A DNA stretch of 64,000 bases from Candidatus Eiseniibacteriota bacterium. GTDB lineage: Bacteria; Eisenbacteria; RBG-16-71-46. Under the pieces are notes generated by a model. It saw only the letters and a program-made list of their open reading frames with translations, searched no databases and had not been told where the DNA came from. How positions within the stretch are numbered: position 1 is the stretch's first letter; each line of letters opens with the position of its first letter. The stretch spans positions 5,536 through 69,535 of the forward strand of contig JBGQIE010000001.1 of assembly GCA_041498315.1 (NCBI GenBank), in the 5' to 3' direction. Shown piece after piece: positions 1 to 64,000 of the stretch. Made by a program: the position numbers and the translations under genes.

Positions 1-1768
1 CGCGATCCGTGAGTTGAGGGATGGGCTGCCGGGGATGATGACGCTCATCTCGCTGGCGATCGCAGTCGCGTTCCTCTTCAGCGCGGCGGTGACCCTCGGC
101 TTCCCGGGCATGCCGCTCTGGGAGGAGCTCGCCACGCTCGTCACGATCATGCTCCTGGGGCACTGGATCGAGATGCGCTCGATCTCACAGGCCCAGGGCG
201 CGCTGCGGGAGCTCGCCAAGCTGCTCCCGAACGTGGCGACGCGCGTCGTCGTCGACCGCACCGAGGAGGTCCCGGTCTCGGAGCTCCGGGAGCGTGACAC
301 GGTGCTGGTTCGCCCGGGCGCCGCCGTGCCCGCCGACGGACTGGTGCGCCGGGGAACCAGCGCCGTCAACGAGTCGATGGTCACGGGTGAGTCGCGCCCG
401 GTCGAGAAGCGCGCGGGGGACAAGGTCATTGCCGGAACCGTGAACGGATCCGGTTCGCTCCATGTCGAGGTCACCGGTACCGGCCAGCAGACGATGCTTG
501 CATCCATCATGCGGCTCGTGGAGCAAGCGCAGACGTCGCGCTCGCGCGCCCAGGCGCTCGCCGATCGGGCGGCGTTCATCCTCACCCTGGTCGCGATCGG
601 AGCCGGGGCGGCCACACTCCTGGCCTGGCTCGGCATTCGCAGGGGCGACCCCGCGTTCGCCGTCGAGCGGCTCGTCACGGTGCTCGTCATCGCCTGTCCC
701 CACGCCCTCGGGCTCGCGATCCCTCTCGTCATCGCGATCTCGACGACGCTCGGCGCACGCAGCGGGCTCCTCGTCCGCGACCGGCGGGGCCTGGAGGAGG
801 CGCGAAAGGTGACCGCGGTGGTGTTCGACAAGACGGGCACGCTGACCCTCGGCGAGCAGCGCGTGGTGAGCATGGCGACCGAGCCGGGCATGACACCGGA
901 CATGGCGCTGCAGCTCGCGGCCGCCGTCGAGCGCGACTCCGAGCACGCCGTGGCGCGCGCGCTCCTGGCCAGCGCGGCGGACCGCCGTCTGGCGGTTCCG
1001 CCCTCCTCGGCGTTCGAGGTCCTCCCCGGTCGCGGCGTGCGCGCGGTGGTGGATGGACGCCACCTGGCGACCGGCGGTCCAAATCTCCTGGCGGAGCTGG
1101 CCGTCACGCCGGGCGCCGCGATGAGCTCCGCCGCCGAGCAGGCCGCGACGCTCGGGCAGGGCGCGATCTACCTGGTCGAGGACGGACGCGTGCTGGCCGT
1201 ATTCGCCGTCGCGGACGCGATCCGGCCGGAGTCCGCCGAGGCCGTCCGCCGCCTGCACGCGGAGGGGATCGAGGTGGTGATGCTCACCGGCGACTCGCGG
1301 GCGGTCGCCGATGCGGTGGCGAGCCAGCTCGGGATCGACACCGTGTTCGCGCAGGTGCTCCCCGAGCAGAAGGTGGACAAGATCAAGGAGCTTCAGGCGC
1401 AGGGGAAGCGCGTGGCGATGGTCGGCGATGGCGTCAATGATGCCCCCGCGCTCGTGACGGCGGATGTCGGGGTGGCGATCGGCGCCGGCACCGACGTTGC
1501 GGTGGAGGCGGGCGATATCGTGCTGGTGCGCAACGACCCGCGGGATGTCCCGCGGATCATCGCGCTGTCCCGCGCGAGCTATCGGAAGATGATCCAGAAC
1601 CTGTGGTGGGCGGCGGGTTACAACATCGTCGCCATCCCGCTCGCCGCCGGGGTCCTCTCGCCATGGGGCGTCGTGCTCTCCCCCGCTGTCGGAGCGGTGC
1701 TGATGTCGGCGAGCACCGTCATCGTTGCGGTCAACGCCCAGCTTCTTCGGCGGACCAAGCTGACCTGA
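1..1768 (+). CDS. heavy-metal translocating P1B-type ATPase, C-terminal part (5' end lies outside the window); CPH motif suggests a CopB-like copper subgroup
   Basis: The ORF runs off the window start. Motifs CPHALGL (TM6), DKTGTLT, GDGVNDAPAL and VAIGAG are all present in the translation. Confidence 0.9.
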   Translation, partial: AIRELRDGLPGMMTLISLAIAVAFLFSAAVTLGFPGMPLWEELATLVTIMLLGHWIEMRSISQAQGALRELAKLLPNVATRVVVDRTEEVPVSELRERDTVLVRPGAAVPADGLVRRGTSAVNESMVTGESRPVEKRAGDKVIAGTVNGSGSLHVEVTGTGQQTMLASIMRLVEQAQTSRSRAQALADRAAFILTLVAIGAGAATLLAWLGIRRGDPAFAVERLVTVLVIACPHALGLAIPLVIAISTTLGARSGLLVRDRRGLEEARKVTAVVFDKTGTLTLGEQRVVSMATEPGMTPDMALQLAAAVERDSEHAVARALLASAADRRLAVPPSSAFEVLPGRGVRAVVDGRHLATGGPNLLAELAVTPGAAMSSAAEQAATLGQGAIYLVEDGRVLAVFAVADAIRPESAEAVRRLHAEGIEVVMLTGDSRAVADAVASQLGIDTVFAQVLPEQKVDKIKELQAQGKRVAMVGDGVNDAPALVTADVGVAIGAGTDVAVEAGDIVLVRNDPRDVPRIIALSRASYRKMIQNLWWAAGYNIVAIPLAAGVLSPWGVVLSPAVGAVLMSASTVIVAVNAQLLRRTKLT

Positions 1769-1786
1769 TCGCGAACCGGGGGCAGA

Positions 1787-2086
1787 ATGATGAGCCAGGA
1801 GCCTGAGGGTATGGTCGTCGAGCATGACCCCGCCGCCGGGCAGTTTCGGGCCGAGGTGGAGGGCAGTGTCGCGGTGCTTCAGTACCGGCGCGAGCCGGGG
1901 AAGCTCTCCCTCCTGGATACGCAGGTCCCCCCCGCCCTCCAAGGCCGGGGGATCGCCGGCAGGCTCGCGCAGGCCGGGCTGGAGCTTGCCAGAACGGAGG
2001 GTCTCGCCGTCGTACCCATCTGCCCGTTCGTCGCGGAGTACATCCGCCGGCATCCCGAGTACGAGACTCTGCTGGATCGCCGGTGA
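1787..2086 (+). CDS. small GNAT-fold N-acetyltransferase (~99 aa, PF14542-like)
   Basis: 99-aa ORF. The QGRGIAGRL and PICPFV signatures are typical of the single-domain GNAT family. Confidence 0.65.
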   Translation: MMSQEPEGMVVEHDPAAGQFRAEVEGSVAVLQYRREPGKLSLLDTQVPPALQGRGIAGRLAQAGLELARTEGLAVVPICPFVAEYIRRHPEYETLLDRR

Positions 2087-2117
2087 ACTTAAAGGACACA
2101 CTGATCAGGCGGACCCT

Positions 2118-2765
2118 ATGGGAAACGAGAGCGCTGCTGTCGGCGACGAGATCCCGCCGGGATGCGAGATCATCGAGGTGCGGGTCGCCGAACTACGGCA
2201 GCTATTCAACGCGATCGACCCCTCCCCCTTTTATGATCGCGACCTGGACCCGAATGCCGAGGAGTTCATCACGAATTGGGCCAGCGGAGTTCCGGCGTCC
2301 ACGTCCCTCGGCCTGCGGGTCCACATCGATCGCCCGGCAGGCGCGGCGGGTGATGCCGACATGCTGCGCGACGCGGTGCAGCAGCATTTCCGCCGGAAGA
2401 GCGCCGCGTCCCTGCGCCGGCTTCGAGCGCTGTTCGAGCGCGGTCGCACCAGTCTGGTCATCGGACTCGCATTCCTCGGCGGCTCGAGCTGGGTCGCGAG
2501 TGCTCTCAAGGGCGTGACGGGCGGCGGTTTCGGCGACCTCCTGCGTCAAAGCCTGATCATTGGAGGCTGGGTCGCCATGTGGCGGCCCATGGAGGTGTTC
2601 CTCTACGACTGGTGGCCGATCCGCGCCGAGGCGAGGCGGTACGACCGCCTGGCGTTGATGCCGGTCCGGATTCAGTACGCGCCCGAGGGGACGCCGCCAG
2701 GCGGCCGGCGCGAAGGGCCGGCGATATCGGCCGGCGCGCCACCGGCGCGCCACGGAACCACGTGA
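2118..2765 (+). CDS. hypothetical protein (215 aa, C-terminal hydrophobic segment); its stop overlaps the GTG start of the downstream P2-ATPase (GTGA)
   Basis: First ATG in frame 0 after the GNAT stop. No recognisable domain. Stop TGA is at 2763-2765 and the next gene starts GTG at 2762. Confidence 0.5.
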   Translation: MGNESAAVGDEIPPGCEIIEVRVAELRQLFNAIDPSPFYDRDLDPNAEEFITNWASGVPASTSLGLRVHIDRPAGAAGDADMLRDAVQQHFRRKSAASLRRLRALFERGRTSLVIGLAFLGGSSWVASALKGVTGGGFGDLLRQSLIIGGWVAMWRPMEVFLYDWWPIRAEARRYDRLALMPVRIQYAPEGTPPGGRREGPAISAGAPPARHGTT

Positions 2766-5554
2766 AGGATACCTACCAGCTCGAGGTGAGCGAGGTCGTC
2801 GCCGCGCTCGGAACCGACCCCGTTCGCGGGCTGGGTGATCGCGACGCGCGGGCGCGCCTCGAGCAGCACGGCCGCAACGAGCTGACGGCGGAGAGGCCGG
2901 TTCCGGCCTGGCGGCGATTTCTCGCCCAGTTCGAGGACGTCCTCGTCATCCTGCTCCTGGTCGCGACCGCGATCTCGGCAGGCCTCTGGATCGTCGAGCG
3001 CGACGCCGCGCTCCCCTACGAGGCCATCGCCATCTTTGCCGTCGTCCTCCTCAACGCGACCATGGGCTACGTCCAGGAGTCGCGGGCCGAGGCGGCGGTC
3101 GCAGCCCTGCGGGCCATGACGGCAGACGACGCCGAGGTCATCCGCGACGGCGAGCGCAGGCGCATCCCGGCCGTCGATCTCGTGCCCGGCGACCTCGTGC
3201 TGATCGAGGAGGGCGACACGGTGCCCGCCGATGCGCGCCTGGTCGAATCGACGGCGCTCCATACGGCCGAGGCGGCCCTGACCGGCGAGAGCGTGCCGGT
3301 CTCGAAAGACACCGCGCCGATTTCCGACCCGGCCGAGCTGGGTGACCAGCACAATATGGTGTTCAGCGGAACGGCCGCGACCTACGGGCGCGGCAGAGCG
3401 ATCGTGACGGCGACGGGCATGGGCACGGAGATGGGGCGCATCGCCGGGATGCTCAAGGGGACACGCGACGAAGCGACGCCGCTCCAGCGCGAGCTCGATC
3501 GCACGGGCAAGGTCCTCGGCCTGGTCGTCGCCGCCATCGCGGTCGTGATGATCGCGGCGATCGTCCTGGTCCAGGACGTGCGCGGCTTCGCGGCGTTCGT
3601 CGACACGCTGATCCTGGGCGTGGCGCTCGCCGTGGCCGCGGTGCCGGAGGGGCTGCCGGCGGTGGTGACCGCCGTGCTGTCGATCGGGGTGCAGCGCATG
3701 GCACGGCGCAACGCCATCGTGCGGCACCTCGCGGCGGTCGAGACGCTCGGCTCGGCCAGCGTGATCGCCTCCGACAAGACCGGAACCCTCACGAAGAACG
3801 AAATGACCGTGCGGGCGGTGGTCACCGCGAGCGGGCGCGTGACCTTCGGCGGGTCCGGGTATGCACCCGAAGGGGACGTGCAGCGCGCGGGAGGCGGACC
3901 CGTCGAGGGGGCCATGCGCGTGGAGCTCGAACGCGCCCTGGCGGTCGCCGATCGCGCGAACAACGCTGCCCTTCAGGAAGTCGACGGGCGATGGATCGTG
4001 CAAGGCGACCCGACCGAGGGGGCGCTACTGGTCGCGGCGCGCAAGGCCGGACTCAGCGCCGAGGACCTCGATGCCCGATTCACACGGCTGGGCGAGGTGC
4101 CGTTCTCCTCCGAACGAAAGCTGATGAGCACGATTCACAGCGACGCCCATGAGGAGCGCCTGATCGTCTTCACCAAGGGCGCGCCCGACATCCTGATCAC
4201 GCGCTGCTCGTACGAGATGGTCGGCGGGGCGCGGCGTCCACTGACACCCGAGCGGCGCGCCGAGATTCTGCTCTCGAACGAATCCCTCGCCGACGAAGCG
4301 CTCCGCACGCTCGGGGTTGCGGCGCTGTGGCTGCCCTACGACGCGGTCTCCCCGGACGACGCCGCTGCCGTGGATGCGCGCCTGGAGCAGGACCTGGTCT
4401 TCGCGGGGCTGATTGGGATGATCGACCCCCCGCGTCCCGAAGCGGCGGAAGCAGTGGCCCGGGCGCGCGGCGCCGGAATCCGCCCGCTGATGATCACGGG
4501 TGACCACCCGCGGACCGCCGCCGTGATCGCGCGCGAGCTGGGCATCGCCACGGACGGACGCGCCCTCACGGGCGCCGAGATCGAAAAGCTCACAGACGAC
4601 GCGCTCGCGCGCGCGGTCGTGGACATCTCGGTCTACGCGCGCGTCAATCCCGAGCACAAGCTGCGCATCGTTCACGCGCTCCAGAAGGGTGGGGCCATCG
4701 TCGCCATGACCGGCGACGGGGTCAACGACGCGCCGGCGCTCAAGACCGCGGACATCGGCGTGGCGATGGGGATTACGGGCACGGACGTTTCGAAGGAAGC
4801 GGCCGACATCGTGCTCGCCGACGACAACTTCGCCTCGATCGTCGCCGCGGTCGAGGAGGGGCGGGCGATCTTCGCCAACATCCGGAAGTTCCTGCGCTTC
4901 CTCCTGTCGTCGAACATCGGCGAGGTGCTGACGATGTTCTTCGGCGTGCTCCTGGGGGGACGGCTCGGCCTGCCTGCGGCGGGTGAGGGCATCGCGCTCC
5001 CGCTGCTCGCGACGCAGCTGCTCTGGATCAACCTGGTGACCGATGGGGCCCCCGCGCTGGCGCTGGGCGTGGACCCGCCGGAGGAGGGCCTCATGCATCA
5101 GCCGCCGCGCCCGCCCGGGGAAGGCGTGATCACCGGCGGCATGTGGCGCGGCATCTTCTTCGTGGGGCTGGTCATGGCCGCGGGCACCCTGTTCATGATC
5201 GACGCCGCATTGCCCGGGGGCTTCGTCGAGGGCACCGGCAATCTGCGCTACGCGCAGACCATGGCTTTCACGACGCTCATGCTGTTCCAGCTCTTCAACA
5301 CCGTCAACGCGCGATCGGGCGAGCGGAGCGCGTTCGTGGGCTTGTTCACGAACCGCTGGCTCTGGGGGGCGCTCGGAATGTCGATCGTGCTGCAGGTGAT
5401 CGTGCTCTACGTACCGGCCCTGCAGCGGGGGTTCGGAACCGTTGGGCTGGGCGCGGCGGACTGGCTGCGCTGCGTCGCGGTGGCGAGCTCGGTGCTATGG
5501 CTCACCGAGGCGGGCAAGCTCGTGAGGCGAGGGCGCGCACGAACCCGCGCATGA
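2762..5554 (+). CDS. cation-transporting P-type ATPase, P2 type (Ca2+/Mg2+ family)
   Basis: Motifs DKTGTLT, PEGLP, TGDHPRTA and GDGVNDAPALKTADIGVAMGITGTDV. The N-terminus matches the Ca-ATPase cation_ATPase_N pattern. GTG start is inferred. Confidence 0.9.
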   Translation: MKDTYQLEVSEVVAALGTDPVRGLGDRDARARLEQHGRNELTAERPVPAWRRFLAQFEDVLVILLLVATAISAGLWIVERDAALPYEAIAIFAVVLLNATMGYVQESRAEAAVAALRAMTADDAEVIRDGERRRIPAVDLVPGDLVLIEEGDTVPADARLVESTALHTAEAALTGESVPVSKDTAPISDPAELGDQHNMVFSGTAATYGRGRAIVTATGMGTEMGRIAGMLKGTRDEATPLQRELDRTGKVLGLVVAAIAVVMIAAIVLVQDVRGFAAFVDTLILGVALAVAAVPEGLPAVVTAVLSIGVQRMARRNAIVRHLAAVETLGSASVIASDKTGTLTKNEMTVRAVVTASGRVTFGGSGYAPEGDVQRAGGGPVEGAMRVELERALAVADRANNAALQEVDGRWIVQGDPTEGALLVAARKAGLSAEDLDARFTRLGEVPFSSERKLMSTIHSDAHEERLIVFTKGAPDILITRCSYEMVGGARRPLTPERRAEILLSNESLADEALRTLGVAALWLPYDAVSPDDAAAVDARLEQDLVFAGLIGMIDPPRPEAAEAVARARGAGIRPLMITGDHPRTAAVIARELGIATDGRALTGAEIEKLTDDALARAVVDISVYARVNPEHKLRIVHALQKGGAIVAMTGDGVNDAPALKTADIGVAMGITGTDVSKEAADIVLADDNFASIVAAVEEGRAIFANIRKFLRFLLSSNIGEVLTMFFGVLLGGRLGLPAAGEGIALPLLATQLLWINLVTDGAPALALGVDPPEEGLMHQPPRPPGEGVITGGMWRGIFFVGLVMAAGTLFMIDAALPGGFVEGTGNLRYAQTMAFTTLMLFQLFNTVNARSGERSAFVGLFTNRWLWGALGMSIVLQVIVLYVPALQRGFGTVGLGAADWLRCVAVASSVLWLTEAGKLVRRGRARTRA

Positions 5555-5630
5555 GCGCGGTCGCCGCACGGCCTCGACGACAGCGGGGACCAACAGGCCG
5601 CCGATGACGACCTTGGTGCCCTGGCGCCCC

Positions 5631-6218
5631 CTACCCTTTGCTCTTCGCCCAGATCGACGCCTTCTTGGCCCAGCTGGTGTCGGTGTACCGATCCGCGAAC
5701 GCCCTGGCGGTTTCGGCGAGCGCCGCACCATCGTTGCTGCCCTTGTAGCGCGCCACTCCCGCCCAGTACAGGGCCTCGGGACCCGCTTCGCCGTCCGGGT
5801 AGCGTTCCATCACGTCGCGGAACAGGCGCTCGGCTTCCTTCCAGTCCTGGCGCTTGAAGGCGGCGTGGGCGAGCCCGAGCGAGAGCTGCGCGAGGAAATC
5901 CTCGACGGGCAGGTAGCCTTCGATGCGGTGTCGCTCGGTGCCATCGGGGTCGAGCTCGAGGATGGTCGGCGTCCATTGGGCGCCGTAGCGTTCCCCGAAG
6001 CGTTTGAAGTCGGCCGCCTGCTCGCGCACGTGAAGACGCGCGGGGATGAAGTGTTCGGTGATGAAGCGCGCGACGCGTTCGTCCGGGTAGACCTCGGCAT
6101 CCAGCCGAGCGCATCCCCCTCACATCGGCGCGGCGCTGAAATCGAGCAACACCCGGCGCTGCTGTGTCCTGGCCTCCTCGAGTACGCGGTCTACGTCGTG
6201 TCTCCACGCGATCTTCAT
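5631..6218 (-). CDS. thioredoxin-fold protein with in-frame UGA (codon 33) at the first CxxC cysteine position; candidate selenoprotein (U-G-G-C motif), 195 aa if UGA is read as Sec
   Basis: An ATG at 6216-6218 has a GGAGGAG Shine-Dalgarno 4 nt upstream. The frame runs MKIAWRHDVDRVLEEARTQQRRVLLDFSAAPM-[TGA 6120-6122]-GGCARLDAEVYP... and continues in the same frame into the 132-aa ORF 5631..6029. DFSAxxxUGGC aligns with the thioredoxin DFxAxWCGPC motif. A hairpin starts 11 nt 3' of the UGA. Confidence 0.6.
6093..6109 (-). other. candidate bacterial SECIS hairpin (CUCGGC-UGGAU-GCCGAG) beginning 11 nt downstream of the in-frame UGA
   Basis: A 6-bp perfect stem with a 5-nt G-containing loop on the mRNA strand. 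The spacing to the UGA matches the E. coli fdhF-type SECIS geometry. Confidence 0.4.
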
Positions 6219-6373
6219 TTCTCCTCCTTCAGGCTCTTCGGGCCCGGGCCCGGTCAGCGGCGTCCGATGGCCAGTCTACACCCTGGATCGCGAGTCGATC
6301 GCAGGGCCCGCCGGGAGCCTGATCCACCCTGGTTCCGCTAGCCGCTCGTGGAGGGGTGTGAGAGAGTCCGCGC

Positions 6374-7042
6374 ATGTCCAGCCCGGAAATCACGTCGGCT
6401 GCCCATCCACCGCTGCGCGTCCTGATCTTCTCCGCCTCGCTGCGCGGCGAATCGCTCAACACCGGGCTCGCCCGCCTCGCCGCGCGGCACCTGCAGGCCT
6501 CGGGCGCCACCGTCGACCTGGCGTCGATGCGCGAGTTCGACGTCCCCTCCTACGACGGGGACGCCGAGGCGCGCAACGGGATCGCGGCCGGGGCGCGCGA
6601 GCTGACGCGACGCCTGGCCGCGAACGACGCGTTCGTGATCGCCTCCCCCGAGTACAACGCCTCGATGCCGGGGTTGCTCAAGAACCTGATCGACTGGACC
6701 TCGCGGTCGCGTCCGCAGCCCTTCCACGAGCGTCACGGGCTCCTGCTCTCGGCCTCGCCCTCCCTGGTGGGGGGCAACCGCGGCCTGTGGGCGTTGCGCG
6801 TGCCGCTCGAGCATCTGGGGGCGCGGATCTTCCCCGACATGTTCTCGCTCGCGATGGCCCACAAGGCGTTTGCGGGCGAGCAACTCGCGGATGCCACGCT
6901 CCAGGAGCGATTCGAGAAGAACCTGGAGGCGTTTCGCGCGCTGGCCGAGGCGGCGAAACATTATCCCTGCATCAAGAAGGCCTGGGTCGAGTTCCTGGGC
7001 GAGCCCCCGGGCCTGCCCACCGACCGGGTCGAGGCCACGTAG
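6374..7042 (+). CDS. NAD(P)H-dependent FMN reductase family oxidoreductase
   Basis: LRVLIFSASLRGESLNTGLA followed by the SPEYNASMPGLLKNLIDW signature of the NADPH-dependent FMN reductase (SsuE/ArsH-like) fold. Confidence 0.75.
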   Translation: MSSPEITSAAHPPLRVLIFSASLRGESLNTGLARLAARHLQASGATVDLASMREFDVPSYDGDAEARNGIAAGARELTRRLAANDAFVIASPEYNASMPGLLKNLIDWTSRSRPQPFHERHGLLLSASPSLVGGNRGLWALRVPLEHLGARIFPDMFSLAMAHKAFAGEQLADATLQERFEKNLEAFRALAEAAKHYPCIKKAWVEFLGEPPGLPTDRVEAT

Positions 7043-7069
7043 GCCTGGCGGCGCCGTGATCGGGACGGG

Positions 7070-7543
7070 CTACGGCCGCTCGTAGGCCCGCTTCAATGCC
7101 TGAATGTCGAGCTTCACCATCTTGAGCATGGCTTGCATGACCCGCTTCGATCGCGCGGGATCCTTGTCCTGGAGCATCGGGCCGAGCATCGAGGGGACGA
7201 TCTGCCAGGACAGGCCGAACGGGTCCTTGAGCCAGCCGCACTGCTGGGCTTTCCCGCCCTGCAGAAGCTTCGTCCACAGCGCATCGAGCTCGGCCTGGGT
7301 CTCGCAGTTCACGAAGAACGAGATCGCCTCCGTGAATTTGAAATGCGGGCCCCCATTGAGCGCCATGAACCGCTGACCGACCAGCTCGAACGTCGCGCTC
7401 ATGACCTGACCCTTCGGTCCCGGCCCAGCTTCGCCGTAGCGCGACATGCTCACGATCCGCGACTGGGGAAAGATCGAGACGTAGAAGTTGACCGCCTCCT
7501 CGGCGTTGCCGTCGAACCACAGGAACGGCGTGATCTTCTGCAT
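7070..7543 (-). CDS. VOC family protein (PhnB-like glyoxalase fold)
   Basis: MQKITPFLWFDGNAEEAVNFYVSIF...FMALNGGP...SWQIVP is typical of the PhnB/3-demethylubiquinone methyltransferase-like VOC domain. Start is taken at the internal Met of the longer ORF. Confidence 0.7.
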   Translation of the reverse strand: MQKITPFLWFDGNAEEAVNFYVSIFPQSRIVSMSRYGEAGPGPKGQVMSATFELVGQRFMALNGGPHFKFTEAISFFVNCETQAELDALWTKLLQGGKAQQCGWLKDPFGLSWQIVPSMLGPMLQDKDPARSKRVMQAMLKMVKLDIQALKRAYERP

Positions 7544-7560
7544 GGATGCGCTCCGCTCCG

Positions 7561-7860
7561 CTAGCCCCGGCGGCGCGAGCTCCGACCGATTCCCCCGAGG
7601 CTCGCGGAGGCGCCGAGCAGGAACCCGAGGTTGTACCAGGTGCCGTTGTTGTGCACCTCGTACAGGTGGACGTTCCGATTGAAGAGCGAGATCAGGAACG
7701 TGACGCAGCAGATCAGCCCGTGCCACACCCCGGTCCAGAATCCCGCCACCCCGTGGGTCCCGGGCGTGTTGACCAGCGGATTCGGCCCGGCGCAGCCGGC
7801 CACGAGCACCGCCAGCGCGACCAGCGCGAGCGCGAGTGTCGCGTGCGTCCGAGGAGTCAT
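7561..7860 (-). CDS. small lipoprotein/membrane protein with glycine-zipper C-terminus
   Basis: Signal peptide with an LVAGC lipobox, one TM segment, and a GASASLGGIG glycine zipper. Confidence 0.5.
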   Translation of the reverse strand: MTPRTHATLALALVALAVLVAGCAGPNPLVNTPGTHGVAGFWTGVWHGLICCVTFLISLFNRNVHLYEVHNNGTWYNLGFLLGASASLGGIGRSSRRRG

Positions 7861-7922
7861 GCGGTCTCCTTTCGGTGGTTCGAGTCCCGACCCTCAGGCG
7901 CCGCGCTCCGCGGGCGCCGCGG

Positions 7923-9209
7923 TCAGGCGGTGGCTTTCCTGCCGAACCCGGGGTCGAGCGGGAGCCAGAGCGTCACGATGAAGCTCGGCACCGTCGCGAA
8001 GATCACCCAGGTGAAGAAGTGGGGGTAGCCAATCGTGTCCTGCAGCCAGCCGCTCCACATGCCGGGCAGCATCATCCCCAGGGCCATGAAGCCGGTGCAG
8101 ATCGCATAGTGCGCGGTCTGATGCTCGCCGCGGGCGATGTAGATCATGTACATCAGGTAGGCGGCGAATCCGAACCCATATCCGAACTGCTCGGCGGCCA
8201 CGCACGCCTGGATGAGCGGCACGCTCGTCGGCTGGGCGTAGGCGAGGTAGATGAAGACCGCGTCCGGCACGTGGATGGCGAACAGCATGGGCCACAGCCA
8301 AGTCTTGAGCCCGTGGCGCGAGATGACCCAGCCGCCCAGGATGCCCCCCACCGTCAGGGCGGCGATGCCCACGGTGCCGTAGACCACCCCGAGCTGGGTG
8401 GTCGTCAGGCCCAGCCCGCCCTGGGCGCGCGGATCGAGCAGGAACGGGGCGACCATCTTGACCAGCTGCGCCTCGCCGAAGCGGTAGAGCAGCAGGAAGA
8501 GCATGAGCGCCGCGATGCGCGGCTTTCGAAAGAACGACTCGAAGGTGCGCAGGAACTCGCGGGTGAAATGCGGGATCTGCCCGAGCTCGCCCGGCCGGTC
8601 GGCCGGCGGCCGCGGCAGCACGAACCGGTGCCAGAGCCCGAAGCCCAGGAACAGCACGGCCAGCGAGGCCATCGCGACCGACCAGGCAAGGTGCAGGTTG
8701 CCGGTGCGGGTCTGGATCGTTCCGGCCAGCACGACGATGAGGCCCTGCCCCGCGATCGTCGCGATGCGGTAGAAGAGCGTTCTCACGCCGACGAAGAACG
8801 CCTGCTGGGCCTCGGTGGTCGCCAGCATGTAGAAGCCGTCGGCGGCGATGTCGTGGGTGGCGGAGTTGAACGCGAGCAGCCAGAAGAACACCAGCGTCCA
8901 CTGGAACGCGTGCGGCAGGGGTGCGGCGAACGCCACGCCCGCGAGCCCGCCGCCGACGAGGAGCTGCGTCGCCCAGATCCAGCGCCGGCGCGTAGCCAGC
9001 AGGTCCACGACCGGCGACCACAGCGGCTTGATCACCCAGGGCAGGTAGAGCCAGCTGGTGTAGAGCGCGATGTCGGTGTTCGAAATTCCGAAGCCCTTGT
9101 ACATGATGACCGACACGGTCATCACGACGACGTAGGGCAGCCCCTCCGCGAGGTAGAGCGTGGGGATCCACGCCCAGGGGTTACGCGACCGGGCCGCGGC
9201 GTCGGTCAT
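7923..9209 (-). CDS. MFS transporter, AmpG/PAT family
   Basis: NPWAWIPTLYLAEGLPYVVVMTVSVIMYKGFGISNTDIALYTSWLYLPWVIKPLWSPVVD resembles the AmpG N-terminus, and the protein has 12 predicted TM helices. Start is at the internal ATG (9207-9209), downstream of the MATE gene stop. Confidence 0.75.
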   Translation of the reverse strand: MTDAAARSRNPWAWIPTLYLAEGLPYVVVMTVSVIMYKGFGISNTDIALYTSWLYLPWVIKPLWSPVVDLLATRRRWIWATQLLVGGGLAGVAFAAPLPHAFQWTLVFFWLLAFNSATHDIAADGFYMLATTEAQQAFFVGVRTLFYRIATIAGQGLIVVLAGTIQTRTGNLHLAWSVAMASLAVLFLGFGLWHRFVLPRPPADRPGELGQIPHFTREFLRTFESFFRKPRIAALMLFLLLYRFGEAQLVKMVAPFLLDPRAQGGLGLTTTQLGVVYGTVGIAALTVGGILGGWVISRHGLKTWLWPMLFAIHVPDAVFIYLAYAQPTSVPLIQACVAAEQFGYGFGFAAYLMYMIYIARGEHQTAHYAICTGFMALGMMLPGMWSGWLQDTIGYPHFFTWVIFATVPSFIVTLWLPLDPGFGRKATA

Positions 9210-9217
9210 GCCGGGCG

Positions 9218-10621
9218 CTATCCGATCTCCGCAGCACGGGCGAGGTCCTTCCCGCGATCGTCGGGCAAGCCCGCCGGGGCGGGGACGAAGTCCATCCGCA
9301 GCTTGAACTCGCGCTGGAGCAGGGCGAGGCTCAGCAGCATCTGCAAGGCGACCGCTCCGACCGACAGGTACCACACCCAGCGCAGCTCGAACCCGGGGGC
9401 GCGCGCGAGCACCACGGCCGGCACCGCCACCAGGGTGATGCGAACCAGCGAGCTGACCAGCGACGGAATGGTATTGCCGATCGCCTGGAACATGCTCGAG
9501 CTCACGAACACGATGCCCGAGGCGACGAAGTTCCACGAGATGATCTCGAGGTACTGGTTTCCCGCGGCGACCACGTTCGCGTCGTGCGAAAAGATCCGGA
9601 CCAGCGCCGCGGGCGCGAGGTGGGCGAGCACGGTGAGCGGCACCATCATGGACAGCGAGAGCAGCAGGGCCGATCGAAACGCGGCCCGCACGCGGTCCGG
9701 CAGGCGCGCCCCGAAGTTCTGGCCCGCCACGGGCGCGACCGCGAAGCCCAGGGCGACGACCGGCATGAAGCCCGCCTGGACGATGCGCAGCCCGATGCCG
9801 AACCCCGCCTGGGCGGCAGTCCCGAACGGCCGGCTGACCGAGTACACGATGAACAAGTAGACGCCCATGAGCGCGAACTCGGCGCCCGCGGGCAGTCCGA
9901 TCTTGAGCATCGAGCCCCAGAGGCGCAGCTGGGGCTTCCAGTCCACGGGCACGAACCGGAGCGCGGCCACGCCGGGAAGAAAATAGAGCGCGAGCCAGCC
10001 CGAGCCGAAGACGATCGAGATGAACGTGGCGAGGGCCGCCCCCGCGACCCCGAGCGGGTGTCCGGTCCCCCAGCCGAAGATGAGCACCGGCGCCAGGATC
10101 ATGTTGAGGATGACCGTGGCGGTCTGGACCACCATGCCGGGCTTGAAATTGCCGCTGCCGCGCAGCGCGGCCGCCATCGCGACCATGGGGAACTGGAGCG
10201 CCAGGGCGGGCACGAACCAGCGCAGGTAGTCCACGGCCAGGCCGGCGGTCGCGCCGTCGGCGCTCAACGTACGCGCGTAGACGCCGCCCAGCGCTCCGGC
10301 TAAAGCCAGGAACAGACCCCCCACGAGCACGGCGAGCGCCAGCGATTGGTTGAAGACCAGCAAGGCGCGTTCGCCATCCCGCCGCCCGATCGCATGGGAG
10401 ACCATCGTGGTCGTTCCGACCCCGAGCATCTGGGTGAGCGCGAGCACGACGAACATCAGGTTGCCCGCGATTCCGACCGCGGCCACCGCCTCCTTGCCCA
10501 GCCGCCCGACCCAGTAGAGATCGACCAGGAAGTAGAGGGTCTGGAACACCATCGTGACCAGCATGAAGCTGGTCGTCTTGAGCAGGTGGCGGGAGACCGA
10601 TCCGGTGGTGAAGTCCTGCAT
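9218..10621 (-). CDS. MATE family efflux transporter
   Basis: 467 aa with 12 TM helices. The N-terminal SVSRHLLKTTSFMLVTMVFQTLYFLVDLYWVGRLG motif is characteristic of NorM/DinF-type MATE transporters. Confidence 0.8.
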   Translation of the reverse strand: MQDFTTGSVSRHLLKTTSFMLVTMVFQTLYFLVDLYWVGRLGKEAVAAVGIAGNLMFVVLALTQMLGVGTTTMVSHAIGRRDGERALLVFNQSLALAVLVGGLFLALAGALGGVYARTLSADGATAGLAVDYLRWFVPALALQFPMVAMAAALRGSGNFKPGMVVQTATVILNMILAPVLIFGWGTGHPLGVAGAALATFISIVFGSGWLALYFLPGVAALRFVPVDWKPQLRLWGSMLKIGLPAGAEFALMGVYLFIVYSVSRPFGTAAQAGFGIGLRIVQAGFMPVVALGFAVAPVAGQNFGARLPDRVRAAFRSALLLSLSMMVPLTVLAHLAPAALVRIFSHDANVVAAGNQYLEIISWNFVASGIVFVSSSMFQAIGNTIPSLVSSLVRITLVAVPAVVLARAPGFELRWVWYLSVGAVALQMLLSLALLQREFKLRMDFVPAPAGLPDDRGKDLARAAEIG

Positions 10622-10631
10622 GCTCGACCTG

Positions 10632-11204
10632 CTAGCGCCCGGCTGCGGAAGCCGCGGTGGAATCGCTTCGCGCCGGCGCTTCGCGCTCCGCGAGCGCCCG
10701 CAGGTTCGCGAGCCCGCGCTCGAAATCGGGGCCGATCATCTTGTCCGGGTTCATGAACAGGCACATCGCCTTCCCCATGAAATTCTCGGGTCCATCCATC
10801 GCCCAGGTCACCCGGGTGCCGGGGCCGTCGGCGGCCAGCGTGAACGTCGTCGTGTTGGTGGCCTTGAAGGGCTTGAGGAACCCGACCGTCATCGCCAGGC
10901 TCGAGGGCGGCTGGGATTGCGAGATCGTCATGTGCCCCTCGCCCACCTTGTCGTTTCCGGCCCAGTGGTAGGACGCCCCCACGCCCGAAGCCGCGCCCGA
11001 GTACTCCTTCTTCATCTGGAGATCGAGCTTGTCCCAGGGCGACCAGTCGGACCACTGGTGGAAGTCGTCGAGGCGCGCGAACACGGCGGCTCCGGGAGCG
11101 GCGATGGTGGTCGAACGCTCGACGTGGAAGTGGTTGGGGCGCGTTCCGATGAAGACGACGAGCAGCGCCACGACGATCAGCACGATACGAAGGACGTTTC
11201 TCAT
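10632..11204 (-). CDS. SRPBCC family protein (polyketide cyclase/START-like fold) with N-terminal TM anchor
   Basis: Polyketide_cyc2-like beta-grip pattern after a hydrophobic N-terminus. The stop is 10 nt upstream of the MATE start. Confidence 0.55.
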   Translation of the reverse strand: MRNVLRIVLIVVALLVVFIGTRPNHFHVERSTTIAAPGAAVFARLDDFHQWSDWSPWDKLDLQMKKEYSGAASGVGASYHWAGNDKVGEGHMTISQSQPPSSLAMTVGFLKPFKATNTTTFTLAADGPGTRVTWAMDGPENFMGKAMCLFMNPDKMIGPDFERGLANLRALAEREAPARSDSTAASAAGR

Positions 11205-11334
11205 GGAGTTCCCCGGGTCGGTGGGCAAGCACGCGCCGACGGGCGCGAGGCTGGAGCGCGGGATCGCGCGCCCGCCGGCTGGCGCGGGCGGCTCAGGAGT
11301 ACCAGAGCGCTTCGAGGCGTGTCCACGGAAATCC

Positions 11335-11364
11335 GCCCGGCGCGGCCCCCGGGGGGAGCCGGGC
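11335..11364 (-). terminator. GC-rich hairpin (GCCCGGC...GCCGGGC) followed by a T-run on the minus strand, downstream of the LytTR regulator gene
   Basis: A 7-bp outer stem with an inner CCCCC/GGGGG palindrome. It lies 13 nt after the response-regulator stop. Confidence 0.4.
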
Positions 11365-11376
11365 TCGGCGGTCGCA

Positions 11377-12138
11377 TTACAGCAGCTCCTGAAGCCGCGC
11401 GTAGCCCGCGCGGCTCACCGGAAGCTGCTTGCCGTCCTTGAGGATCGCGACCCGGCTGTCCTTGGCGTACAGCTCGAGGCGCGCCAGGCACTCCACGTTG
11501 AGCACCCACGAGCGGTGGATGCGCACGAAGCGCGCGGGGTCGAGCCCGGCGGCGATTTCGGACAGGGTCTGATTCTTGAGGAAGGTCTTGCCGCCGGAGC
11601 GGATCGCCGCGTAGTCGTCCTGGGCCTCGATCCATTCCAGGCGCCCGACCGGGATGACGTGCACCTGGGTCCCTTCCTTGACGAGCAGGCGCTCGACGAA
11701 CTGCCCGGGCGGGCGGGCGGCCGCGGCCAGCGCCGCGGGCGAGGGCGCGACGGGCGTGCCGCCGGCGGCGAGCCGGGCGCGCACCTGGGCGAGCGCCTCG
11801 GCGAGCCGCTCGCGGCCGACCGGCTTGAGGACGTAGTCGGCGGCGTGCACCTCGAAGGCCTTGAGGGCGTATTCGTCGTAGGCGGTCACGAACACCACGG
11901 CGGGGCGGCGCTCGATGAGGTCGAGCACCTCGAAGCCGTCGAGCTTGGGCATCTGGACGTCGAGCAGCACCAGGTCGGGCTCGAGCTCGCCGATCGTCTT
12001 GACGGCCTCGAATCCGTTCGCGCACTCCGCCACCACCTCGACATTCGCGTCCGCGGACAGATACTCGCGCAGCAGCGCGCGGGCCGGGGCTTCGTCGTCC
12101 ACGATCAGCGCGCGGATGACCTTGGTGTCAACCGGCAT
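11377..12138 (-). CDS. LytTR family two-component response regulator
   Basis: REC domain (LIVDDE, LDVQMPKLDG) plus a C-terminal LytTR DNA-binding domain (FVRIHRSWVLNV). The start overlaps the upstream kinase stop by 11 nt. Confidence 0.9.
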   Translation of the reverse strand: MPVDTKVIRALIVDDEAPARALLREYLSADANVEVVAECANGFEAVKTIGELEPDLVLLDVQMPKLDGFEVLDLIERRPAVVFVTAYDEYALKAFEVHAADYVLKPVGRERLAEALAQVRARLAAGGTPVAPSPAALAAAARPPGQFVERLLVKEGTQVHVIPVGRLEWIEAQDDYAAIRSGGKTFLKNQTLSEIAAGLDPARFVRIHRSWVLNVECLARLELYAKDSRVAILKDGKQLPVSRAGYARLQELL

Positions 12139-13273
12139 CGTGTTCCCCCTCGCCCGCCGGCACGGCGGCGTCGTGGCGGGCCGCCGCGGCCTCCGGAGCC
12201 GCGCGCACCCCGCCCTCCTCCTCGACCGCGGGCACCCGGAGCAGGACGCGGAATCGATCGGGCGTGCGCACCACATCGAGGCCGGCGCCGCGCGGATCGA
12301 GCGCGCGCAGCCGCTGGCGCACGTTCTCGAGGCCGAGACCGTGTCCGCGGCGCGGCGGCGCGGCGGGATCGCGCGGGTTCTCGACCTCGATCTCGAGCGC
12401 GCCGCCGCGCCGGCGCGCCGCGATGCGCACCGTGCCGCCCTCGACGCGATCGGCCACGCCATGCTTGACCGCGTTCTCGATCAGGGGCTGGATGAGGAGC
12501 GGCGGCACCAGGCAGCGCTGGGCGCCCGGCTCGACCTGCCGGTCGACCGCGAGCCGTGCGCCGAAGCGCACCTGCTCGATCGCGAGGTAGCGCTCGGCGA
12601 GCGCCAGCTCCTCGGCGAACGCGACGCGCTCGCGGGCGCCCAGGGAAAGGCTCAGGCGCAGGAAATCGCCCAGGAGCTGGCACATGCGCCGCGCGGCCTC
12701 GGGGTCGGAGCCGGTGAGCGCGCTGATCGAGTTGAGGCTGTTGAACAGGAAGTGCGGGTTGAGCTGGGCGCGCAGCGCCCGCAGCTCGGCCTCGCGCGCG
12801 TTGACCTGCGAGGCCATGACGCGGCGCTCGGCGTCGCGCGCCGATTCGAACGCGAGCAGGAAGTAATGGGCGACGATGGACTGTGCGTAGAGCACGACCC
12901 CGGCCGTGAACACCACCGCGAGATCGCGCAGCAGGCCCGGCCGGTCGGGCCCGATGTGGAGCCGGGCCGACAGGAGCGCCGCCCATAGCGCCGCCAGGCC
13001 GGCCCACACCGCCCCCGCCTGGAGCGCCGCCCCCAGGGTGGCGTTCGCGAGGCGCAGCGGCGGGGTGGTCGCGAGCGGATTCGCGCGGCACACCCACCAG
13101 GCCGACAGGCAGATCGAGGCGAACACGAGCGTCAGGGGCGCCGCGAAGGCGACGGCGTGACCGACCGGCCGCGGCTGGAACAGCACCATGATGGTCACGA
13201 GCAGCGCGCCGATGCCGAGCCAGAGCACCAGGTAGAGGACCGGGCGCATCCGACCCTGGAGCAGCGGGTGCAT
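12128..13273 (-). CDS. sensor histidine kinase, LytS/YehU type (His_kinase PF06580)
   Basis: N-terminal multi-TM region. H-box LNPHFLFNSLNSI and a HATPase_c domain. Confidence 0.9.
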   Translation of the reverse strand: MHPLLQGRMRPVLYLVLWLGIGALLVTIMVLFQPRPVGHAVAFAAPLTLVFASICLSAWWVCRANPLATTPPLRLANATLGAALQAGAVWAGLAALWAALLSARLHIGPDRPGLLRDLAVVFTAGVVLYAQSIVAHYFLLAFESARDAERRVMASQVNAREAELRALRAQLNPHFLFNSLNSISALTGSDPEAARRMCQLLGDFLRLSLSLGARERVAFAEELALAERYLAIEQVRFGARLAVDRQVEPGAQRCLVPPLLIQPLIENAVKHGVADRVEGGTVRIAARRRGGALEIEVENPRDPAAPPRRGHGLGLENVRQRLRALDPRGAGLDVVRTPDRFRVLLRVPAVEEEGGVRAAPEAAAARHDAAVPAGEGEHDAG

Positions 13274-14035
13274 CTAGTTCTTGACCTCGACGCCGCCCAT
13301 CACGACCAGGCCCCGCAGCACCAGCACCCCGCGTGCCTCACCGATCGGCGCCCGTGTTTCGTCCACGACCGCCCCCATGATGGGCTGGGCCTCGACCGAG
13401 ACCCGCCAGTCCTCGGGCACGCGCAGCTCCACGCCGCCCCACCACACGAACAGGTCGAGGACCGCCTGCCCCTCGGCCATGCGTGCCGGGCGCAGGTCGA
13501 TCTCGTGGCCGCCCATGATCGCCGTGATGTCGCCGCCGCGGAAGTCCTGGGCGACCACCTTGCGCTGGACTCCCGACAGCAGGGCGAGCGCGTTGAGGCT
13601 CGGCGAGGCATCGTCGCCTCCGCGCGATGAGCGCGCGCGCTGGAGCGTGCCGGTGACCATCGAGGCGCCGAGCAGGATCAGGACCAGCGGCCAGAGATCG
13701 AGGATGCCGAGCCGCACGAGGTGAAACGTGTGGAGCAGCATCCAGGAGCCGAGGATCGTGAACAGGACGCCGCTCGCCAGGTGGACGCGGCAGTTCCAGC
13801 CGGTGATGCGCGCCACCCCGTAGACGACCAGGAGCGCGGGCCACCAGCGCAGGATGTCGCCGGCCCGCGCGATCCCGAGGTTATCGAGCATGAACAGCAC
13901 GCCCAGGGCGATGACGAGCAACCCGAACGTGAGGCGGCTGGGACCGTACACGCCGGGACCGTGGAGCCGGCCGTCGCCGCCCACCATGAAGCCCACCACC
14001 ATGCGCTTGGGCTTGGGGACGTCGGTCTCAGGCAT
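13274..14035 (-). CDS. LiaF-like membrane protein (N-terminal TM helices + C-terminal DUF2154/LiaF_C beta domain)
   Basis: TM helices followed by LNALALLSGVQRKVVAQDFRGGDITAIMGGHEIDLR...VWWGGVELRVPEDWRVSVE, which is typical of the cell-wall-active antibiotic response protein domain. The stop codon immediately abuts the kinase start. Confidence 0.7.
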   Translation of the reverse strand: MPETDVPKPKRMVVGFMVGGDGRLHGPGVYGPSRLTFGLLVIALGVLFMLDNLGIARAGDILRWWPALLVVYGVARITGWNCRVHLASGVLFTILGSWMLLHTFHLVRLGILDLWPLVLILLGASMVTGTLQRARSSRGGDDASPSLNALALLSGVQRKVVAQDFRGGDITAIMGGHEIDLRPARMAEGQAVLDLFVWWGGVELRVPEDWRVSVEAQPIMGAVVDETRAPIGEARGVLVLRGLVVMGGVEVKN

Positions 14036-14321
14036 GGCCCACCCTCCTTTCCATCGGCTGCGGCTCGTGGATCGCCGCGGCCAGCACGGCGACGACGATC
14101 ACGATCGCGGAGCCGACGACCAGCGCCGGGCCACGGGTGAACGCGTGCGCGCCGACCCGCAGGAGCGCGCGCGCCGCCGCCAGGATGGCCGGCGAGTGCG
14201 CCACGAATGCGTGGGCGAGCCACGCCAGGTTCACGGCCGCGAGCCAGCACAGCGAGGTCGCCAGCACCGCGACCGCCACCATCCACGCTGTCCGCTCGTG
14301 GTGTGTCACCAACTCGGTCAT
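14028..14321 (-). CDS. small membrane protein (2-3 TM), operon member
   Basis: 97 aa and hydrophobic. It overlaps the LiaF-like gene start by 8 nt. Confidence 0.5.
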   Translation of the reverse strand: MTELVTHHERTAWMVAVAVLATSLCWLAAVNLAWLAHAFVAHSPAILAAARALLRVGAHAFTRGPALVVGSAIVIVVAVLAAAIHEPQPMERRVGHA

Positions 14322-14322
14322 G

Positions 14323-14682
14323 TTACTCCTCCCTCTTCCAGGGCCAGCGGCGCCGGTCTTCGCCGGTCAGGGCGCGGATCACGATTCCGGTGCCCACTGC
14401 GATCAGCGCCAGGGGCCAGGAGCTACTGAACGTCATGTCGTTCCAGTGAGTGGTGCAGGCCAGCAGCCAGGTGCCGATCAGCACCCCGGATACGCCCGCG
14501 CCCACCCGGCCATCGATGAATCGACCCGCGGCGATGACGAAAAAGATCACGGGCCACAGCGTCTCGAACGGCGGCAGGTGCAGGATGTGCAGCCGGTCGA
14601 TGAGGAACGCGGTCCCGAGCAGCATGAGGAACAGACCCCACAGGACCGACTTCGTGCTGGGTGTGCGGATTTCGGTTTCCAT
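14323..14682 (-). CDS. DUF5668/LiaI-LiaF-TM-like small membrane protein
   Basis: VLWGLFLMLLGTAFLIDRL...WPVIFFVIAAGRFI pattern. It sits 1 nt from the downstream gene start. Start is chosen at the internal Met. Confidence 0.55.
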   Translation of the reverse strand: METEIRTPSTKSVLWGLFLMLLGTAFLIDRLHILHLPPFETLWPVIFFVIAAGRFIDGRVGAGVSGVLIGTWLLACTTHWNDMTFSSSWPLALIAVGTGIVIRALTGEDRRRWPWKREE

Positions 14683-14707
14683 CGTGCTCCTCCTTTGGGC
14701 CGGGGTG

Positions 14708-14830
14708 TATCCGGCCTGCTCGCGAGTCAATCTACGGCGGGCGCGGTGCGGGGAGCGCGGGGTTTTCGGCGAATGGCGGTGGAAACCCGGTGAATGGCGC
14801 CAGGGCCGGGCCCGATGGCTATCCGGCCTG
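14708..14830. repeat. 11-nt direct repeat TATCCGGCCTG (14708-14718 and 14820-14830) flanking the promoter region of the LiaF-like/LytS/LytTR operon
   Basis: Two exact 11-mers 112 nt apart in a 162-nt intergenic region. Confidence 0.4.
14771..14800. promoter_or_regulatory. 9-12-9 direct repeat GAATGGCGG-N12-GAATGGCGC with LytTR-binding-site geometry
   Basis: Two 9-mers (8 of 9 identical) separated by exactly 12 nt. They lie 90-118 nt upstream of the first gene of the LytTR operon. Confidence 0.4.
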
Positions 14831-14844
14831 TTGCCGCCCGGGGC

Positions 14845-15177
14845 TCATCGTGGCCGTGTCTCGAAAGTGGCCGCCACGAACTCCTTCACCCCGCTCCCTC
14901 CCGTCAGTCGCAGCCATGCCGGGCCTCCGGCGGGCTCCACCTCGATGGTGAAGCGGAGGAACGGGCAGCAGGCTCGCTCGAGCCCGATCCATTCGGCGAG
15001 CTCGGCGATCGCGCGGGCCTCGGGCGCCAGGCGGTAAGCGTAGCCGTCGGGCAGCTCGCGCACTTCGAGCACCCGCTCGCCGAGCCGGCGCAACAGCACG
15101 TCGTGGCGCGCTCGCTCCTCCGGGGTGAACGCGGTCAGCACGCACGCAATCGGCAGCTGCGGATCGTTCGTCGCCAT
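14845..15177 (-). CDS. hypothetical protein (110 aa)
   Basis: ORF lying between the SAM-methyltransferase stop (24 nt gap) and the operon promoter region. No recognisable domain. Confidence 0.4.
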   Translation of the reverse strand: MATNDPQLPIACVLTAFTPEERARHDVLLRRLGERVLEVRELPDGYAYRLAPEARAIAELAEWIGLERACCPFLRFTIEVEPAGGPAWLRLTGGSGVKEFVAATFETRPR

Positions 15178-15200
15178 ACGATGCTCGCTCCTGCCGATGA

Positions 15201-16016
15201 TTACGTCCGCCCGCGAATCGCCCAGGCGCGGGCGACGAGCGAGATCGAGCCGTCGGCCGCAATCGGGAGGCGCGCGCGCACCGCTTCACGCAGCCGCGCC
15301 CGAGCGGATTCATCGATGGACATGGCGTAGGCGGGCGCCGGTCCCTGGCCGCCCAGGAAGGGCTGCCAGTAGGCTTCGAAGTCCGCGAACCGTGTCGGGA
15401 TGTCGATCGCTCGCACCTCGACGCCGCCGAGCCCCGCCGAACGAAACAGGGCCTCGAGCGGCTCGGACCGGCAGAGCGGAAACCGGATGCCCTCGTCCGC
15501 CGCCGCGGCGGCCCGGTCGAGTGCCACCGCCGCATCCCAGAATGCCCGCAGGAACTCCATCTTCCCGGCGTAGTCCCACACGTAGGCCGCGATCGTCCCC
15601 TGGGCCCGAGTCACGCGCTTCATCTCGGCGAGCCCGGCCGGCGGGTCCGGAACGAAGTTCAAGACGAGCCCCGAGACCACGACGTCAATCGACGCGCTCT
15701 CGAGCGGGATCGCGGTCGCGCTTCCCGCGTGAAAGGCCGCGCGGCCGGCGAGGTTCGTGCTCGCGGCCTCGCGGAATCCATCCGCAGGCTCGACGGCGGC
15801 GAGCGATACGGGAGCGCACCGATCCGCGATCGCGGCGGAGAGCGCCCCCGTGCCGCACCCCACGTCGAGCCACCGGAGCCCGGCCCGCAGGTTCAACCAC
15901 GAAAGAAACTCGGGCGCCACCTGTCGGCTCCAGCGGCCGACATAGCGCTCGTAGGGGCTGCCGCGCTCCCAGGTGTCCGCGATTCGAGGCTGGCTCATGG
16001 CTCGATGCCCAGACAC
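15201..16016 (-). CDS. class I SAM-dependent methyltransferase
   Basis: LDVGCGTGALS motif I, plus motif II/III spacing typical of the Methyltransf_11/25 family. Confidence 0.75.
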   Translation of the reverse strand: MSGHRAMSQPRIADTWERGSPYERYVGRWSRQVAPEFLSWLNLRAGLRWLDVGCGTGALSAAIADRCAPVSLAAVEPADGFREAASTNLAGRAAFHAGSATAIPLESASIDVVVSGLVLNFVPDPPAGLAEMKRVTRAQGTIAAYVWDYAGKMEFLRAFWDAAVALDRAAAAADEGIRFPLCRSEPLEALFRSAGLGGVEVRAIDIPTRFADFEAYWQPFLGGQGPAPAYAMSIDESARARLREAVRARLPIAADGSISLVARAWAIRGRT

Positions 16017-16079
16017 TAACGCATGAGCACGGGTCCCCGCAGGCCTCGGGGAGATGAACGCGGCCGCGACGGAAACGCC

Positions 16080-16108
16080 CGGCCCCCGCGGCGTCGTGCC
16101 GCGGGGGC
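16080..16108. terminator. perfect 12-bp GC hairpin (GGCCCCCGCGGC-gtcgt-GCCGCGGGGGCC)
   Basis: An exact inverted repeat 20-48 nt downstream of the lipoprotein gene stop on the minus strand. There is a weak T-tract on both sides. Confidence 0.4.
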
Positions 16109-16127
16109 CTTCGAACCACGCCCGGCG

Positions 16128-16664
16128 TTACGAACCTGGCGCGGGCTCGGGCTTCGACGCGGGCGCCTCCTGCACCACGTCGAGCGTCACCCACACGCGC
16201 CGCCACTTGCCGGCGCCGTTCTTCGCGGTCACGGAGAGTCCGACGCGCTCCCGCTTGCTTCCGATCGGGACGCGATAGAACCCCCGCCAGACCTTGGCCT
16301 CGGAATCGTAGGACATGGGCTGCTTGCCACCGATGCCGTCCCAGAGCGTGACCGCGACGACGTCAGGCGTGCCGCGGGCGATGATCTCGAGCGGCTTCCC
16401 CGGAGTGAGCGCCGAGTCCGGCTCGGAGACGGAGATGTCCGGAGGCAGGGAGTCGGCCGAGGCCGGCCCCTGCGCCTCGGGGCTGGGCGAGCCCACCGGG
16501 CCGCCCCCCTCGGGCGCGGTGGCCGCGGCCGCGGTCGCCGGCTCGAGGCCGCCCGCCGGGGTTCCGCTGACCACCTGGGCGGTCTGCTCGTCGCTGTGCT
16601 TGCCGCAACCCGCGGCCAGCAGACCCGCCAGCAACCAGGCCATGATGAGTGCGCTGCGCTTCAT
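16128..16664 (-). CDS. lipoprotein, function unknown
   Basis: MKRSALIMAWLLAGLLAAGCGK signal peptide with lipobox, followed by a Pro/Ala-rich linker. Confidence 0.6.
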   Translation of the reverse strand: MKRSALIMAWLLAGLLAAGCGKHSDEQTAQVVSGTPAGGLEPATAAAATAPEGGGPVGSPSPEAQGPASADSLPPDISVSEPDSALTPGKPLEIIARGTPDVVAVTLWDGIGGKQPMSYDSEAKVWRGFYRVPIGSKRERVGLSVTAKNGAGKWRRVWVTLDVVQEAPASKPEPAPGS

Positions 16665-16887
16665 GACGTGTCCTCCAACCGGCTGGGATCGCACTTGCCC
16701 GCGCCAGGACGCCGGTCCCTGATCGCGTGCCCGGGTGAGGCCGCATCGGCCGTCACCCGGCGCTACGCCGACGTGCGCCTTTGCGCCGTCGTTCTGGGTC
16801 GGACATACATCACGTCGCGTGCCGATCACTCAACCGGCTTACATTCAAGGTGTTGCGCGCTTCACCTCAACTTCTTCACGAGAGAAT

Positions 16888-16905
16888 CGTGTCACGCTTG
16901 ACACG
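16888..16905. promoter_or_regulatory. palindrome CGTGTCA-cgct-TGACACG upstream of the sensor-module operon; a third TGACAC copy at ~16983
   Basis: A 7-bp perfect inverted repeat, with an overlapping CACGA-N5-TCGTG repeat, in a lower-GC intergenic stretch. Confidence 0.3.
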
Positions 16906-16928
16906 GGGTCCGATCGGCCACACCCTCG

Positions 16929-18182
16929 ATGTGTGGCTGTAAGGCGCTGCAACCCAAGAGAACAGGCGGATGTCGCTTGATTGACACACCGCCCACCCGC
17001 GGCGACACGCGCTCGCGCGCGCTGATCCTTGGGCTGCTTCTCGGTCTGGTGGCATTTCCCCTTCATGCGTCGGCGCAAGGCCAGGACGCCAGGGTCTCGG
17101 TGGTCTGGGCTCGCCGCGAACGCGTGGTGCTGGCCGCCGCCGACACGCTCACGCTCGAGCCGGGCGGGCGACTGAGCTTCCTCGAGCGCGGCAGGACCGT
17201 AGCGACCGGCGAGGTGACGCGCGTGGTCGACCGCGACATCGCGGTCGCGCGGCTCACGTCGGGCTCTCTCGCGCGCGTGAAGAAGCTCGAGCGCCTGCGC
17301 GTGTTGTTCGAGCCGCCCCGGATGCCCGCGCGCTCGATGCTGAGGCTCGGGGTTCCGGGCCCGGGCCGGGCCAACCTGCTCTTCCGGTGCGAGGGGCTCG
17401 TGCTCGACGCGGCTTCGCCGGCGCGCGGCTATCGCACGGACGCGCTGGTCGAGCACGGCTATCGTCTGGTGCGCGGGACCGAGCTCACGTCGTCGGCGCC
17501 GTGGCCGGATACGCTCCTGCTCCGCCTCTTCGACGAGGCCGCCGACGAGGAGATCGCGCTCGAGCGCGGCGAGCTGGACGCGGGTGTCTTCTGGCCGGGC
17601 GAGCTCTCGAGTCACATGCGCGAGGATCCGCGCTGGCGGCCACCGCTGATGGGCGTGCGCGCGCGCGGGGCGCTCGCGGCGATCGAGTCCGTCGCGGGGA
17701 CTGGGGACGACGCGAGCGCGGCGCTGTCCGACAGCCTCGCTTTCGCTGCCCTCAATCGCGAGCTGTTTCGGGGCGATCTCGCGCCCTGGGGCCCGGCGCA
17801 ACCTGCGCGCGGCGACACCCGGGGATCGAGCCCGGCACGCTACCTCGTGGATCCCTCGCTTCCCGGCCAGCGCGCACTCCAGGTCATCCTCAATCGCGGC
17901 GCGGCCCCGCCGCCCGCGCGCGCAGGCTCCCGCACGGTCGAGGTCGCATACCTCGACGTCTCCATCGGCTCGCCCGACTCGCTCGCCCTCGCGGCTGCGG
18001 CACGGGCCCATCGCGGCGCTCCCGCGACCGGGGCGCGCGGCGATTCGACGCGCGTGCGATGCGTCCTCGCGGTGGGATGCCCGCTCGTGTGCGCTCCCGA
18101 CTTCCGCTCCCGCCTCGAGGCGCTCGGAACCGACGCACTCGTCAACCTGCTCGCCTGCCCGCCCGCGGGGCGCGCGCCTTGA
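16929..18182 (+). CDS. secreted/periplasmic protein with weak solute-binding-protein-like regions; putative sensor accessory protein
   Basis: Signal peptide RSRALILGLLLGLVAFPLHASA. The stop overlaps the kinase TTG start (TTGA). An alternative TTG start at 16976 gives a more typical signal peptide. Confidence 0.55.
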   Translation: MCGCKALQPKRTGGCRLIDTPPTRGDTRSRALILGLLLGLVAFPLHASAQGQDARVSVVWARRERVVLAAADTLTLEPGGRLSFLERGRTVATGEVTRVVDRDIAVARLTSGSLARVKKLERLRVLFEPPRMPARSMLRLGVPGPGRANLLFRCEGLVLDAASPARGYRTDALVEHGYRLVRGTELTSSAPWPDTLLLRLFDEAADEEIALERGELDAGVFWPGELSSHMREDPRWRPPLMGVRARGALAAIESVAGTGDDASAALSDSLAFAALNRELFRGDLAPWGPAQPARGDTRGSSPARYLVDPSLPGQRALQVILNRGAAPPPARAGSRTVEVAYLDVSIGSPDSLALAAAARAHRGAPATGARGDSTRVRCVLAVGCPLVCAPDFRSRLEALGTDALVNLLACPPAGRAP

Positions 18183-19903
18183 ACTCGCTGCGCTCGCGGA
18201 TCATCCTCGGCTCGGCCCTGGTGGCGCTGGTCCCGCTGGCCATCGCGATGATCGTGCTGTCCGCGCGCATCCAGGCCACGGTCCGCGGTCAGGCGGCCGA
18301 GCGGCTCGGGGCCGCCCTGGGCCGGATGGAGGCCCAGCTGCGCTCGGATGGAGAGCGCACCGCAGGGAAGCTCGAGATCCTGGCCCGGGACCCCTCGCTC
18401 AAGCGCCTCTATCTGGTCCAGCCCCTCGGCGTGCGCGACCTCTCGGACTACCTGGCGGAGAAGCGCTTCCTGCTCGCGCTCGATTTCCTCGAGGTCGCCG
18501 ACAGCAGCGGGGCCCTGGTCGCGGACGGCGTCTCGGCCGCCGCGGCCCAGGCGAGCCCGGCATCCTGGAGACCCGGTGGGGCGAGCGAGCGCGGCGCCGC
18601 GGGCGTCGCGGTCGTGCACGTCGAAGGCGCCCCGGCCCTCGCCCTGGCCGCGTGGGCGCCGATCCGCTATCAGAGCGCGATCGTCGGGAGGCTGCGCGGC
18701 GGCGTGCTCATGGACAGCGCGTTCCTCGCCCGGCTCAAGGAAACGAGCGGCGTCGATCTGGCGCTGCGCGATGCGAACGGCGCGCTCGTCGCCGCGACCC
18801 TCGAGGGCGTGAACGGGCGCGGGCTGCCCGCCCCCGGCGCGGTCGCGCCGGTGCGCGTCGCGGGCCGCTCCTACTGGAGCCGCGGCTTCGCGCTCGAGCC
18901 GGGGCCGGGTTCGGGACCCGCGGCGAGCGTCCTCGGACTGGTCTCGACCGCCGCCGCCGACCAGACGATCGCGGCACTCCGGCTGGCCTCGGGCGTCCTG
19001 GCCCTGCTCGGGCTCGCGATCGCCGTGGTGCTGGGCTGGGTGTGGTCGCTCCAGGTGACGCGGCCGGTCGAGCGCCTCGCGCGGTTCTCGGAGCGCATCG
19101 CCCAGGGGCACTGGGACGAGCCCATCGTGCTGCGCAGCGTGCGCGAGCTCCAGCCCCTGGTGTCCGCGCTCGATCGCATGCGGGCGAACCTGGTGAGCTA
19201 CCGCGACCGGCTGGTCGCGAGCGAGCGCCAGGCGGCCTGGAGCCAGATGGCGCGCCTGGTCGCGCATGAGATCAAGAATCCGCTCACTCCCATCGCGGTG
19301 TCGGTCGCCGATCTCAAGCGCAGCTTCGAGCGCGACCGCGCCGACTTTCCGGAGATCCTCGACCAGGCCGCGCGAACCATCACCGAGCAGGTCGAGAGCC
19401 TCAAACGCATCCTTCAGGAATTCTCCGATTTCGCCCGCCTTCCGGATGCGCGCTTCGCGCCCTGCCGGCTCTCCGGACTGTGGTCCGATCTGGCGACCCT
19501 CTACGGGCGCGAGATCGCCGCGGGCCGCCTCGGTCTGGCGGAGCCGGCGGCGGACCCGGAGTTCAGCGCGGATCCGGGCCAGCTGCGCCAGGCGCTCGTC
19601 AACCTGATCAAGAACGGGCTCGAAGCCGTGGAGGCGGAGGCGGTCGGGCGCGTCGAGGTTTCGGCCCGCGTCGAGGACGGCGCGCTCGAGATCAGCGTGA
19701 CCGACACCGGCCCCGCGTTGAGCGCGGAGCAACGGGCCCGGCTCTTCACGCCCGACTTCACGACCAAGCTGCACGGCAGCGGGCTCGGGCTCACCATCGT
19801 CGAGCGCATCGTGCGCGAGCACCGCGGCACCATCGCGGTCGAGGCCGGGGCCGGCCGCGGCACGCGCTTTCGCGTGCGCATTCCCCGCACCCAGGAGGCT
19901 TGA
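18179..19903 (+). CDS. sensor histidine kinase (NtrB/AtoS-like; TM-HAMP-HisKA-HATPase)
   Basis: Two TM segments flank a periplasmic region. HAMP, H-box AHEIKNPLTPI, and N/G1/G2 boxes (GSGLGLTIV) are present. Confidence 0.85.
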   Translation: MNSLRSRIILGSALVALVPLAIAMIVLSARIQATVRGQAAERLGAALGRMEAQLRSDGERTAGKLEILARDPSLKRLYLVQPLGVRDLSDYLAEKRFLLALDFLEVADSSGALVADGVSAAAAQASPASWRPGGASERGAAGVAVVHVEGAPALALAAWAPIRYQSAIVGRLRGGVLMDSAFLARLKETSGVDLALRDANGALVAATLEGVNGRGLPAPGAVAPVRVAGRSYWSRGFALEPGPGSGPAASVLGLVSTAAADQTIAALRLASGVLALLGLAIAVVLGWVWSLQVTRPVERLARFSERIAQGHWDEPIVLRSVRELQPLVSALDRMRANLVSYRDRLVASERQAAWSQMARLVAHEIKNPLTPIAVSVADLKRSFERDRADFPEILDQAARTITEQVESLKRILQEFSDFARLPDARFAPCRLSGLWSDLATLYGREIAAGRLGLAEPAADPEFSADPGQLRQALVNLIKNGLEAVEAEAVGRVEVSARVEDGALEISVTDTGPALSAEQRARLFTPDFTTKLHGSGLGLTIVERIVREHRGTIAVEAGAGRGTRFRVRIPRTQEA

Positions 19904-19905
19904 GC

Positions 19906-21240
<1,335 letters not shown>

Positions 21241-21268
21241 GCGGCGCGGGCCGCGCGCCGCGAGCGGA

Positions 21269-21679
21269 TCACGTGCGGCGGCGGGAGGTCCGCGGCTTCC
21301 AGCGGTGGCTGACCATGCGAACCCGGCCCCGGGCGTCGAAGCGCACCCCTTCGCGCTCGAGCCGCATGCGCTGGGTGAGGCCGCCGGCCGGGTCCCTGCG
21401 CGCGAGGCTCAGCCGGCCCACCACGTTCACCACGCGATGCCAGGGCAGCGAGTCGGGAATGGACGCATGGAGCGCGTAGCCGACGAGCCGCGCCTGTCGT
21501 GGCAGCCCGGCGACGTCCGCGACCTGGCCGTACGAGGCCACGCGCCCGCGCGGGATGCGCCGGATCACCGCCCAGATGCGCGTGTAGGAGCTGGAGGATG
21601 CCGGCCGCGCGGACCCGGGTGCCGCGCCACGAGCGCGCGCGAGGCGTCCCGGCCGGCGTGGGGAGCAGGCCAGCGTCAC
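21269..21679 (-). CDS. alkyltransferase-like protein (MGMT DNA-binding domain with PWHRVV in place of the catalytic PCHR)
   Basis: YTRIWAVIRRIPRGRVASYGQVA...LPWHRVVN. The start may lie further downstream; as called, it overlaps the VOC gene stop (ATGA). Confidence 0.55.
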   Translation of the reverse strand: MTLACSPRRPGRLARARGAAPGSARPASSSSYTRIWAVIRRIPRGRVASYGQVADVAGLPRQARLVGYALHASIPDSLPWHRVVNVVGRLSLARRDPAGGLTQRMRLEREGVRFDARGRVRMVSHRWKPRTSRRRT

Positions 21680-22173
21680 GGCTCGCGCAACAGGGAGGCG
21701 AGGTCGAGCGCGCGCGTGAACATCGCGACGCCACCGTCGGCCGAACGCGGCCAGGCCTCGCGCGGGCGATCCCAGTAGAGCTCGACACCGTTCTGGTCCG
21801 GATCGCGCAGGTAGAGCGCCTCGCTCACGCCGTGGTCGCTCGCGCCATCGAGGAGGATCTTCGCCCGCTGGAGCCGGCGCAGCGCGTCGGCGAGTGCTGC
21901 GCGCGTCGGGTAGAGGATGGCGACGTGGTACAGGCCGGTCGCATCCGGCGGCGGCGGCGAGCCGCCCTGGCTCTCCCAGGTGTTGAGCCCGATGTGATGG
22001 TGGTAGCCGCCGGCCGAGACGAACGCGGCACCCGGACCGTAGCGCTGGGTGAGCTCGAAGCCCAGCACGCCGCAGTAGAAGGCGAGCGAGCGCTCGAGGT
22101 CGGCGACCTTGAGGTGAACGTGGCCGATCCTGGTCCCGGGATCGATCGGGTTGGCGTCCGGCTTGGCTTTCAT
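21676..22173 (-). CDS. VOC family protein (glyoxalase/bleomycin resistance/dioxygenase fold)
   Basis: GHVHLKVADLERSLAFYCGVLGFEL and paired beta-alpha-beta-beta-beta modules. Confidence 0.75.
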   Translation of the reverse strand: MKAKPDANPIDPGTRIGHVHLKVADLERSLAFYCGVLGFELTQRYGPGAAFVSAGGYHHHIGLNTWESQGGSPPPPDATGLYHVAILYPTRAALADALRRLQRAKILLDGASDHGVSEALYLRDPDQNGVELYWDRPREAWPRSADGGVAMFTRALDLASLLREP

Positions 22174-22186
22174 CCGCGTCCTCCGT

Positions 22187-22933
22187 TCAGCGCGCCGCCG
22201 GGCTCCCCCACCCCGCGCCCGATCCGGTCCAGGTCTGCTTGCCGACCGGCAGGTGGCCCACGTCGCTGAACATCACGAGCCGCGTCGTGCCGTCGGAGCG
22301 CACCGCGATCACGCTCAGCGACCCGTTCGCGATCTCCATGTGCCGCCAGCGTCGGGTGTCCGCGCCCAGCGCGCGGCTCACGAACCAGCGGATGACGTTG
22401 CCGTGGCACACCAGCACGTCGCGCGCGTCGGTCCCGGGCGAGGGCCGGGCGTACTTCGCCCACGCGGCGGCGAGCGTCGAGTCGCACGACTCGAAGTCCT
22501 CGGTCTCCATGTCGCCCGTGGTCGGGGCATGGTCGGAGGCGGGCGTGCACTCGTGGATGAGCGAGTCGCGCGCCGGCGTCATCTCGAGCGCCCGGCCGAT
22601 GATATCGGCGGTCTCCCGGGCGCGGGTGTAATCGCTGGTCACGAGCGATGTCGCCTTCACCGGCAGCTTCGCGAGCCGGGCCCCCACGAGCTTCGCCTGC
22701 TCGCGCCCCAGCGCGTTGAGGCCGTTGCCCACGCGGTCGTCGGCGCGATCGTCGCGGTCGTAGTCCCCGTGCCGCACCAGGTAGAGGTAGCGCACCCCGG
22801 GAGCCGGCCGCGGCGGGTCCGCGGCCTGGGCACCCGATGCGGCGAGGAGGAAGGCGGCGACCGCCCATCCCCAGCCTCTTATCCTTCCCGCCCCTGGCCC
22901 CGGACCCGATCGCCCGACGTGTTGAGCCGCCAT
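22187..22933 (-). CDS. histidine phosphatase family protein (phosphoglycerate-mutase-like), secreted
   Basis: LVRHGDY RHG motif, a second catalytic His in VCHGNVIRW, and a signal peptide. Confidence 0.7.
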   Translation of the reverse strand: MAAQHVGRSGPGPGAGRIRGWGWAVAAFLLAASGAQAADPPRPAPGVRYLYLVRHGDYDRDDRADDRVGNGLNALGREQAKLVGARLAKLPVKATSLVTSDYTRARETADIIGRALEMTPARDSLIHECTPASDHAPTTGDMETEDFESCDSTLAAAWAKYARPSPGTDARDVLVCHGNVIRWFVSRALGADTRRWRHMEIANGSLSVIAVRSDGTTRLVMFSDVGHLPVGKQTWTGSGAGWGSPAAR

Positions 22934-23065
22934 GGCGGCGCATCGTACTCCGCTCGTGAACGGGGCGCCACGCGACCGGCCTTGCGAGGGCACGGGCGAG
23001 CCTGTACTGATGGCGCGGTCTCACCGCGCCCGGGATCCCGATCACGCCCGCTGGGAGTGTCCGCC

Positions 23066-24334
<1,269 letters not shown>

Positions 24335-24380
24335 GATCGGTCACCGGCCCGCGCCACGGCCCACCGTAGGAGAGCCCTCG

Positions 24381-25067
24381 ATGAACCCGCTTCGACTCAC
24401 CCTGACCGCCGCCGCGTTTCTCGTGCTCGCCGCCCCGGGACAGCCCCGGGCGTCCGCGCCTCCCGGCGTCGATACGCGCCCCGCGCAGCTTCCGGTCGCC
24501 CGGCCCGGCGAAGCGACCGCCACGTTCGCCGGCGGCTGCTTCTGGTGCATGGAGACGGCGTTCGAGGGCGTGCCCGGGATTCGAAGCGCCACCTCGGGCT
24601 ACTGCGGCGGCACCGAGCAGCATCCGACCTACGAGGAGGTGGGCGCCGGGAACACCGGCCACGCGGAGAGCGTCCAGGTCATCTTCAATCCGCGGATCAT
24701 CAGCTACGCAAGCGTGCTCGAGCTCTACTGGCACAACAGCGACCCGTTCTCGGCCGAGGGTCAGTTCTGCGACCGTGGGCACCAGTACCGCCCGGCGATC
24801 TTCTACCATGACCAGGCCCAGCACCGGCTCGCCGAGCGGACGAAGCAGAGCATCGAGGCGCGCTTCGAGAAGCGGGTGGTCACCGAGATCGTGGCCTACC
24901 GGGAGTTCTGGCCCGCCGAGAACTACCACCAGGACTTCTACAAGAAGGACCCGGAGCGCTACCACTCCTACCGCGAGGGCTGCGGGCGCGACCAGCGGCT
25001 GCGCGAGTTGTGGGGCAAGGACGCGGGCCGGGTCGAGGCCGCGGCCGGCGCCCCGGCGCGGCACTGA
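24381..25067 (+). CDS. msrA: peptide-methionine (S)-S-oxide reductase MsrA with signal peptide
   Basis: GCFWCME active-site motif and conserved YHQDFY. Confidence 0.9.
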   Translation: MNPLRLTLTAAAFLVLAAPGQPRASAPPGVDTRPAQLPVARPGEATATFAGGCFWCMETAFEGVPGIRSATSGYCGGTEQHPTYEEVGAGNTGHAESVQVIFNPRIISYASVLELYWHNSDPFSAEGQFCDRGHQYRPAIFYHDQAQHRLAERTKQSIEARFEKRVVTEIVAYREFWPAENYHQDFYKKDPERYHSYREGCGRDQRLRELWGKDAGRVEAAAGAPARH

Positions 25068-25086
25068 CCCCCGGGGCGCCGCCCGC

Positions 25087-26418
25087 TCAGCGCTTTCCGG
25101 CCGTCGGCTGCTCGCCGGGCATGCGGCGCACCGCGTGGTCCGCAGCCTCGAAGTGGAGCGGCGGCGGCTCGTCGGTGATCAGGTATTCGAGCCGGCGGCG
25201 GAACTCCTCGAGCGTGATGCCCGCGGTCGCCGCGAACTTGGCCAGCTCGTGCGGATCCTCGAAATCGTCGCGGCGCAGCCGGATCATGTAGCGCCGCGCA
25301 ATCGCGTAGCGCGTCGAGTGGATGTCGACCATGCGGATGCGCGCGCGCCCGGTCCCCGAGTCGAGCAGCTGATGGAACGGGATGGGCACGAACTGGCCGG
25401 CCTGCATCGAAATCAGTGCTGCGCTCCCGCCCTCGATGAGGTACTTGGCGGCGCAGTAGCCGAGGTCGCGGGTGTACTCCATGTCGAAGGGGATCGGGTC
25501 GGCGCAGCGCAGCTCGTAGCCGATGTTCTTGGCCACGATCGTGGTCTCGATGCCGAGGTCGCGCAGGTGGTGCTGGACCTCGCGCTTGAGGATCTCCCCG
25601 ATGTTGACCTCGTCGATGCGCACGTTGCCGTGGGCGTCACGCTCGACGTCCTCGAGGTGCGCAAGGTCCTGCGGGTCGATCCCCAGGACCACACCCTCGG
25701 CGATCACCGCCACCCCGTCGCGGCGCCCGTAGCTCAGGCGCTTGATGATCGAGCCCACCAGGGTGTCGACCAGGGTCTTGAGCTTGATGGGCCGCTGCTC
25801 GAACTCCTCGGGAATCAGGGTGATCGTGGAGCCGGCGCCCTTGCCGATCCCGAGCGCCAGGTGGCCCGCCTTGCGGCCCATCGAAATGACGAAGTACCAG
25901 CGCGAGGTGGTGCGGGCGTCCACCATGAGGTTCTTGACGATCTCGGCCCCGTGGTGACGCGCGGTCTGGTAGCCGAACGTGTCCACGTTGGGCGGCAGGT
26001 CGAGGTCGTTGTCGATGGACTTGGGGACGTGGACGATCTGCATGCGTCCCGCGGCATGCTCCTCGATCTTCATCGCCGAGAACGCGGTGTCGTCCCCGCC
26101 GATCGTGATGAGCTGCGAGACGTTCATCCGGAGCAGCGCGAGCACGGTCTGCTCGATGTACTGCGGCGTCGTGGTCGGGTTGGCGCGCGAGATGCCGATG
26201 AACGAGCCGCCCCGGAAGTGGATGCGGCTCACGGCGTCGATCGTGAGCGGGTGCACGTGCTCGACATTGCCCTGCATGAGCCACTCGAAGCCGTCCTCGA
26301 TGCCGAGCACCTCGACCTCGTCGAGCGCGGCGCGGATGGTCGCGGCGCCGATCACGCTGTTGATCCCGGGCGCGGGTCCGCCGCCGACCAGGATCGCGAG
26401 CGTCTTTCGGTGGGTCAT
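25087..26418 (-). CDS. pfp: pyrophosphate-dependent 6-phosphofructokinase
   Basis: PFK fold with GGDDT (Asp in place of the ATP-PFK Gly), PKSIDNDL and MGRKAGHLAL motifs. Confidence 0.85.
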   Translation of the reverse strand: MTHRKTLAILVGGGPAPGINSVIGAATIRAALDEVEVLGIEDGFEWLMQGNVEHVHPLTIDAVSRIHFRGGSFIGISRANPTTTPQYIEQTVLALLRMNVSQLITIGGDDTAFSAMKIEEHAAGRMQIVHVPKSIDNDLDLPPNVDTFGYQTARHHGAEIVKNLMVDARTTSRWYFVISMGRKAGHLALGIGKGAGSTITLIPEEFEQRPIKLKTLVDTLVGSIIKRLSYGRRDGVAVIAEGVVLGIDPQDLAHLEDVERDAHGNVRIDEVNIGEILKREVQHHLRDLGIETTIVAKNIGYELRCADPIPFDMEYTRDLGYCAAKYLIEGGSAALISMQAGQFVPIPFHQLLDSGTGRARIRMVDIHSTRYAIARRYMIRLRRDDFEDPHELAKFAATAGITLEEFRRRLEYLITDEPPPLHFEAADHAVRRMPGEQPTAGKR

Positions 26419-26497
26419 CGTCTTGCCTCCAGTGCGGGGTGGAGTGGATTGTTGACGGCGCCCGCGCGGGGGTCAAGCGGGGCGACCGGGCCCGCCT

Positions 26498-27448
26498 TCA
26501 GCGGCCGGAGGCGCTCCGCAGCACGAACCACAGATTGGCGGGGCGCTCGGCGAGGCGGCGCATGTACCAGGGGAACCACGCGCGGCCATACGAGATGAGC
26601 ACCCGGACGCGGAAACCTTCGGCCGCGAGCCGTACCTGCTCCTCGCGCCGGATGCCGTAGAGCATCTGGAACTCGAACGCGTCACGGGGAATTCCCCGCG
26701 CCGCGGCGAGCCGGCCCAGGTGGCGAATGGCCGCCAGGTCGTGGGTACCGAACGCGAGCCGCCCGATGGATCCGGCCGCCGCCTCCAGCATGCGCTCGGC
26801 GAGCGCCACGAAGCTCGCATCCACCTCGGACTTCCTGGCGAAGGCGAGCGCGGGCGGCTCGGCGTAAGCGCCCTTGACGAGCCTGATCCGCGGCTCGCGT
26901 CCGGCCGCGGCGAGCAGCGCCTCGAGGTCGGCGGCGGTGCGCCGCAGGTAGGCCTGGACGCACACGCCGGTGTTGAGGCGCGTGGCGCGCACCCGGCGGT
27001 AGAGGTCGAGCGTGGCCTGGGTGTGCGCGCTGTCCTCCATGTCCACCCACACGCAGCGCGCGCGCGCGGCGGCCCGGCCGGCGATGTCCTCGAGGCCCGC
27101 CGCCACCAGCTCGCCGCCCACCCCGAGCCCGAGATGCGTCGGCTTGACGGAGATCTCGGTGTCGAGGCCGCGCCGCGCGATCTCCTCGAGCACGCCGGCG
27201 TATTGGGCGACGATCTCGCGCGCCTCCTCGGCTCGCGTGACGTCCTCGCCCAGCAGGGTCACGACGCTGCCGATGCCGCGCTCGCGCAGACGCTCGCAGG
27301 CGTCGAGCGCCTCGGCCAGGGACTCCCCGGGCATGAAGCGCGTCACCGCGCGGCGGATGAAGGGAACGCGCGGCAGGCGCCGCCGCAGCGTGGAACTGCG
27401 GGAAGCCCACAGCAGGCCCGAGCGCAGGCCCGCGCTCGCCAGGCCCAT
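26498..27448 (-). CDS. proline dehydrogenase (monofunctional ProDH family)
   Basis: C-terminal WFPWYMRRLAERPANLWFVL motif and TIM-barrel ProDH pattern. Confidence 0.75.
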   Translation of the reverse strand: MGLASAGLRSGLLWASRSSTLRRRLPRVPFIRRAVTRFMPGESLAEALDACERLRERGIGSVVTLLGEDVTRAEEAREIVAQYAGVLEEIARRGLDTEISVKPTHLGLGVGGELVAAGLEDIAGRAAARARCVWVDMEDSAHTQATLDLYRRVRATRLNTGVCVQAYLRRTAADLEALLAAAGREPRIRLVKGAYAEPPALAFARKSEVDASFVALAERMLEAAAGSIGRLAFGTHDLAAIRHLGRLAAARGIPRDAFEFQMLYGIRREEQVRLAAEGFRVRVLISYGRAWFPWYMRRLAERPANLWFVLRSASGR

Positions 27449-27451
27449 GCG

Positions 27452-28087
27452 CTAGGCGCCCCCGCCCGTCGTGGCGAGGAGCCGCCGGCGGAGGCCGGCC
27501 GAAGCACGCGCGGGGGGCGCGCTCAGGGCGATAAGAAGGTGCGCGGGCGCGGTCCGCCCGCCGAAGGCCGCGCAGGCATTTCGCAGGCGGGCGCTCGCGA
27601 CCGCCCGGTCCCAGCCCAGGCTCGCCGCCACGTCGGCCCGGGTGTAGCCCTCGAAATACACCATCTCGAGCACGAGCCGCTCTTCGCCCGGCAGCCGCTC
27701 GATCGCCTCGCTAACCGCCGCCCGGAGGGACTCGAGATCGGCCAGGGCCTCGTTCCCCGCCGCGCCGCTCGCGTCGGCGGACCCGGGGCCGGCCGGGTGG
27801 CGCCGCCGCACCAGGGCGATCGCGCGCTTCCCGGATCGAACCAGCGCCAGCTCGCGGCAGCGCCGCACCAGTGCCAGCGGGGACTCGAGGCTCACGCGGG
27901 GTTCGTCCCGCCGCGCCTGGGCGATCGTGTCCTCGACCACGTCCTCCGCGTCGCGCGCGCTTCCGGTGATCCGGAGCGCCAGCCCGTAGAGCGCCTCGAT
28001 CGCGCTCTCGTGAAGCGCGCTGCGGGCCTCCCGGGCCGGCCCGGCCGGGCGCCCCGGGGGCGCGATGGCGGGCTCAGGCTGGGGCAT
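27452..28087 (-). CDS. RNA polymerase ECF-type sigma factor (sigma-70 region 2 and region 4)
   Basis: Region 2 ALYGLALRITGSARDAEDVVEDT and region 4 LPGEERLVLEMVYFEGYTRADVAASLG. The stop is 3 nt before the ProDH start. Confidence 0.75.
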   Translation of the reverse strand: MPQPEPAIAPPGRPAGPAREARSALHESAIEALYGLALRITGSARDAEDVVEDTIAQARRDEPRVSLESPLALVRRCRELALVRSGKRAIALVRRRHPAGPGSADASGAAGNEALADLESLRAAVSEAIERLPGEERLVLEMVYFEGYTRADVAASLGWDRAVASARLRNACAAFGGRTAPAHLLIALSAPPARASAGLRRRLLATTGGGA

Positions 28088-28290
28088 GGTCGGTCTCCTT
28101 CGAGCATCGCGGGGAATCGTTTGGGAACCGATCGGAGCGTAGCGGTGGCCCCGAAGGGCCGTCAAACATGGCCCGTCACACGCCGCCCGGCAGCGCGGAG
28201 GCGCGCCGCCCCGGTTGAGCGCCGGGGCCCGCTGCGGTTACAATTGCTGCGCTCGCGGTTCGAGGGGGTGTCGCCACCCCCGGAGGCATC

Positions 28291-28914
28291 ATGCGATTCA
28301 TCTTGCTCATCATCGGCTTCCTGGGCGCGCTGATGCCCCGCGTGGCCGTCGCGGACCAGGTCTGCGACCGGCTCCTCCCCATGGGTGTGCTCGAGCCTTC
28401 GAGCGGGTTCACGAGCGGGTGCGCCCGGCAGTTCTCGCTCAAGCTCGGCGCGGTCCCCGGTCCCGACGGCAACTACATCCTGCTCGAGTACCCGGCCTGC
28501 CCGCAGGGTCCGTGCGCCGGGCTCACCTCGACCGTCCAGCTCGAGTGCGCGGCCGCGAGCGGCTACGCCTGCTGCGTGAGCAGCGACCAGCACGTTCCCA
28601 CCCTGACGGGCACCAACGTCGGGACGCTCGCGGCCGGGCTTTCCGAGCGCATCGCGCTCGACACCGACACGCGGACCGGCATCTGCTACAACACGTACGT
28701 CGGAAACGGCGCCCGGGTCGCCAACCTGCCGCTGGCGCACTTTCCCGGGGCATTGCGCAGCGAGATGGTGGTGGACCGTTTCGCCACTGTCTTCCTGGTC
28801 GCGCCCGCGGCCGGGAGCGGCCAGTCCACGACCGTCACGCTCGAGTTCCTGGCGCTCGGCGTGACGCCCGCGCGCGGCCACAGCTGGGGCGGGATCAAGC
28901 TGCTCTACCGCTAG
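28291..28914 (+). CDS. secreted cysteine-rich hypothetical protein (10 Cys)
   Basis: Signal peptide MRFILLIIGFLGALMPRVAVA. No recognisable domain. Divergent from the ECF sigma gene. Confidence 0.5.
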   Translation: MRFILLIIGFLGALMPRVAVADQVCDRLLPMGVLEPSSGFTSGCARQFSLKLGAVPGPDGNYILLEYPACPQGPCAGLTSTVQLECAAASGYACCVSSDQHVPTLTGTNVGTLAAGLSERIALDTDTRTGICYNTYVGNGARVANLPLAHFPGALRSEMVVDRFATVFLVAPAAGSGQSTTVTLEFLALGVTPARGHSWGGIKLLYR

Positions 28915-29010
28915 TTTCATCCGACGAACCGTCCGCAGGGTCCCTCCCCGCGCCCCGTCCGCCCCGGGGCCGCGGCCACGCAGGGCCCCGGCACGGTGAA
29001 AATCCCGCGC

Positions 29011-29039
29011 TTGCGTGTTCGGGTGGAAGTGCCGATATT
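29011..29039 (+). promoter_or_regulatory. weak sigma-70-like promoter candidate (TTGCGT-N17-GATATT) about 175 nt upstream of cspA, implying a long 5' leader
   Basis: Hexamers with 17-nt spacing in a relatively AT-richer 300-nt non-coding stretch. Confidence 0.2.
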
Positions 29040-29214
29040 CTCCCTGTCTTCGGTCGCCGGATGCGTACGGGACCATCCGCGCAGCAGAGATTCGCGGCGG
29101 GCGTGCGGCAAGGTCCGGGCTCGACGAAGAGCCGGTCAATAGGACCGGGTGCGGCCGTCGCTGCAGGCGGCATGGTACTGGGGCCTGGCGCCCTGACATC
29201 CAAGGAGCAAGAAC

Positions 29215-29415
29215 GTGGCTCGTGGTACGGTGAAGTGGTTCAACGAGGCGAAGGGGTTCGGGTTCATCTCGCAGGAAGGCGGCGAGGACGTGTTCGTTCA
29301 CTTCTCGGCAATCCAGGGTGAGGGATTCAAGACCCTCGCCGAAGGAGACCCGGTCGAGTTCGACGTGACCCGCGGCCCCAAGGGGCTGCAGGCCGCGAAC
29401 GTCCGCAAGGTCTAG
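29215..29415 (+). CDS. cspA: cold-shock protein, CspA family
   Basis: [15 protein letters not shown] and [11 protein letters not shown] motifs. Confidence 0.95.
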
Positions 29416-29446
29416 CTTCGCCCCGGGGGATCACCTCGTGCGGTTC

Positions 29447-29468
29447 GGGCGGCGCGACAGCGCCGCCC
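29447..29468. terminator. bidirectional terminator hairpin GGGCGGCGC-gaca-GCGCCGCCC between convergent cspA and apt
   Basis: Perfect 9-bp stem with a 4-nt loop, followed by TTC. Confidence 0.5.
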
Positions 29469-29496
29469 TTCGCACATCCGGGCGCCGCGCCGTCCG

Positions 29497-30018
29497 CTAG
29501 GCGGTCACTTCGTATTCGAGCAGTGCCTCCACCCGGCGCGGCAGGAGCTGGTCGCGGCCGCCCAGACCTTTCAGCTCGATCAGGAACAGCATGGAGTCCA
29601 CGCGCGCGCCGAGCCGCTCGACCAGGCGGGCGGCCGCGTGGGCGGTTCCGCCGGTCGCGAGCAGGTCGTCCACGATCGCCACGCGCGCGCCTGACTCGAG
29701 GGCGTCGGCGTGGATCTCGAGCGCATCCTCCCCGTACTCCAGGGCGTAGCGCTCGCGCAGGGTCTTGCCGGGGAGCTTCCCGAATTTGCGCGCCGGGATG
29801 AGCGGCACCTTCCAGTGCAGCGCGAGTCCGGTGCCGAAGACAAACCCGCGCGATTCGATCGCGACCACGGCGTCGGGGCGCGCGGCGCGCGCGGCGAGCC
29901 CCTGGATGCTGGCCGCCAGCGCGCTCGGGCTCTGGAGCAGCGGCGTGATGTCCTTGAACACGATGCCGTGCTCGGGAAAGTCCGGCACGTCGCGGATATG
30001 GCGGCGCAGGTCGTTCAT
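29497..30018 (-). CDS. apt: adenine phosphoribosyltransferase
   Basis: PRTase motif VAIVDDLLATGGTA and FVFG. Confidence 0.85.
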   Translation of the reverse strand: MNDLRRHIRDVPDFPEHGIVFKDITPLLQSPSALAASIQGLAARAARPDAVVAIESRGFVFGTGLALHWKVPLIPARKFGKLPGKTLRERYALEYGEDALEIHADALESGARVAIVDDLLATGGTAHAAARLVERLGARVDSMLFLIELKGLGGRDQLLPRRVEALLEYEVTA

Positions 30019-30044
30019 CGCATGCTCCGGGTTGGAAGTAAGGG

Positions 30045-31130
30045 TCATTGGACCAGGCCGCCCGCGGCGCGGTCCATCTCGCGCATGTCGATGGCGGCGC
30101 GCAGCTTTTCGAGCGCCCGCGCTTCGATCTGGCGCACCCGCTCGCGCGAGATCCCGAAGTGCTGGCCGGTCTGGGCCAGGGTGCGCGCCGCGCCGTCCAG
30201 GAATCCGTAGCGGATGCGCAGGATCTGCTCCTCGCGCTGCGAGAGCGAGCGCAGCAGGACGTCGACCTTCTCGCTCTCGAGCTGGAGCTCGACCAGCCGT
30301 TCGACCGACAGCGGCGCCTGGCCCAGATCCTCGGCGGTGAGCTGCTCGAACGCCTCCATGTTGGAGCCCTCGTCGAGCGAGCGCAGTCCCGCGAGCAGCC
30401 CGGCGAGCCGGCGGGCGCGCTCGGGCGCGATCTTCAGAAGCTGCCCGACTTCGTCGGGCAGCGGCTCGCGGCCCAGCGAGGCGCGCAGCGAGCGCTCGGC
30501 GCGCGAGTAGCGGTGAATCTGCTGGAACATCTGGACCGGGATGCGCACCGAGCGCGACTGCTCGGCCACGCCGCGCAGGATGGACTGGCGGATCCAGAGC
30601 GCGGCGTAGGTGCTGAAGCGCAGGCCGCGCTCGGGCTGGAAGCCGTCCGCGGCGTGGATGAGGCCGAGATTGCCCTCCTCGATCAGGTCGAGGAGCGGCA
30701 GTCCGCGGTTGCGGTAGCCGCGCGCGATGTGGACGACCAGCCGCAGGTTGCCGAGGATCATCCGCTTGCGCGCCTGCGGGTCGCCGGCGCGGGCGCGCCG
30801 CGCCAGCTCGAGCAGCTCGGGGTGCGGGATGAGCGGGATGCGGCCGATCTCGCGCAGGTAGAGCTCGACCAGGTCGCGCTCCGGCGCCCGGCCGTCCACG
30901 GCGCGCGGCCCGGCGTCGGACTCGGGGGCTTCCGCAGGCTCGGCTTCCTCGGGCAGCCGGATGCCGGCGCGCCCGGCCTGGACCCGGAAGCGCTCGAAAG
31001 CCCGATCGTCGAACTCGGGATCGACGAGCAGGGCTTCGTACTCGGGCAGCGAAAGCTCGCCGCGGCGCCCGGCCGCGGCCAACGCGGCTTCGAGGCGATC
31101 GGCAAAGCGCGACAGCTCCGGTGGGGCCAT
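30045..31130 (-). CDS. RNA polymerase sigma factor, sigma-70 family (RpoD/RpoS-like, regions 1.2-4)
   Basis: [16 protein letters not shown] (region 1.2), region 2.4 GLIHAADGF, and region 4 [27 protein letters not shown]. The ATG at 31128-31130 has a GAGGA Shine-Dalgarno sequence. Confidence 0.8.
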
Positions 31131-31144
31131 CGGTCGTCCTCGCG

Positions 31145-31414
31145 TCATGCGCTGTGAAAGCCCCGGTGACGGGGCGGTCCCTCGCTCACATCCTCCACGA
31201 CCTGCTCGACGCGGGACCCGAGGGGCCCGCGCCGCACCGCGGCCGCAAACTCCGCCAGGGCTCCGGGGCCGCCCTCGGCTTCGACCTCGACCGAGCCGTC
31301 GGGCCGGTTGCGCACCGTGCCCGCGAGACCCAGCGCCCGCGCCTCGCGGGTCACGAAGTGGCGGAAACCCACCCCCTGGACGCGGCCGTGGACGACGAGG
31401 TGGATGCGGTTCAT
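31145..31414 (-). CDS. acyP: acylphosphatase
   Basis: [13 protein letters not shown] signature. Confidence 0.85.
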
Positions 31415-31546
31415 GGGCTGGCGGGTCCGCCTGGGCCTCTCCCCGCCAGCATGCGCCAGGAGGCCGAGGGGGTGTCAAGCGGGCGGCCGCCGCCGCGGCG
31501 CGCGGACGGTGCCGCGCAATCGCGCGACGGCGGCCGCCCTGGAAAA

Positions 31547-31623
<77 letters not shown>

Positions 31624-31627
31624 ACGA

Positions 31628-32275
31628 TCACGACTCCTTCGCCTCGGGAGGCCGATGCTCGTCCCGCCACGCGTCCCGGCCCACGAGCGGCACGAAGCGG
31701 CACTCCCCGTGCCGCCGTCGCTCCCAGCGGCCGCCCGGGAGGCGTCGCCAGGTTTCGAGGTGCTGGAACTGTGGGCCGCCGACCGGGATGACCAGCAGTC
31801 CCCGCTCGCCCAACTGCCCGCGCAGAGCCCTGGGCACACGGGGCGCGGCTGCGGCGACGAGCACCCTATCATAGGGCGCAAACTCGGACCAACCCAGACT
31901 GCCGTCGCCCGCCAGCAGCCGCACGTTGCTCGCGCCGAAGGCCGCGAGACGCTCGCGCGCGGCCTCGAGCAGGCTCTCGAGCCGCTCGATGCTGAACACC
32001 TCGCGGGCGAGTCGCGAGAGCAGGAGCGTCTGGTAGCCGGTGCCGGTGCCGATCTCGAGCACGCGGTGGGTGGCGGCGACCTCGAGCAGCTCGAGCATGC
32101 GCCCGACCATGTAGGGCTGCGAGATGGTCTGGCCCGCCAGGCTCGGCAGCGCCCAGTCGCCGTAGGCGCGCTCGCGCAGGTCGGGCGCGACGAACCCGTG
32201 GCGCGGGATCTCGTCCATGACCGCGAGGACGCGCTCGTCGCGCACGCCGCGGGCGCGCAGCTGCTCCTCGACCAT
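31628..32275 (-). CDS. pcm: protein-L-isoaspartate O-methyltransferase
   Basis: VLEIGTGTGYQT motif I. Its stop abuts the tRNA-Pro 5' end. Confidence 0.85.
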   Translation of the reverse strand: MVEEQLRARGVRDERVLAVMDEIPRHGFVAPDLRERAYGDWALPSLAGQTISQPYMVGRMLELLEVAATHRVLEIGTGTGYQTLLLSRLAREVFSIERLESLLEAARERLAAFGASNVRLLAGDGSLGWSEFAPYDRVLVAAAAPRVPRALRGQLGERGLLVIPVGGPQFQHLETWRRLPGGRWERRRHGECRFVPLVGRDAWRDEHRPPEAKES

Positions 32276-32325
32276 GCGGTGGCGCGGCTCGGCGGTGGCG
32301 TCGGGCCCGCCGTCGGACGGTCCGG

Positions 32326-33072
32326 TCAGGCCTCGAGATTCCACGACTGCATGCCTTCGAGCGCCCCGTCGTCGGTGAGATCGAGCCGCATCGGCGTCAC
32401 CGAGACGCGCCCCTCGCTCACGGCGTGGAAATCGGTGCCCGGCTGGGATTCCCACACCGGGTCCTCGCCGCCGATCCAGTAGTAGTCGCGGCCGCGCGGA
32501 TCGACCTTCTTGACCAGCGTGTCGCGATAGACGCGGCTTCCGAGCCGCGTGATCTGCACCCCCCCCACCTCGTTCCAGGGCCGGTGCGGGATGTTGACGT
32601 TGAGGAGCTGGCGGCGCGGCAGGCCGTGGTCGAGGACGTGACGCGTGAGGCGCGCGATGAAGCGAGCGGGCTCGATGAAGTCCGCCGGCTCCCGGGTCGC
32701 GAGCGAGGCGGCGATCGACGGCGCCCCCTGGAGCGTGCCCTCGATCGCCGCGGCCACCGTGCCCGAATAGAACACGTCCTCGCCCATGTTGGGCCCGTGG
32801 TTGATGCCCGAGATGACCAGATCGGGCGAGCCCTCGAGCAGGCCGTAGTACGCGGTGACGACGCAATCGGTGGGCGTGCCGTCCACGCTGTAGGAGTCCT
32901 CCTCGTGCTTGCGGATGCGGAACGGCCGGTTGAGGGTGAGCGAGTGCGAGGTCGCGCTCTGATCGCGGTCGGGCGCCACGATGATGACGCGCCCGAATGG
33001 CTTGAGCTCGTGCTTGAGGCGCTGGAGCGCGGGCGCGAAGATGCCGTCGTCGTTGGTGAGCAGGACGATCAT
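32326..33072 (-). CDS. surE: 5'/3'-nucleotidase SurE
   Basis: MIVLLTNDDGI N-terminus and GTPTDCV motif. Confidence 0.9.
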   Translation of the reverse strand: MIVLLTNDDGIFAPALQRLKHELKPFGRVIIVAPDRDQSATSHSLTLNRPFRIRKHEEDSYSVDGTPTDCVVTAYYGLLEGSPDLVISGINHGPNMGEDVFYSGTVAAAIEGTLQGAPSIAASLATREPADFIEPARFIARLTRHVLDHGLPRRQLLNVNIPHRPWNEVGGVQITRLGSRVYRDTLVKKVDPRGRDYYWIGGEDPVWESQPGTDFHAVSEGRVSVTPMRLDLTDDGALEGMQSWNLEA

Positions 33073-33812
33073 GCCGCCTGCCCCCGCTCTCCCGCGGCGC
33101 CGCGCGTGTCCGCGAGCGCGCGCGCGGCCGCGCGCATGCGCGCGGGAGGCGACCAGCCCTCGACCGTGAGCCGCGCCATGGTGCCGACGATGCGCGGCAC
33201 GTCGCGGAACGGATGGATGAGGCTGCGCTCCTCCCCGTACACGGTGGGGATCTCGACCTGGGCGAGCCGGAATCCCAGCCGTGCCGCCCGCACGACCATC
33301 TCGGTCTCGACCTCGTAGCGCCCCGGCGTGAGCGGGGTGTGGGCGAGCACCGCGCGGCGGTGGAGCCGGTAGCCGGACTGGCTGTCGCCCACCGGCTGTC
33401 CGGCGAGCCAGGTCGCCCAGCCGGAGGAGAACCCGTTCGCGAACCGGCGGGCGGCCGGCATGTCGGTCGAGCGCCGGCGGCAGCCCAGGACGAGGTCGGC
33501 CCCCGCCTCGGCGGCCCGCACGAACTCCGGCAGGCATTCGGGCGGATGCTGGCCGTCGGCGTCCAGCGAGACCACCGCGTCGTAGTCAAAGAGTGAGGCG
33601 AAGCCGGCGAGCAGCGCGTGCCCCTTGCCGCGGTTGGCCGCGAACGACAGCACGCGGGCGCCGAACTGGCGCGCGACCTGGGCGGTCGCGTCGCGCGAGC
33701 CGTCGTCCACGACCAGCACGTCGGGTGCCGGATCGAGCGCCGCGAGCCCCAGCAGCACCTCCCCCAGGTGCGCGGCGGCCTGGTAGGCCGGGATGAGGGC
33801 CGCGACGCGCAT
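33069..33812 (-). CDS. family 2 glycosyltransferase (DPM1/polyprenol-phosphate sugar transferase-like)
   Basis: IPAYQ, VVDDGSRD and DADGQHP motifs. The stop overlaps the surE ATG (ATGA). Confidence 0.8.
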   Translation of the reverse strand: MRVAALIPAYQAAAHLGEVLLGLAALDPAPDVLVVDDGSRDATAQVARQFGARVLSFAANRGKGHALLAGFASLFDYDAVVSLDADGQHPPECLPEFVRAAEAGADLVLGCRRRSTDMPAARRFANGFSSGWATWLAGQPVGDSQSGYRLHRRAVLAHTPLTPGRYEVETEMVVRAARLGFRLAQVEIPTVYGEERSLIHPFRDVPRIVGTMARLTVEGWSPPARMRAAARALADTRGAAGERGQAA

Positions 33813-34675
33813 CAGTGGAGCGCCTCGGGCACCGCCTCGAAGGCGCACCACTGTTCCGGGTGGCGGAGCAACAGCCGGCGCAGGATGGCGCCCAGGTCCG
33901 CGCCGGGCGCGGCGGCGCCGGCCGGGGCCCCGGCGTCCGGGCGGGCGGGCGCGAACGCCGGCTCGAAGCAGGCGGCGTAGCGTCGGCCGGGCAGGTGGAT
34001 CATGACCGCGGGGAGCACGAGCGCTCCGGTGCGGCGCGCCAGGGCCGCCGCGAAGGCGCAGGCGGACGCCGAGCGCCGGCGGGCTTCGCCCGTGGTGCGG
34101 CCCAGCGCCGGCCGGTCGGCCATCACCGCGACCCACTCGCCGCGCCGCAGCACCCGCGCCGCCTCGCTCCACGAGGCGCGCGCGGGCAGCATCGAGACCC
34201 CCCAGGCGCGGCGCAGGCGCCGGAACCAGCGCTCCACATGCGGGTTCGCGTGCGCACGCGCGACGACGTGGACCCGGGGACCGTTCGCGGCGAGCCAGGC
34301 CGCGCCCCATTCCCAGTTGCCGAGGTGGGCGGAGACCACGATGACGCCGCGCCCGGCGGCGCGCGCGGCCTCGAGGTGCTCGCGGCCGCGGATCTCGATC
34401 GCGCCCGCGAGGGTCTCGGGAGCCATCGAGTCGAGGCGCAGGAAGTCGCTGAAGGCGAGCGCGAAATGCTCGAAGGATTCGCGCGCCCGCGCGCGGATGG
34501 CATGGCGCGGCACGCCGCCCAGCAGGCGCGCGAGGTTGGCCTCCTGGGCGCGTCGCGCCGGGAGCCCGGCATGGAACGCCAGCCGTGCCAGGGCGACGCA
34601 CAGGCGGTCGGCGAGCCCGGGCGGCACGAGGCGCACCACCAGGTCGGCCGCGCGATAGGCCACCCAGGCGAACAT
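33812..34675 (-). CDS. lysophospholipid/lipid A acyltransferase (LPLAT, HtrB/LpxL-like)
   Basis: HLGNWE catalytic motif. The stop overlaps the GT2 start by 1 nt. Confidence 0.7.
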   Translation of the reverse strand: MFAWVAYRAADLVVRLVPPGLADRLCVALARLAFHAGLPARRAQEANLARLLGGVPRHAIRARARESFEHFALAFSDFLRLDSMAPETLAGAIEIRGREHLEAARAAGRGVIVVSAHLGNWEWGAAWLAANGPRVHVVARAHANPHVERWFRRLRRAWGVSMLPARASWSEAARVLRRGEWVAVMADRPALGRTTGEARRRSASACAFAAALARRTGALVLPAVMIHLPGRRYAACFEPAFAPARPDAGAPAGAAAPGADLGAILRRLLLRHPEQWCAFEAVPEALH

Positions 34676-34774
34676 CGTCAGCAGCCACCTCGAGGTTGGC
34701 GGACGGGTCGGACGGCGGGTGCCGGGAGCCACGCAGGGTCCGGGAGGCGAGCCCGCAGCTCGTGCGGAAAGAAA

Positions 34775-34851
34775 TGGTCGGGGCGACTGGATTTGAACCA
34801 GCGACCACCTGCCCCCCATGCAGGTGCGCTACCGGGCTGCGCTACGCCCCG
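34775..34851 (-). tRNA. tRNA-Pro (anticodon GGG)
   Basis: 77 nt, with the same acceptor and D-arm as the CGG isoacceptor, anticodon loop AUGGGGG, and encoded CCA. Confidence 0.9.
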
Positions 34852-34935
34852 ACCCAGGGGTGTCCGATGGCTCGGACGCACCATCAATCTAGGCCAGTCG
34901 GGCCGCCAGGGCAAGTCGTCCGCCCTCCCGCGGCT

Positions 34936-35307
34936 TCAGCCCTGCCGCAGCTTACCGAGGAGCTGTTTGAGCTCGCTCCTGACCTCGTGGAGGACGACCT
35001 TGCGGTCGGCCGCGGTGGCGCCGGCGATCTCGGTGGGCGGATCCTTGCGCTGGTCGAGCAGCCGCCGGCGGGCACCCGCGATCGTGAAGCGGCGCCCGTA
35101 CAGGAGCTCCTTGATCTGCATCAGGAGCTTGACCTCGTCGGGACGGTACATGCGGTTGCCGGCGCGATTCTTCTTGGGGCGCAGCATGCTGAACTGGGTT
35201 TCCCAGTAGCGCAGCACGTGCGCCTTCACGCCCACCATCTCGCTGACTTCGCTGATCGATCGATAGAGCTTGGACTCGGGCTGGATCTCGGTCTTGAGCG
35301 GCGCCAA
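34936..35307 (-). CDS. MerR family transcriptional regulator (small, HTH only)
   Basis: YRSISEVSEMVGVKAHVLRYWE HTH_MerR signature. The TTG start is tentative. Confidence 0.6.
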   Translation of the reverse strand: MAPLKTEIQPESKLYRSISEVSEMVGVKAHVLRYWETQFSMLRPKKNRAGNRMYRPDEVKLLMQIKELLYGRRFTIAGARRRLLDQRKDPPTEIAGATAADRKVVLHEVRSELKQLLGKLRQG

Positions 35308-35345
35308 CGTGTCCCCCTCTCCCTGGCTCCCGCGGCTCTCGCGCC

Positions 35346-36332
35346 TCAGGTCTCGCGCTTCAAGTCTCTCGACATCAGGCGCCCGAGCGCATCGCGCGGG
35401 CTCAGATTCTCGAACAACATCGCGCATACCTGCTCGGTGATCGGCAGCTCGATCCCGTGACGGGCCCCCAGGTCGCGCGCGGCGCGTGCGGTGTGCACGC
35501 CCTCGGCGACCATGACCATCGAGGCCAGGATGTGATCGAGCCGCTCGCCGCGACCGATCCGCTCCCCCACCCCCCGGTTCCGGCTGTGGCGGCTGATCGC
35601 GGTGACGATCAGGTCGCCCATCCCGGTGAGCCCGAAAAACGTCTCGCGCCGGCCGCCCATCGCCACCCCGAGCCGCGCGATCTCGGCCAGCCCGCGCGTC
35701 AGCAGCGCGGCCTTCGTGTTGTCTCCGAACCCGAGCCCGTCGCTCACACCGGCCGCCACGGCCACCACGTTCTTGAGCGCCGCGCCGTACTCGCATCCCG
35801 CGACGTCATCGTTCGTGTACACCCGGAACGCCGGCGACGAGCACAGGGCCTGGACGATGCCGGCCCGCACGTGATCCCGCGCCGCGGCGACCACCGAGGT
35901 GGGGATGCCGCGGCTCACTTCCTCGGCGTGGCTCGGACCGGTGAGCACCACCGGGGCGTCCACCCCGAGGCTCTCGATCAGCACCTCGCTCATGCGCTTG
36001 AGGCTGCCGAGCTCGAGGCCCTTCGCCGCGCACACCGGCAGCGCCTTGCAACCGGCCTCGAGCACCTGCGCCGCCACGCCGCGCACCGCCTGGGAGGGCA
36101 CCGCGAACAGCACCACCTCGGCGCCCGCGAGCGCCGCCTTGAGTTCCGGCTGAACCTTAACGCCATCGTGGAGCTTGATGCCAGGCAAAAACTTCCGATT
36201 CTCGCGCTCGGCGTCGAGCTGGGCCAGATCGGAGCGGACGTTGCCCCAGATGCGGGCCTCGTGGCCGCCGCGCGCGAGCAGGTCGGCGAGCGTGGTGCCC
36301 CACGAGCCGGCGCCCAGGATCGCGACCTTCAC
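35346..36332 (-). CDS. gpsA: NAD(P)H-dependent glycerol-3-phosphate dehydrogenase
   Basis: VKVAILGAGSWGT Rossmann N-terminus with the GpsA pattern. GTG start. Confidence 0.9.
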   Translation of the reverse strand: MKVAILGAGSWGTTLADLLARGGHEARIWGNVRSDLAQLDAERENRKFLPGIKLHDGVKVQPELKAALAGAEVVLFAVPSQAVRGVAAQVLEAGCKALPVCAAKGLELGSLKRMSEVLIESLGVDAPVVLTGPSHAEEVSRGIPTSVVAAARDHVRAGIVQALCSSPAFRVYTNDDVAGCEYGAALKNVVAVAAGVSDGLGFGDNTKAALLTRGLAEIARLGVAMGGRRETFFGLTGMGDLIVTAISRHSRNRGVGERIGRGERLDHILASMVMVAEGVHTARAARDLGARHGIELPITEQVCAMLFENLSPRDALGRLMSRDLKRET

Positions 36333-36976
36333 GACGCGCGCTCCGACCGGGCGGGGCGGAACGTGAAGCGACGCTCCTGGCCGCGCGCGAGCCGGCCGAT
36401 GTTGTCGCGATGGCGCAGGATGACGAGGACGGCGACCAGCGCCCCGAAGATCGCCGACGGGCTCGCCGGGCCTCGCAGCAGCGCGAGCGTCACGGCGAAG
36501 GCGACGGCGCCCAGCATCGAGCCGACCGAGATGAACCGGGTCGCGCCAACCGCGACCGCGAACACCGCGACGAAGACCGCGAAGGCCGGCGGGCTCAGGG
36601 CGAGCAGCACCCCGGTCGTGGTCGCCACCCCCTTGCCGCCGCGGAAGCGCGCGAAGACCGTCCACAGGTGTCCGGCGATCGCGGCCAGGCCGACCGCCAC
36701 CCGGCACCACTCCGCCCCCCCCGGGAACTGCGCGCCGAGCCTCGAGCCGGCGACGAGCCAGACCGGCAGCGCCCCCTTCGCCATGTCGAGGACCAGGGTC
36801 GCGATCCCGATCCCGGGCCCGAGCGAGCGGTAGACGTTCGTGGCGCCGAGATTCCCCGAGCCCAGGGTGCGGACGTCCGCCCCGCGCAGCCCCAGGCCGA
36901 GCCACAGCCCGAAGGGCAGCGAGCCGCACAAGTAGCCGATGGCGATCGGGATCAGGACGGCGAGGGCGGGGCTCAT
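36329..36976 (-). CDS. plsY: glycerol-3-phosphate acyltransferase PlsY
   Basis: LCGSLPFG and GSGNLGATN motifs, with 5 TM helices. Overlaps the gpsA start. Confidence 0.9.
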   Translation of the reverse strand: MSPALAVLIPIAIGYLCGSLPFGLWLGLGLRGADVRTLGSGNLGATNVYRSLGPGIGIATLVLDMAKGALPVWLVAGSRLGAQFPGGAEWCRVAVGLAAIAGHLWTVFARFRGGKGVATTTGVLLALSPPAFAVFVAVFAVAVGATRFISVGSMLGAVAFAVTLALLRGPASPSAIFGALVAVLVILRHRDNIGRLARGQERRFTFRPARSERAS

Positions 36977-36981
36977 GGCGG

Positions 36982-38289
36982 TCAGTCGCTCTTGCGCACG
37001 CGCAGGCGCACCGGCGTGCCGTGGAAGTCGAACGCCGCGGTGAGCTGGAGCCACAGGTAGCGCCGGTAGTTCTCGGAGAGGCGCGAGGGGGCGTTGACGA
37101 ACAGCGTGAACTCGGGCGGCCCCACGCCGGTCTGGGTCATGTAGTAGATGCGCGCGATGCGTCCGAGCCGCGTGCTCGGGGCCGCGCGGCGGCGCTGGAC
37201 GTCCTTGAGCCAGTCGTTGAGCCGCGAGGTCGGGATCTTGCGCTGGTGCTCGGCGACGCGCTTGAGGAGCACCTGGGGCAGCTTGGTCAGGTGCAGGCGC
37301 GCGGTCGCCGAGATCGGGATCGCGGGCAGGTCGCCCAGCGTCGGGTAGCGATCCTCGCGCTGCTCGGTGAGCGTCTTCCACGCCTGCTCGCGATTCTCGA
37401 TGAGATCCCACTTGTTGTAGGCGAGCAGCACCGAGCACCCGGCCTCGAAGGAGTTCTGGACCAGGCGGGCTTCCTGGCGCTGGAAGCCGGCGCCCGCGTC
37501 CACGACCAGGCAGGCGACGTCGGCGCGCTCGAGCGCGTGGAGGGCGCGGAGGGTGGCGTAGAACTCGGGCTGGTCCTCGAAGTGGGCCTGGCGGCGGATG
37601 CCGGCGGTGTCCACCAGGACGAACTCGCCCGCGGGGGTGAGCCAGCGCGCGTCCACCGCGTCCATCGTGGTGCCGGGCTGGGGCTCGACGATCATGCGCG
37701 ATTCGCCGAGCAGCGCGTTGACGATCGAGGACTTGCCCACGTTGGGACGCCCGATGATGGCGATGCGCGCGCGCGGCTCGTGCTCGGCGGCGCCCTCGGC
37801 CGGCAGGCGGGCCACGATCAGGTCGAGCAGGTCGCCGATGCCGAGGCCGCTCTCGGAGGAAATCGGGATGGGCTCGCCCAGACCGAGCCGGTGGAACTCG
37901 TGGACGATCGGATCGCCGACCTTGTCCACCTTGTTGACGACCACGAGCGCCCCACCGTGGCGCCGCAGGTTCTGGGCGATCGAGAGATCGAGATCGGTGA
38001 GCCCGCTGCGGGCATCCACCATGAAGATCACGAGCTGCGAGAGCCCGATCGCGATCTCGGCCTGACGGCGCACCTCGGCGTCGCGCCCTTCGAGCGCGGT
38101 GGGCAGGAATCCGCCGGTGTCCACGAGCATGAACGAGCGCCCGGCCCACTCGGCGCGCGCGGTATTGCGATCGCGCGTGATGCCGGGGCGGTCGTGGACC
38201 ACGGCGCGGCGCTCGCCCAGGACGCGGTTGAAAAACGTCGATTTGCCGACGTTGGGCCGTCCAATGATCGCGACCACGGGAGTGGACAA
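36982..38289 (-). CDS. der: ribosome biogenesis GTPase Der (EngA)
   Basis: Two tandem GTPase domains (GRPNVGKS twice) plus a KH-like C-terminus. The TTG start is chosen downstream of the tRNA-Gly. Confidence 0.9.
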   Translation of the reverse strand: MSTPVVAIIGRPNVGKSTFFNRVLGERRAVVHDRPGITRDRNTARAEWAGRSFMLVDTGGFLPTALEGRDAEVRRQAEIAIGLSQLVIFMVDARSGLTDLDLSIAQNLRRHGGALVVVNKVDKVGDPIVHEFHRLGLGEPIPISSESGLGIGDLLDLIVARLPAEGAAEHEPRARIAIIGRPNVGKSSIVNALLGESRMIVEPQPGTTMDAVDARWLTPAGEFVLVDTAGIRRQAHFEDQPEFYATLRALHALERADVACLVVDAGAGFQRQEARLVQNSFEAGCSVLLAYNKWDLIENREQAWKTLTEQREDRYPTLGDLPAIPISATARLHLTKLPQVLLKRVAEHQRKIPTSRLNDWLKDVQRRRAAPSTRLGRIARIYYMTQTGVGPPEFTLFVNAPSRLSENYRRYLWLQLTAAFDFHGTPVRLRVRKSD

Positions 38290-38366
38290 GCGTGCCGCCG
38301 GCAAGAGCCCCGGGGCGCCGGCCGAAGACCACCCGATCACCGGCGCGCCCAAAGCCAGGTGGAGAA

Positions 38367-38442
38367 TGGAGCGGGCAACGGGGTTCGAACCCGCGACCTC
38401 AAGCTTGGGAAGCTCGCGCTCTACCAACTGAGCTATGCCCGC
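38367..38442 (-). tRNA. tRNA-Gly (anticodon CCC)
   Basis: 76 nt: GCGGGCATAGCTCAGTTGGTAGAGC D-arm, anticodon loop UUCCCAA, T-arm GGTTCGAACCC, and encoded CCA. Confidence 0.9.
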
Positions 38443-38576
38443 ACGGGGAATGTGGCTTCAAGTCCAATCGAAGCTAGTGCCTCAACCCGATGGTGTCAAC
38501 GAGGCTGAGGCCTGCGCCCGAACCTCACGCTCGCGGCAGGCGGCGCGATGGCCCGGCGGGGCGTGATTGGGCTAGA

Positions 38577-40235
38577 GTGCCGAACGTGCAGACCATCCCC
38601 GACGTCGCGCGCGCGCTCGGACTCGACCCCGCCTTCCTCGACCCGTACGGGCACGACAAGGCCAAGGTCGCCCTGCGCGCGCTCGAGGGACGCGAGCCGC
38701 GCGGGCGGCTCATCCTGGTCTCGGCCATCACCCCCACGCCGGCCGGCGAGGGCAAGACCACCACTTCGATCGGCCTCGCCCAGGGGCTGGTCAGGAACGG
38801 CGTGCGCGCGGCGGTTGCGCTGCGCGAGCCCTCGCTCGGGCCCAACTTCGGGATCAAGGGGGGCGGGACGGGCGGCGGGCAGTCGCAGGTCGTGCCCTCC
38901 GACGACATCAACCTCCATTTCACGGGCGACTTCCACGCGGTGTCGACGGCCCACAACCTGCTTGCCGCCATGGTCGACAACCACCTCTATCACGGCAACG
39001 ACCTGGGGCTCGACTCGCGTCGCGTGCTGTGGCGGCGGGTGCTCGACATGAACGACCGGGCGCTGCGCGCCACCGTCATCGGGCTGGGCGGCCAGCGCGA
39101 GGGCGTGCCGCGCGAGACCGGCTTCGACATCTCAGCGGCGAGCGAGGTCATGGCCATCCTGTGCCTGTCGTCGGGCATCGAGGACCTCAAGCAGCGCCTG
39201 GGCCGGATCGTGGTGGGGTATCGCGGCGACGGCTCGCCGGTGCAGGCCCGCGACCTCGACGCCGTGGGGGCGATGGCCGCGCTACTGCGCGACGCCGTGA
39301 AGCCCAACCTGGTCCAGACCACCGAGGGAGTCCCGGCGCTGATCCACGGCGGACCGTTCGCGAACATCGCCCACGGCACCAACTCGATCACCGCCACGCG
39401 CCTGGCACTCGCCTACGCGGATGCGGTCGTGACCGAGGCGGGGTTCGCTTTCGAGCTCGGGGCGGAGAAGTTCTTCGACATCAACTGCCGCTACGGCGGC
39501 TTCTCTCCCTGCTGCACGGTCCTGGTCGCGACCCTGCGCGCCCTCAAGATGCACGGCGGCGTGCCGCTCGCGAACGTCGCCGCTCCCGATCCCGCCGCGG
39601 TCGAGAAGGGGCTCCCGAACCTCGAGAAGCACGTCGAGAACATCCGCAAGTTCGAGCAGAAGTGCGTGGTCGCGATCAACAGCTTCCCGACCGACACCGA
39701 GGACGAGATCGCCGTGGTCAAGGAGCGCTGCGACGTGCTCGGCCTCGCGGCGGTGGTCTCGAAGCCGTTCTCGGAGGGCGGCGCCGGCTGCCAGGCGCTG
39801 GCCGAGACGGTGTGGGCGGTCGCCCGCAAGGGCCGCCCCCACTTCAAGCCGCTCTACGACTGGAACGACTCGATCGAGCAGAAGATCCTGACCGTCGCCT
39901 CCGAGATGTACGGCGCCGAGGCGGTGGACTACCAGCTGCGGGCGCGGCGCGACAAGACCCAGCTCGAGAAGCTGGGCTACGCCCAGCTGCCGGTGTGCAT
40001 CGCGAAGACTCAGTCGTCGCTCTCCGACAACCCCGCGCTGCTGGGCCGGCCCAAGGACTTCCTGGTCACGGTGCGCGAGATCCAGCTCGCGGCCGGCGCC
40101 GGGTTCATCGTGCCCATCACCGGGGAGATCCTGCGCATGCCCGGGCTGCCCAAGGAGCCGCTCGCCGAGCGCTTCGATCTCTCGGAGCGGGGCGAAATCG
40201 TCTTCCGCCCGCCGGCCGCCGCCTCAGCGAAGTAG
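38577..40235 (+). CDS. fhs: formate--tetrahydrofolate ligase
   Basis: ITPTPAGEGKTTTSIGL P-loop region and overall FTHFS pattern. The GTG start is inferred. Confidence 0.9.
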   Translation: MPNVQTIPDVARALGLDPAFLDPYGHDKAKVALRALEGREPRGRLILVSAITPTPAGEGKTTTSIGLAQGLVRNGVRAAVALREPSLGPNFGIKGGGTGGGQSQVVPSDDINLHFTGDFHAVSTAHNLLAAMVDNHLYHGNDLGLDSRRVLWRRVLDMNDRALRATVIGLGGQREGVPRETGFDISAASEVMAILCLSSGIEDLKQRLGRIVVGYRGDGSPVQARDLDAVGAMAALLRDAVKPNLVQTTEGVPALIHGGPFANIAHGTNSITATRLALAYADAVVTEAGFAFELGAEKFFDINCRYGGFSPCCTVLVATLRALKMHGGVPLANVAAPDPAAVEKGLPNLEKHVENIRKFEQKCVVAINSFPTDTEDEIAVVKERCDVLGLAAVVSKPFSEGGAGCQALAETVWAVARKGRPHFKPLYDWNDSIEQKILTVASEMYGAEAVDYQLRARRDKTQLEKLGYAQLPVCIAKTQSSLSDNPALLGRPKDFLVTVREIQLAAGAGFIVPITGEILRMPGLPKEPLAERFDLSERGEIVFRPPAAASAK

Positions 40236-41150
40236 CGCCAGCGCCGCTTCGAGCCGCTCGCCCGGGCCCGCGGTGCCGCTGTCGAGGCGCGCGATCATCT
40301 CGGGTTCGATCTGGTGGCGGAACCAGGTGCGCTGGCGCTTGGCGAGCTGGCGGGTGCGCAGGCTGACGCGTGATTCCGCCGCGGCCCGCGACAGGCGGCC
40401 GTCGATGAGCGCGAGGGCCTCGTCGTAGCCCACCGCGCGCAGGTGCTCGAGCGGGGCGCCCAGGCCGGCGTCGATCAGGCCGCGCGTCTCCTCGGCGAGG
40501 CCGGCGTCGAACATCCAGCGCGTGCGCCGCTCGATGCGCGCGGCGAGCTCGCGCGGCGGGCAGGTGAGCTCGAGGACGCGCCACTCCCCTGCCACCGCAC
40601 CCTCGCGTCCCGCCGCGTGCCAGGCCGAGAGCGGCCGGCCGCTCGACTCGCCGACCTCGAGCGCGCGCAGGACGCGCTGGGCGTCGCGCGCCTCGAGCCG
40701 CGCCGCGGTCACCGGATCGAGGGCGGCCAGCCGCCGGTGGAGCGCCTCGGGGCCCGCGGCCGCCAGCTCCGCGCGCAGGCGCGCGCGCACGGCGGGATCG
40801 TGCGGGGGCTGGGGGGCGAGCCCGCGCATGGCGGCGTCGAGGTAGAGCCCCGAGCCGCCCACCAGCACCGGGATGCGGCCACGCGCGTGGATCGCGGCGC
40901 AGGTGGTTCGCGCCGCCCCCGCGTACCAGCCCGCGGAGGCGCGCTCGCCGAGGCCGAGCGCGTCGAAGAGGTGGTGCGTGCGCGCAGCCCGATCGGCGCG
41001 CGAGGGCTTGCCGGTTCCGATCTCGAGCTCGCGGAACACCTGGCGCGAATCGGCGCACACGACCTCACCGCCCAGGGCCTCGGCGATCGCCTCGCCGAGA
41101 TCCGACTTGCCGGTGGCCGTCGCCCCCACGATCGCGACGACCCGCGGCAT
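40224..41150 (-). CDS. miaA: tRNA dimethylallyltransferase
   Basis: VAIVGATATGKS P-loop and IPVLVGGSGLY motif. It overlaps the fhs 3' end convergently by 12 nt. Confidence 0.9.
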   Translation of the reverse strand: MPRVVAIVGATATGKSDLGEAIAEALGGEVVCADSRQVFRELEIGTGKPSRADRAARTHHLFDALGLGERASAGWYAGAARTTCAAIHARGRIPVLVGGSGLYLDAAMRGLAPQPPHDPAVRARLRAELAAAGPEALHRRLAALDPVTAARLEARDAQRVLRALEVGESSGRPLSAWHAAGREGAVAGEWRVLELTCPPRELAARIERRTRWMFDAGLAEETRGLIDAGLGAPLEHLRAVGYDEALALIDGRLSRAAAESRVSLRTRQLAKRQRTWFRHQIEPEMIARLDSGTAGPGERLEAALALLR

Positions 41151-41163
41151 TCTCAGACGGAGC

Positions 41164-42948
41164 CTAGGCGCGGCCAAACCGCCGGTGGAGCTCATCGAGC
41201 TCGAGCCGCACGAAGGTCACCCGGCCGTGCGGATCGCCGTGCGGGCGCGAAGTCGCGAACAGCCGGTCGACCAGGGCGCGCATCTCGGTCTGGGTCAGCG
41301 CGTCGCCCGCCTTGATCGCCGCGTGGCAGGCGAACGAGCGCGCCAGGTGCTCGGCGAGGTCCTCGTGGGCGCCGCGCCCGGTGGACTCGCTGACGCCGTC
41401 GAGCAGGTCCTGGAGGAGCTGGCCGGGCCGCTCGGCCTTGAGGCCTCCGGGCGCACCCTGGATGACGACTGTGGGCGGCCCGAGCGGGCGCAGGTCCCAG
41501 CCGAGCTGCTTGAGCCACGGCCCCAGCTCGAGCAGCAGCTCGAACTGGTCGCGCGACAGGTCCACGAGCGCGGGGAACATGAGCTGCTGCGAGACGCCGG
41601 GCGCGCCATGGAAGCGTCCCATCGCCTCCTCGAACAGGATGCGCTCGTGGGCGGCGTGCTGATCGAGGATGACGAGCCCGCCCCGCACCGGCGCGAGAAT
41701 GTAGGTGCGGTGGAGCTGCCACAGATCGGGCTCGGACTCGGCCCCCGGCGCGGGCCCGGCGGCGGCCGGCGCCGAACCCGCCGCGGCGGGCGCGGGTGTG
41801 CCCGGCCGCGTGGCGCCGGACGCCCAGCCCGGCCGTTCGACTTCGAGCCCCAGCGAGGTCTGGCCGGGCTTCTCGCGCACCCGGTCGGCCCAGCGCGGCT
41901 CGGGACTCTCCGGGGTTCCGCCCCGCACCACCGTGAACGGGGGCTGGAGCCGCGCGAGCGGCACGGCGCACGCGCCGGCGACCAGCCCGAACACGCTGTT
42001 CTCGTCGGCGAAGCGCACCTCGCGCTTGGTGGGGTGCACGTTGACGTCGAGCCGCGCGGGCGGGACCTCGAGCCACAAGGTCGCGGCGGGAAAGCGCCCG
42101 GCCGGAAGCAGGTTGCCGTAGGCCTGGCGCAACGCCGCGCCCATGAGCGGGCTCTGGATCCAGCGCCGGTTGACGAGGAACACCTGGCCCTCGCGGGTCG
42201 CGCGCGCGTGCTCGGGGAGCCCGAGCAGCCCCTCGAGCACGAGCCCGTCGCGCTCGCCGCGCGCCTCGAGCAGCTGTTCCGCGTGTCGCGCGCCCCACAG
42301 CGCGGCGGCGCGCTCGCGCACGCTCGCGGCCGCCGGCCAGTCGAAGCGCTCGCGCCCGTCGACCAGCAAGCGCAAGCCGACCCCGGGACAGGCGAGGGCG
42401 TAGGCCTCGAGCATGCGGATCGCGGCCCGCAGCTCGCCGGCGGGCGCGATCATGAACTTGCGGCGCGCCGGGGTGTTGAAGAACAGGTCTGTGACCTCGA
42501 CGGTCGTGCCCGGCGCCCGGGCCGCGGTGCCGCGCTCGCCCGGCGCGCCGCCCTCGACCGCCAGCGTCACCGCGGACTCGGCCCCCGCGGGCCGGCTGGT
42601 GAGGCGCAGCCGGCTCACCGCCGCGATGCTGGGCAGGGCCTCGCCGCGGAATCCGAGGCTCCTGAGCCGGTCGAGGTCCTCGAGCGATTCGATCTTGCTG
42701 GTGGCGTGGCGCTCGAGCGCCAGCTCGAGCTCGCCGGGCGCGATGCCGCGCCCGTCGTCGGCGACCTGGAAGCCGTGGTCGAGCGAGCGGTCGACGCGCA
42801 CCTCGACGCTGCGCGCGCCGGCATCCAGCGCGTTCTCGAGCACCTCCTTGAGGGCCGAGAGCGGTCGCTCGATCACCTCGCCGGCGGCGATGCGGGCTGC
42901 GGTCGCGGGCGGAAGCCGTCGAATGGGGTGACTCGGTGGGTGGTCCAT
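41164..42948 (-). CDS. mutL: DNA mismatch repair endonuclease MutL
   Basis: PIRRL...AAGEVIERP...ENALDAG GHKL ATPase N-terminus, and a C-terminal dimerisation domain. Confidence 0.9.
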   Translation of the reverse strand: MDHPPSHPIRRLPPATAARIAAGEVIERPLSALKEVLENALDAGARSVEVRVDRSLDHGFQVADDGRGIAPGELELALERHATSKIESLEDLDRLRSLGFRGEALPSIAAVSRLRLTSRPAGAESAVTLAVEGGAPGERGTAARAPGTTVEVTDLFFNTPARRKFMIAPAGELRAAIRMLEAYALACPGVGLRLLVDGRERFDWPAAASVRERAAALWGARHAEQLLEARGERDGLVLEGLLGLPEHARATREGQVFLVNRRWIQSPLMGAALRQAYGNLLPAGRFPAATLWLEVPPARLDVNVHPTKREVRFADENSVFGLVAGACAVPLARLQPPFTVVRGGTPESPEPRWADRVREKPGQTSLGLEVERPGWASGATRPGTPAPAAAGSAPAAAGPAPGAESEPDLWQLHRTYILAPVRGGLVILDQHAAHERILFEEAMGRFHGAPGVSQQLMFPALVDLSRDQFELLLELGPWLKQLGWDLRPLGPPTVVIQGAPGGLKAERPGQLLQDLLDGVSESTGRGAHEDLAEHLARSFACHAAIKAGDALTQTEMRALVDRLFATSRPHGDPHGRVTFVRLELDELHRRFGRA

Positions 42949-43065
42949 CGCGGGGGCGCAGCATGACACGGCGGCGCGCGCCGCGGCAAGGCGCGCGCGC
43001 GCGCAGGCGATGGAACCGGTGCGGCCGGCGGTGGAGAAGTGTGGAGAAGCGGTGGCGGGCGCCGC

Positions 43066-44403
43066 TCAGGCGCCGCCGAGCCACTCGTTCGCGCGGCCGA
43101 GGAAGCTCTCGCTATCGTCGGGCCCGCCGAGCAGGACTTCTTCCTCGGCGGGGGGCGGAACGGGATCGGGCTGGCCGGACTCCCGCCACGCGTGCTCGAA
43201 CAGCGACAGCAGCCGGGTGCGGAGCACGCTGTAGGAGCCGGGCGCGTGCGGCGTCAGGAGCAACACCTCGAAGAAACCGGGGCGGCAGATGCAGTCGGTG
43301 TCGCGGAGCTGCTCGGGCAGCGTATGGCAGAACTGCTCGACCGGCTCCTGGACCTCGCTGAACACGAAGCGGTGGATCGCGAAGCGCAGCCCGTCGCGCC
43401 GGTTGCGGTTGACAGCCAGCTCGATGCGCTGGCGGAACTCGTCGCGGTCGAGCCAGCCGGGCTGGCGCTCGGGCACGAGCGGGAACGAGTGCTCGGCCTG
43501 CTCCCGGTCGTGGTGGTCCCAGGTCGAGCGCAGCTCCTCGACCGTCTTCTCCCACATGGTCCAGCCCTCGGCCGGGTCGATCGCGGCCGCGGCGAGCACG
43601 CCCTGGCGCTGACCGGTCTTGAACGGCCACGCCCCCCACGCCTTGCCCTCGTCGGGCCCGGACAGGCGCCGGACGACCTGCGCCTCGTCGGACTTGAGCG
43701 CGAGATCGACGAGCCCCTTCATGAGCTCGTCCGTGGCGCCGACCTGGGCGACGACCTGGACCTCGCCGGTGCGCCCGGCGTAGAGCTCGGCCGCGGTCGC
43801 ACCGGTGTCGGACATCAGTCCGGAGAGGGCCTGCTCGAGCCCGCGGCGGTCTTCGGGCGAGGGGAAATCCTCGAGATTCTTGACCAGCGGGTGCGCGGCC
43901 TTCACGCGCGCGCCATCGGGCTTGGGCGGCGCCACCGCGGCGTCCTGGGTGAGGTCGGGCAGGGCCTGATCGACGATGTCGTCCATGTCCCCGCCGCCGA
44001 GCGCGCTCTCGAGCGCCGCGGCGTGCACGACCATGGGCGCCTCGATCGCGGGCAGTCCGTCCTCGGCGCTCTCGTGGCCATTCAGGAACGACTCGGGCGT
44101 GGCGCACGGCGTGCCGAGCACGCGCAGCAGGCCTTCGACCTGGGTGCGGCGCGCGCTGCGCTCGCTCACCAGCGCCAGGTCGAAGATCTCCCGGGTCAGG
44201 TCGCCGAGGTCCACGGTGCGCGGCAGGCCGCACAGCTCGGCCACGCGCAGGCCCGGATCGTCGCTCTTGGACCCCGCGACCAGGCGGATCGAGAGCTCGG
44301 GGCGCTTGCACAGGACGGGAAGCAGGTCGGCGTCCTGCCAATCGAAATCGATCAGCACGACTCGGCGTGCGGCGCCCGGCTGGACGGCGGAGGGAGCGGT
44401 CAT
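43066..44403 (-). CDS. hypothetical signalling protein with a degenerate GGDEF domain (RPGFF replaces GG[DE]EF), a GAF-like middle region and an unknown N-terminal domain
   Basis: The C-terminal WLDRDEFRQRIELAVNRNRRDGLRFAIHRFVFS...CICRPGFFEVLLLTP aligns to the GGDEF fold but lacks the GG(D/E)EF catalytic residues. Confidence 0.6.
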   Translation of the reverse strand: MTAPSAVQPGAARRVVLIDFDWQDADLLPVLCKRPELSIRLVAGSKSDDPGLRVAELCGLPRTVDLGDLTREIFDLALVSERSARRTQVEGLLRVLGTPCATPESFLNGHESAEDGLPAIEAPMVVHAAALESALGGGDMDDIVDQALPDLTQDAAVAPPKPDGARVKAAHPLVKNLEDFPSPEDRRGLEQALSGLMSDTGATAAELYAGRTGEVQVVAQVGATDELMKGLVDLALKSDEAQVVRRLSGPDEGKAWGAWPFKTGQRQGVLAAAAIDPAEGWTMWEKTVEELRSTWDHHDREQAEHSFPLVPERQPGWLDRDEFRQRIELAVNRNRRDGLRFAIHRFVFSEVQEPVEQFCHTLPEQLRDTDCICRPGFFEVLLLTPHAPGSYSVLRTRLLSLFEHAWRESGQPDPVPPPAEEEVLLGGPDDSESFLGRANEWLGGA

Positions 44404-44544
44404 GGTGGCAGTAGGATCCTGTCCCTTAAGGAACGCATGGAGCATACCATCGGCCGAAATGCGCTTTGGCTGACGAATCCGGGTAATTTGCGCCAGCCGC
44501 CCACGCCCCGGCCGGGCAATCTGCAGCCCCGCGCCGGTGTGATT

Positions 44545-44555
44545 TGCAAATTGCA
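44545..44555. promoter_or_regulatory. AT-rich palindrome TGCAA-A-TTGCA (adjacent GCATGC) in the promoter region of the degenerate-GGDEF gene
   Basis: Perfect 5-bp arms with a 1-nt spacer, in the lowest-GC segment of the window, 140 nt upstream of the minus-strand ATG. Confidence 0.3.
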
Positions 44556-44594
44556 TGCGGCGGGCGAGAACCGCGGAGCCGGCCGGAGCGCCGG

Positions 44595-47579
44595 CTATTG
44601 CGGGGTATCGTCGGGGATGGGCGGCAGGTCCACCATCTTGAGATCGGGATCGAGGATGCGGACCGGGAAGCGCCGCTTGAGTCCGTCGAAGTAGCTCTCG
44701 AGCTGGCGCGCTTCGGTGCGCCGGCGCTCGTCCTCGAGCCGCGCGGCGAGCTGCGCGGGATTCGGCTCGGCGCGCTCGCGGACGCGCAGGCGCACCAGGC
44801 CGGCCGGGAACACGATCCAGTCGCTGGCCTCGCCGATCTTGAGCCGCGCCGGCACCCGGGTCCCGAACACCAGCGTGTCGAGATCGCGCGCCCCCAGATA
44901 GGGAAGCTTGGTCGCGAGGCCGGCGTCCTCGACGTGCTCGAAGCCTCCCCACAGCGTCGCCAGGCTGTCGAACGACCAGCCGGCCGCCGTCATCGAATCG
45001 AGCTCGGCGCGCTTGGCCTCGACCGCGCGCGCCGAGGCGCCGCGCCGGTAGCGATCGAGCGCCGGCGCGTGCGCCGCATCCCAGGCCGGGGGCAGCGGGG
45101 CGGTGATGCTGTCCACCCAGCTGATCATGTATCCCGTGCCCTTTTCGTAGTAGATCCCGGGGTAGAGCTCGCCGGGCTTGAGCGCCTCGAGCTTGCGCGC
45201 GTAGGTCTCGAACACCTTGTCCCCGCCGGTGTCCTCGCCGATGGCGCGCGCGTAGGGCTGGATCAGAAACGACTGCCGGGCGGACGCGGCGCGGGCCTGG
45301 GCGGGGGTGCGGGTGACGCGATAGAGACTGTCGGCGCGACGCGCGGCGACGCTGTCGGCCTTCTCCATCGCGAGGTCGGAGCTCACGTTCGAGTAGCACA
45401 GCACGAGCGGCTGGACGAACGCCGGCAGGTACTCGTGGCAGCGGATGATGTGGTAGCCGACTTCGGACTTGACCAGGCCGCTCACCTCGCCGGGGCGGAG
45501 CCCGAAGGCGGCGCGCTCGAACTCGGGGAGCATGGTCCCGCGGCCGAAATCGCCGAGATCGCCCCCCTGGTCCCGGGTCGCGAGGTCGTCGCTGTACTCG
45601 CGGGCGAGCCGCGCGAAGTTCTCGCCCTTGCGGACGCGCTCGAGCAGGCTGTCGGCACGCGCGCGGGCGCGCGCGTCCGCCTCCGGGCTCCCGTCCACCG
45701 GGCTCACGAGAATGTGGCTCGCGTGGACCTGCTCGGGCGCCGCGTAGCGCTCGAGGTGGCGGCGCTGGTACTCCTCGACCTCGCGGTGGGTCATGGTCAT
45801 CGTCATGAAATCGGGAATCTCGACGATCAGGCTGGTCCAATGGAGTGTCTTCCCGACCGCGAACTGCGCCGGATCCCGATCGTAGAGGGCGCGCGCGCCC
45901 TGCTCGTCCGCCTGCTGCTGCCGGGCGGCGAGCCAGGCGATCAGCGCCGGGCGGGCCTGCTCGAAGGTCGGCGTGAAATGGGGCACCTGCGCGTAGACAT
46001 CGAACACGACCATGCCGTCCGCGAGGCGCGCGCTGCCCACGCCCAGGGCGCCCGCGCGCGCCACCAGCGAGTCGGTCAGAAGCGCCCCCGCCGCACCCGA
46101 GTCGACGGGCGCGCCGAGCGGCACGGGGCCCACCTCGCGCACCGCGGCCCCGGTGGCGGCCCGCTCGGCCTTCGGGTCACGCTGCCCGCGCGTCCACAGG
46201 TCGGTGATCCGATCGGCCTGTGCGCGCACGATTTCGGCGCGGCGCTCGCTGATCCAGCGCACGCGGACGTTGTCGCGCACCTCGGCGAACGGCTGCGACT
46301 CGACCACTCCGGTCCGGCTGTTGAAGCTCGAGTAGTCCGCGAGGTGTCCGCGGTAGTAGCGGTCGAGGTCGGCGGCCGTGGGCTCCCCGGGCGCGGCGGT
46401 GGCGGTGTCGAGCATCACGTAGCGCACCCGGTAGGCGGTGCCGCGCAGGCTGTCGAGGCGCACCGGGTAGAGCGCGCGCAGCTGACGCTCTTGAGTATGA
46501 TCGCGCCGCTCCTGGCGAAGCCGGGCGCGGATCTCGCGGGCGGCTTCGATGAGCTTCGCGGGATGGGCGCGCGTGACCTCGTCCACGCGCACGATGAGCC
46601 AGCCCGGATTCGAGGGCACCAGCCTGGGCAGCACGGTGCCCGGGCGCTGGTCGAACACGGCTCTGGCCTGCGCGTCGTCCCCGTGCCAGTACGGAGGAAC
46701 GTTGCCGGGCAGGATCACGACGCCGGTCTTGAGCCCGCCGAAGAGCTTGCCGGCGTCCTCGAGCCGGGCGCCCCCCTGGACGGCCTGGAGCAGGCTGTCG
46801 GCGCGCTGGCGGATGCCCTGCTCCCAGGCCTGCAGCCGCTGCGGCGTGCGCGCCACGTCCCCGCCCAGCTCCTGCTGCACCCACAGGATGGTGACCACCG
46901 CCCGATCGGGACGGGTGAACTCGGCGGCATGATCGTGGTAGTAGGCGAGGATGTCGGCCTCGCGCGGCTCGGCGATGGTTCCCGAGAATTCGAGCCGCCG
47001 CAGCGCCAGGTAGTCGAACGAGGCGCGCTCGAGCCCCCGCATCGCCCGGGCGCGGACCGCGCGCTCGTCGATCTTGCCGGGCCCGGCTACGCGCTCGGTG
47101 AGCTTGCGCGTCGTGATGCCGAGTTTCGCCTGCTCGAGCGCGTTGCGGAACTGGAGCGGGCTGCCGTTCTTGATCGAGAGATACTTGGCCTCGTTGAACA
47201 CCCCGCCCTCGAGGAAGAACGGGTCCTTGCGCACCACCGCCTCGGCCTCGGCGTCGGTGGCGGTGATACCCTGGCGCCTGGCCTCGAGCACGAGCAGGTC
47301 GCGCCGGATGAGCCGCTCCAGCATCTGGCGCTTGACCGTGGGGCGCAGCTCGGCGGGCACCTCGGTGCCGGAGCGGCTGCGGTAGTCGGCCAGCGCCTGG
47401 GTCGTGTGCTGGTCGACCTCGGCCGCCGAGATGCTCATCGCGCCCACGGTGGCCGCGGCGTCGGCCGCCGGACGTGGCGCGGGCCCCACTGCGGGGCGTG
47501 CGGCCGAGAGCACGACCGGCACCGCCAGGGCGGCGAGCACCAGCGCGCGGAGTGAAGCGCGCCCCGCCCGGCTCGGCAT
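44595..47579 (-). CDS. large periplasmic peptidyl-prolyl isomerase/chaperone (SurA/PpiD-like with parvulin domains), ~994 aa
   Basis: Signal peptide, parvulin motifs ASHILV and EVGYHIIRC, and SurA-N-like helical regions. Confidence 0.75.
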   Translation of the reverse strand: MPSRAGRASLRALVLAALAVPVVLSAARPAVGPAPRPAADAAATVGAMSISAAEVDQHTTQALADYRSRSGTEVPAELRPTVKRQMLERLIRRDLLVLEARRQGITATDAEAEAVVRKDPFFLEGGVFNEAKYLSIKNGSPLQFRNALEQAKLGITTRKLTERVAGPGKIDERAVRARAMRGLERASFDYLALRRLEFSGTIAEPREADILAYYHDHAAEFTRPDRAVVTILWVQQELGGDVARTPQRLQAWEQGIRQRADSLLQAVQGGARLEDAGKLFGGLKTGVVILPGNVPPYWHGDDAQARAVFDQRPGTVLPRLVPSNPGWLIVRVDEVTRAHPAKLIEAAREIRARLRQERRDHTQERQLRALYPVRLDSLRGTAYRVRYVMLDTATAAPGEPTAADLDRYYRGHLADYSSFNSRTGVVESQPFAEVRDNVRVRWISERRAEIVRAQADRITDLWTRGQRDPKAERAATGAAVREVGPVPLGAPVDSGAAGALLTDSLVARAGALGVGSARLADGMVVFDVYAQVPHFTPTFEQARPALIAWLAARQQQADEQGARALYDRDPAQFAVGKTLHWTSLIVEIPDFMTMTMTHREVEEYQRRHLERYAAPEQVHASHILVSPVDGSPEADARARARADSLLERVRKGENFARLAREYSDDLATRDQGGDLGDFGRGTMLPEFERAAFGLRPGEVSGLVKSEVGYHIIRCHEYLPAFVQPLVLCYSNVSSDLAMEKADSVAARRADSLYRVTRTPAQARAASARQSFLIQPYARAIGEDTGGDKVFETYARKLEALKPGELYPGIYYEKGTGYMISWVDSITAPLPPAWDAAHAPALDRYRRGASARAVEAKRAELDSMTAAGWSFDSLATLWGGFEHVEDAGLATKLPYLGARDLDTLVFGTRVPARLKIGEASDWIVFPAGLVRLRVRERAEPNPAQLAARLEDERRRTEARQLESYFDGLKRRFPVRILDPDLKMVDLPPIPDDTPQ

Positions 47580-47637
47580 CGAAACCCGGTCCCGTTGCCC
47601 GCGGTGGGCTTGACCGTCGACCCCGCGATTCACTAGC

Positions 47638-48393
47638 GTGCCGCCTCCCATGTGGACCTGCGAGCCCCAAGCTCCGCTGCCGCTGTGGCGGCCCGTCGGA
47701 GTCACCGGCGCCATCCTGGCGTTCACGACCCGCCTCGGCGGCGTGAGCGCGCCACCCTACGACACTTTGAACCTCGGCCGCTCGACCTCCGACCGCCCGG
47801 AGGCGGTCGCCGAGAATCGCCGCCGGCTCCTGGCGGCGCTCGAGCTCGACCAGCTCGCGACCGCGGGCCAGGTGCACGGGACGGCCGTGGCGTTCGCCGA
47901 TGGCCCCGGCCACCACGACGGCTGCGACGTGCTCCTCTCCCGTACCCCCGGCCTCGCCCTCGCGGTGACGAGCGCCGACTGCATGCCCATCCTGCTGACC
48001 GCGCCGGGCGCGGTCGCCGCCGCCCATGCGGGCTGGCGTGGAACCGCGGCCGGCGCGCCGCGCGCCGCGCTGCGCGCGTTGCTCGAGGCGACCGGAGCCG
48101 CGCCCGATCGCGTCGCGGCGCACATCGGGCCCTGCATCCGCCGCTGCTGCTATGACGTGGGTCCCGAGGTCGCGGACCGCTTTCCCGCGGCGGCCGTCGT
48201 GCGCGTCGGCGGCGCCTGGCGGCTCGATCTGCCCACCGCGGCGCGGCTTCAGCTGGTCGCCGAGGGATTGCCCGCCGAGCGCATCGCCGACACTGGCGCC
48301 TGCACGGCCTGTGAACCCAGCCTGTACTACTCGCACCGCCGCGACGCCGGCCTCACCGGGCGACACTGGGGCATCGCTGCCTTGCGCCCCTGA
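47638..48393 (+). CDS. pgeF: peptidoglycan editing factor PgeF (YfiH/laccase-domain family)
   Basis: AHAGWRGTAAG, conserved His/Cys, and C-terminal LYYSHRRD pattern. Confidence 0.8.
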   Translation: MPPPMWTCEPQAPLPLWRPVGVTGAILAFTTRLGGVSAPPYDTLNLGRSTSDRPEAVAENRRRLLAALELDQLATAGQVHGTAVAFADGPGHHDGCDVLLSRTPGLALAVTSADCMPILLTAPGAVAAAHAGWRGTAAGAPRAALRALLEATGAAPDRVAAHIGPCIRRCCYDVGPEVADRFPAAAVVRVGGAWRLDLPTAARLQLVAEGLPAERIADTGACTACEPSLYYSHRRDAGLTGRHWGIAALRP

Positions 48394-48580
48394 GCCCACT
48401 CTGGCATCGCTACGGCAAAGCGAGGGCGGAGTATAGCAAAGCCGGCCGGCGGTGAAGCAGGCGCCGCGCCCGATGGCGCGCGACTTTGCAAGCTGTGAAC
48501 TTGCCCGGGCACGGAGCGGGGACTAAACTCCCGGGCCCGTGCGTGGGCGTATCGCCCGCGCCGCTTCAAGGAGGACACGG

Positions 48581-49384
48581 ATGCATCGAACGATGGTGGC
48601 CGCGCTGGCCCTGCTGGGCCTCACGGCTGCATGTGCCGGCGCCGCACTCGCTGCGGATGCGGATTCCGCATCGAAGGCCACGTCACCGCCGGCGGCCGGA
48701 GCCATGAAGGCGGCCGCCCCTGCGGGCGCGGCTCACAAGGCCACGATGGGAGCCATGATGAAGCCCAAGACCGGACCGGAAGTCGTGGTGCTCGAGACCG
48801 TGCTGGGCGACATCGTCATCAAGCTCGCCGACACCGACGCGCCCAAGACCGCAGCCAATTTCCGCAAGCTCGTCGCGGAGAAGTTCTACGACGGGACCTG
48901 CTTTCATCGGGTGATCCCCGGCTTCATGATCCAGGGCGGTGATCCGAACTCGAAGAACGCCGACCCCAGCGACGACGGCACCGGCGGCCCGGGCTACACG
49001 GTCCCGGCCGAGATCAAGCTCAAGCACCTGCGCGGCTCGGTCGCCACGGCGCGTCAGAGCGATGTCGTGAACCCCAAGCGCGACTCGAGCGGCAGCCAGT
49101 TCTTCATCGACGTCGCGCCGCAACCTTCGCTCGACGCCGGCGGGTACACGGTGTTCGGCGAGGTCATCTCGGGCATGGAGACGGTGGACAAGATCGCGGC
49201 ACTCGCCAACGAGCCCGGGGTCGCGAGCGCGGGAGGCGGTGGCGCCAACCCGCAGAAGAAGGCGCTCATCAAGCGCGCCTATCTCGCCCCGCTCAGCAAT
49301 TACACGAAGCCGGCGTCCGCGACCACCACGACCAGGACCACGAGCATGACCACGACCACGACGGCGGACACGACCAAGAAGTAG
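48581..49384 (+). CDS. peptidylprolyl isomerase, cyclophilin type, lipoprotein with Thr-rich tail
   Basis: FHRVIPGFMIQGGDP cyclophilin signature, LAACAG lipobox, and an AGGAGG Shine-Dalgarno sequence before the ATG at 48581. Confidence 0.85.
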   Translation: MHRTMVAALALLGLTAACAGAALAADADSASKATSPPAAGAMKAAAPAGAAHKATMGAMMKPKTGPEVVVLETVLGDIVIKLADTDAPKTAANFRKLVAEKFYDGTCFHRVIPGFMIQGGDPNSKNADPSDDGTGGPGYTVPAEIKLKHLRGSVATARQSDVVNPKRDSSGSQFFIDVAPQPSLDAGGYTVFGEVISGMETVDKIAALANEPGVASAGGGGANPQKKALIKRAYLAPLSNYTKPASATTTTRTTSMTTTTTADTTKK

Positions 49385-49448
49385 TCCGGCAGACGTCATA
49401 CACGCGGCGCGGGCCACGGGCGACCGTGGCCCTTTCCGCATGCGTCCG

Positions 49449-49874
49449 TCAGTCCGGAAGCTCGAGCGGATTGAATCCCAGATCGGGCCGGCGCACGCGC
49501 CGGATGGGCGCATCCGCCAGAACGATCTGGATCTCGCAGGTGACCGTCACGACGGCGCGGAACAGGTGCCCACCCACCGCCGCGAAGTCGTCGCCGGCGA
49601 CGATGATGTGGCAGTGCGGGAACGGCTCGCCCTCGAGGTCGCTGAAATTGCCGGTGAGGGCCAGGATCTCGTGCTCCCCGGTCAGGGTGCGCCGGAGGTA
49701 GCTCGAGGTCGGGCGCACGAAGAAGCCCAGCTCGGTCTCCCCCACCGCGCCCAGTCCCGAGATGAGCCCGCCGCGCACGTTCGCGCGACGCGCGAAGGCC
49801 GCGAGCGCGGCCGCGATCTCCTCGCCCGGATCGAGCCGGAGCACGTAGCCGTACGACGTGCGCTGCGACTTCAT
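49449..49874 (-). CDS. PPC domain-containing protein (DUF296)
   Basis: YVLRLDPGEEI...HCHIIVAGDD pattern of the plants-and-prokaryotes-conserved domain. Confidence 0.6.
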   Translation of the reverse strand: MKSQRTSYGYVLRLDPGEEIAAALAAFARRANVRGGLISGLGAVGETELGFFVRPTSSYLRRTLTGEHEILALTGNFSDLEGEPFPHCHIIVAGDDFAAVGGHLFRAVVTVTCEIQIVLADAPIRRVRRPDLGFNPLELPD

Positions 49875-51763
49875 GGCCTGTCCGCTCCCTCGCTCCAGCC
49901 CGACCTGGCGAGCCGCGCGGTCCAGCCGAAGAACTCGGCGAGGCGCTCGGGCGCGACCGGGGCCGGGCCCCCGGTCTCGAGCCACACCAGGCGGGCGATC
50001 TCCCCGACCGTGCGCCGGCCGTCGCACGCGAACCAGGCCAGCTCGAGCGCGAGCGTGCCGCCCGGGAAAGCGGCCTCAAAGCGGCGGAAGCGCTCGCGCT
50101 CCTCGCGGCTCAGCGCAGCATAGCCGGCGAGGAGGTGCCGATGCATCTCGAGCGGCCCCGGGGGACGCACGGGAACGGTGGTGCGCGAGCGGGCGGCGGC
50201 GCCCGCGGCGGCGGACGGAGCGGCCGCGGGCGCCCCGGCGTCCAGGCGGCGCAGGCTCGCGAGCGTGGCGCGTGCGCGCAGCGCCTCGGCCTCGGCCGTG
50301 CGCGCCGGCTCGGGATGATCGAGGGCGTCGAGCCGGCGCCGCTGCGATCCGCGCTCGACGGCCTCCGCGAGCCAGGCCCGCTCCGGGGCGTCCGCGCTCG
50401 CGAGGAAGCCGGCAAATGTCGCGGCACAGCGCGCGGCGAGCGCGAGGGACGCCGGATCGCACTTGTCGGGCGTGTCGTGCGAGGAATGGTAGTAGCGATC
50501 GGGCCATTGGATGAGCATCGGGCACGGGATCCCGACCAGCGGGTCCACGAGCACGGCGTGGTCGCTGCCGCCGCCGTACGGCACCTCGCCCATGCGCGTG
50601 AGCGAGAAGTGGCCCGGACCCGAGTAGGAGGTCACCCAGTCCTGCGCGCGCTCGCGGATCCGCCGCAGCAGCTCGCCCGCGAAGCTCCCGGCGAAGCAGG
50701 GCGGATGCTCGATGAGCAGCGTGCTGCCGCACCGGGCCTGGTCCTCCCCCACCATGTCCAGGTTGAGTGCCGCGACCGTGCGGCGCGCCCGCGCGGCATC
50801 GAGCCCCTCGTCCGGCGGGTTCGGCCCCGCGAGCCAGGCGTGGGTTCCGGTGAGCTCCGGCATCCACAGGAAGCGGATCCCGAGCGAGCGCGGGCGCGCC
50901 CCGGGCCGCGCGCCGAGGGCCGCGAGCGCCCGCGCGGACTCGAGGGCCGCGGCCACGCCCGAGCCGTTGTCGTTGGCGCTCGGCTCGGGGTGACAGAGGT
51001 GCGAGAGCACCAGGACTTCGCGCTCGGAGGCTCCCGGAAGGGTCGCCGAGAGCAGCGGGATGCGCGTGGGAAAGCGCCGGCTCTCGATCTCGACCTCGAG
51101 CTCGAGCGCCGCACCGGCCGCGAGGCGCTCGCGCAGCCGTGCGCCGGCGGCGGGGCTCACGACGAATCCCCAGCCGCGCGGCTCCCCGGCGTGCCACCAG
51201 AACGAGGTGTAGGCGACCGCCTCCGGGTCGTCGAGCGGGCCGCGCACCGGCGGCAGCAGCCGGCGACCGTCGAACAGGAGGCCGGCCGCACCCCGCTCGA
51301 CCACGGCCAGCTGATGAACCCGCTGGACCGCGCCCCGGGTGAGCACGATCCGCCCGCGCACCTCACGGCCGCGATAGTGCTCGTCCTCGGTGCCGTCCTC
51401 GAGCACGACGATCGGAAACTTCCCCCGGGCGGGGGCGCTGCGCAGGATGAGCGAGAGCTTGAGCCGCGCGTAGTCGCACAGGGTCGCGCGCGCTCTTCCG
51501 TCCACCAGCGTGGCGTGGGCTTGGGAGCATTCCCAGCCTTCGGGCATGAGGGCCCCCAGACGGCGCGCGATCCCGTCGCCGGGCGCGTGCTCGAGCGCCA
51601 CCTTCAAGCCGGAAGCCTCGAGCTCGCCCGCGAGCCAGGACGCGGCGTCGTCGTAGCCCGGGCTCGCCTGGACGCGGTGGAATCGCGACACCGCCTCGAC
51701 CGCGGCGAGCGCGCGCGCTCCCGACACCTGGTCCCGCAGGGCTTGGAGCAGCGGCTCAAACAT
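49871..51763 (-). CDS. M28-like peptidase-fold protein with DUF4910-like C-terminal extension
   Basis: HPEPSANDNGSGVAA and HYHSSHDTPDK metal-ligand motifs of the M28/aminopeptidase fold. The stop overlaps the PPC gene start. Confidence 0.6.
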   Translation of the reverse strand: MFEPLLQALRDQVSGARALAAVEAVSRFHRVQASPGYDDAASWLAGELEASGLKVALEHAPGDGIARRLGALMPEGWECSQAHATLVDGRARATLCDYARLKLSLILRSAPARGKFPIVVLEDGTEDEHYRGREVRGRIVLTRGAVQRVHQLAVVERGAAGLLFDGRRLLPPVRGPLDDPEAVAYTSFWWHAGEPRGWGFVVSPAAGARLRERLAAGAALELEVEIESRRFPTRIPLLSATLPGASEREVLVLSHLCHPEPSANDNGSGVAAALESARALAALGARPGARPRSLGIRFLWMPELTGTHAWLAGPNPPDEGLDAARARRTVAALNLDMVGEDQARCGSTLLIEHPPCFAGSFAGELLRRIRERAQDWVTSYSGPGHFSLTRMGEVPYGGGSDHAVLVDPLVGIPCPMLIQWPDRYYHSSHDTPDKCDPASLALAARCAATFAGFLASADAPERAWLAEAVERGSQRRRLDALDHPEPARTAEAEALRARATLASLRRLDAGAPAAAPSAAAGAAARSRTTVPVRPPGPLEMHRHLLAGYAALSREERERFRRFEAAFPGGTLALELAWFACDGRRTVGEIARLVWLETGGPAPVAPERLAEFFGWTARLARSGWSEGADRP

Positions 51764-53078
51764 CGACGCCTCCCCCGGTGTTCGGATGCGCGTTCGGCTG
51801 CGCCGGGCGGGGACGCGGCGTCGCCGCCGCGGCGAGGCCGAGCGCGAGCAGCGCCGGCGCGCCATATTCCACCAGGCGCCAGGCGAATGGCAGGTGAAAG
51901 TCGCGACCCCCGGCGGGGGTCGCGAACACGCCGTAGCTCAGGATGGCCGTGGCCGAGAGCAGGATCCAGGGCGCGCTGGGCGCCCAGGGCTCGAGCATCA
52001 GGAACCAGCCCTGGTACCACGGATGGGCCACCGGCGAGACCAGCAGCGCGGTCTTGAACGTGGCGCGCACGGCACGCGTCACGTCCGAGCCGCGGACGAG
52101 GGCCGCCGCCGCCACGATGACCGTGATGGCGAGGCCGAGGGTGCGGGCGGCGCGGAAGCTGCCGGTCCAGCGCTCGAAGACTTCGAAGCAGAGCGCGTTG
52201 TTGCGCCAGGTCTCCCAGTAGGCATGGAGGCCCGAGTTCGATCCGCGCGTGAGCCAGGCGAAGGCGCCGAGCCCGGCGCCGAGGAGGATCAGGGCCAGGG
52301 CCCGCGCCCGCCACGGCCAGCGCCGCCACAGGAACGGCAGCGCCACGAGCGGCGCCAGCTTGACCAGCGCGCCGGCCGACAGGGCCGCCGCCGACAGCAG
52401 CGGTCGCGCCCGCGCGGCGGCGATCGCCACGAGCAGCCACACCATCGCGGTCGGGTCGTTGTGCCCGCTGCCGGCGTACTCGACCAGCACGAGCGGATTC
52501 CAGGCGTAGACGATCGCCCAGGCCGGGCTCCTCCCGTCACGCCGCAGGACCGCGATGAGGATCGCGACCAGCCCCAAGTCGTGGAGCAGGATCCACAGCT
52601 TCATGGCGACCAGGGTGGGCGAAACGGCGGCGACCAGCGCGAAGCCGGCCTCGGCGAGCGGCGGATAGATGGTCGCGAGCTCGGGGTGGTTCACCGCCGG
52701 ATGGATGCGCTGATCGCGCAGCGCGCTCAACGCGGGATCGAGCGGGCTCTGGGTCCATGGATTGCCGCCGTGCAGAAGCACGCGGCCCTCCCAGACGTAG
52801 CGGTAGATGTCGTCGGAGAGCGAAGGGGGTGCCGCGATCAGCGCCAGGCGCGCGGCCAGCGCCACGACGAATACCCCGCCCCCCACGCGCGGCAGGGCCG
52901 CGTAGCGGGGCAGGCGAAGGAGGGCGAGCGCGTAGCAGCCGAACGCCACCAGGTACAGCGTCTGGAACGCGCGCAGGGCGCCCAGGGCGTCCGGCAGCGA
53001 GCCCATGAAGGCGGCGGCGAGCGTGAGCCCCGTCCCCAGGGCAAGCAGCTCGAGGGCCGCGCCCGGCGCTCGCGACAC
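51756..53078 (-). CDS. integral-membrane glycosyltransferase, GT87/DUF2029-like (polyprenol-phosphate-mannose dependent)
   Basis: ~11 TM helices with the DDIYRY motif in the first periplasmic loop. Confidence 0.6.
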   Translation of the reverse strand: MSRAPGAALELLALGTGLTLAAAFMGSLPDALGALRAFQTLYLVAFGCYALALLRLPRYAALPRVGGGVFVVALAARLALIAAPPSLSDDIYRYVWEGRVLLHGGNPWTQSPLDPALSALRDQRIHPAVNHPELATIYPPLAEAGFALVAAVSPTLVAMKLWILLHDLGLVAILIAVLRRDGRSPAWAIVYAWNPLVLVEYAGSGHNDPTAMVWLLVAIAAARARPLLSAAALSAGALVKLAPLVALPFLWRRWPWRARALALILLGAGLGAFAWLTRGSNSGLHAYWETWRNNALCFEVFERWTGSFRAARTLGLAITVIVAAAALVRGSDVTRAVRATFKTALLVSPVAHPWYQGWFLMLEPWAPSAPWILLSATAILSYGVFATPAGGRDFHLPFAWRLVEYGAPALLALGLAAAATPRPRPAQPNAHPNTGGGVDV

Positions 53079-53081
53079 AGC

Positions 53082-55244
53082 TTAGCGCGGCGCTGGAACC
53101 GTGACGCGCAGGGCGCGCTGCGCGAGATTGCCGGCCGCGTCCACGGCACGCACGCTCAGCGTGTGATCGCCGGTCGAGAGCTCGGGGAGCCGGCCGTGGA
53201 AGGCCAGCGCCGGCCGGTCGGCCATGCCCCCGTCGGGGGTCACGAGCCGCCAGTCCCCGTCGTCCACCGCCACCTCGATGCGGCTGATCGTGCTCGAAGC
53301 GTCCGCCGCCCGGCCCTCGAACGACGCGGCGCCCCGCTCGCCGCGGGCGGAGAGATCCGTCAGCTCGGGCGGCGTGTTGTCGATCGTGAAGGGCGCGCTC
53401 ATCGCCTCGCTCGTCCGGCCTTCGCCGAGCGGGTTGGCATCCTCGTCCGAGGCGATCACGCGCACCCGGTAGCGCCCGTCCGGGATCGGATTCGTGTCCC
53501 AGGTCAGGCCCGGCGCGTCGAGGTCGGCGGCGATCTTGAACCAGCGCGTGCCGCCCTCGAGGCAGGCCTCGACGCGGAAGTGCAGCGCATCCCCGTTGGG
53601 ATCGCTGCCGCGCCACAGCACGGTGCGCAGCCCGCGCGCCCACATCGGAAGCTCGCGCAGCGCGCGCTGGCTCGTGGCGGGCGGCAGGGTGTACTCGACC
53701 TTCTGCCCGCCCGCGAGCGACTGGGTCACGGGCTCCATGCGGGGCTGGATCTCGCCCTCGCGGAAGCTCTGCCCCTGGGGCGCGACGACGACCTCGTCGA
53801 TGTGGGGCGGAAGGTTCTGCTCGCGCCACGCGGCCTCGACCGATTCGATGCGCGGGTTGCCGCCCGACAGCGCGATCTTCCACTGGAAGTAACGCCCCGG
53901 CGGCGAGGCGCTCGCGCGGCCCCCGTCGGCCGCCGGTCCCCCGCTCCAGGCGCTCCAGGTCGTATCGGGCGTGTCGGTGTTGCCGCTGCGGCTCTCGAGC
54001 TCGACGTGGGAGTTGCGCGCCTCGCCGCGCCACACCAGGCGCCCGAATCGCGCCAGGCGCCGGGCGTCCTGGACCGTCGACAACAGCTCGCCGCGCTCGG
54101 CGCGATCCGGGCCCAGGCGCCACAACGCGGCCGGATTCGAGGTCGCCGCGAGCAGCGCGCCGTCGCTCCCGATCGCCAGGGCGGTGACCTGTCCCGCGGG
54201 GGCGGCGAGCCACTGGCTGGCGGCGCCTTCGCGCTCGAGCCGATACACGCCGGCACGATTTCCGGTGGCCGCGAACACGCCGTCGGGCCGGCCGGCGAGC
54301 GCGAACACGAACGGCTGAGGGGCGCTCCAGAACGGCACGACGACCGAGTCCGGAACGATGCGGTAGACCACGGCGCGTCCGCCCGCGACCGCGCTCCGGA
54401 CCGGCGTCGGCCCTTCGGCCGCACCCGGCTCGCCGCTGTCGTCGCTCACCGCCGAGCCGGTGATGGCGGCCGCATAGAGGGCGCCGTCGGGGCCCAGGGC
54501 GAGCGAGCGAATCTCGTCCTCGGCCGCGTCGTAGAGCGTGCGCAGCGTGCCGTCCGCGCGCGCCTGGATCACGCGGCCGCGCGAATCGCCCCCGGCGTAC
54601 ACTCCCCCGTGTCCATCCGCGAGGATCGAGATCAGATTGCTCTCGTCGGTATCCACGACGATGCGGGTCGTCGCCTTGGCGCCGCCGCGACCGGCCTCGA
54701 CCCGCAGCAGCCGGCCGCGGGTGCCGGTGGCCGCGAACCACGCGCTCGCGGGCGAGCTCGCGGAGGCGGCCGGGCCGGCGCGCGCGAGCCCCCACACGTA
54801 CCGCTCGCCGGTGCGGGCGACGAGCGTGGTGTCGCCGCGCGCACCGATCCGGTAGATGAGCCCCTCGGGACCGGTGCCCGCGACCAGGCCATCACCGTCG
54901 GGCGCGAGCGCGAGCACTTGTCCGACCGGGAGCCGCACCCACGGCTTGAGGCCCCCGGAGGCGGTCCAGCGCAGGATCCACCCGCGGTCCGCGCCCGCAG
55001 CGACCGAGCCGTCCTTGAGCGCGGCCAGGCTCCAGATGACCGCCGCGCTCTCCGCCCGCGCGACGCTGGTGCGGGGGCCGAGCGCGAGGCCGCCATCCGC
55101 GCCCACGACCACGCCGCGCGATACGGAGCGCGCGTAGTCCTGGACTCCGTCGCTCACCCACCATTCGGTCTCGCTGGCGCGCGCCGCTGGGGCAGCGAGG
55201 GCCAGGGCGATCATCGCGATGGCAAGCCCGATCGAACGTGCCAT
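53082..55244 (-). CDS. secreted beta-propeller protein (two-component-regulator-propeller-like repeats) with C-terminal Ig-like/Y_Y_Y-like domain
   Basis: Signal peptide and repeated G-x-hydrophobic-YAA/VYRL strands. Start is chosen at the internal Met with the signal peptide. Confidence 0.6.
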   Translation of the reverse strand: MARSIGLAIAMIALALAAPAARASETEWWVSDGVQDYARSVSRGVVVGADGGLALGPRTSVARAESAAVIWSLAALKDGSVAAGADRGWILRWTASGGLKPWVRLPVGQVLALAPDGDGLVAGTGPEGLIYRIGARGDTTLVARTGERYVWGLARAGPAASASSPASAWFAATGTRGRLLRVEAGRGGAKATTRIVVDTDESNLISILADGHGGVYAGGDSRGRVIQARADGTLRTLYDAAEDEIRSLALGPDGALYAAAITGSAVSDDSGEPGAAEGPTPVRSAVAGGRAVVYRIVPDSVVVPFWSAPQPFVFALAGRPDGVFAATGNRAGVYRLEREGAASQWLAAPAGQVTALAIGSDGALLAATSNPAALWRLGPDRAERGELLSTVQDARRLARFGRLVWRGEARNSHVELESRSGNTDTPDTTWSAWSGGPAADGGRASASPPGRYFQWKIALSGGNPRIESVEAAWREQNLPPHIDEVVVAPQGQSFREGEIQPRMEPVTQSLAGGQKVEYTLPPATSQRALRELPMWARGLRTVLWRGSDPNGDALHFRVEACLEGGTRWFKIAADLDAPGLTWDTNPIPDGRYRVRVIASDEDANPLGEGRTSEAMSAPFTIDNTPPELTDLSARGERGAASFEGRAADASSTISRIEVAVDDGDWRLVTPDGGMADRPALAFHGRLPELSTGDHTLSVRAVDAAGNLAQRALRVTVPAPR

Positions 55245-57073
55245 CAGGGCGCCTGCGCGTCGACGCGGACCTGGAGCAGAAGCTCGCCGCGGGTGAGCCC
55301 GCCGAGCGGCAGCCGGCGTTCGTCGAGCTTGGCGAGACCGCCGCGCCGCCCGGCGTCGCCCGCGCGCTCGCCGCTCGAGAGCATGGCCAGCGCCGACAGC
55401 GGCAGCTCGGGATAGTCGCGGCCCTCGCTCGTGACCTCGGGGGCGCGAGCGAACAGCGCGGCGTAGAGCCCGTCGGCGGAGCGGCTGCTCGCCAGCCGCC
55501 GCCACGCGTCCGGCAGCGATGTCGGGCGGTAGCGCGCCGGCAGCTCCTTGGCCTCGTAGCGCGACAGCTCGGGTCCGCCGCCCACCCACAGCACGTAGCT
55601 GCCCTCGGGGACCTCCTCGGGCATGGCGAGCTCGATCGCGCGCAGCTCGCGCCCGCCCCGCCAGCGCTCGACTTCGCACTCGAGGTGCAGGGTGCCGCCG
55701 GGGCGCACCGCACCGCTCAGCAGCCGGACGTTGCGCAGCGTCCACTGCTCGCGCGACGACTCGACCTTCACGCGCACCGCGATGCTGTCGAGGACCAGGG
55801 TGTCGAAGGGGTTGTTGAACAGGAAGCGCAGCGGCGAAGCGATCGCCGCGAGCAGGTCGTTGGCCGGCGAGTCGCCCGCCGCGACGTCGCTCAGCGTGAG
55901 CGCCTCGGCGCCGTGGCGGTAGATCGCGAGGCTCCAGCGCAGGCTCTGGCTCGCCCCGCTCCCGCCCGACTCGAGCAGGCTGTTGAGCGCCGCCACACCC
56001 ACCAGCGAGGGCGCCAGCGCGCGATCCTCGACGGTCTCGAACCGGAAGGGCGTGCGGCGTCCCGAGGCCTCCTCGACCGTCACCGCGATCGGCAGGAGCC
56101 GGACCTCGCCGCCCAGAACGCCGGCGACCGCGGCGCGGCGGTCCTGGGTGACGACGCCCACCTCGCGGCCGCGCACGCCGAGCTTGAACGACGAGGCCTG
56201 GCTCGGCACGACGGTCGTGATCTCGGCGGTCGACATCGGCAACCGCACCTCGCCCGACTGGAAGAACGGGTGCCCGAACAGCAGCACGCGATCCCCGTCA
56301 CGCCAGGTCAGGGTGCCGATCGCCGACATCTGGAGGTCGCCGCGCATGATGTCGACGGCCACCGCGGCGCCCGGCACGAAGGATTCGGCGCTGGGTCCGC
56401 CCGCGAGCGAGCGGCCCCCCGGAATGACCGTCAGCCCGAGCGGCGCGAGCCAGCTCGAGACCGGTTCACGGGCCGCGGCGCTGAGCCCGCCGCAGGCGAG
56501 CGGCAGCGCGAGCGGCGTGGGTCCGTTCCGGCCGGCCGAGGGCGGTGGGGCGGGCGGCTCGGGGGCGTCGCTCCAGCGCAGCTCGCGATAGCGCGGGCTT
56601 CCGCCGGCCCCCGGCAGCTCGACGCCGGTCGGGCCGGCGCTGCCGGGATTGCCGCGCGAGGTCGGCTGGTCGAGCACCGCCAGCATCTCGCGGATGGGCG
56701 TGATGCCGAACAGCGGCTCGCGCGTGAAGCTCCACCCGCTCGAGAGTGCGCCCACGAGCTTGCCCTCGACGTAGACCGGCGAGCCGCTCATCCCCTGCGC
56801 CACGCCGGTCTCGATGACGCGCTCGGAGGTCGCGCGGGCGAGGATCATGTCGCCTTCGACCTTGCCCCCCGCCAGCACGCCCACGATCACGGCGTCGAAG
56901 GTCTCGATCGAGTCCCCGCGGAACACGGTGCGCACCTCGGCGCGCTGGCCGGGGTGGAGCTGCCCGGGATCGAGCATGGGCACGGGGGCGGCCGGGACAG
57001 GAGGCGCGGCGAGCGCCAGAGCGAGCGCGCCCGCCACGAGGGCCGCGCGCGCGCGGCAGGTGGCAAACGTCAT
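55244..57073 (-). CDS. SpoIVB-like S55 family serine peptidase, secreted
   Basis: GMSGSPVYVEGKLVGAL matches the SpoIVB catalytic-Ser motif. Signal peptide present. The stop overlaps the downstream gene start by 1 nt. Confidence 0.65.
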   Translation of the reverse strand: MTFATCRARAALVAGALALALAAPPVPAAPVPMLDPGQLHPGQRAEVRTVFRGDSIETFDAVIVGVLAGGKVEGDMILARATSERVIETGVAQGMSGSPVYVEGKLVGALSSGWSFTREPLFGITPIREMLAVLDQPTSRGNPGSAGPTGVELPGAGGSPRYRELRWSDAPEPPAPPPSAGRNGPTPLALPLACGGLSAAAREPVSSWLAPLGLTVIPGGRSLAGGPSAESFVPGAAVAVDIMRGDLQMSAIGTLTWRDGDRVLLFGHPFFQSGEVRLPMSTAEITTVVPSQASSFKLGVRGREVGVVTQDRRAAVAGVLGGEVRLLPIAVTVEEASGRRTPFRFETVEDRALAPSLVGVAALNSLLESGGSGASQSLRWSLAIYRHGAEALTLSDVAAGDSPANDLLAAIASPLRFLFNNPFDTLVLDSIAVRVKVESSREQWTLRNVRLLSGAVRPGGTLHLECEVERWRGGRELRAIELAMPEEVPEGSYVLWVGGGPELSRYEAKELPARYRPTSLPDAWRRLASSRSADGLYAALFARAPEVTSEGRDYPELPLSALAMLSSGERAGDAGRRGGLAKLDERRLPLGGLTRGELLLQVRVDAQAP

Positions 57074-57212
57074 GGCCGCGGACTATAGCAGCGCCCGGAA
57101 GGGCCGCACAGCCGGTTGGCGAGGAATTGACGAACCATTGAGGTCGTTGTCGGCCCGCGCGTGAAGCCCCTCAACTTGAATGTGGAACAACGAGTCCGTA
57201 ACCTTGAACGTC

Positions 57213-59066
57213 ATGCCTTCCACCCTGCTGGCCCGCCTCGACCAGGGTCCGTTGATCGCCGATGGGGCCATGGGCACGCGGCTCTACGAGCGCGGCATTC
57301 CGTTCGACCAGTGCTTCGACGAACTCAACCTGTCGCAGCCCGAGCAGGTCGAGGCCATCCACCGCGAGTACCTGAGCGCGGGGGCCGAGCTCATCGAGAC
57401 CAACACCTTCGGCGCGAACGCGATGCGCCTCGCCGCGCACGGGCTCGAGGCCCAGGTGGGCCTGCTCGCGCGCCAGGGGGTCAAGGTGGCGCGCGCGGCC
57501 CGCGAGATCGTGGGGGTCAACGCGTTCGTCGCCGGGTCGATCGGACCGCTGGGGCGCCCGCTCGAGCCCTTCGGCCAGGTCACGGCGGCCGAGGCGGAGG
57601 CCGCCTTCCGCACCCCGGCCGAAGGACTGCTCGAAGGCGGGTGCGACTGCATCATCCTGGAGACGTTCCAGGATCTGAACGAGATCCTCGCCGCCCTGCG
57701 CGCGGTCCGCAAGGTCTCGGTCGACCTGCCGGTGATCGCCCAGATGACGTTCGGGATGGACGGCAAGACCTCCTACGGCCACACCCCCGCGCTCGCGGCG
57801 CGCGCGCTTCGCCAGGCGGGCGCCAACGTCGTCGGGGTCAACTGCGGCGTGGGCCCGCAGGCGACGCTCGAGGTGCTCGAGGAGATGGTCCAGGCGGCCG
57901 ACGGCATCCCGGTCTCGGCGATGCCGAACGCCGGCCTGCCGCAATACGTCGGGGGCCGCTTCCTCTACCTCGCGAGCCCGGAGTACTTCGCCGAGTTCGC
58001 CGCGCGCGCGGTTGCCCTCGGGGTGCGGCTGGTGGGCGGCTGCTGCGGCACCACGCCGGCGCACATCCGCGCCATGCGCGAGCGCCTCGCCACCCACCTG
58101 CCGGCCGAGAAGCTCGCCCCCGGCGCCGAGGTGCGCGTGCTCGAGCGCCCCCCGGCCCCGGTCGCTCCGCCCGCCGAGGCCGAGGAGCCGCGGCTGCTGC
58201 GCCTGCTCAGGGAGAAGTTCGTGGTCAGCGTCGAGATCGATCCGCCGCGCGGCATCAACACCGCGAAGGTCATGGAGGGCGCCCGCCTCATGGCCCACCA
58301 CGGCGTGGATTGCGTCAACATCGCCGACTCCCCGCTGGCGCGCATCCGCATGAGCGCGGGGGCGCTGGGCTACCAGATCCATACGCACTTCCCGCGGCTC
58401 GAGGTCATCCTTCATTTCACCACCCGCGATCGCAACCTCATGGGCCTCCAGAGTGATCTGCTTGGGGCGCACGCGATCGGCCTGCGCAACATCCTGGCGC
58501 TCACCGGCGACCCGCCCAGCGTGGGGGACTACCCCAACGCCACCGCGGTGTTCGACACCGACGCCATGGGGCTCATGCGCATCATCCACAAGATGAACCA
58601 GGGCACCGATCTCGCCGGCACCTCGATCGGAGCCGCGACCCGCTTCGCCGTGGGCTGCGGGGTGAACCCCACCGCCGAGAACCTCGACCTCGAGATCGAG
58701 CGTGTGAAGAAGAAGCTCGACGCCGGTCCCCAGTTCATCATGACCCAGCCGGTCTACGAGCTGTCGTGCTGGGAGCGGTTCCTCGAGCGGCTCGGCGGGC
58801 TGTCCCGCATTCCAATCCTGGTCGGCATCCTGCCGCTCCAGTCGTTTCGCCACGCCGAGTTCCTGCACAACGAGGTGCCGGGAATCCTGGTGCCGCAGTG
58901 GATCCGCGACAAGATGCGCGCGGCCGGCAACGAGGGGCAGCGGGTCGGGGTCGATCTCGCGCGCGGGCTGCTCGTCGATTGCAAAGGGCTGGCGAACGGC
59001 GTCTACCTCATGCCTTCGTTCGGCCGGTACGAGAACTGTCTCGAAGTCCTGGAGGTGCTGCGATGA
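57213..59066 (+). CDS. bifunctional homocysteine S-methyltransferase / 5,10-methylenetetrahydrofolate reductase (YitJ-like)
   Basis: An N-terminal Hcy-binding domain (DGAMGT, GGCCGT) is fused to a MetF domain. An alternative ATG lies at 57180. Confidence 0.85.
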   Translation: MPSTLLARLDQGPLIADGAMGTRLYERGIPFDQCFDELNLSQPEQVEAIHREYLSAGAELIETNTFGANAMRLAAHGLEAQVGLLARQGVKVARAAREIVGVNAFVAGSIGPLGRPLEPFGQVTAAEAEAAFRTPAEGLLEGGCDCIILETFQDLNEILAALRAVRKVSVDLPVIAQMTFGMDGKTSYGHTPALAARALRQAGANVVGVNCGVGPQATLEVLEEMVQAADGIPVSAMPNAGLPQYVGGRFLYLASPEYFAEFAARAVALGVRLVGGCCGTTPAHIRAMRERLATHLPAEKLAPGAEVRVLERPPAPVAPPAEAEEPRLLRLLREKFVVSVEIDPPRGINTAKVMEGARLMAHHGVDCVNIADSPLARIRMSAGALGYQIHTHFPRLEVILHFTTRDRNLMGLQSDLLGAHAIGLRNILALTGDPPSVGDYPNATAVFDTDAMGLMRIIHKMNQGTDLAGTSIGAATRFAVGCGVNPTAENLDLEIERVKKKLDAGPQFIMTQPVYELSCWERFLERLGGLSRIPILVGILPLQSFRHAEFLHNEVPGILVPQWIRDKMRAAGNEGQRVGVDLARGLLVDCKGLANGVYLMPSFGRYENCLEVLEVLR

Positions 59067-59422
59067 TGAAGGGCATGCTCTATTTCCTGGTCATGGCGGC
59101 GGCGATGCTCGGAATCTCGAAGCTGCTGCCCGGGTTCGAGGTCAACGGCTGGGGGCCCGCGATCATCGCGGCGCTCGTGCTCGCCCTGGTCAACGCGATC
59201 GTCAAGCCGGTCCTGTTCGTCCTCACCCTGCCGTTCACGATCGTGACGCTCGGCCTGTTCCTGTTCGTGCTCAACGCCTTCATGGTGTGGCTGACCTCGG
59301 CGCTGGTGCCGGGCTTCCGGGTGCACGGCTTCGGCACCGCGCTCCTGGCCTCGCTGTTGCTCTCGCTCGTCGGCATGGTGTGGAAGGCGCTCACCCGCGC
59401 GGATGACGCGCCCCGGACCTGA
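59063..59422 (+). CDS. DUF360/phage-holin-family-IV-like small membrane protein
   Basis: 119 aa with 3-4 TM helices, matching the PF04020 pattern. The ATG overlaps the upstream TGA (ATGA). Confidence 0.6.
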   Translation: MMKGMLYFLVMAAAMLGISKLLPGFEVNGWGPAIIAALVLALVNAIVKPVLFVLTLPFTIVTLGLFLFVLNAFMVWLTSALVPGFRVHGFGTALLASLLLSLVGMVWKALTRADDAPRT

Positions 59423-60344
59423 GCCGCCCGCGGAAACGCCGGCGCTGCGCCGCGAGCTTCAGCGCCTCGCCGGGGCGGCGCTCGCCGGCGCCTTGTTCGC
59501 GGGCGCCGGGGCCGCGGCCCTCGGGCTGACGCTCGACCTGCTCCCGCATGCCGGGGGCCCGGCCCCCGCGGCGGCGCAAGGCCTGCGTAACTTCCTGAAC
59601 GCCGGCGGCTGGGTGCGCCTGCCGCTGTGGGGAGCCACATGGGGCGCCCTGCGTGCGCTGACCTGGAGCCGCGAGACGCGCGCCCGGGTGATGGCGCTCG
59701 TGGTCGCCTTCGCCGCCCTCGCGCTCGCGGTGCTCCCGCGCCCCTATGCGATCGCGCCCGAGGGGACGCCGGTGGGCGGCGCGCCCACGAGCGCCTGGCG
59801 CGGCGGCTCCGGGATCGGGGCCAAGTCCATGGCGATCCGCCGCGGGGCCTATGCGTCGCTCGCGGGCGTGCGGGGGATCCTGGCCCTCCGCGGTGATCGG
59901 AGCCCGCTCATCCGCGAGCAGGTGGCCCTGGCGCTCGGGGTCAACCTGGTCGTGAGCGACTTCGAGCACTCGGCGCCGGGCCATCCCTCCCGCTACGCGT
60001 CCCTTCCCCTGCGCGACAGCCTGCGCGCGGGACTCATGGTCCTGCTCCGCGACTCCGTGGAAGCGGTGCGGGCCGAAGCGGCTCGTGCGCTGTGGAAGGC
60101 GCCGCGCACGTTCGGGACCGTGCCCGCGGCCGCCGAGACGCTCGTTGCGGTGCTCGACCGCGCCGGGCGGCCGGGGGTGCCCGAGCGGCTCGCCTGGCTC
60201 GCGCTCGATGCCGCGGCCGGCGCGCCCCATCCCGGTCTGCGCGGCGCGGCGGCACGGTTCGCCGCCACGACCACCGACTCCGAGCTGAGACGCGCGGCGC
60301 GCCTTGCAGCCGGAGATGCGCCGCGATCGCGGGGCGGGCCGTGA
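59403..60344 (+). CDS. hypothetical membrane-anchored protein with HEAT-like repeats
   Basis: N-terminal hydrophobic segments, then repeated ...VRAEAARAL... helices. Confidence 0.45.
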   Translation: MTRPGPEPPAETPALRRELQRLAGAALAGALFAGAGAAALGLTLDLLPHAGGPAPAAAQGLRNFLNAGGWVRLPLWGATWGALRALTWSRETRARVMALVVAFAALALAVLPRPYAIAPEGTPVGGAPTSAWRGGSGIGAKSMAIRRGAYASLAGVRGILALRGDRSPLIREQVALALGVNLVVSDFEHSAPGHPSRYASLPLRDSLRAGLMVLLRDSVEAVRAEAARALWKAPRTFGTVPAAAETLVAVLDRAGRPGVPERLAWLALDAAAGAPHPGLRGAAARFAATTTDSELRRAARLAAGDAPRSRGGP

Positions 60345-61117
60345 GCCTCCTCCACGACCTGGCCCGCGCGCTCGTGCCGCCGCGATTCCGGCCCGCGGTG
60401 AGGGGCCTGCGCTCGCTCGCCTACCTGGGCCGGGCGCGGCAGTGCCCGTGCTGCGGTGGCTGGTTCCGGCGCTTCCTGCCCGCGGGCCGCCCGCCCCGCC
60501 CGGATGCGGCCTGCCCCCGCTGCGGCTCGCTCGAGCGCCACCGCCTGCTGTGGCTCTATCTCGGGGCGCGCGCCGCGCTCCTTCAGCCTCCCGTCCGGCT
60601 GCTGAGCATCGCGCCCGAAGTCCAGCTTCAGGCGCGGATGCGCAAGCTTCCCGGGATCCGCTACCTGAGCGGCGACCTCGAATCGCCGTTCGCCATGGTG
60701 CGCATGGATCTGCTCGCGCTCCCGCTGCGCGACCGGAGCTTCGAGGCCGTCATCTGCAGCCACGTCCTCGAGCACGTCGCGAGCGTCGAGCGCAGCCTGG
60801 CGGAGATCCACCGCGTGCTCGCGCCCGGCGGCTGGGCGATCCTCCAATCCCCGATCGACCCCGCGCGCGCGACCACCTTCGAGGATGCGACGGTGACTTC
60901 GCCCGAGGAGCGCGCGCGCGTGTTCGGACAGCGCGACCACGTACGCATCTTCGGCCGCGACTACCCTCTCCTGCTCGCGCGGGCGGGATTCGAAGTGAAA
61001 GTGGACGGCTTCGCTCGCGAGCAGGGGACGGCGTGGGCCGCGCTCCACGGATTGGACCCGCGGGAGGACATCTTCCTCTGTCTCAAACGCCCGCTCGCGC
61101 CGGCGGCCGCCGGCTGA
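60341..61117 (+). CDS. class I SAM-dependent methyltransferase with N-terminal zinc-ribbon (CPCCG...CPRCGS)
   Basis: Four-Cys ribbon followed by a Methyltransf_11-like core (VLEHV, VLAPGGWAIL). The GTG start overlaps the upstream stop. Confidence 0.7.
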   Translation: MSLLHDLARALVPPRFRPAVRGLRSLAYLGRARQCPCCGGWFRRFLPAGRPPRPDAACPRCGSLERHRLLWLYLGARAALLQPPVRLLSIAPEVQLQARMRKLPGIRYLSGDLESPFAMVRMDLLALPLRDRSFEAVICSHVLEHVASVERSLAEIHRVLAPGGWAILQSPIDPARATTFEDATVTSPEERARVFGQRDHVRIFGRDYPLLLARAGFEVKVDGFAREQGTAWAALHGLDPREDIFLCLKRPLAPAAAG

Positions 61118-61135
61118 GCCCCCCGGGGAGAGGCC

Positions 61136-63787
61136 TCACTCCTCGCCACACTCCCGCTTCCAGGCGGCGATGCGGTTGAGCGCCTCGAGCGGGGTCAGGG
61201 TCTCGAGGTCGAGCGCGCGCAACGCCTGGACGACCGGGTGAGCACCGGGACTGAAGAGCGGCATCTGCGGCGTGGCCGGCGGGCGGATGCGCGTCTTCCC
61301 CCGCGCCGGCTCCAGATGCTCGACCGTGCGCTCGTTCTCGAGCTCGTGGAGCACCTCGGCCGCGCGGGCCAGCACGCGCTCGGGCAGCCCCGCGAGCCGC
61401 GCGACGTGGATGCCGTAGGAGCGATCGGCGGCGCCCTCGGCGATGCGGTGGAGGAACACGACGGTGCCGCCCGACTCGCGCGCGGCCACGTGCACGTTGA
61501 CGAGCCGCGGCAGGTGCTCGGCGAGCTGCGTGAGCTCGTGGTAGTGGGTGGCGAACACGGTGCGCGGGCGCGGGCCGTCGGCGGCGTGGAGCTGCTCGGT
61601 GACCGCCCAGGCGAGCGCCAGGCCGTCGTAGGTCGCGGTTCCGCGTCCGACCTCGTCGAGCAACACCAGCGAGCGCGGCGACGCCGAGCGCAGGATGTCG
61701 GCGGTCTCGCTCATCTCGACCATGAACGTGCTCTGCCCGGCCCCCAGGCGATCGACGGCGCCCACGCGCGTGAACAGCCGGTCGACCCAGCCGATCTCGG
61801 CGCGCGCCGCGGGCACGAACGAGCCGGCCTGGGCGAGCAGCACGATGAGCGCCACCTGGCGCAGGTAGGTGCTCTTGCCGCCCATGTTGGGCCCGGTGAG
61901 GAGCAGGATCTGGCGCGCGGCCCCGTCGAGCCGGCAATCGTTGGGCACGAACTCGCCGCGGGCGAGCAGACGCTCGACCACCGGGTGGCGCGCGCCCTCG
62001 AGCGTCAGGCGGTCGGATTCGGTCATCACGGGCCGGGTCCAGCCGAAGCGCGCCGCGGCCTCGGCGAGCGCCGCGTGGGCGTCGAGCTCGGCGATGGCGT
62101 CGGCGGCGCGCTGGAGCGCGGGCACGAAGACGGCCGCGCGATCGCGCAGCTCCACGAACAGATCGTGCTCGCGCGCCTTGAGCTTCTCCTCGGCGCCCAG
62201 CACCTCGCTCTCCTTGGCCTTGAGACCGGGGGTGACGAAGCGCTCGGCGGTGGTCAGGGTCTGGCGCCGTTCGTAGTCCGTCGGCACTTTGTCGAGGTGT
62301 GGGCGCGTGACCTCGAGGTAGTACCCGAACACGCGGTTGAACCCCACCTTGAGGCTGCCGATGCCGCTACGGACGCGCTCCCCGGCCTCGAGGTCGGCGA
62401 TCCAGCGCTTGCCGGAATGGGCGAGATCGTCGAGCTGGTCGCGCACCGCGTCGTAGCCGGGCCGCATGATGCCGCCATCGCGCGCGATCGCGGGTGGATC
62501 GTCCACCAGGGCGCGGCCGAGGAGGGTCTCGAGCTCCTCGAAGCTGGTGAGGTGTTCGAGGGCGCCCACGGTGAGCTCCGGGGCGAGGAAGGCGAGCGGG
62601 GCGGCGATCGCCGGCAGCCGGGCGAGCGTTCCCCGCAGCGCGCCCAGGTCGCGCGGCGTCGCCTTCGCGCACGCGAGCCGGGCGGTGAGCCGCTCGAGAT
62701 CGGGCAGCCCGGCCAAGGCTTCGCGCAGTACTGCGCGCGTCGTTCCCGCCTCGAGCCAGGCCCCCACCTGATCGTGGCGCCGCGCGAGCGGCGCGAGATC
62801 GGCGAGCGGCCGCTCGAGCCAGCCGCGCAGCCGGCGGCCCCCGGGCGCGGTCGCGCACAGATTGAGGTGCCGCCACAGCGTATGGGTACTCTCGCCGCCC
62901 GGCTGGGGCTGGAACAGCTCGAGATGGCGCGCCGTGGCGGCGTCGTAGCGCAGAGTGTGCTCGTCGAGCCAGCGCTCGAGGCGCGTGAGCTGGCGCGCCC
63001 GCCCACCCGCCATGCGGTCGAGGTAGTCGAGCGCCGCGGTGAGCGCGCGCGCCGCCTGGGGCAGGTCGGCGAGGGTGGCGGCGGCATCGGGGCCGAGCCG
63101 CTCGGGCAGCGCGAGGGCGGCGTCCCCGGCGGCGAAGCGCGCGGCCGGCACCGGGCTCACCGCGCCGGCGAGGCCGCGCAGCGCCCCCTCGAGGCGGGCG
63201 GCCGGCGCCGCCTCGAGCCCGAGCGGGATGAGCCATTCCGAGATCGCGCGGCGCGCGAGCCAGCCCGGCGCCTCGATCCAGTCCACCTCCGCGAGCTTGA
63301 TCTCGCCCGTCGAGGCGTCCGCCAGGCACACGCCCAGATGATCCTCGCCCGGCCACAGCGCGGCGAGGAAGTTGTTGGCGGAGGTTTCGAGGAACGCCTC
63401 GCCGGTCACCGATCCCGGAGTGAGGATCTCGGTGACCGCGCGCTCGACCAGGCCCCGCGCCTGGGAGGCGTCCTCGACCTGGTCGCACACCGCGACCTTG
63501 CGGCCCAGTCGCAGCAGGCGGGCGATGTAGGCGTCGCGCTGATGCCACGGCACGCCGCACATCGGAATGGGATCGGGATCCTGCTTGTTTCTCGAGGTGA
63601 GGGTCAGGCCGAGCAGGGCGGCGCCGGCGACGGCATCGTCGAAGAACATCTCGTAGAAATCGCCGAGCCTGAAGAACAGGAAGGCGTCGGGATGCTCGGC
63701 CTTGACGCGCGCGTACTGCTCCATGAGCGGGCTGCGGGCGGCACCCGCGGCACCCGACCGCGAGCCCGCGGCGCGCGCGCGGCTCAT
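61136..63787 (-). CDS. mutS: DNA mismatch repair protein MutS
   Basis: LMEQYARVK...GDFYEMFFDDA N-terminus, Walker A GPNMGGKST, and STFMVEMSE. Confidence 0.95.
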   Translation of the reverse strand: MSRARAAGSRSGAAGAARSPLMEQYARVKAEHPDAFLFFRLGDFYEMFFDDAVAGAALLGLTLTSRNKQDPDPIPMCGVPWHQRDAYIARLLRLGRKVAVCDQVEDASQARGLVERAVTEILTPGSVTGEAFLETSANNFLAALWPGEDHLGVCLADASTGEIKLAEVDWIEAPGWLARRAISEWLIPLGLEAAPAARLEGALRGLAGAVSPVPAARFAAGDAALALPERLGPDAAATLADLPQAARALTAALDYLDRMAGGRARQLTRLERWLDEHTLRYDAATARHLELFQPQPGGESTHTLWRHLNLCATAPGGRRLRGWLERPLADLAPLARRHDQVGAWLEAGTTRAVLREALAGLPDLERLTARLACAKATPRDLGALRGTLARLPAIAAPLAFLAPELTVGALEHLTSFEELETLLGRALVDDPPAIARDGGIMRPGYDAVRDQLDDLAHSGKRWIADLEAGERVRSGIGSLKVGFNRVFGYYLEVTRPHLDKVPTDYERRQTLTTAERFVTPGLKAKESEVLGAEEKLKAREHDLFVELRDRAAVFVPALQRAADAIAELDAHAALAEAAARFGWTRPVMTESDRLTLEGARHPVVERLLARGEFVPNDCRLDGAARQILLLTGPNMGGKSTYLRQVALIVLLAQAGSFVPAARAEIGWVDRLFTRVGAVDRLGAGQSTFMVEMSETADILRSASPRSLVLLDEVGRGTATYDGLALAWAVTEQLHAADGPRPRTVFATHYHELTQLAEHLPRLVNVHVAARESGGTVVFLHRIAEGAADRSYGIHVARLAGLPERVLARAAEVLHELENERTVEHLEPARGKTRIRPPATPQMPLFSPGAHPVVQALRALDLETLTPLEALNRIAAWKRECGEE

Positions 63788-64000
63788 GGTCGCGACCGCG
63801 GCGAGAGAGGCGCGCCGGCGGGTTCGCCCTCGAGGCCCACGCCCTGGGCTTCGAAGCTGCGCGGGTAGTCCCGCCGCAGCCGCTCGCGCGCGTTACGGGC
63901 CACGGCCGCCTGGCCCAGCCGCGCGGCGAGGGTGGCGAGCTGCTCGAGGGCCGCGGCGCCCGCTTCGCCGGGCCGGTTGACGACCAGCCGGGAGAGCAGC
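63784..64000 (-). CDS. hypothetical protein, 3' end only (partial at window edge)
   Basis: Minus-strand frame ending ...PLSPRSRP-TGA, overlapping the mutS ATG (ATGA). No domain recognisable in 72 aa. Confidence 0.35.
   Translation of the reverse strand, partial: LLSRLVVNRPGEAGAAALEQLATLAARLGQAAVARNARERLRRDYPRSFEAQGVGLEGEPAGAPLSPRSRP

Follow-up and report, generated by a model that had tools for sequence, protein, structure and literature searches.

The question raised by this locus is whether a TGA codon that interrupts the reading frame of a thioredoxin-like gene marks the end of a protein, is an error in the DNA, or is decoded, and if so as which amino acid. The gene lies on the minus strand of the 64-kb stretch of DNA that was analyzed (the window), and the coordinates of its features are collected in Table 1. 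Its first 32 codons read MKIAWRHDVDRVLEEARTQQRRVLLDFSAAPM; they are followed by the TGA and by 162 more codons up to a TAG stop. The TGA at codon 33 is the sole interruption of the 195-residue frame, which shows no frameshifts and no other stops. Of 80 aligned sequences, 75 begin with ATG at this position and five with GTG. An earlier note on this DNA had proposed the Shine-Dalgarno sequence, the ATG, the TGA, the 162 codons and the stop, and the sequence and its translation bear out all of these coordinates; the 132-aa product that it expected from ORF-based annotation is also present in the ORF listing, with a GTG start. Altogether, this frame very probably constitutes one functional gene encoding a 195-residue cytoplasmic selenoprotein, and its UGA codon is almost certainly read as selenocysteine (Sec) with a downstream RNA hairpin.

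Table 1. Features of the predicted selenoprotein gene, with positions in the window.
Feature	Position	Strand	Basis
Full predicted selenoprotein CDS, 195 residues (ATG 6218-6216, Sec-UGA at codon 33, TAG 5633-5631)	5631..6218	-	Translation
Shine-Dalgarno GGAGGAG, followed by AA and the ATG	6221..6227	-	Read from the sequence
In-frame UGA, predicted selenocysteine codon (residue 33)	6120..6122	-	Comparative alignment
Putative redox motif U33-G34-G35-C36 (UxxC), equivalent to the CxxC of thioredoxins	6111..6122	-	Alignment to 2kuc WCGPC
132-aa GTG ORF, probable mis-annotation product and no separate gene	5631..6029	-	ORF listing
Putative SECIS upper stem-loop, CUCGGC (6109-6104)/UGGAU (6103-6099)/GCCGAG (6098-6093)	6093..6109	-	Fold and conservation
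Putative extended SECIS, lower stem 6117-6110 with 6091-6084, G6092 bulged	6084..6117	-	Paired-cell comparison
Predicted thioredoxin-fold domain, residues about 1-105, without signal peptide	5904..6218	-	Pfam, AF2, Foldseek
W82-T83-P84-T85 invariant loop, putative cis-Pro loop counterpart	5964..5975	-	Invariant in alignments A1 and A3
Predicted C-terminal all-helical TPR-like domain, residues about 106-192, CpoB/YbgF/BamD-like	5643..5903	-	Pfam, PDB, AF2, Foldseek

Translated with Cys in place of U, the protein matches the Pfam families Thioredoxin_2 (4.9e-15) and Thioredoxin_7 (1.1e-9), with scores of 56.2 and 38.7 against a gathering cut-off of 27, in agreement with the thioredoxin fold that had been suggested from the letters of the DNA. 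Its C-terminal part matches TPR_6 and TPR_16. A natural Cys orthologue (P0002) was modeled with AF2, and the model (pLDDT 89, pTM 0.86) shows a thioredoxin domain and five helices, with low confidence in the active-site loop. By its alignment to CGPC of 2kuc, the U33-G-G-C36 site would lie at the start of helix 1. Foldseek neighbors of the thioredoxin domain, with a probability of 1.00, are Thioredox_DsbH (7tkv), a Thermus thioredoxin (2lst), DsbD-gamma and DsbH, while those of the C-terminal domain are YbgF (2xev) and BamD. The proline of the W-T-P-T loop aligns with that of the Y-P-T of PDB 2kuc, and may adopt the cis conformation.

In the alignment with 2kuc, a solved thioredoxin-like protein, residue U33 falls on the first Cys of WCGPC, and 48 of 54 distant full-length homologues show Cys at this column (C-x-G-C). 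The codon at the U33 column is TGT in the close orthologue P0002/L083, TGT or TGC are found in P0002, P0122, P0126 and P0127, and a Burkholderia relative shows WCPSC at the redox site. The earlier proposal that U takes the place of the first redox Cys is thus upheld by the solved structure, by the distant homologues and by P0002/L083. The catalytic Cys of CxxC is the canonical position of Sec. Furthermore, the TGA is found at the identical column in all 80 species-representative genome loci whose tblastn matches cover query residues 1 to 190 or beyond, where it is never replaced by TAA or TAG, and C36 is invariant in the 80 sequences. The TGA is also found in the 10 complete metagenome relatives (10/10), down to about 44-45% identity (to P0050). 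Rare relatives show CGA, TCA or TGT at the UGA column and an intact hairpin. Some database homologues show a Trp at the active site; Trp was rejected as the residue at this position, since the DNA is TGA and was mistranslated under code 4.

Carriers of the gene are mainly Gemmatimonadota soil MAGs, together with loci labeled as Myxococcota and Acidobacteriota. Acidobacteria and Anaeromyxobacter are both among the lineage labels of the homologous loci, and Sec decoding is documented in both (PMC1794560; PMC12013277).

The hairpin CUCGGC-UGGAU-GCCGAG that had been described downstream of the UGA is present, but the gap between the UGA and the stem is 10 nt instead of 11, with the stem beginning at the 11th nucleotide. 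This upper hairpin has a 6-bp stem, a 5-nt loop with G at loop positions 2-3 and a folding energy of -10.0 kcal/mol, and in the window's copy the loop starts 16 nt from the UGA. The bacterial SECIS consensus comprises an apical loop of 3-9 nt, an upper stem of 4-16 bp, G in the first two loop positions, 16-37 nt from UGA to loop and a minimum free energy of -7.5 kcal/mol or lower (PMC13188914), and the hairpin at 6109-6093 agrees with it on all four published criteria, its 16-nt spacing being the lower limit of the range. Folded as a single sequence in this 72% GC DNA, the hairpin is not significant (z = -1.2 to -1.55; 17-25 of 200 shuffles fold equally well), and an Rfam search of the gene region at a permissive E-value matched no family, with a spurious lncRNA match only.

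The comparison of relatives gives a different kind of evidence. Hairpin codons 37-42 show a synonymous entropy of about 0 in 80 species, and these six codons have the six lowest synonymous entropies of 74 conserved degenerate columns (Mann-Whitney p = 2.8e-5). Their third-position diversity is 0.036 against about 0.52 elsewhere, and the hairpin codons CGG, CTG, GCC and GAG are each found in 80 of 80 sequences. Stem pair 20-30 is GC in 83 sequences and AU in three, and is broken in none; in L087, L089 and L090 the G-C pair has become A-U, a compensatory change that is coupled to an R-to-Q replacement in the protein. Variants with GAT changed to GAG or GAA gain a closing pair and keep the GGA loop. 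Among Cys forms, P0126 encodes the same ARLDAE peptide via GCA...CTT, with one pair broken and the loop G lost; in P0127 the hairpin is absent, and in distant Cys forms even the peptide of the ARLDAE region is variable. Judged from these sequences, the constraint on the hairpin tracks the presence of the TGA. Within the 1.03 Mb of DNA searched, the hairpin motif is restricted to this gene family. It is this comparative evidence, and not the fold energy of a single sequence, that is decisive against chance, and we take the alignments to establish RNA-level conservation of a hairpin, starting 10 nt past the UGA, in all relatives that have the UGA. The suggestion of a bacterial SECIS made in the earlier note is accordingly strengthened by the consensus features, by the near-invariant synonymous sites in 80 species and by the compensatory change.

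A lower stem, which would extend the element, is moderately supported by the alignment. Pairing holds in 91.5% of the cells of this region but in 31-45% when the partners are slid, and lower-stem pair 12-39 is CG in 40 sequences and AU in nine; the window's own copy is imperfect, with five of the eight lower pairs. Classical covariation statistics are weak and exceed the shuffle controls weakly, because the upper stem hardly varies.

The genetic code of the window points to recoding at a single site. TGA ends 12 of its 24 Pfam-supported genes and UGA-33 is the sole internal TGA among them; since genes of the window end in TGA more often than in any other stop, the recoding at codon 33 is site-specific, and a genome-wide reassignment of UGA (code 4 or 25) was rejected on this stop-codon usage. 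No other in-frame TGA with coding signal on both sides was credible in the window, by a crude filter that missed the target too. No tRNA-Sec was found by ARAGORN and Rfam in the window, or by ARAGORN on 50 loci. Searches by tblastn with E. coli SelA, SelB, SelD and FdhF found no selA, selB or selD in the window and about 1 Mb of locus flanks; the area searched in the window is less than 2% of a genome, where absence is expected by chance and says little about whole genomes. The only matches were to GTPase domains, which NCBIfam assigned to TypA and LepA. The gene neighborhood is not conserved among the loci, where the second-largest cluster is an antisense shadow ORF, and a promoter and terminator scan of 5300-6500 found nothing useful.

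According to the mechanism that we propose, the hairpin would act as a bacterial SECIS: by binding SelB-GTP-Sec-tRNA(Sec), it would bring selenocysteine into the A site, where RF2 competes. In the resulting protein, U33-x-x-C36 would cycle between selenol/thiol and selenenylsulfide, with a role as thiol-disulfide oxidoreductase. With less certainty, the CpoB/YbgF-like TPR domain may recruit a specific client or partner protein; the function assigned here to this domain and any physiological substrate are conjectural.

The alternative that survives best, although improbable, is that UGA-33 is read without a Sec system: the hairpin would aid near-cognate or suppressor decoding as Trp, Cys, Arg or Gly, or act with some other recoding factor, and the product would be a thioredoxin-like protein with one Cys or a CxxC and no selenoprotein. 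The missing sel genes in the window and the 1 Mb of flanks would fit this reading, and so would the rare relatives that keep the hairpin with CGA, TCA or TGT and the full-text literature, where no report of Sec use in Gemmatimonadota was found. However, no bacterial system other than SelB/SECIS is known in which a UGA works together with a hairpin that lies about 16 nt downstream and has a G in its apical loop, and this hairpin agrees with all four features of the consensus. The UGA also sits at the catalytic Cys of the CxxC, the canonical place of Sec, where Trp, Arg or Gly would destroy the redox site. If the residue were Cys, a TGY codon would suffice, as in 48 of 54 relatives, and there would be no reason for a TGA and a frozen hairpin in about 90 lineages.

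Less probable still is that translation ends at UGA-33 and that a separate protein of about 132-150 aa starts downstream, in which case the 32 codons would encode a leader peptide or stay untranslated. Gene callers, that of NCBI included, treat most of the family in this way: of 2683 proteins found in the database search at E <= 1e-5, the best 120 homologues include 113 that are N-terminally truncated to 132-169 aa, among them entries named 'thioredoxin fold domain-containing protein' and 'tetratricopeptide repeat protein' by NCBI, and the GTG at 6029 opens such an ORF here, whose exact product has no entry in the databases. However, diversity by codon position (first/second/third) is 0.233/0.224/0.535 in codons 2-32, before the TGA, and 0.243/0.217/0.518 in codons 65-190, so that the 31 upstream codons share the three-periodic pattern of the remaining gene. 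The stretch from the TGA to the annotated start (codons 34-64) likewise shows coding selection (0.186/0.144/0.508). By this comparison, ribosomes must read through UGA-33, because the 32 preceding codons share protein-level selection with the 162 that follow. A strong Shine-Dalgarno sequence and a conserved start (75 ATG, five GTG) lie upstream, the shorter product would begin in the middle of the thioredoxin fold, without strand 1, helix 1 and the active site, and the annotated starts vary among homologues (132 to 169 aa), as arbitrary calls would. The truncated entries lack the active site and others carry a mistranslated Trp there, and therefore functional or structural inference drawn from either is wrong.

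The remaining idea is that of a pseudogene, or of a Cys (TGY) or Trp (TGG) codon that became TGA through faulty sequencing or assembly. It has a negligible probability and is refuted by the comparative data: one base change would give TGT, TGC or TGG and one close orthologue has TGT, but the same TGA recurs in 80 of 80 independent species genomes and 10 of 10 metagenome contigs from different projects and assemblers, with purifying selection on both sides and no frameshifts or other stops, so that its retention in about 90 independent sequences sustains the earlier judgment against a pseudogene and excludes a read error.

Read as a Sec-containing protein, the product belongs to a well-known kind, that of thioredoxin-fold UxxC selenoproteins with a downstream SECIS, and the gene, with its thioredoxin and TPR domains, does not reveal a new mechanism. 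The 'Thiol:disulfide interchange protein' selenoproteins (Kryukov & Gladyshev 2004; listed in PMC13188914 Table 1 and PMC1794560; PF13098, UxxC) share with it the thioredoxin fold and PF13098 as best Pfam match, and, like Sec-thioredoxin (PF00085), Sec at the first Cys of CxxC and a SECIS after the UGA. The PF13098 UxxC family was described in three anaerobes of the Deltaproteobacteria, Syntrophus and two Geobacter species (PMC1794560), and its entry in the catalogue table shows no TPR domain and none of the carrier taxa (PMC13188914). In contrast, the window protein, of about 195 aa, lacks a signal peptide, carries a CpoB/YbgF-like TPR domain fused to the thioredoxin domain, and occurs mostly in soil MAGs of Gemmatimonadota; it may represent a new family or a divergent branch of the one with the reference WP_011366075.1 of Geobacter metallireducens. 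As in E. coli fdhF and fdnG and in the bSECISearch model, the hairpin lies in the ORF just 3' of the UGA; however, it shows no sequence similarity to the E. coli elements, and its bulge is a G on the 3' side, whereas fdhF has a bulged U, on the 5' side.

In structure and sequence, the N-terminal domain is closest to DsbD-gamma, DsbH, Thioredox_DsbH/DUF255 and Thioredoxin_7 proteins, which have a CxxC-type site at the same position. Unlike the predicted window product, these relatives use Cys and are periplasmic or membrane-tethered, and the NCBIfam scores of orthologue P0002 are far too low, at 31.5 for DsbD (cut-off 330) and 19.3 for DsbH (cut-off 190). The Thioredoxin_7-like environmental selenoproteins VPGUxxT (NF041383 and NF041382) and Trx7/PDZ (NF041199) show weak domain similarity (E = 7e-6, 1e-3 and 3e-3) and their cut-offs are not reached (25.8, 18.1 and 16.4 bits against 275, 350 and 300), nor is that of TsoB (NF045694; 45.1 against 805); the motif of the window protein, APM-U-GG-C, differs from those of the VPGUxxT and CxxU families, as do the C-terminal domains. 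Its C-terminal residues, about 85, align to the TPR domain of YbgF (CpoB/YbgF, PDB 2xev and 6g5s; 2e-8 for 2xev), and Foldseek superposes the YbgF-type domain with an rmsd of 1.4-2.0 A over 80-86 columns. CpoB and BamD belong to the Tol-Pal and BAM systems and reside in the periplasm or outer membrane, whereas here the TPR domain is fused to a cytoplasmic thioredoxin domain; similarity is limited to the TPR domain, and the TIGR02795 (CpoB/YbgF) cut-off is not reached (34.1 against 90.1). No NCBIfam selenoprotein model or entry of the 2026 catalogue matches the combined thioredoxin and TPR architecture. We give even chances to the view that this is an uncatalogued selenoprotein family, composed of a cytoplasmic thioredoxin domain with UGGC and a CpoB-like TPR domain, widespread in soil Gemmatimonadota and also present under Myxococcota and Acidobacteriota labels.

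The same arrangement is found in about 90 soil-bacterial genomes and metagenome contigs whose public annotations cut the protein short, and a dedicated family model would set these annotations right across a major soil phylum. A thioredoxin-fold selenoprotein with an unusual fused TPR domain would then join the prokaryotic selenoproteome. The ARLDAE hairpin is an exceptionally clean natural case in which a SECIS limits the codons as well as the peptide, and would be useful to train and test bacterial SECIS predictors. Its nucleotide sequence is near-identical across phylum labels, which, if the reading as a SECIS is true, would imply either horizontal spread as a cassette of gene and SECIS or an unusually strict SelB recognition code. 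Finally, if selenocysteine is indeed inserted at codon 33, this gene would provide the first evidence of Gemmatimonadota decoding UGA as Sec, and would imply selenium dependence in these aerobic soil bacteria.

The gene on the minus strand (5631..6218) agrees exactly with the description in the earlier note in the positions of its Shine-Dalgarno, ATG, TGA and TAG. The split expected there from ORF-based annotation was also borne out, a mechanical ORF listing yielding just a 132-aa GTG ORF at 5631..6029. The proposed SECIS-like hairpin lies within the bacterial consensus (apical loop of 3-9 nt, upper stem of 4-16 bp, G at one of the first two loop positions, UGA-to-loop distance of 16-37 nt and MFE of -7.5 kcal/mol or lower; PMC13188914) on every count, with a 5-nt loop (UGGAU, G at positions 2 and 3), a 6-bp upper stem, 16 nt from UGA to loop and an MFE of -10.0 kcal/mol. 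Because the folding energy alone is unremarkable in DNA of 72% G+C (z = -1.2 to -1.55), the single sequence shows that these features exist, not that they are important. A 245-aa ORF lies antisense to the gene (window 5604-6341, plus strand) and in 27 loci comparable antisense ORFs form a cluster; it was rejected as a gene, being the usual shadow-ORF effect in high-GC coding DNA.

Features of the selenoprotein gene, its surroundings and the Trp-form gene calls
Feature	Position	Strand	Remark
Shine-Dalgarno GGAGGAG	6227-6221	-	sequence reading
ATG start	6218-6216	-	sequence reading
In-frame TGA	6122-6120	-	after 32 sense codons; sequence reading
10-nt spacer GGGGGAUGCG		-	between TGA and hairpin; sequence reading
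Hairpin, CUCGGC	6109-6104	-	sequence reading
Hairpin, UGGAU	6103-6099	-	sequence reading
Hairpin, GCCGAG	6098-6093	-	sequence reading
Lower stem	6117-6110 with 6091-6084	-	G6092 bulged; weaker support than upper stem
TAG stop	5633-5631	-	162 sense codons past TGA; sequence reading
Two tandem P-type cation ATPase genes	14-1768, 2579-5554	+	convergent with selenoprotein gene
NADPH-dependent FMN reductase gene	6374-7042	+	divergent from selenoprotein gene
tRNA-Pro(CGG)	31547-31623	-	
tRNA-Pro(GGG)	34775-34851	-	
tRNA-Gly(CCC)	38367-38442	-	
W-form gene calls P0008, P0050	L086:323-916, L087:445-1029		JGI, contigs of ~1 kb; also W: P0001, P0007

A protein search found 2683 relatives, and among the best 120, 113 cover approximately 67-79% of the query (132-169 aa), the pattern left when gene callers halt at a common in-frame stop. 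The genome scan, with one genome per species, gave 80 loci, two of them cut by a contig end, and with few exceptions the tblastn alignment starts at residue 1 or 2. About 64 of the loci are labelled Gemmatimonadota, the other labels being Myxococcales/Deltaproteobacteria, Vicinamibacterales/Acidobacteriota, Thermoanaerobaculia, Terriglobales, Thermodesulfobacteriota, Eisenbacteria and, in one case that is surely mis-binned, 'Bifidobacteriaceae'. In all 80 the codon in the U column is TGA, and the surrounding motif reads LLDFSAAPM-TGA-[GSA]GCARLD. A metagenome scan seeded with a member 54% identical added 10 complete relatives, down to 44% identity to the seed, and TGA was found in every one. 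This one gene, its SECIS almost unchanged in sequence, occurs under many MAG labels (e.g., L074, L011, L025 and L080), which indicates horizontal transfer of gene and SECIS together, mis-binned contigs, or both.

Seven database proteins are 'full-length'; at the U column four carry W, one Cys (TGT), one Arg (CGA) and one Ser (TCA), the last three codons each being one substitution from TGA, with the hairpin kept. Two of the W forms, P0008 and P0050, were rejected as true Trp forms, since their underlying DNA reads TGA and was translated under genetic code 4; through such artefacts, protein databases present selenoproteins as 'Trp forms'. The Arg and Ser relatives (L084:10001-10594, on a 979-kb contig, and L085:1001-1615), single cases with the hairpin intact, may be explained by inactivation or replacement in the very recent past, or by assembly error.

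Other readings of the in-frame TGA were considered. Reassignment of UGA was rejected: the 24 Pfam-supported genes in the window end more often in TGA than in any other stop codon (TGA 12, TAG 9, TAA 3), and TGA occurs internally in frame only once, as codon 33 of the selenoprotein gene. Recoding of UGA-33 is site-specific. A pseudogene, or termination at the UGA followed by re-initiation, was excluded by coding selection upstream of it. Mean pairwise diversity at codon positions 1/2/3 was 0.233/0.224/0.535 in codons 2-32, 0.186/0.144/0.508 in codons 43-64 (past the UGA but ahead of the start that is usually annotated) and 0.243/0.217/0.518 in codons 65-190, and at the aligned start 75 of the 80 loci have ATG and 5 have GTG; therefore, the codons ahead of the UGA code for protein in this frame and are selected like the remainder of the gene.

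With the natural Cys-form orthologue P0002 as query, HMMER was run exhaustively against 1.84 billion cluster representatives and gave 775 matches at E <= 1e-10. The U column is Cys in 48 of 54 full-length representatives (~17-50% identity; motif C-x-G-C), most of which share the same architecture of ~190 aa, and a Burkholderia relative shows a WCPSC motif; the residue matched by U33 is thus the nucleophilic Cys of a CxxC redox motif, which is the classical Sec/Cys criterion. One distant relative, on the ~1.98 Mb Burkholderia multivorans replicon NZ_CP143551.1 (L088:2677-4464), is a secreted protein of 595 aa in which a long helical domain comes after the WCPSC Trx domain; the PLSDB gene table shows no feature at these coordinates. 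Directly after the Cys-form homologue P0127 (L105:501-1094, plus strand) comes a convergent CMD/AhpD-like gene (L105:1091-1507, minus strand), a possible redox partner on a single observation.

The strongest evidence for the hairpin is evolutionary. Its six codons (A37-R-L-D-A-E42) are nearly frozen in the 80 species, with synonymous sites elsewhere near saturation: CGG, CTG, GCC and GAG are each found in 80/80, GCT in 75/80 and GAT in 76/78, GCT and GAT being kept although they are non-preferred in this GC-rich DNA. These codons have the six lowest normalised synonymous entropies among 74 conserved degenerate columns (Mann-Whitney U = 0, p = 2.8e-5) and a third-position diversity of 0.036, compared to ~0.52 elsewhere. 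A compensatory change in L087, L089 and L090 (CGG->CAG, R-to-Q, with GCC->GCT) replaces a G-C by an A-U pair, so that this varying upper-stem pair is GC in 83, AU in 3 and broken in none of 86 sequences; GAT->GAG/GAA variants gain a closing pair (U.G or U-A), with GGA remaining as the loop. In the lower stem, 91.5% of cells are paired versus 31-45% with slid partners, and one pair is CG in 40 sequences and AU in 9; shuffle controls were exceeded only marginally, and in the window's own copy 5 of the 8 lower pairs form. Among Cys forms, P0002 and P0122 retain the hairpin, as expected of recent Sec-to-Cys conversions, P0126 has ARLDAE unchanged with codons GCA and CTT, one pair broken and a UUGAU loop, and P0127 is without the hairpin. 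Since the peptide after CxGC is variable in distant Cys forms, the 99% conservation of ARLDAE in TGA forms is best explained by the RNA. Across these sequences the hairpin constraint follows the TGA, and no hairpin core after a TGA was found elsewhere in the 1.03 Mb of sequence analysed.

The U->C product matched Thioredoxin_2 (4.9e-15) and Thioredoxin_7 (1.1e-9), both above Pfam gathering thresholds, with TPR-type matches in the C-terminal 80 residues. The proposed thioredoxin fold was thus recovered, and U33, as suggested, aligned to the first Cys of WCGPC in the solved Trx-like structure 2kuc, the second Cys being C36. NCBIfam gave sub-threshold domain-level matches only, to DsbD and the DsbD-like end of TsoB, to VPGUxxT Trx-like selenoproteins and to YbgF; over its C-terminal half the product aligns to the YbgF/CpoB TPR domain. 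The AlphaFold model of P0002 (66% identical; pLDDT 89, pTM 0.86) has a Trx fold and, after it, five helices, its sole uncertain part being the active-site loop. Its nearest solved folds are Thioredox_DsbH/DUF255-type proteins, Thermus thioredoxin, DsbD-gamma and DsbH for the N-domain, and YbgF and BamD for the C-domain. No signal peptide is present, because the fold begins at residue 3. The predicted function is that of a thiol/selenol-disulfide oxidoreductase; anything beyond this we can only infer.

Translation continues through UGA-33 within a single ORF, and the RNA hairpin that lies 10 nt past the UGA is under strong selection tied to the TGA. In bacteria, SelB-GTP-Sec-tRNA(Sec) delivers Sec at UGA in competition with RF2. 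Here, the complex would be bound to the apical stem-loop as the ribosome reaches UGA-33, and Sec would be inserted against RF2. At the N-terminus of helix 1, U33 and C36 could then make up a selenenylsulfide/selenol-thiol couple adjacent to the W-T-P-T (cis-Pro) loop. The TPR domain may pick a partner.

No tRNA-Sec, selA, selB or selD was found in the 64-kb window or in the regions flanking the gene at the homologous loci, SelB-like matches being identified as TypA and LepA. As sel genes are unlinked and <2% of each genome is visible, the genes cannot be taken as absent on this basis. Sec decoding has been documented in Acidobacteria and Anaeromyxobacter (PMC1794560, PMC12013277); full-text searching found nothing on Sec use in Gemmatimonadota. 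The gene neighbourhood is not conserved across loci, and the ATPase/FMN reductase context, not being common to the 80 loci, gives no functional clue. The window also holds an ordinary cell-envelope stress module at 11377-14844 (minus strand), a LiaF-like/histidine kinase (His_kinase)/LytTR response-regulator cluster that includes a second LiaF-TM protein.

The candidate selenoprotein of the earlier note was correctly spotted and is solidly supported. It belongs to a well-known kind, the Trx-fold UxxC selenoproteins with an intragenic bacterial SECIS. The 2026 prokaryotic catalogue has an entry for a 'Thiol:disulfide interchange protein' family (PF13098, UxxC; PMC13188914), first reported from Syntrophus and Geobacter (PMC1794560), but no TPR-fused family such as the one described here. 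No NCBIfam selenoprotein model came near cut-off for the gene product or its Cys-form relatives, and NCBI-derived entries of relatives are shortened and generically named. Compared by description, the protein may be a divergent branch of the PF13098 UxxC family. The finding is mechanistically unsurprising; its value lies in the annotation and biology of a major soil phylum.
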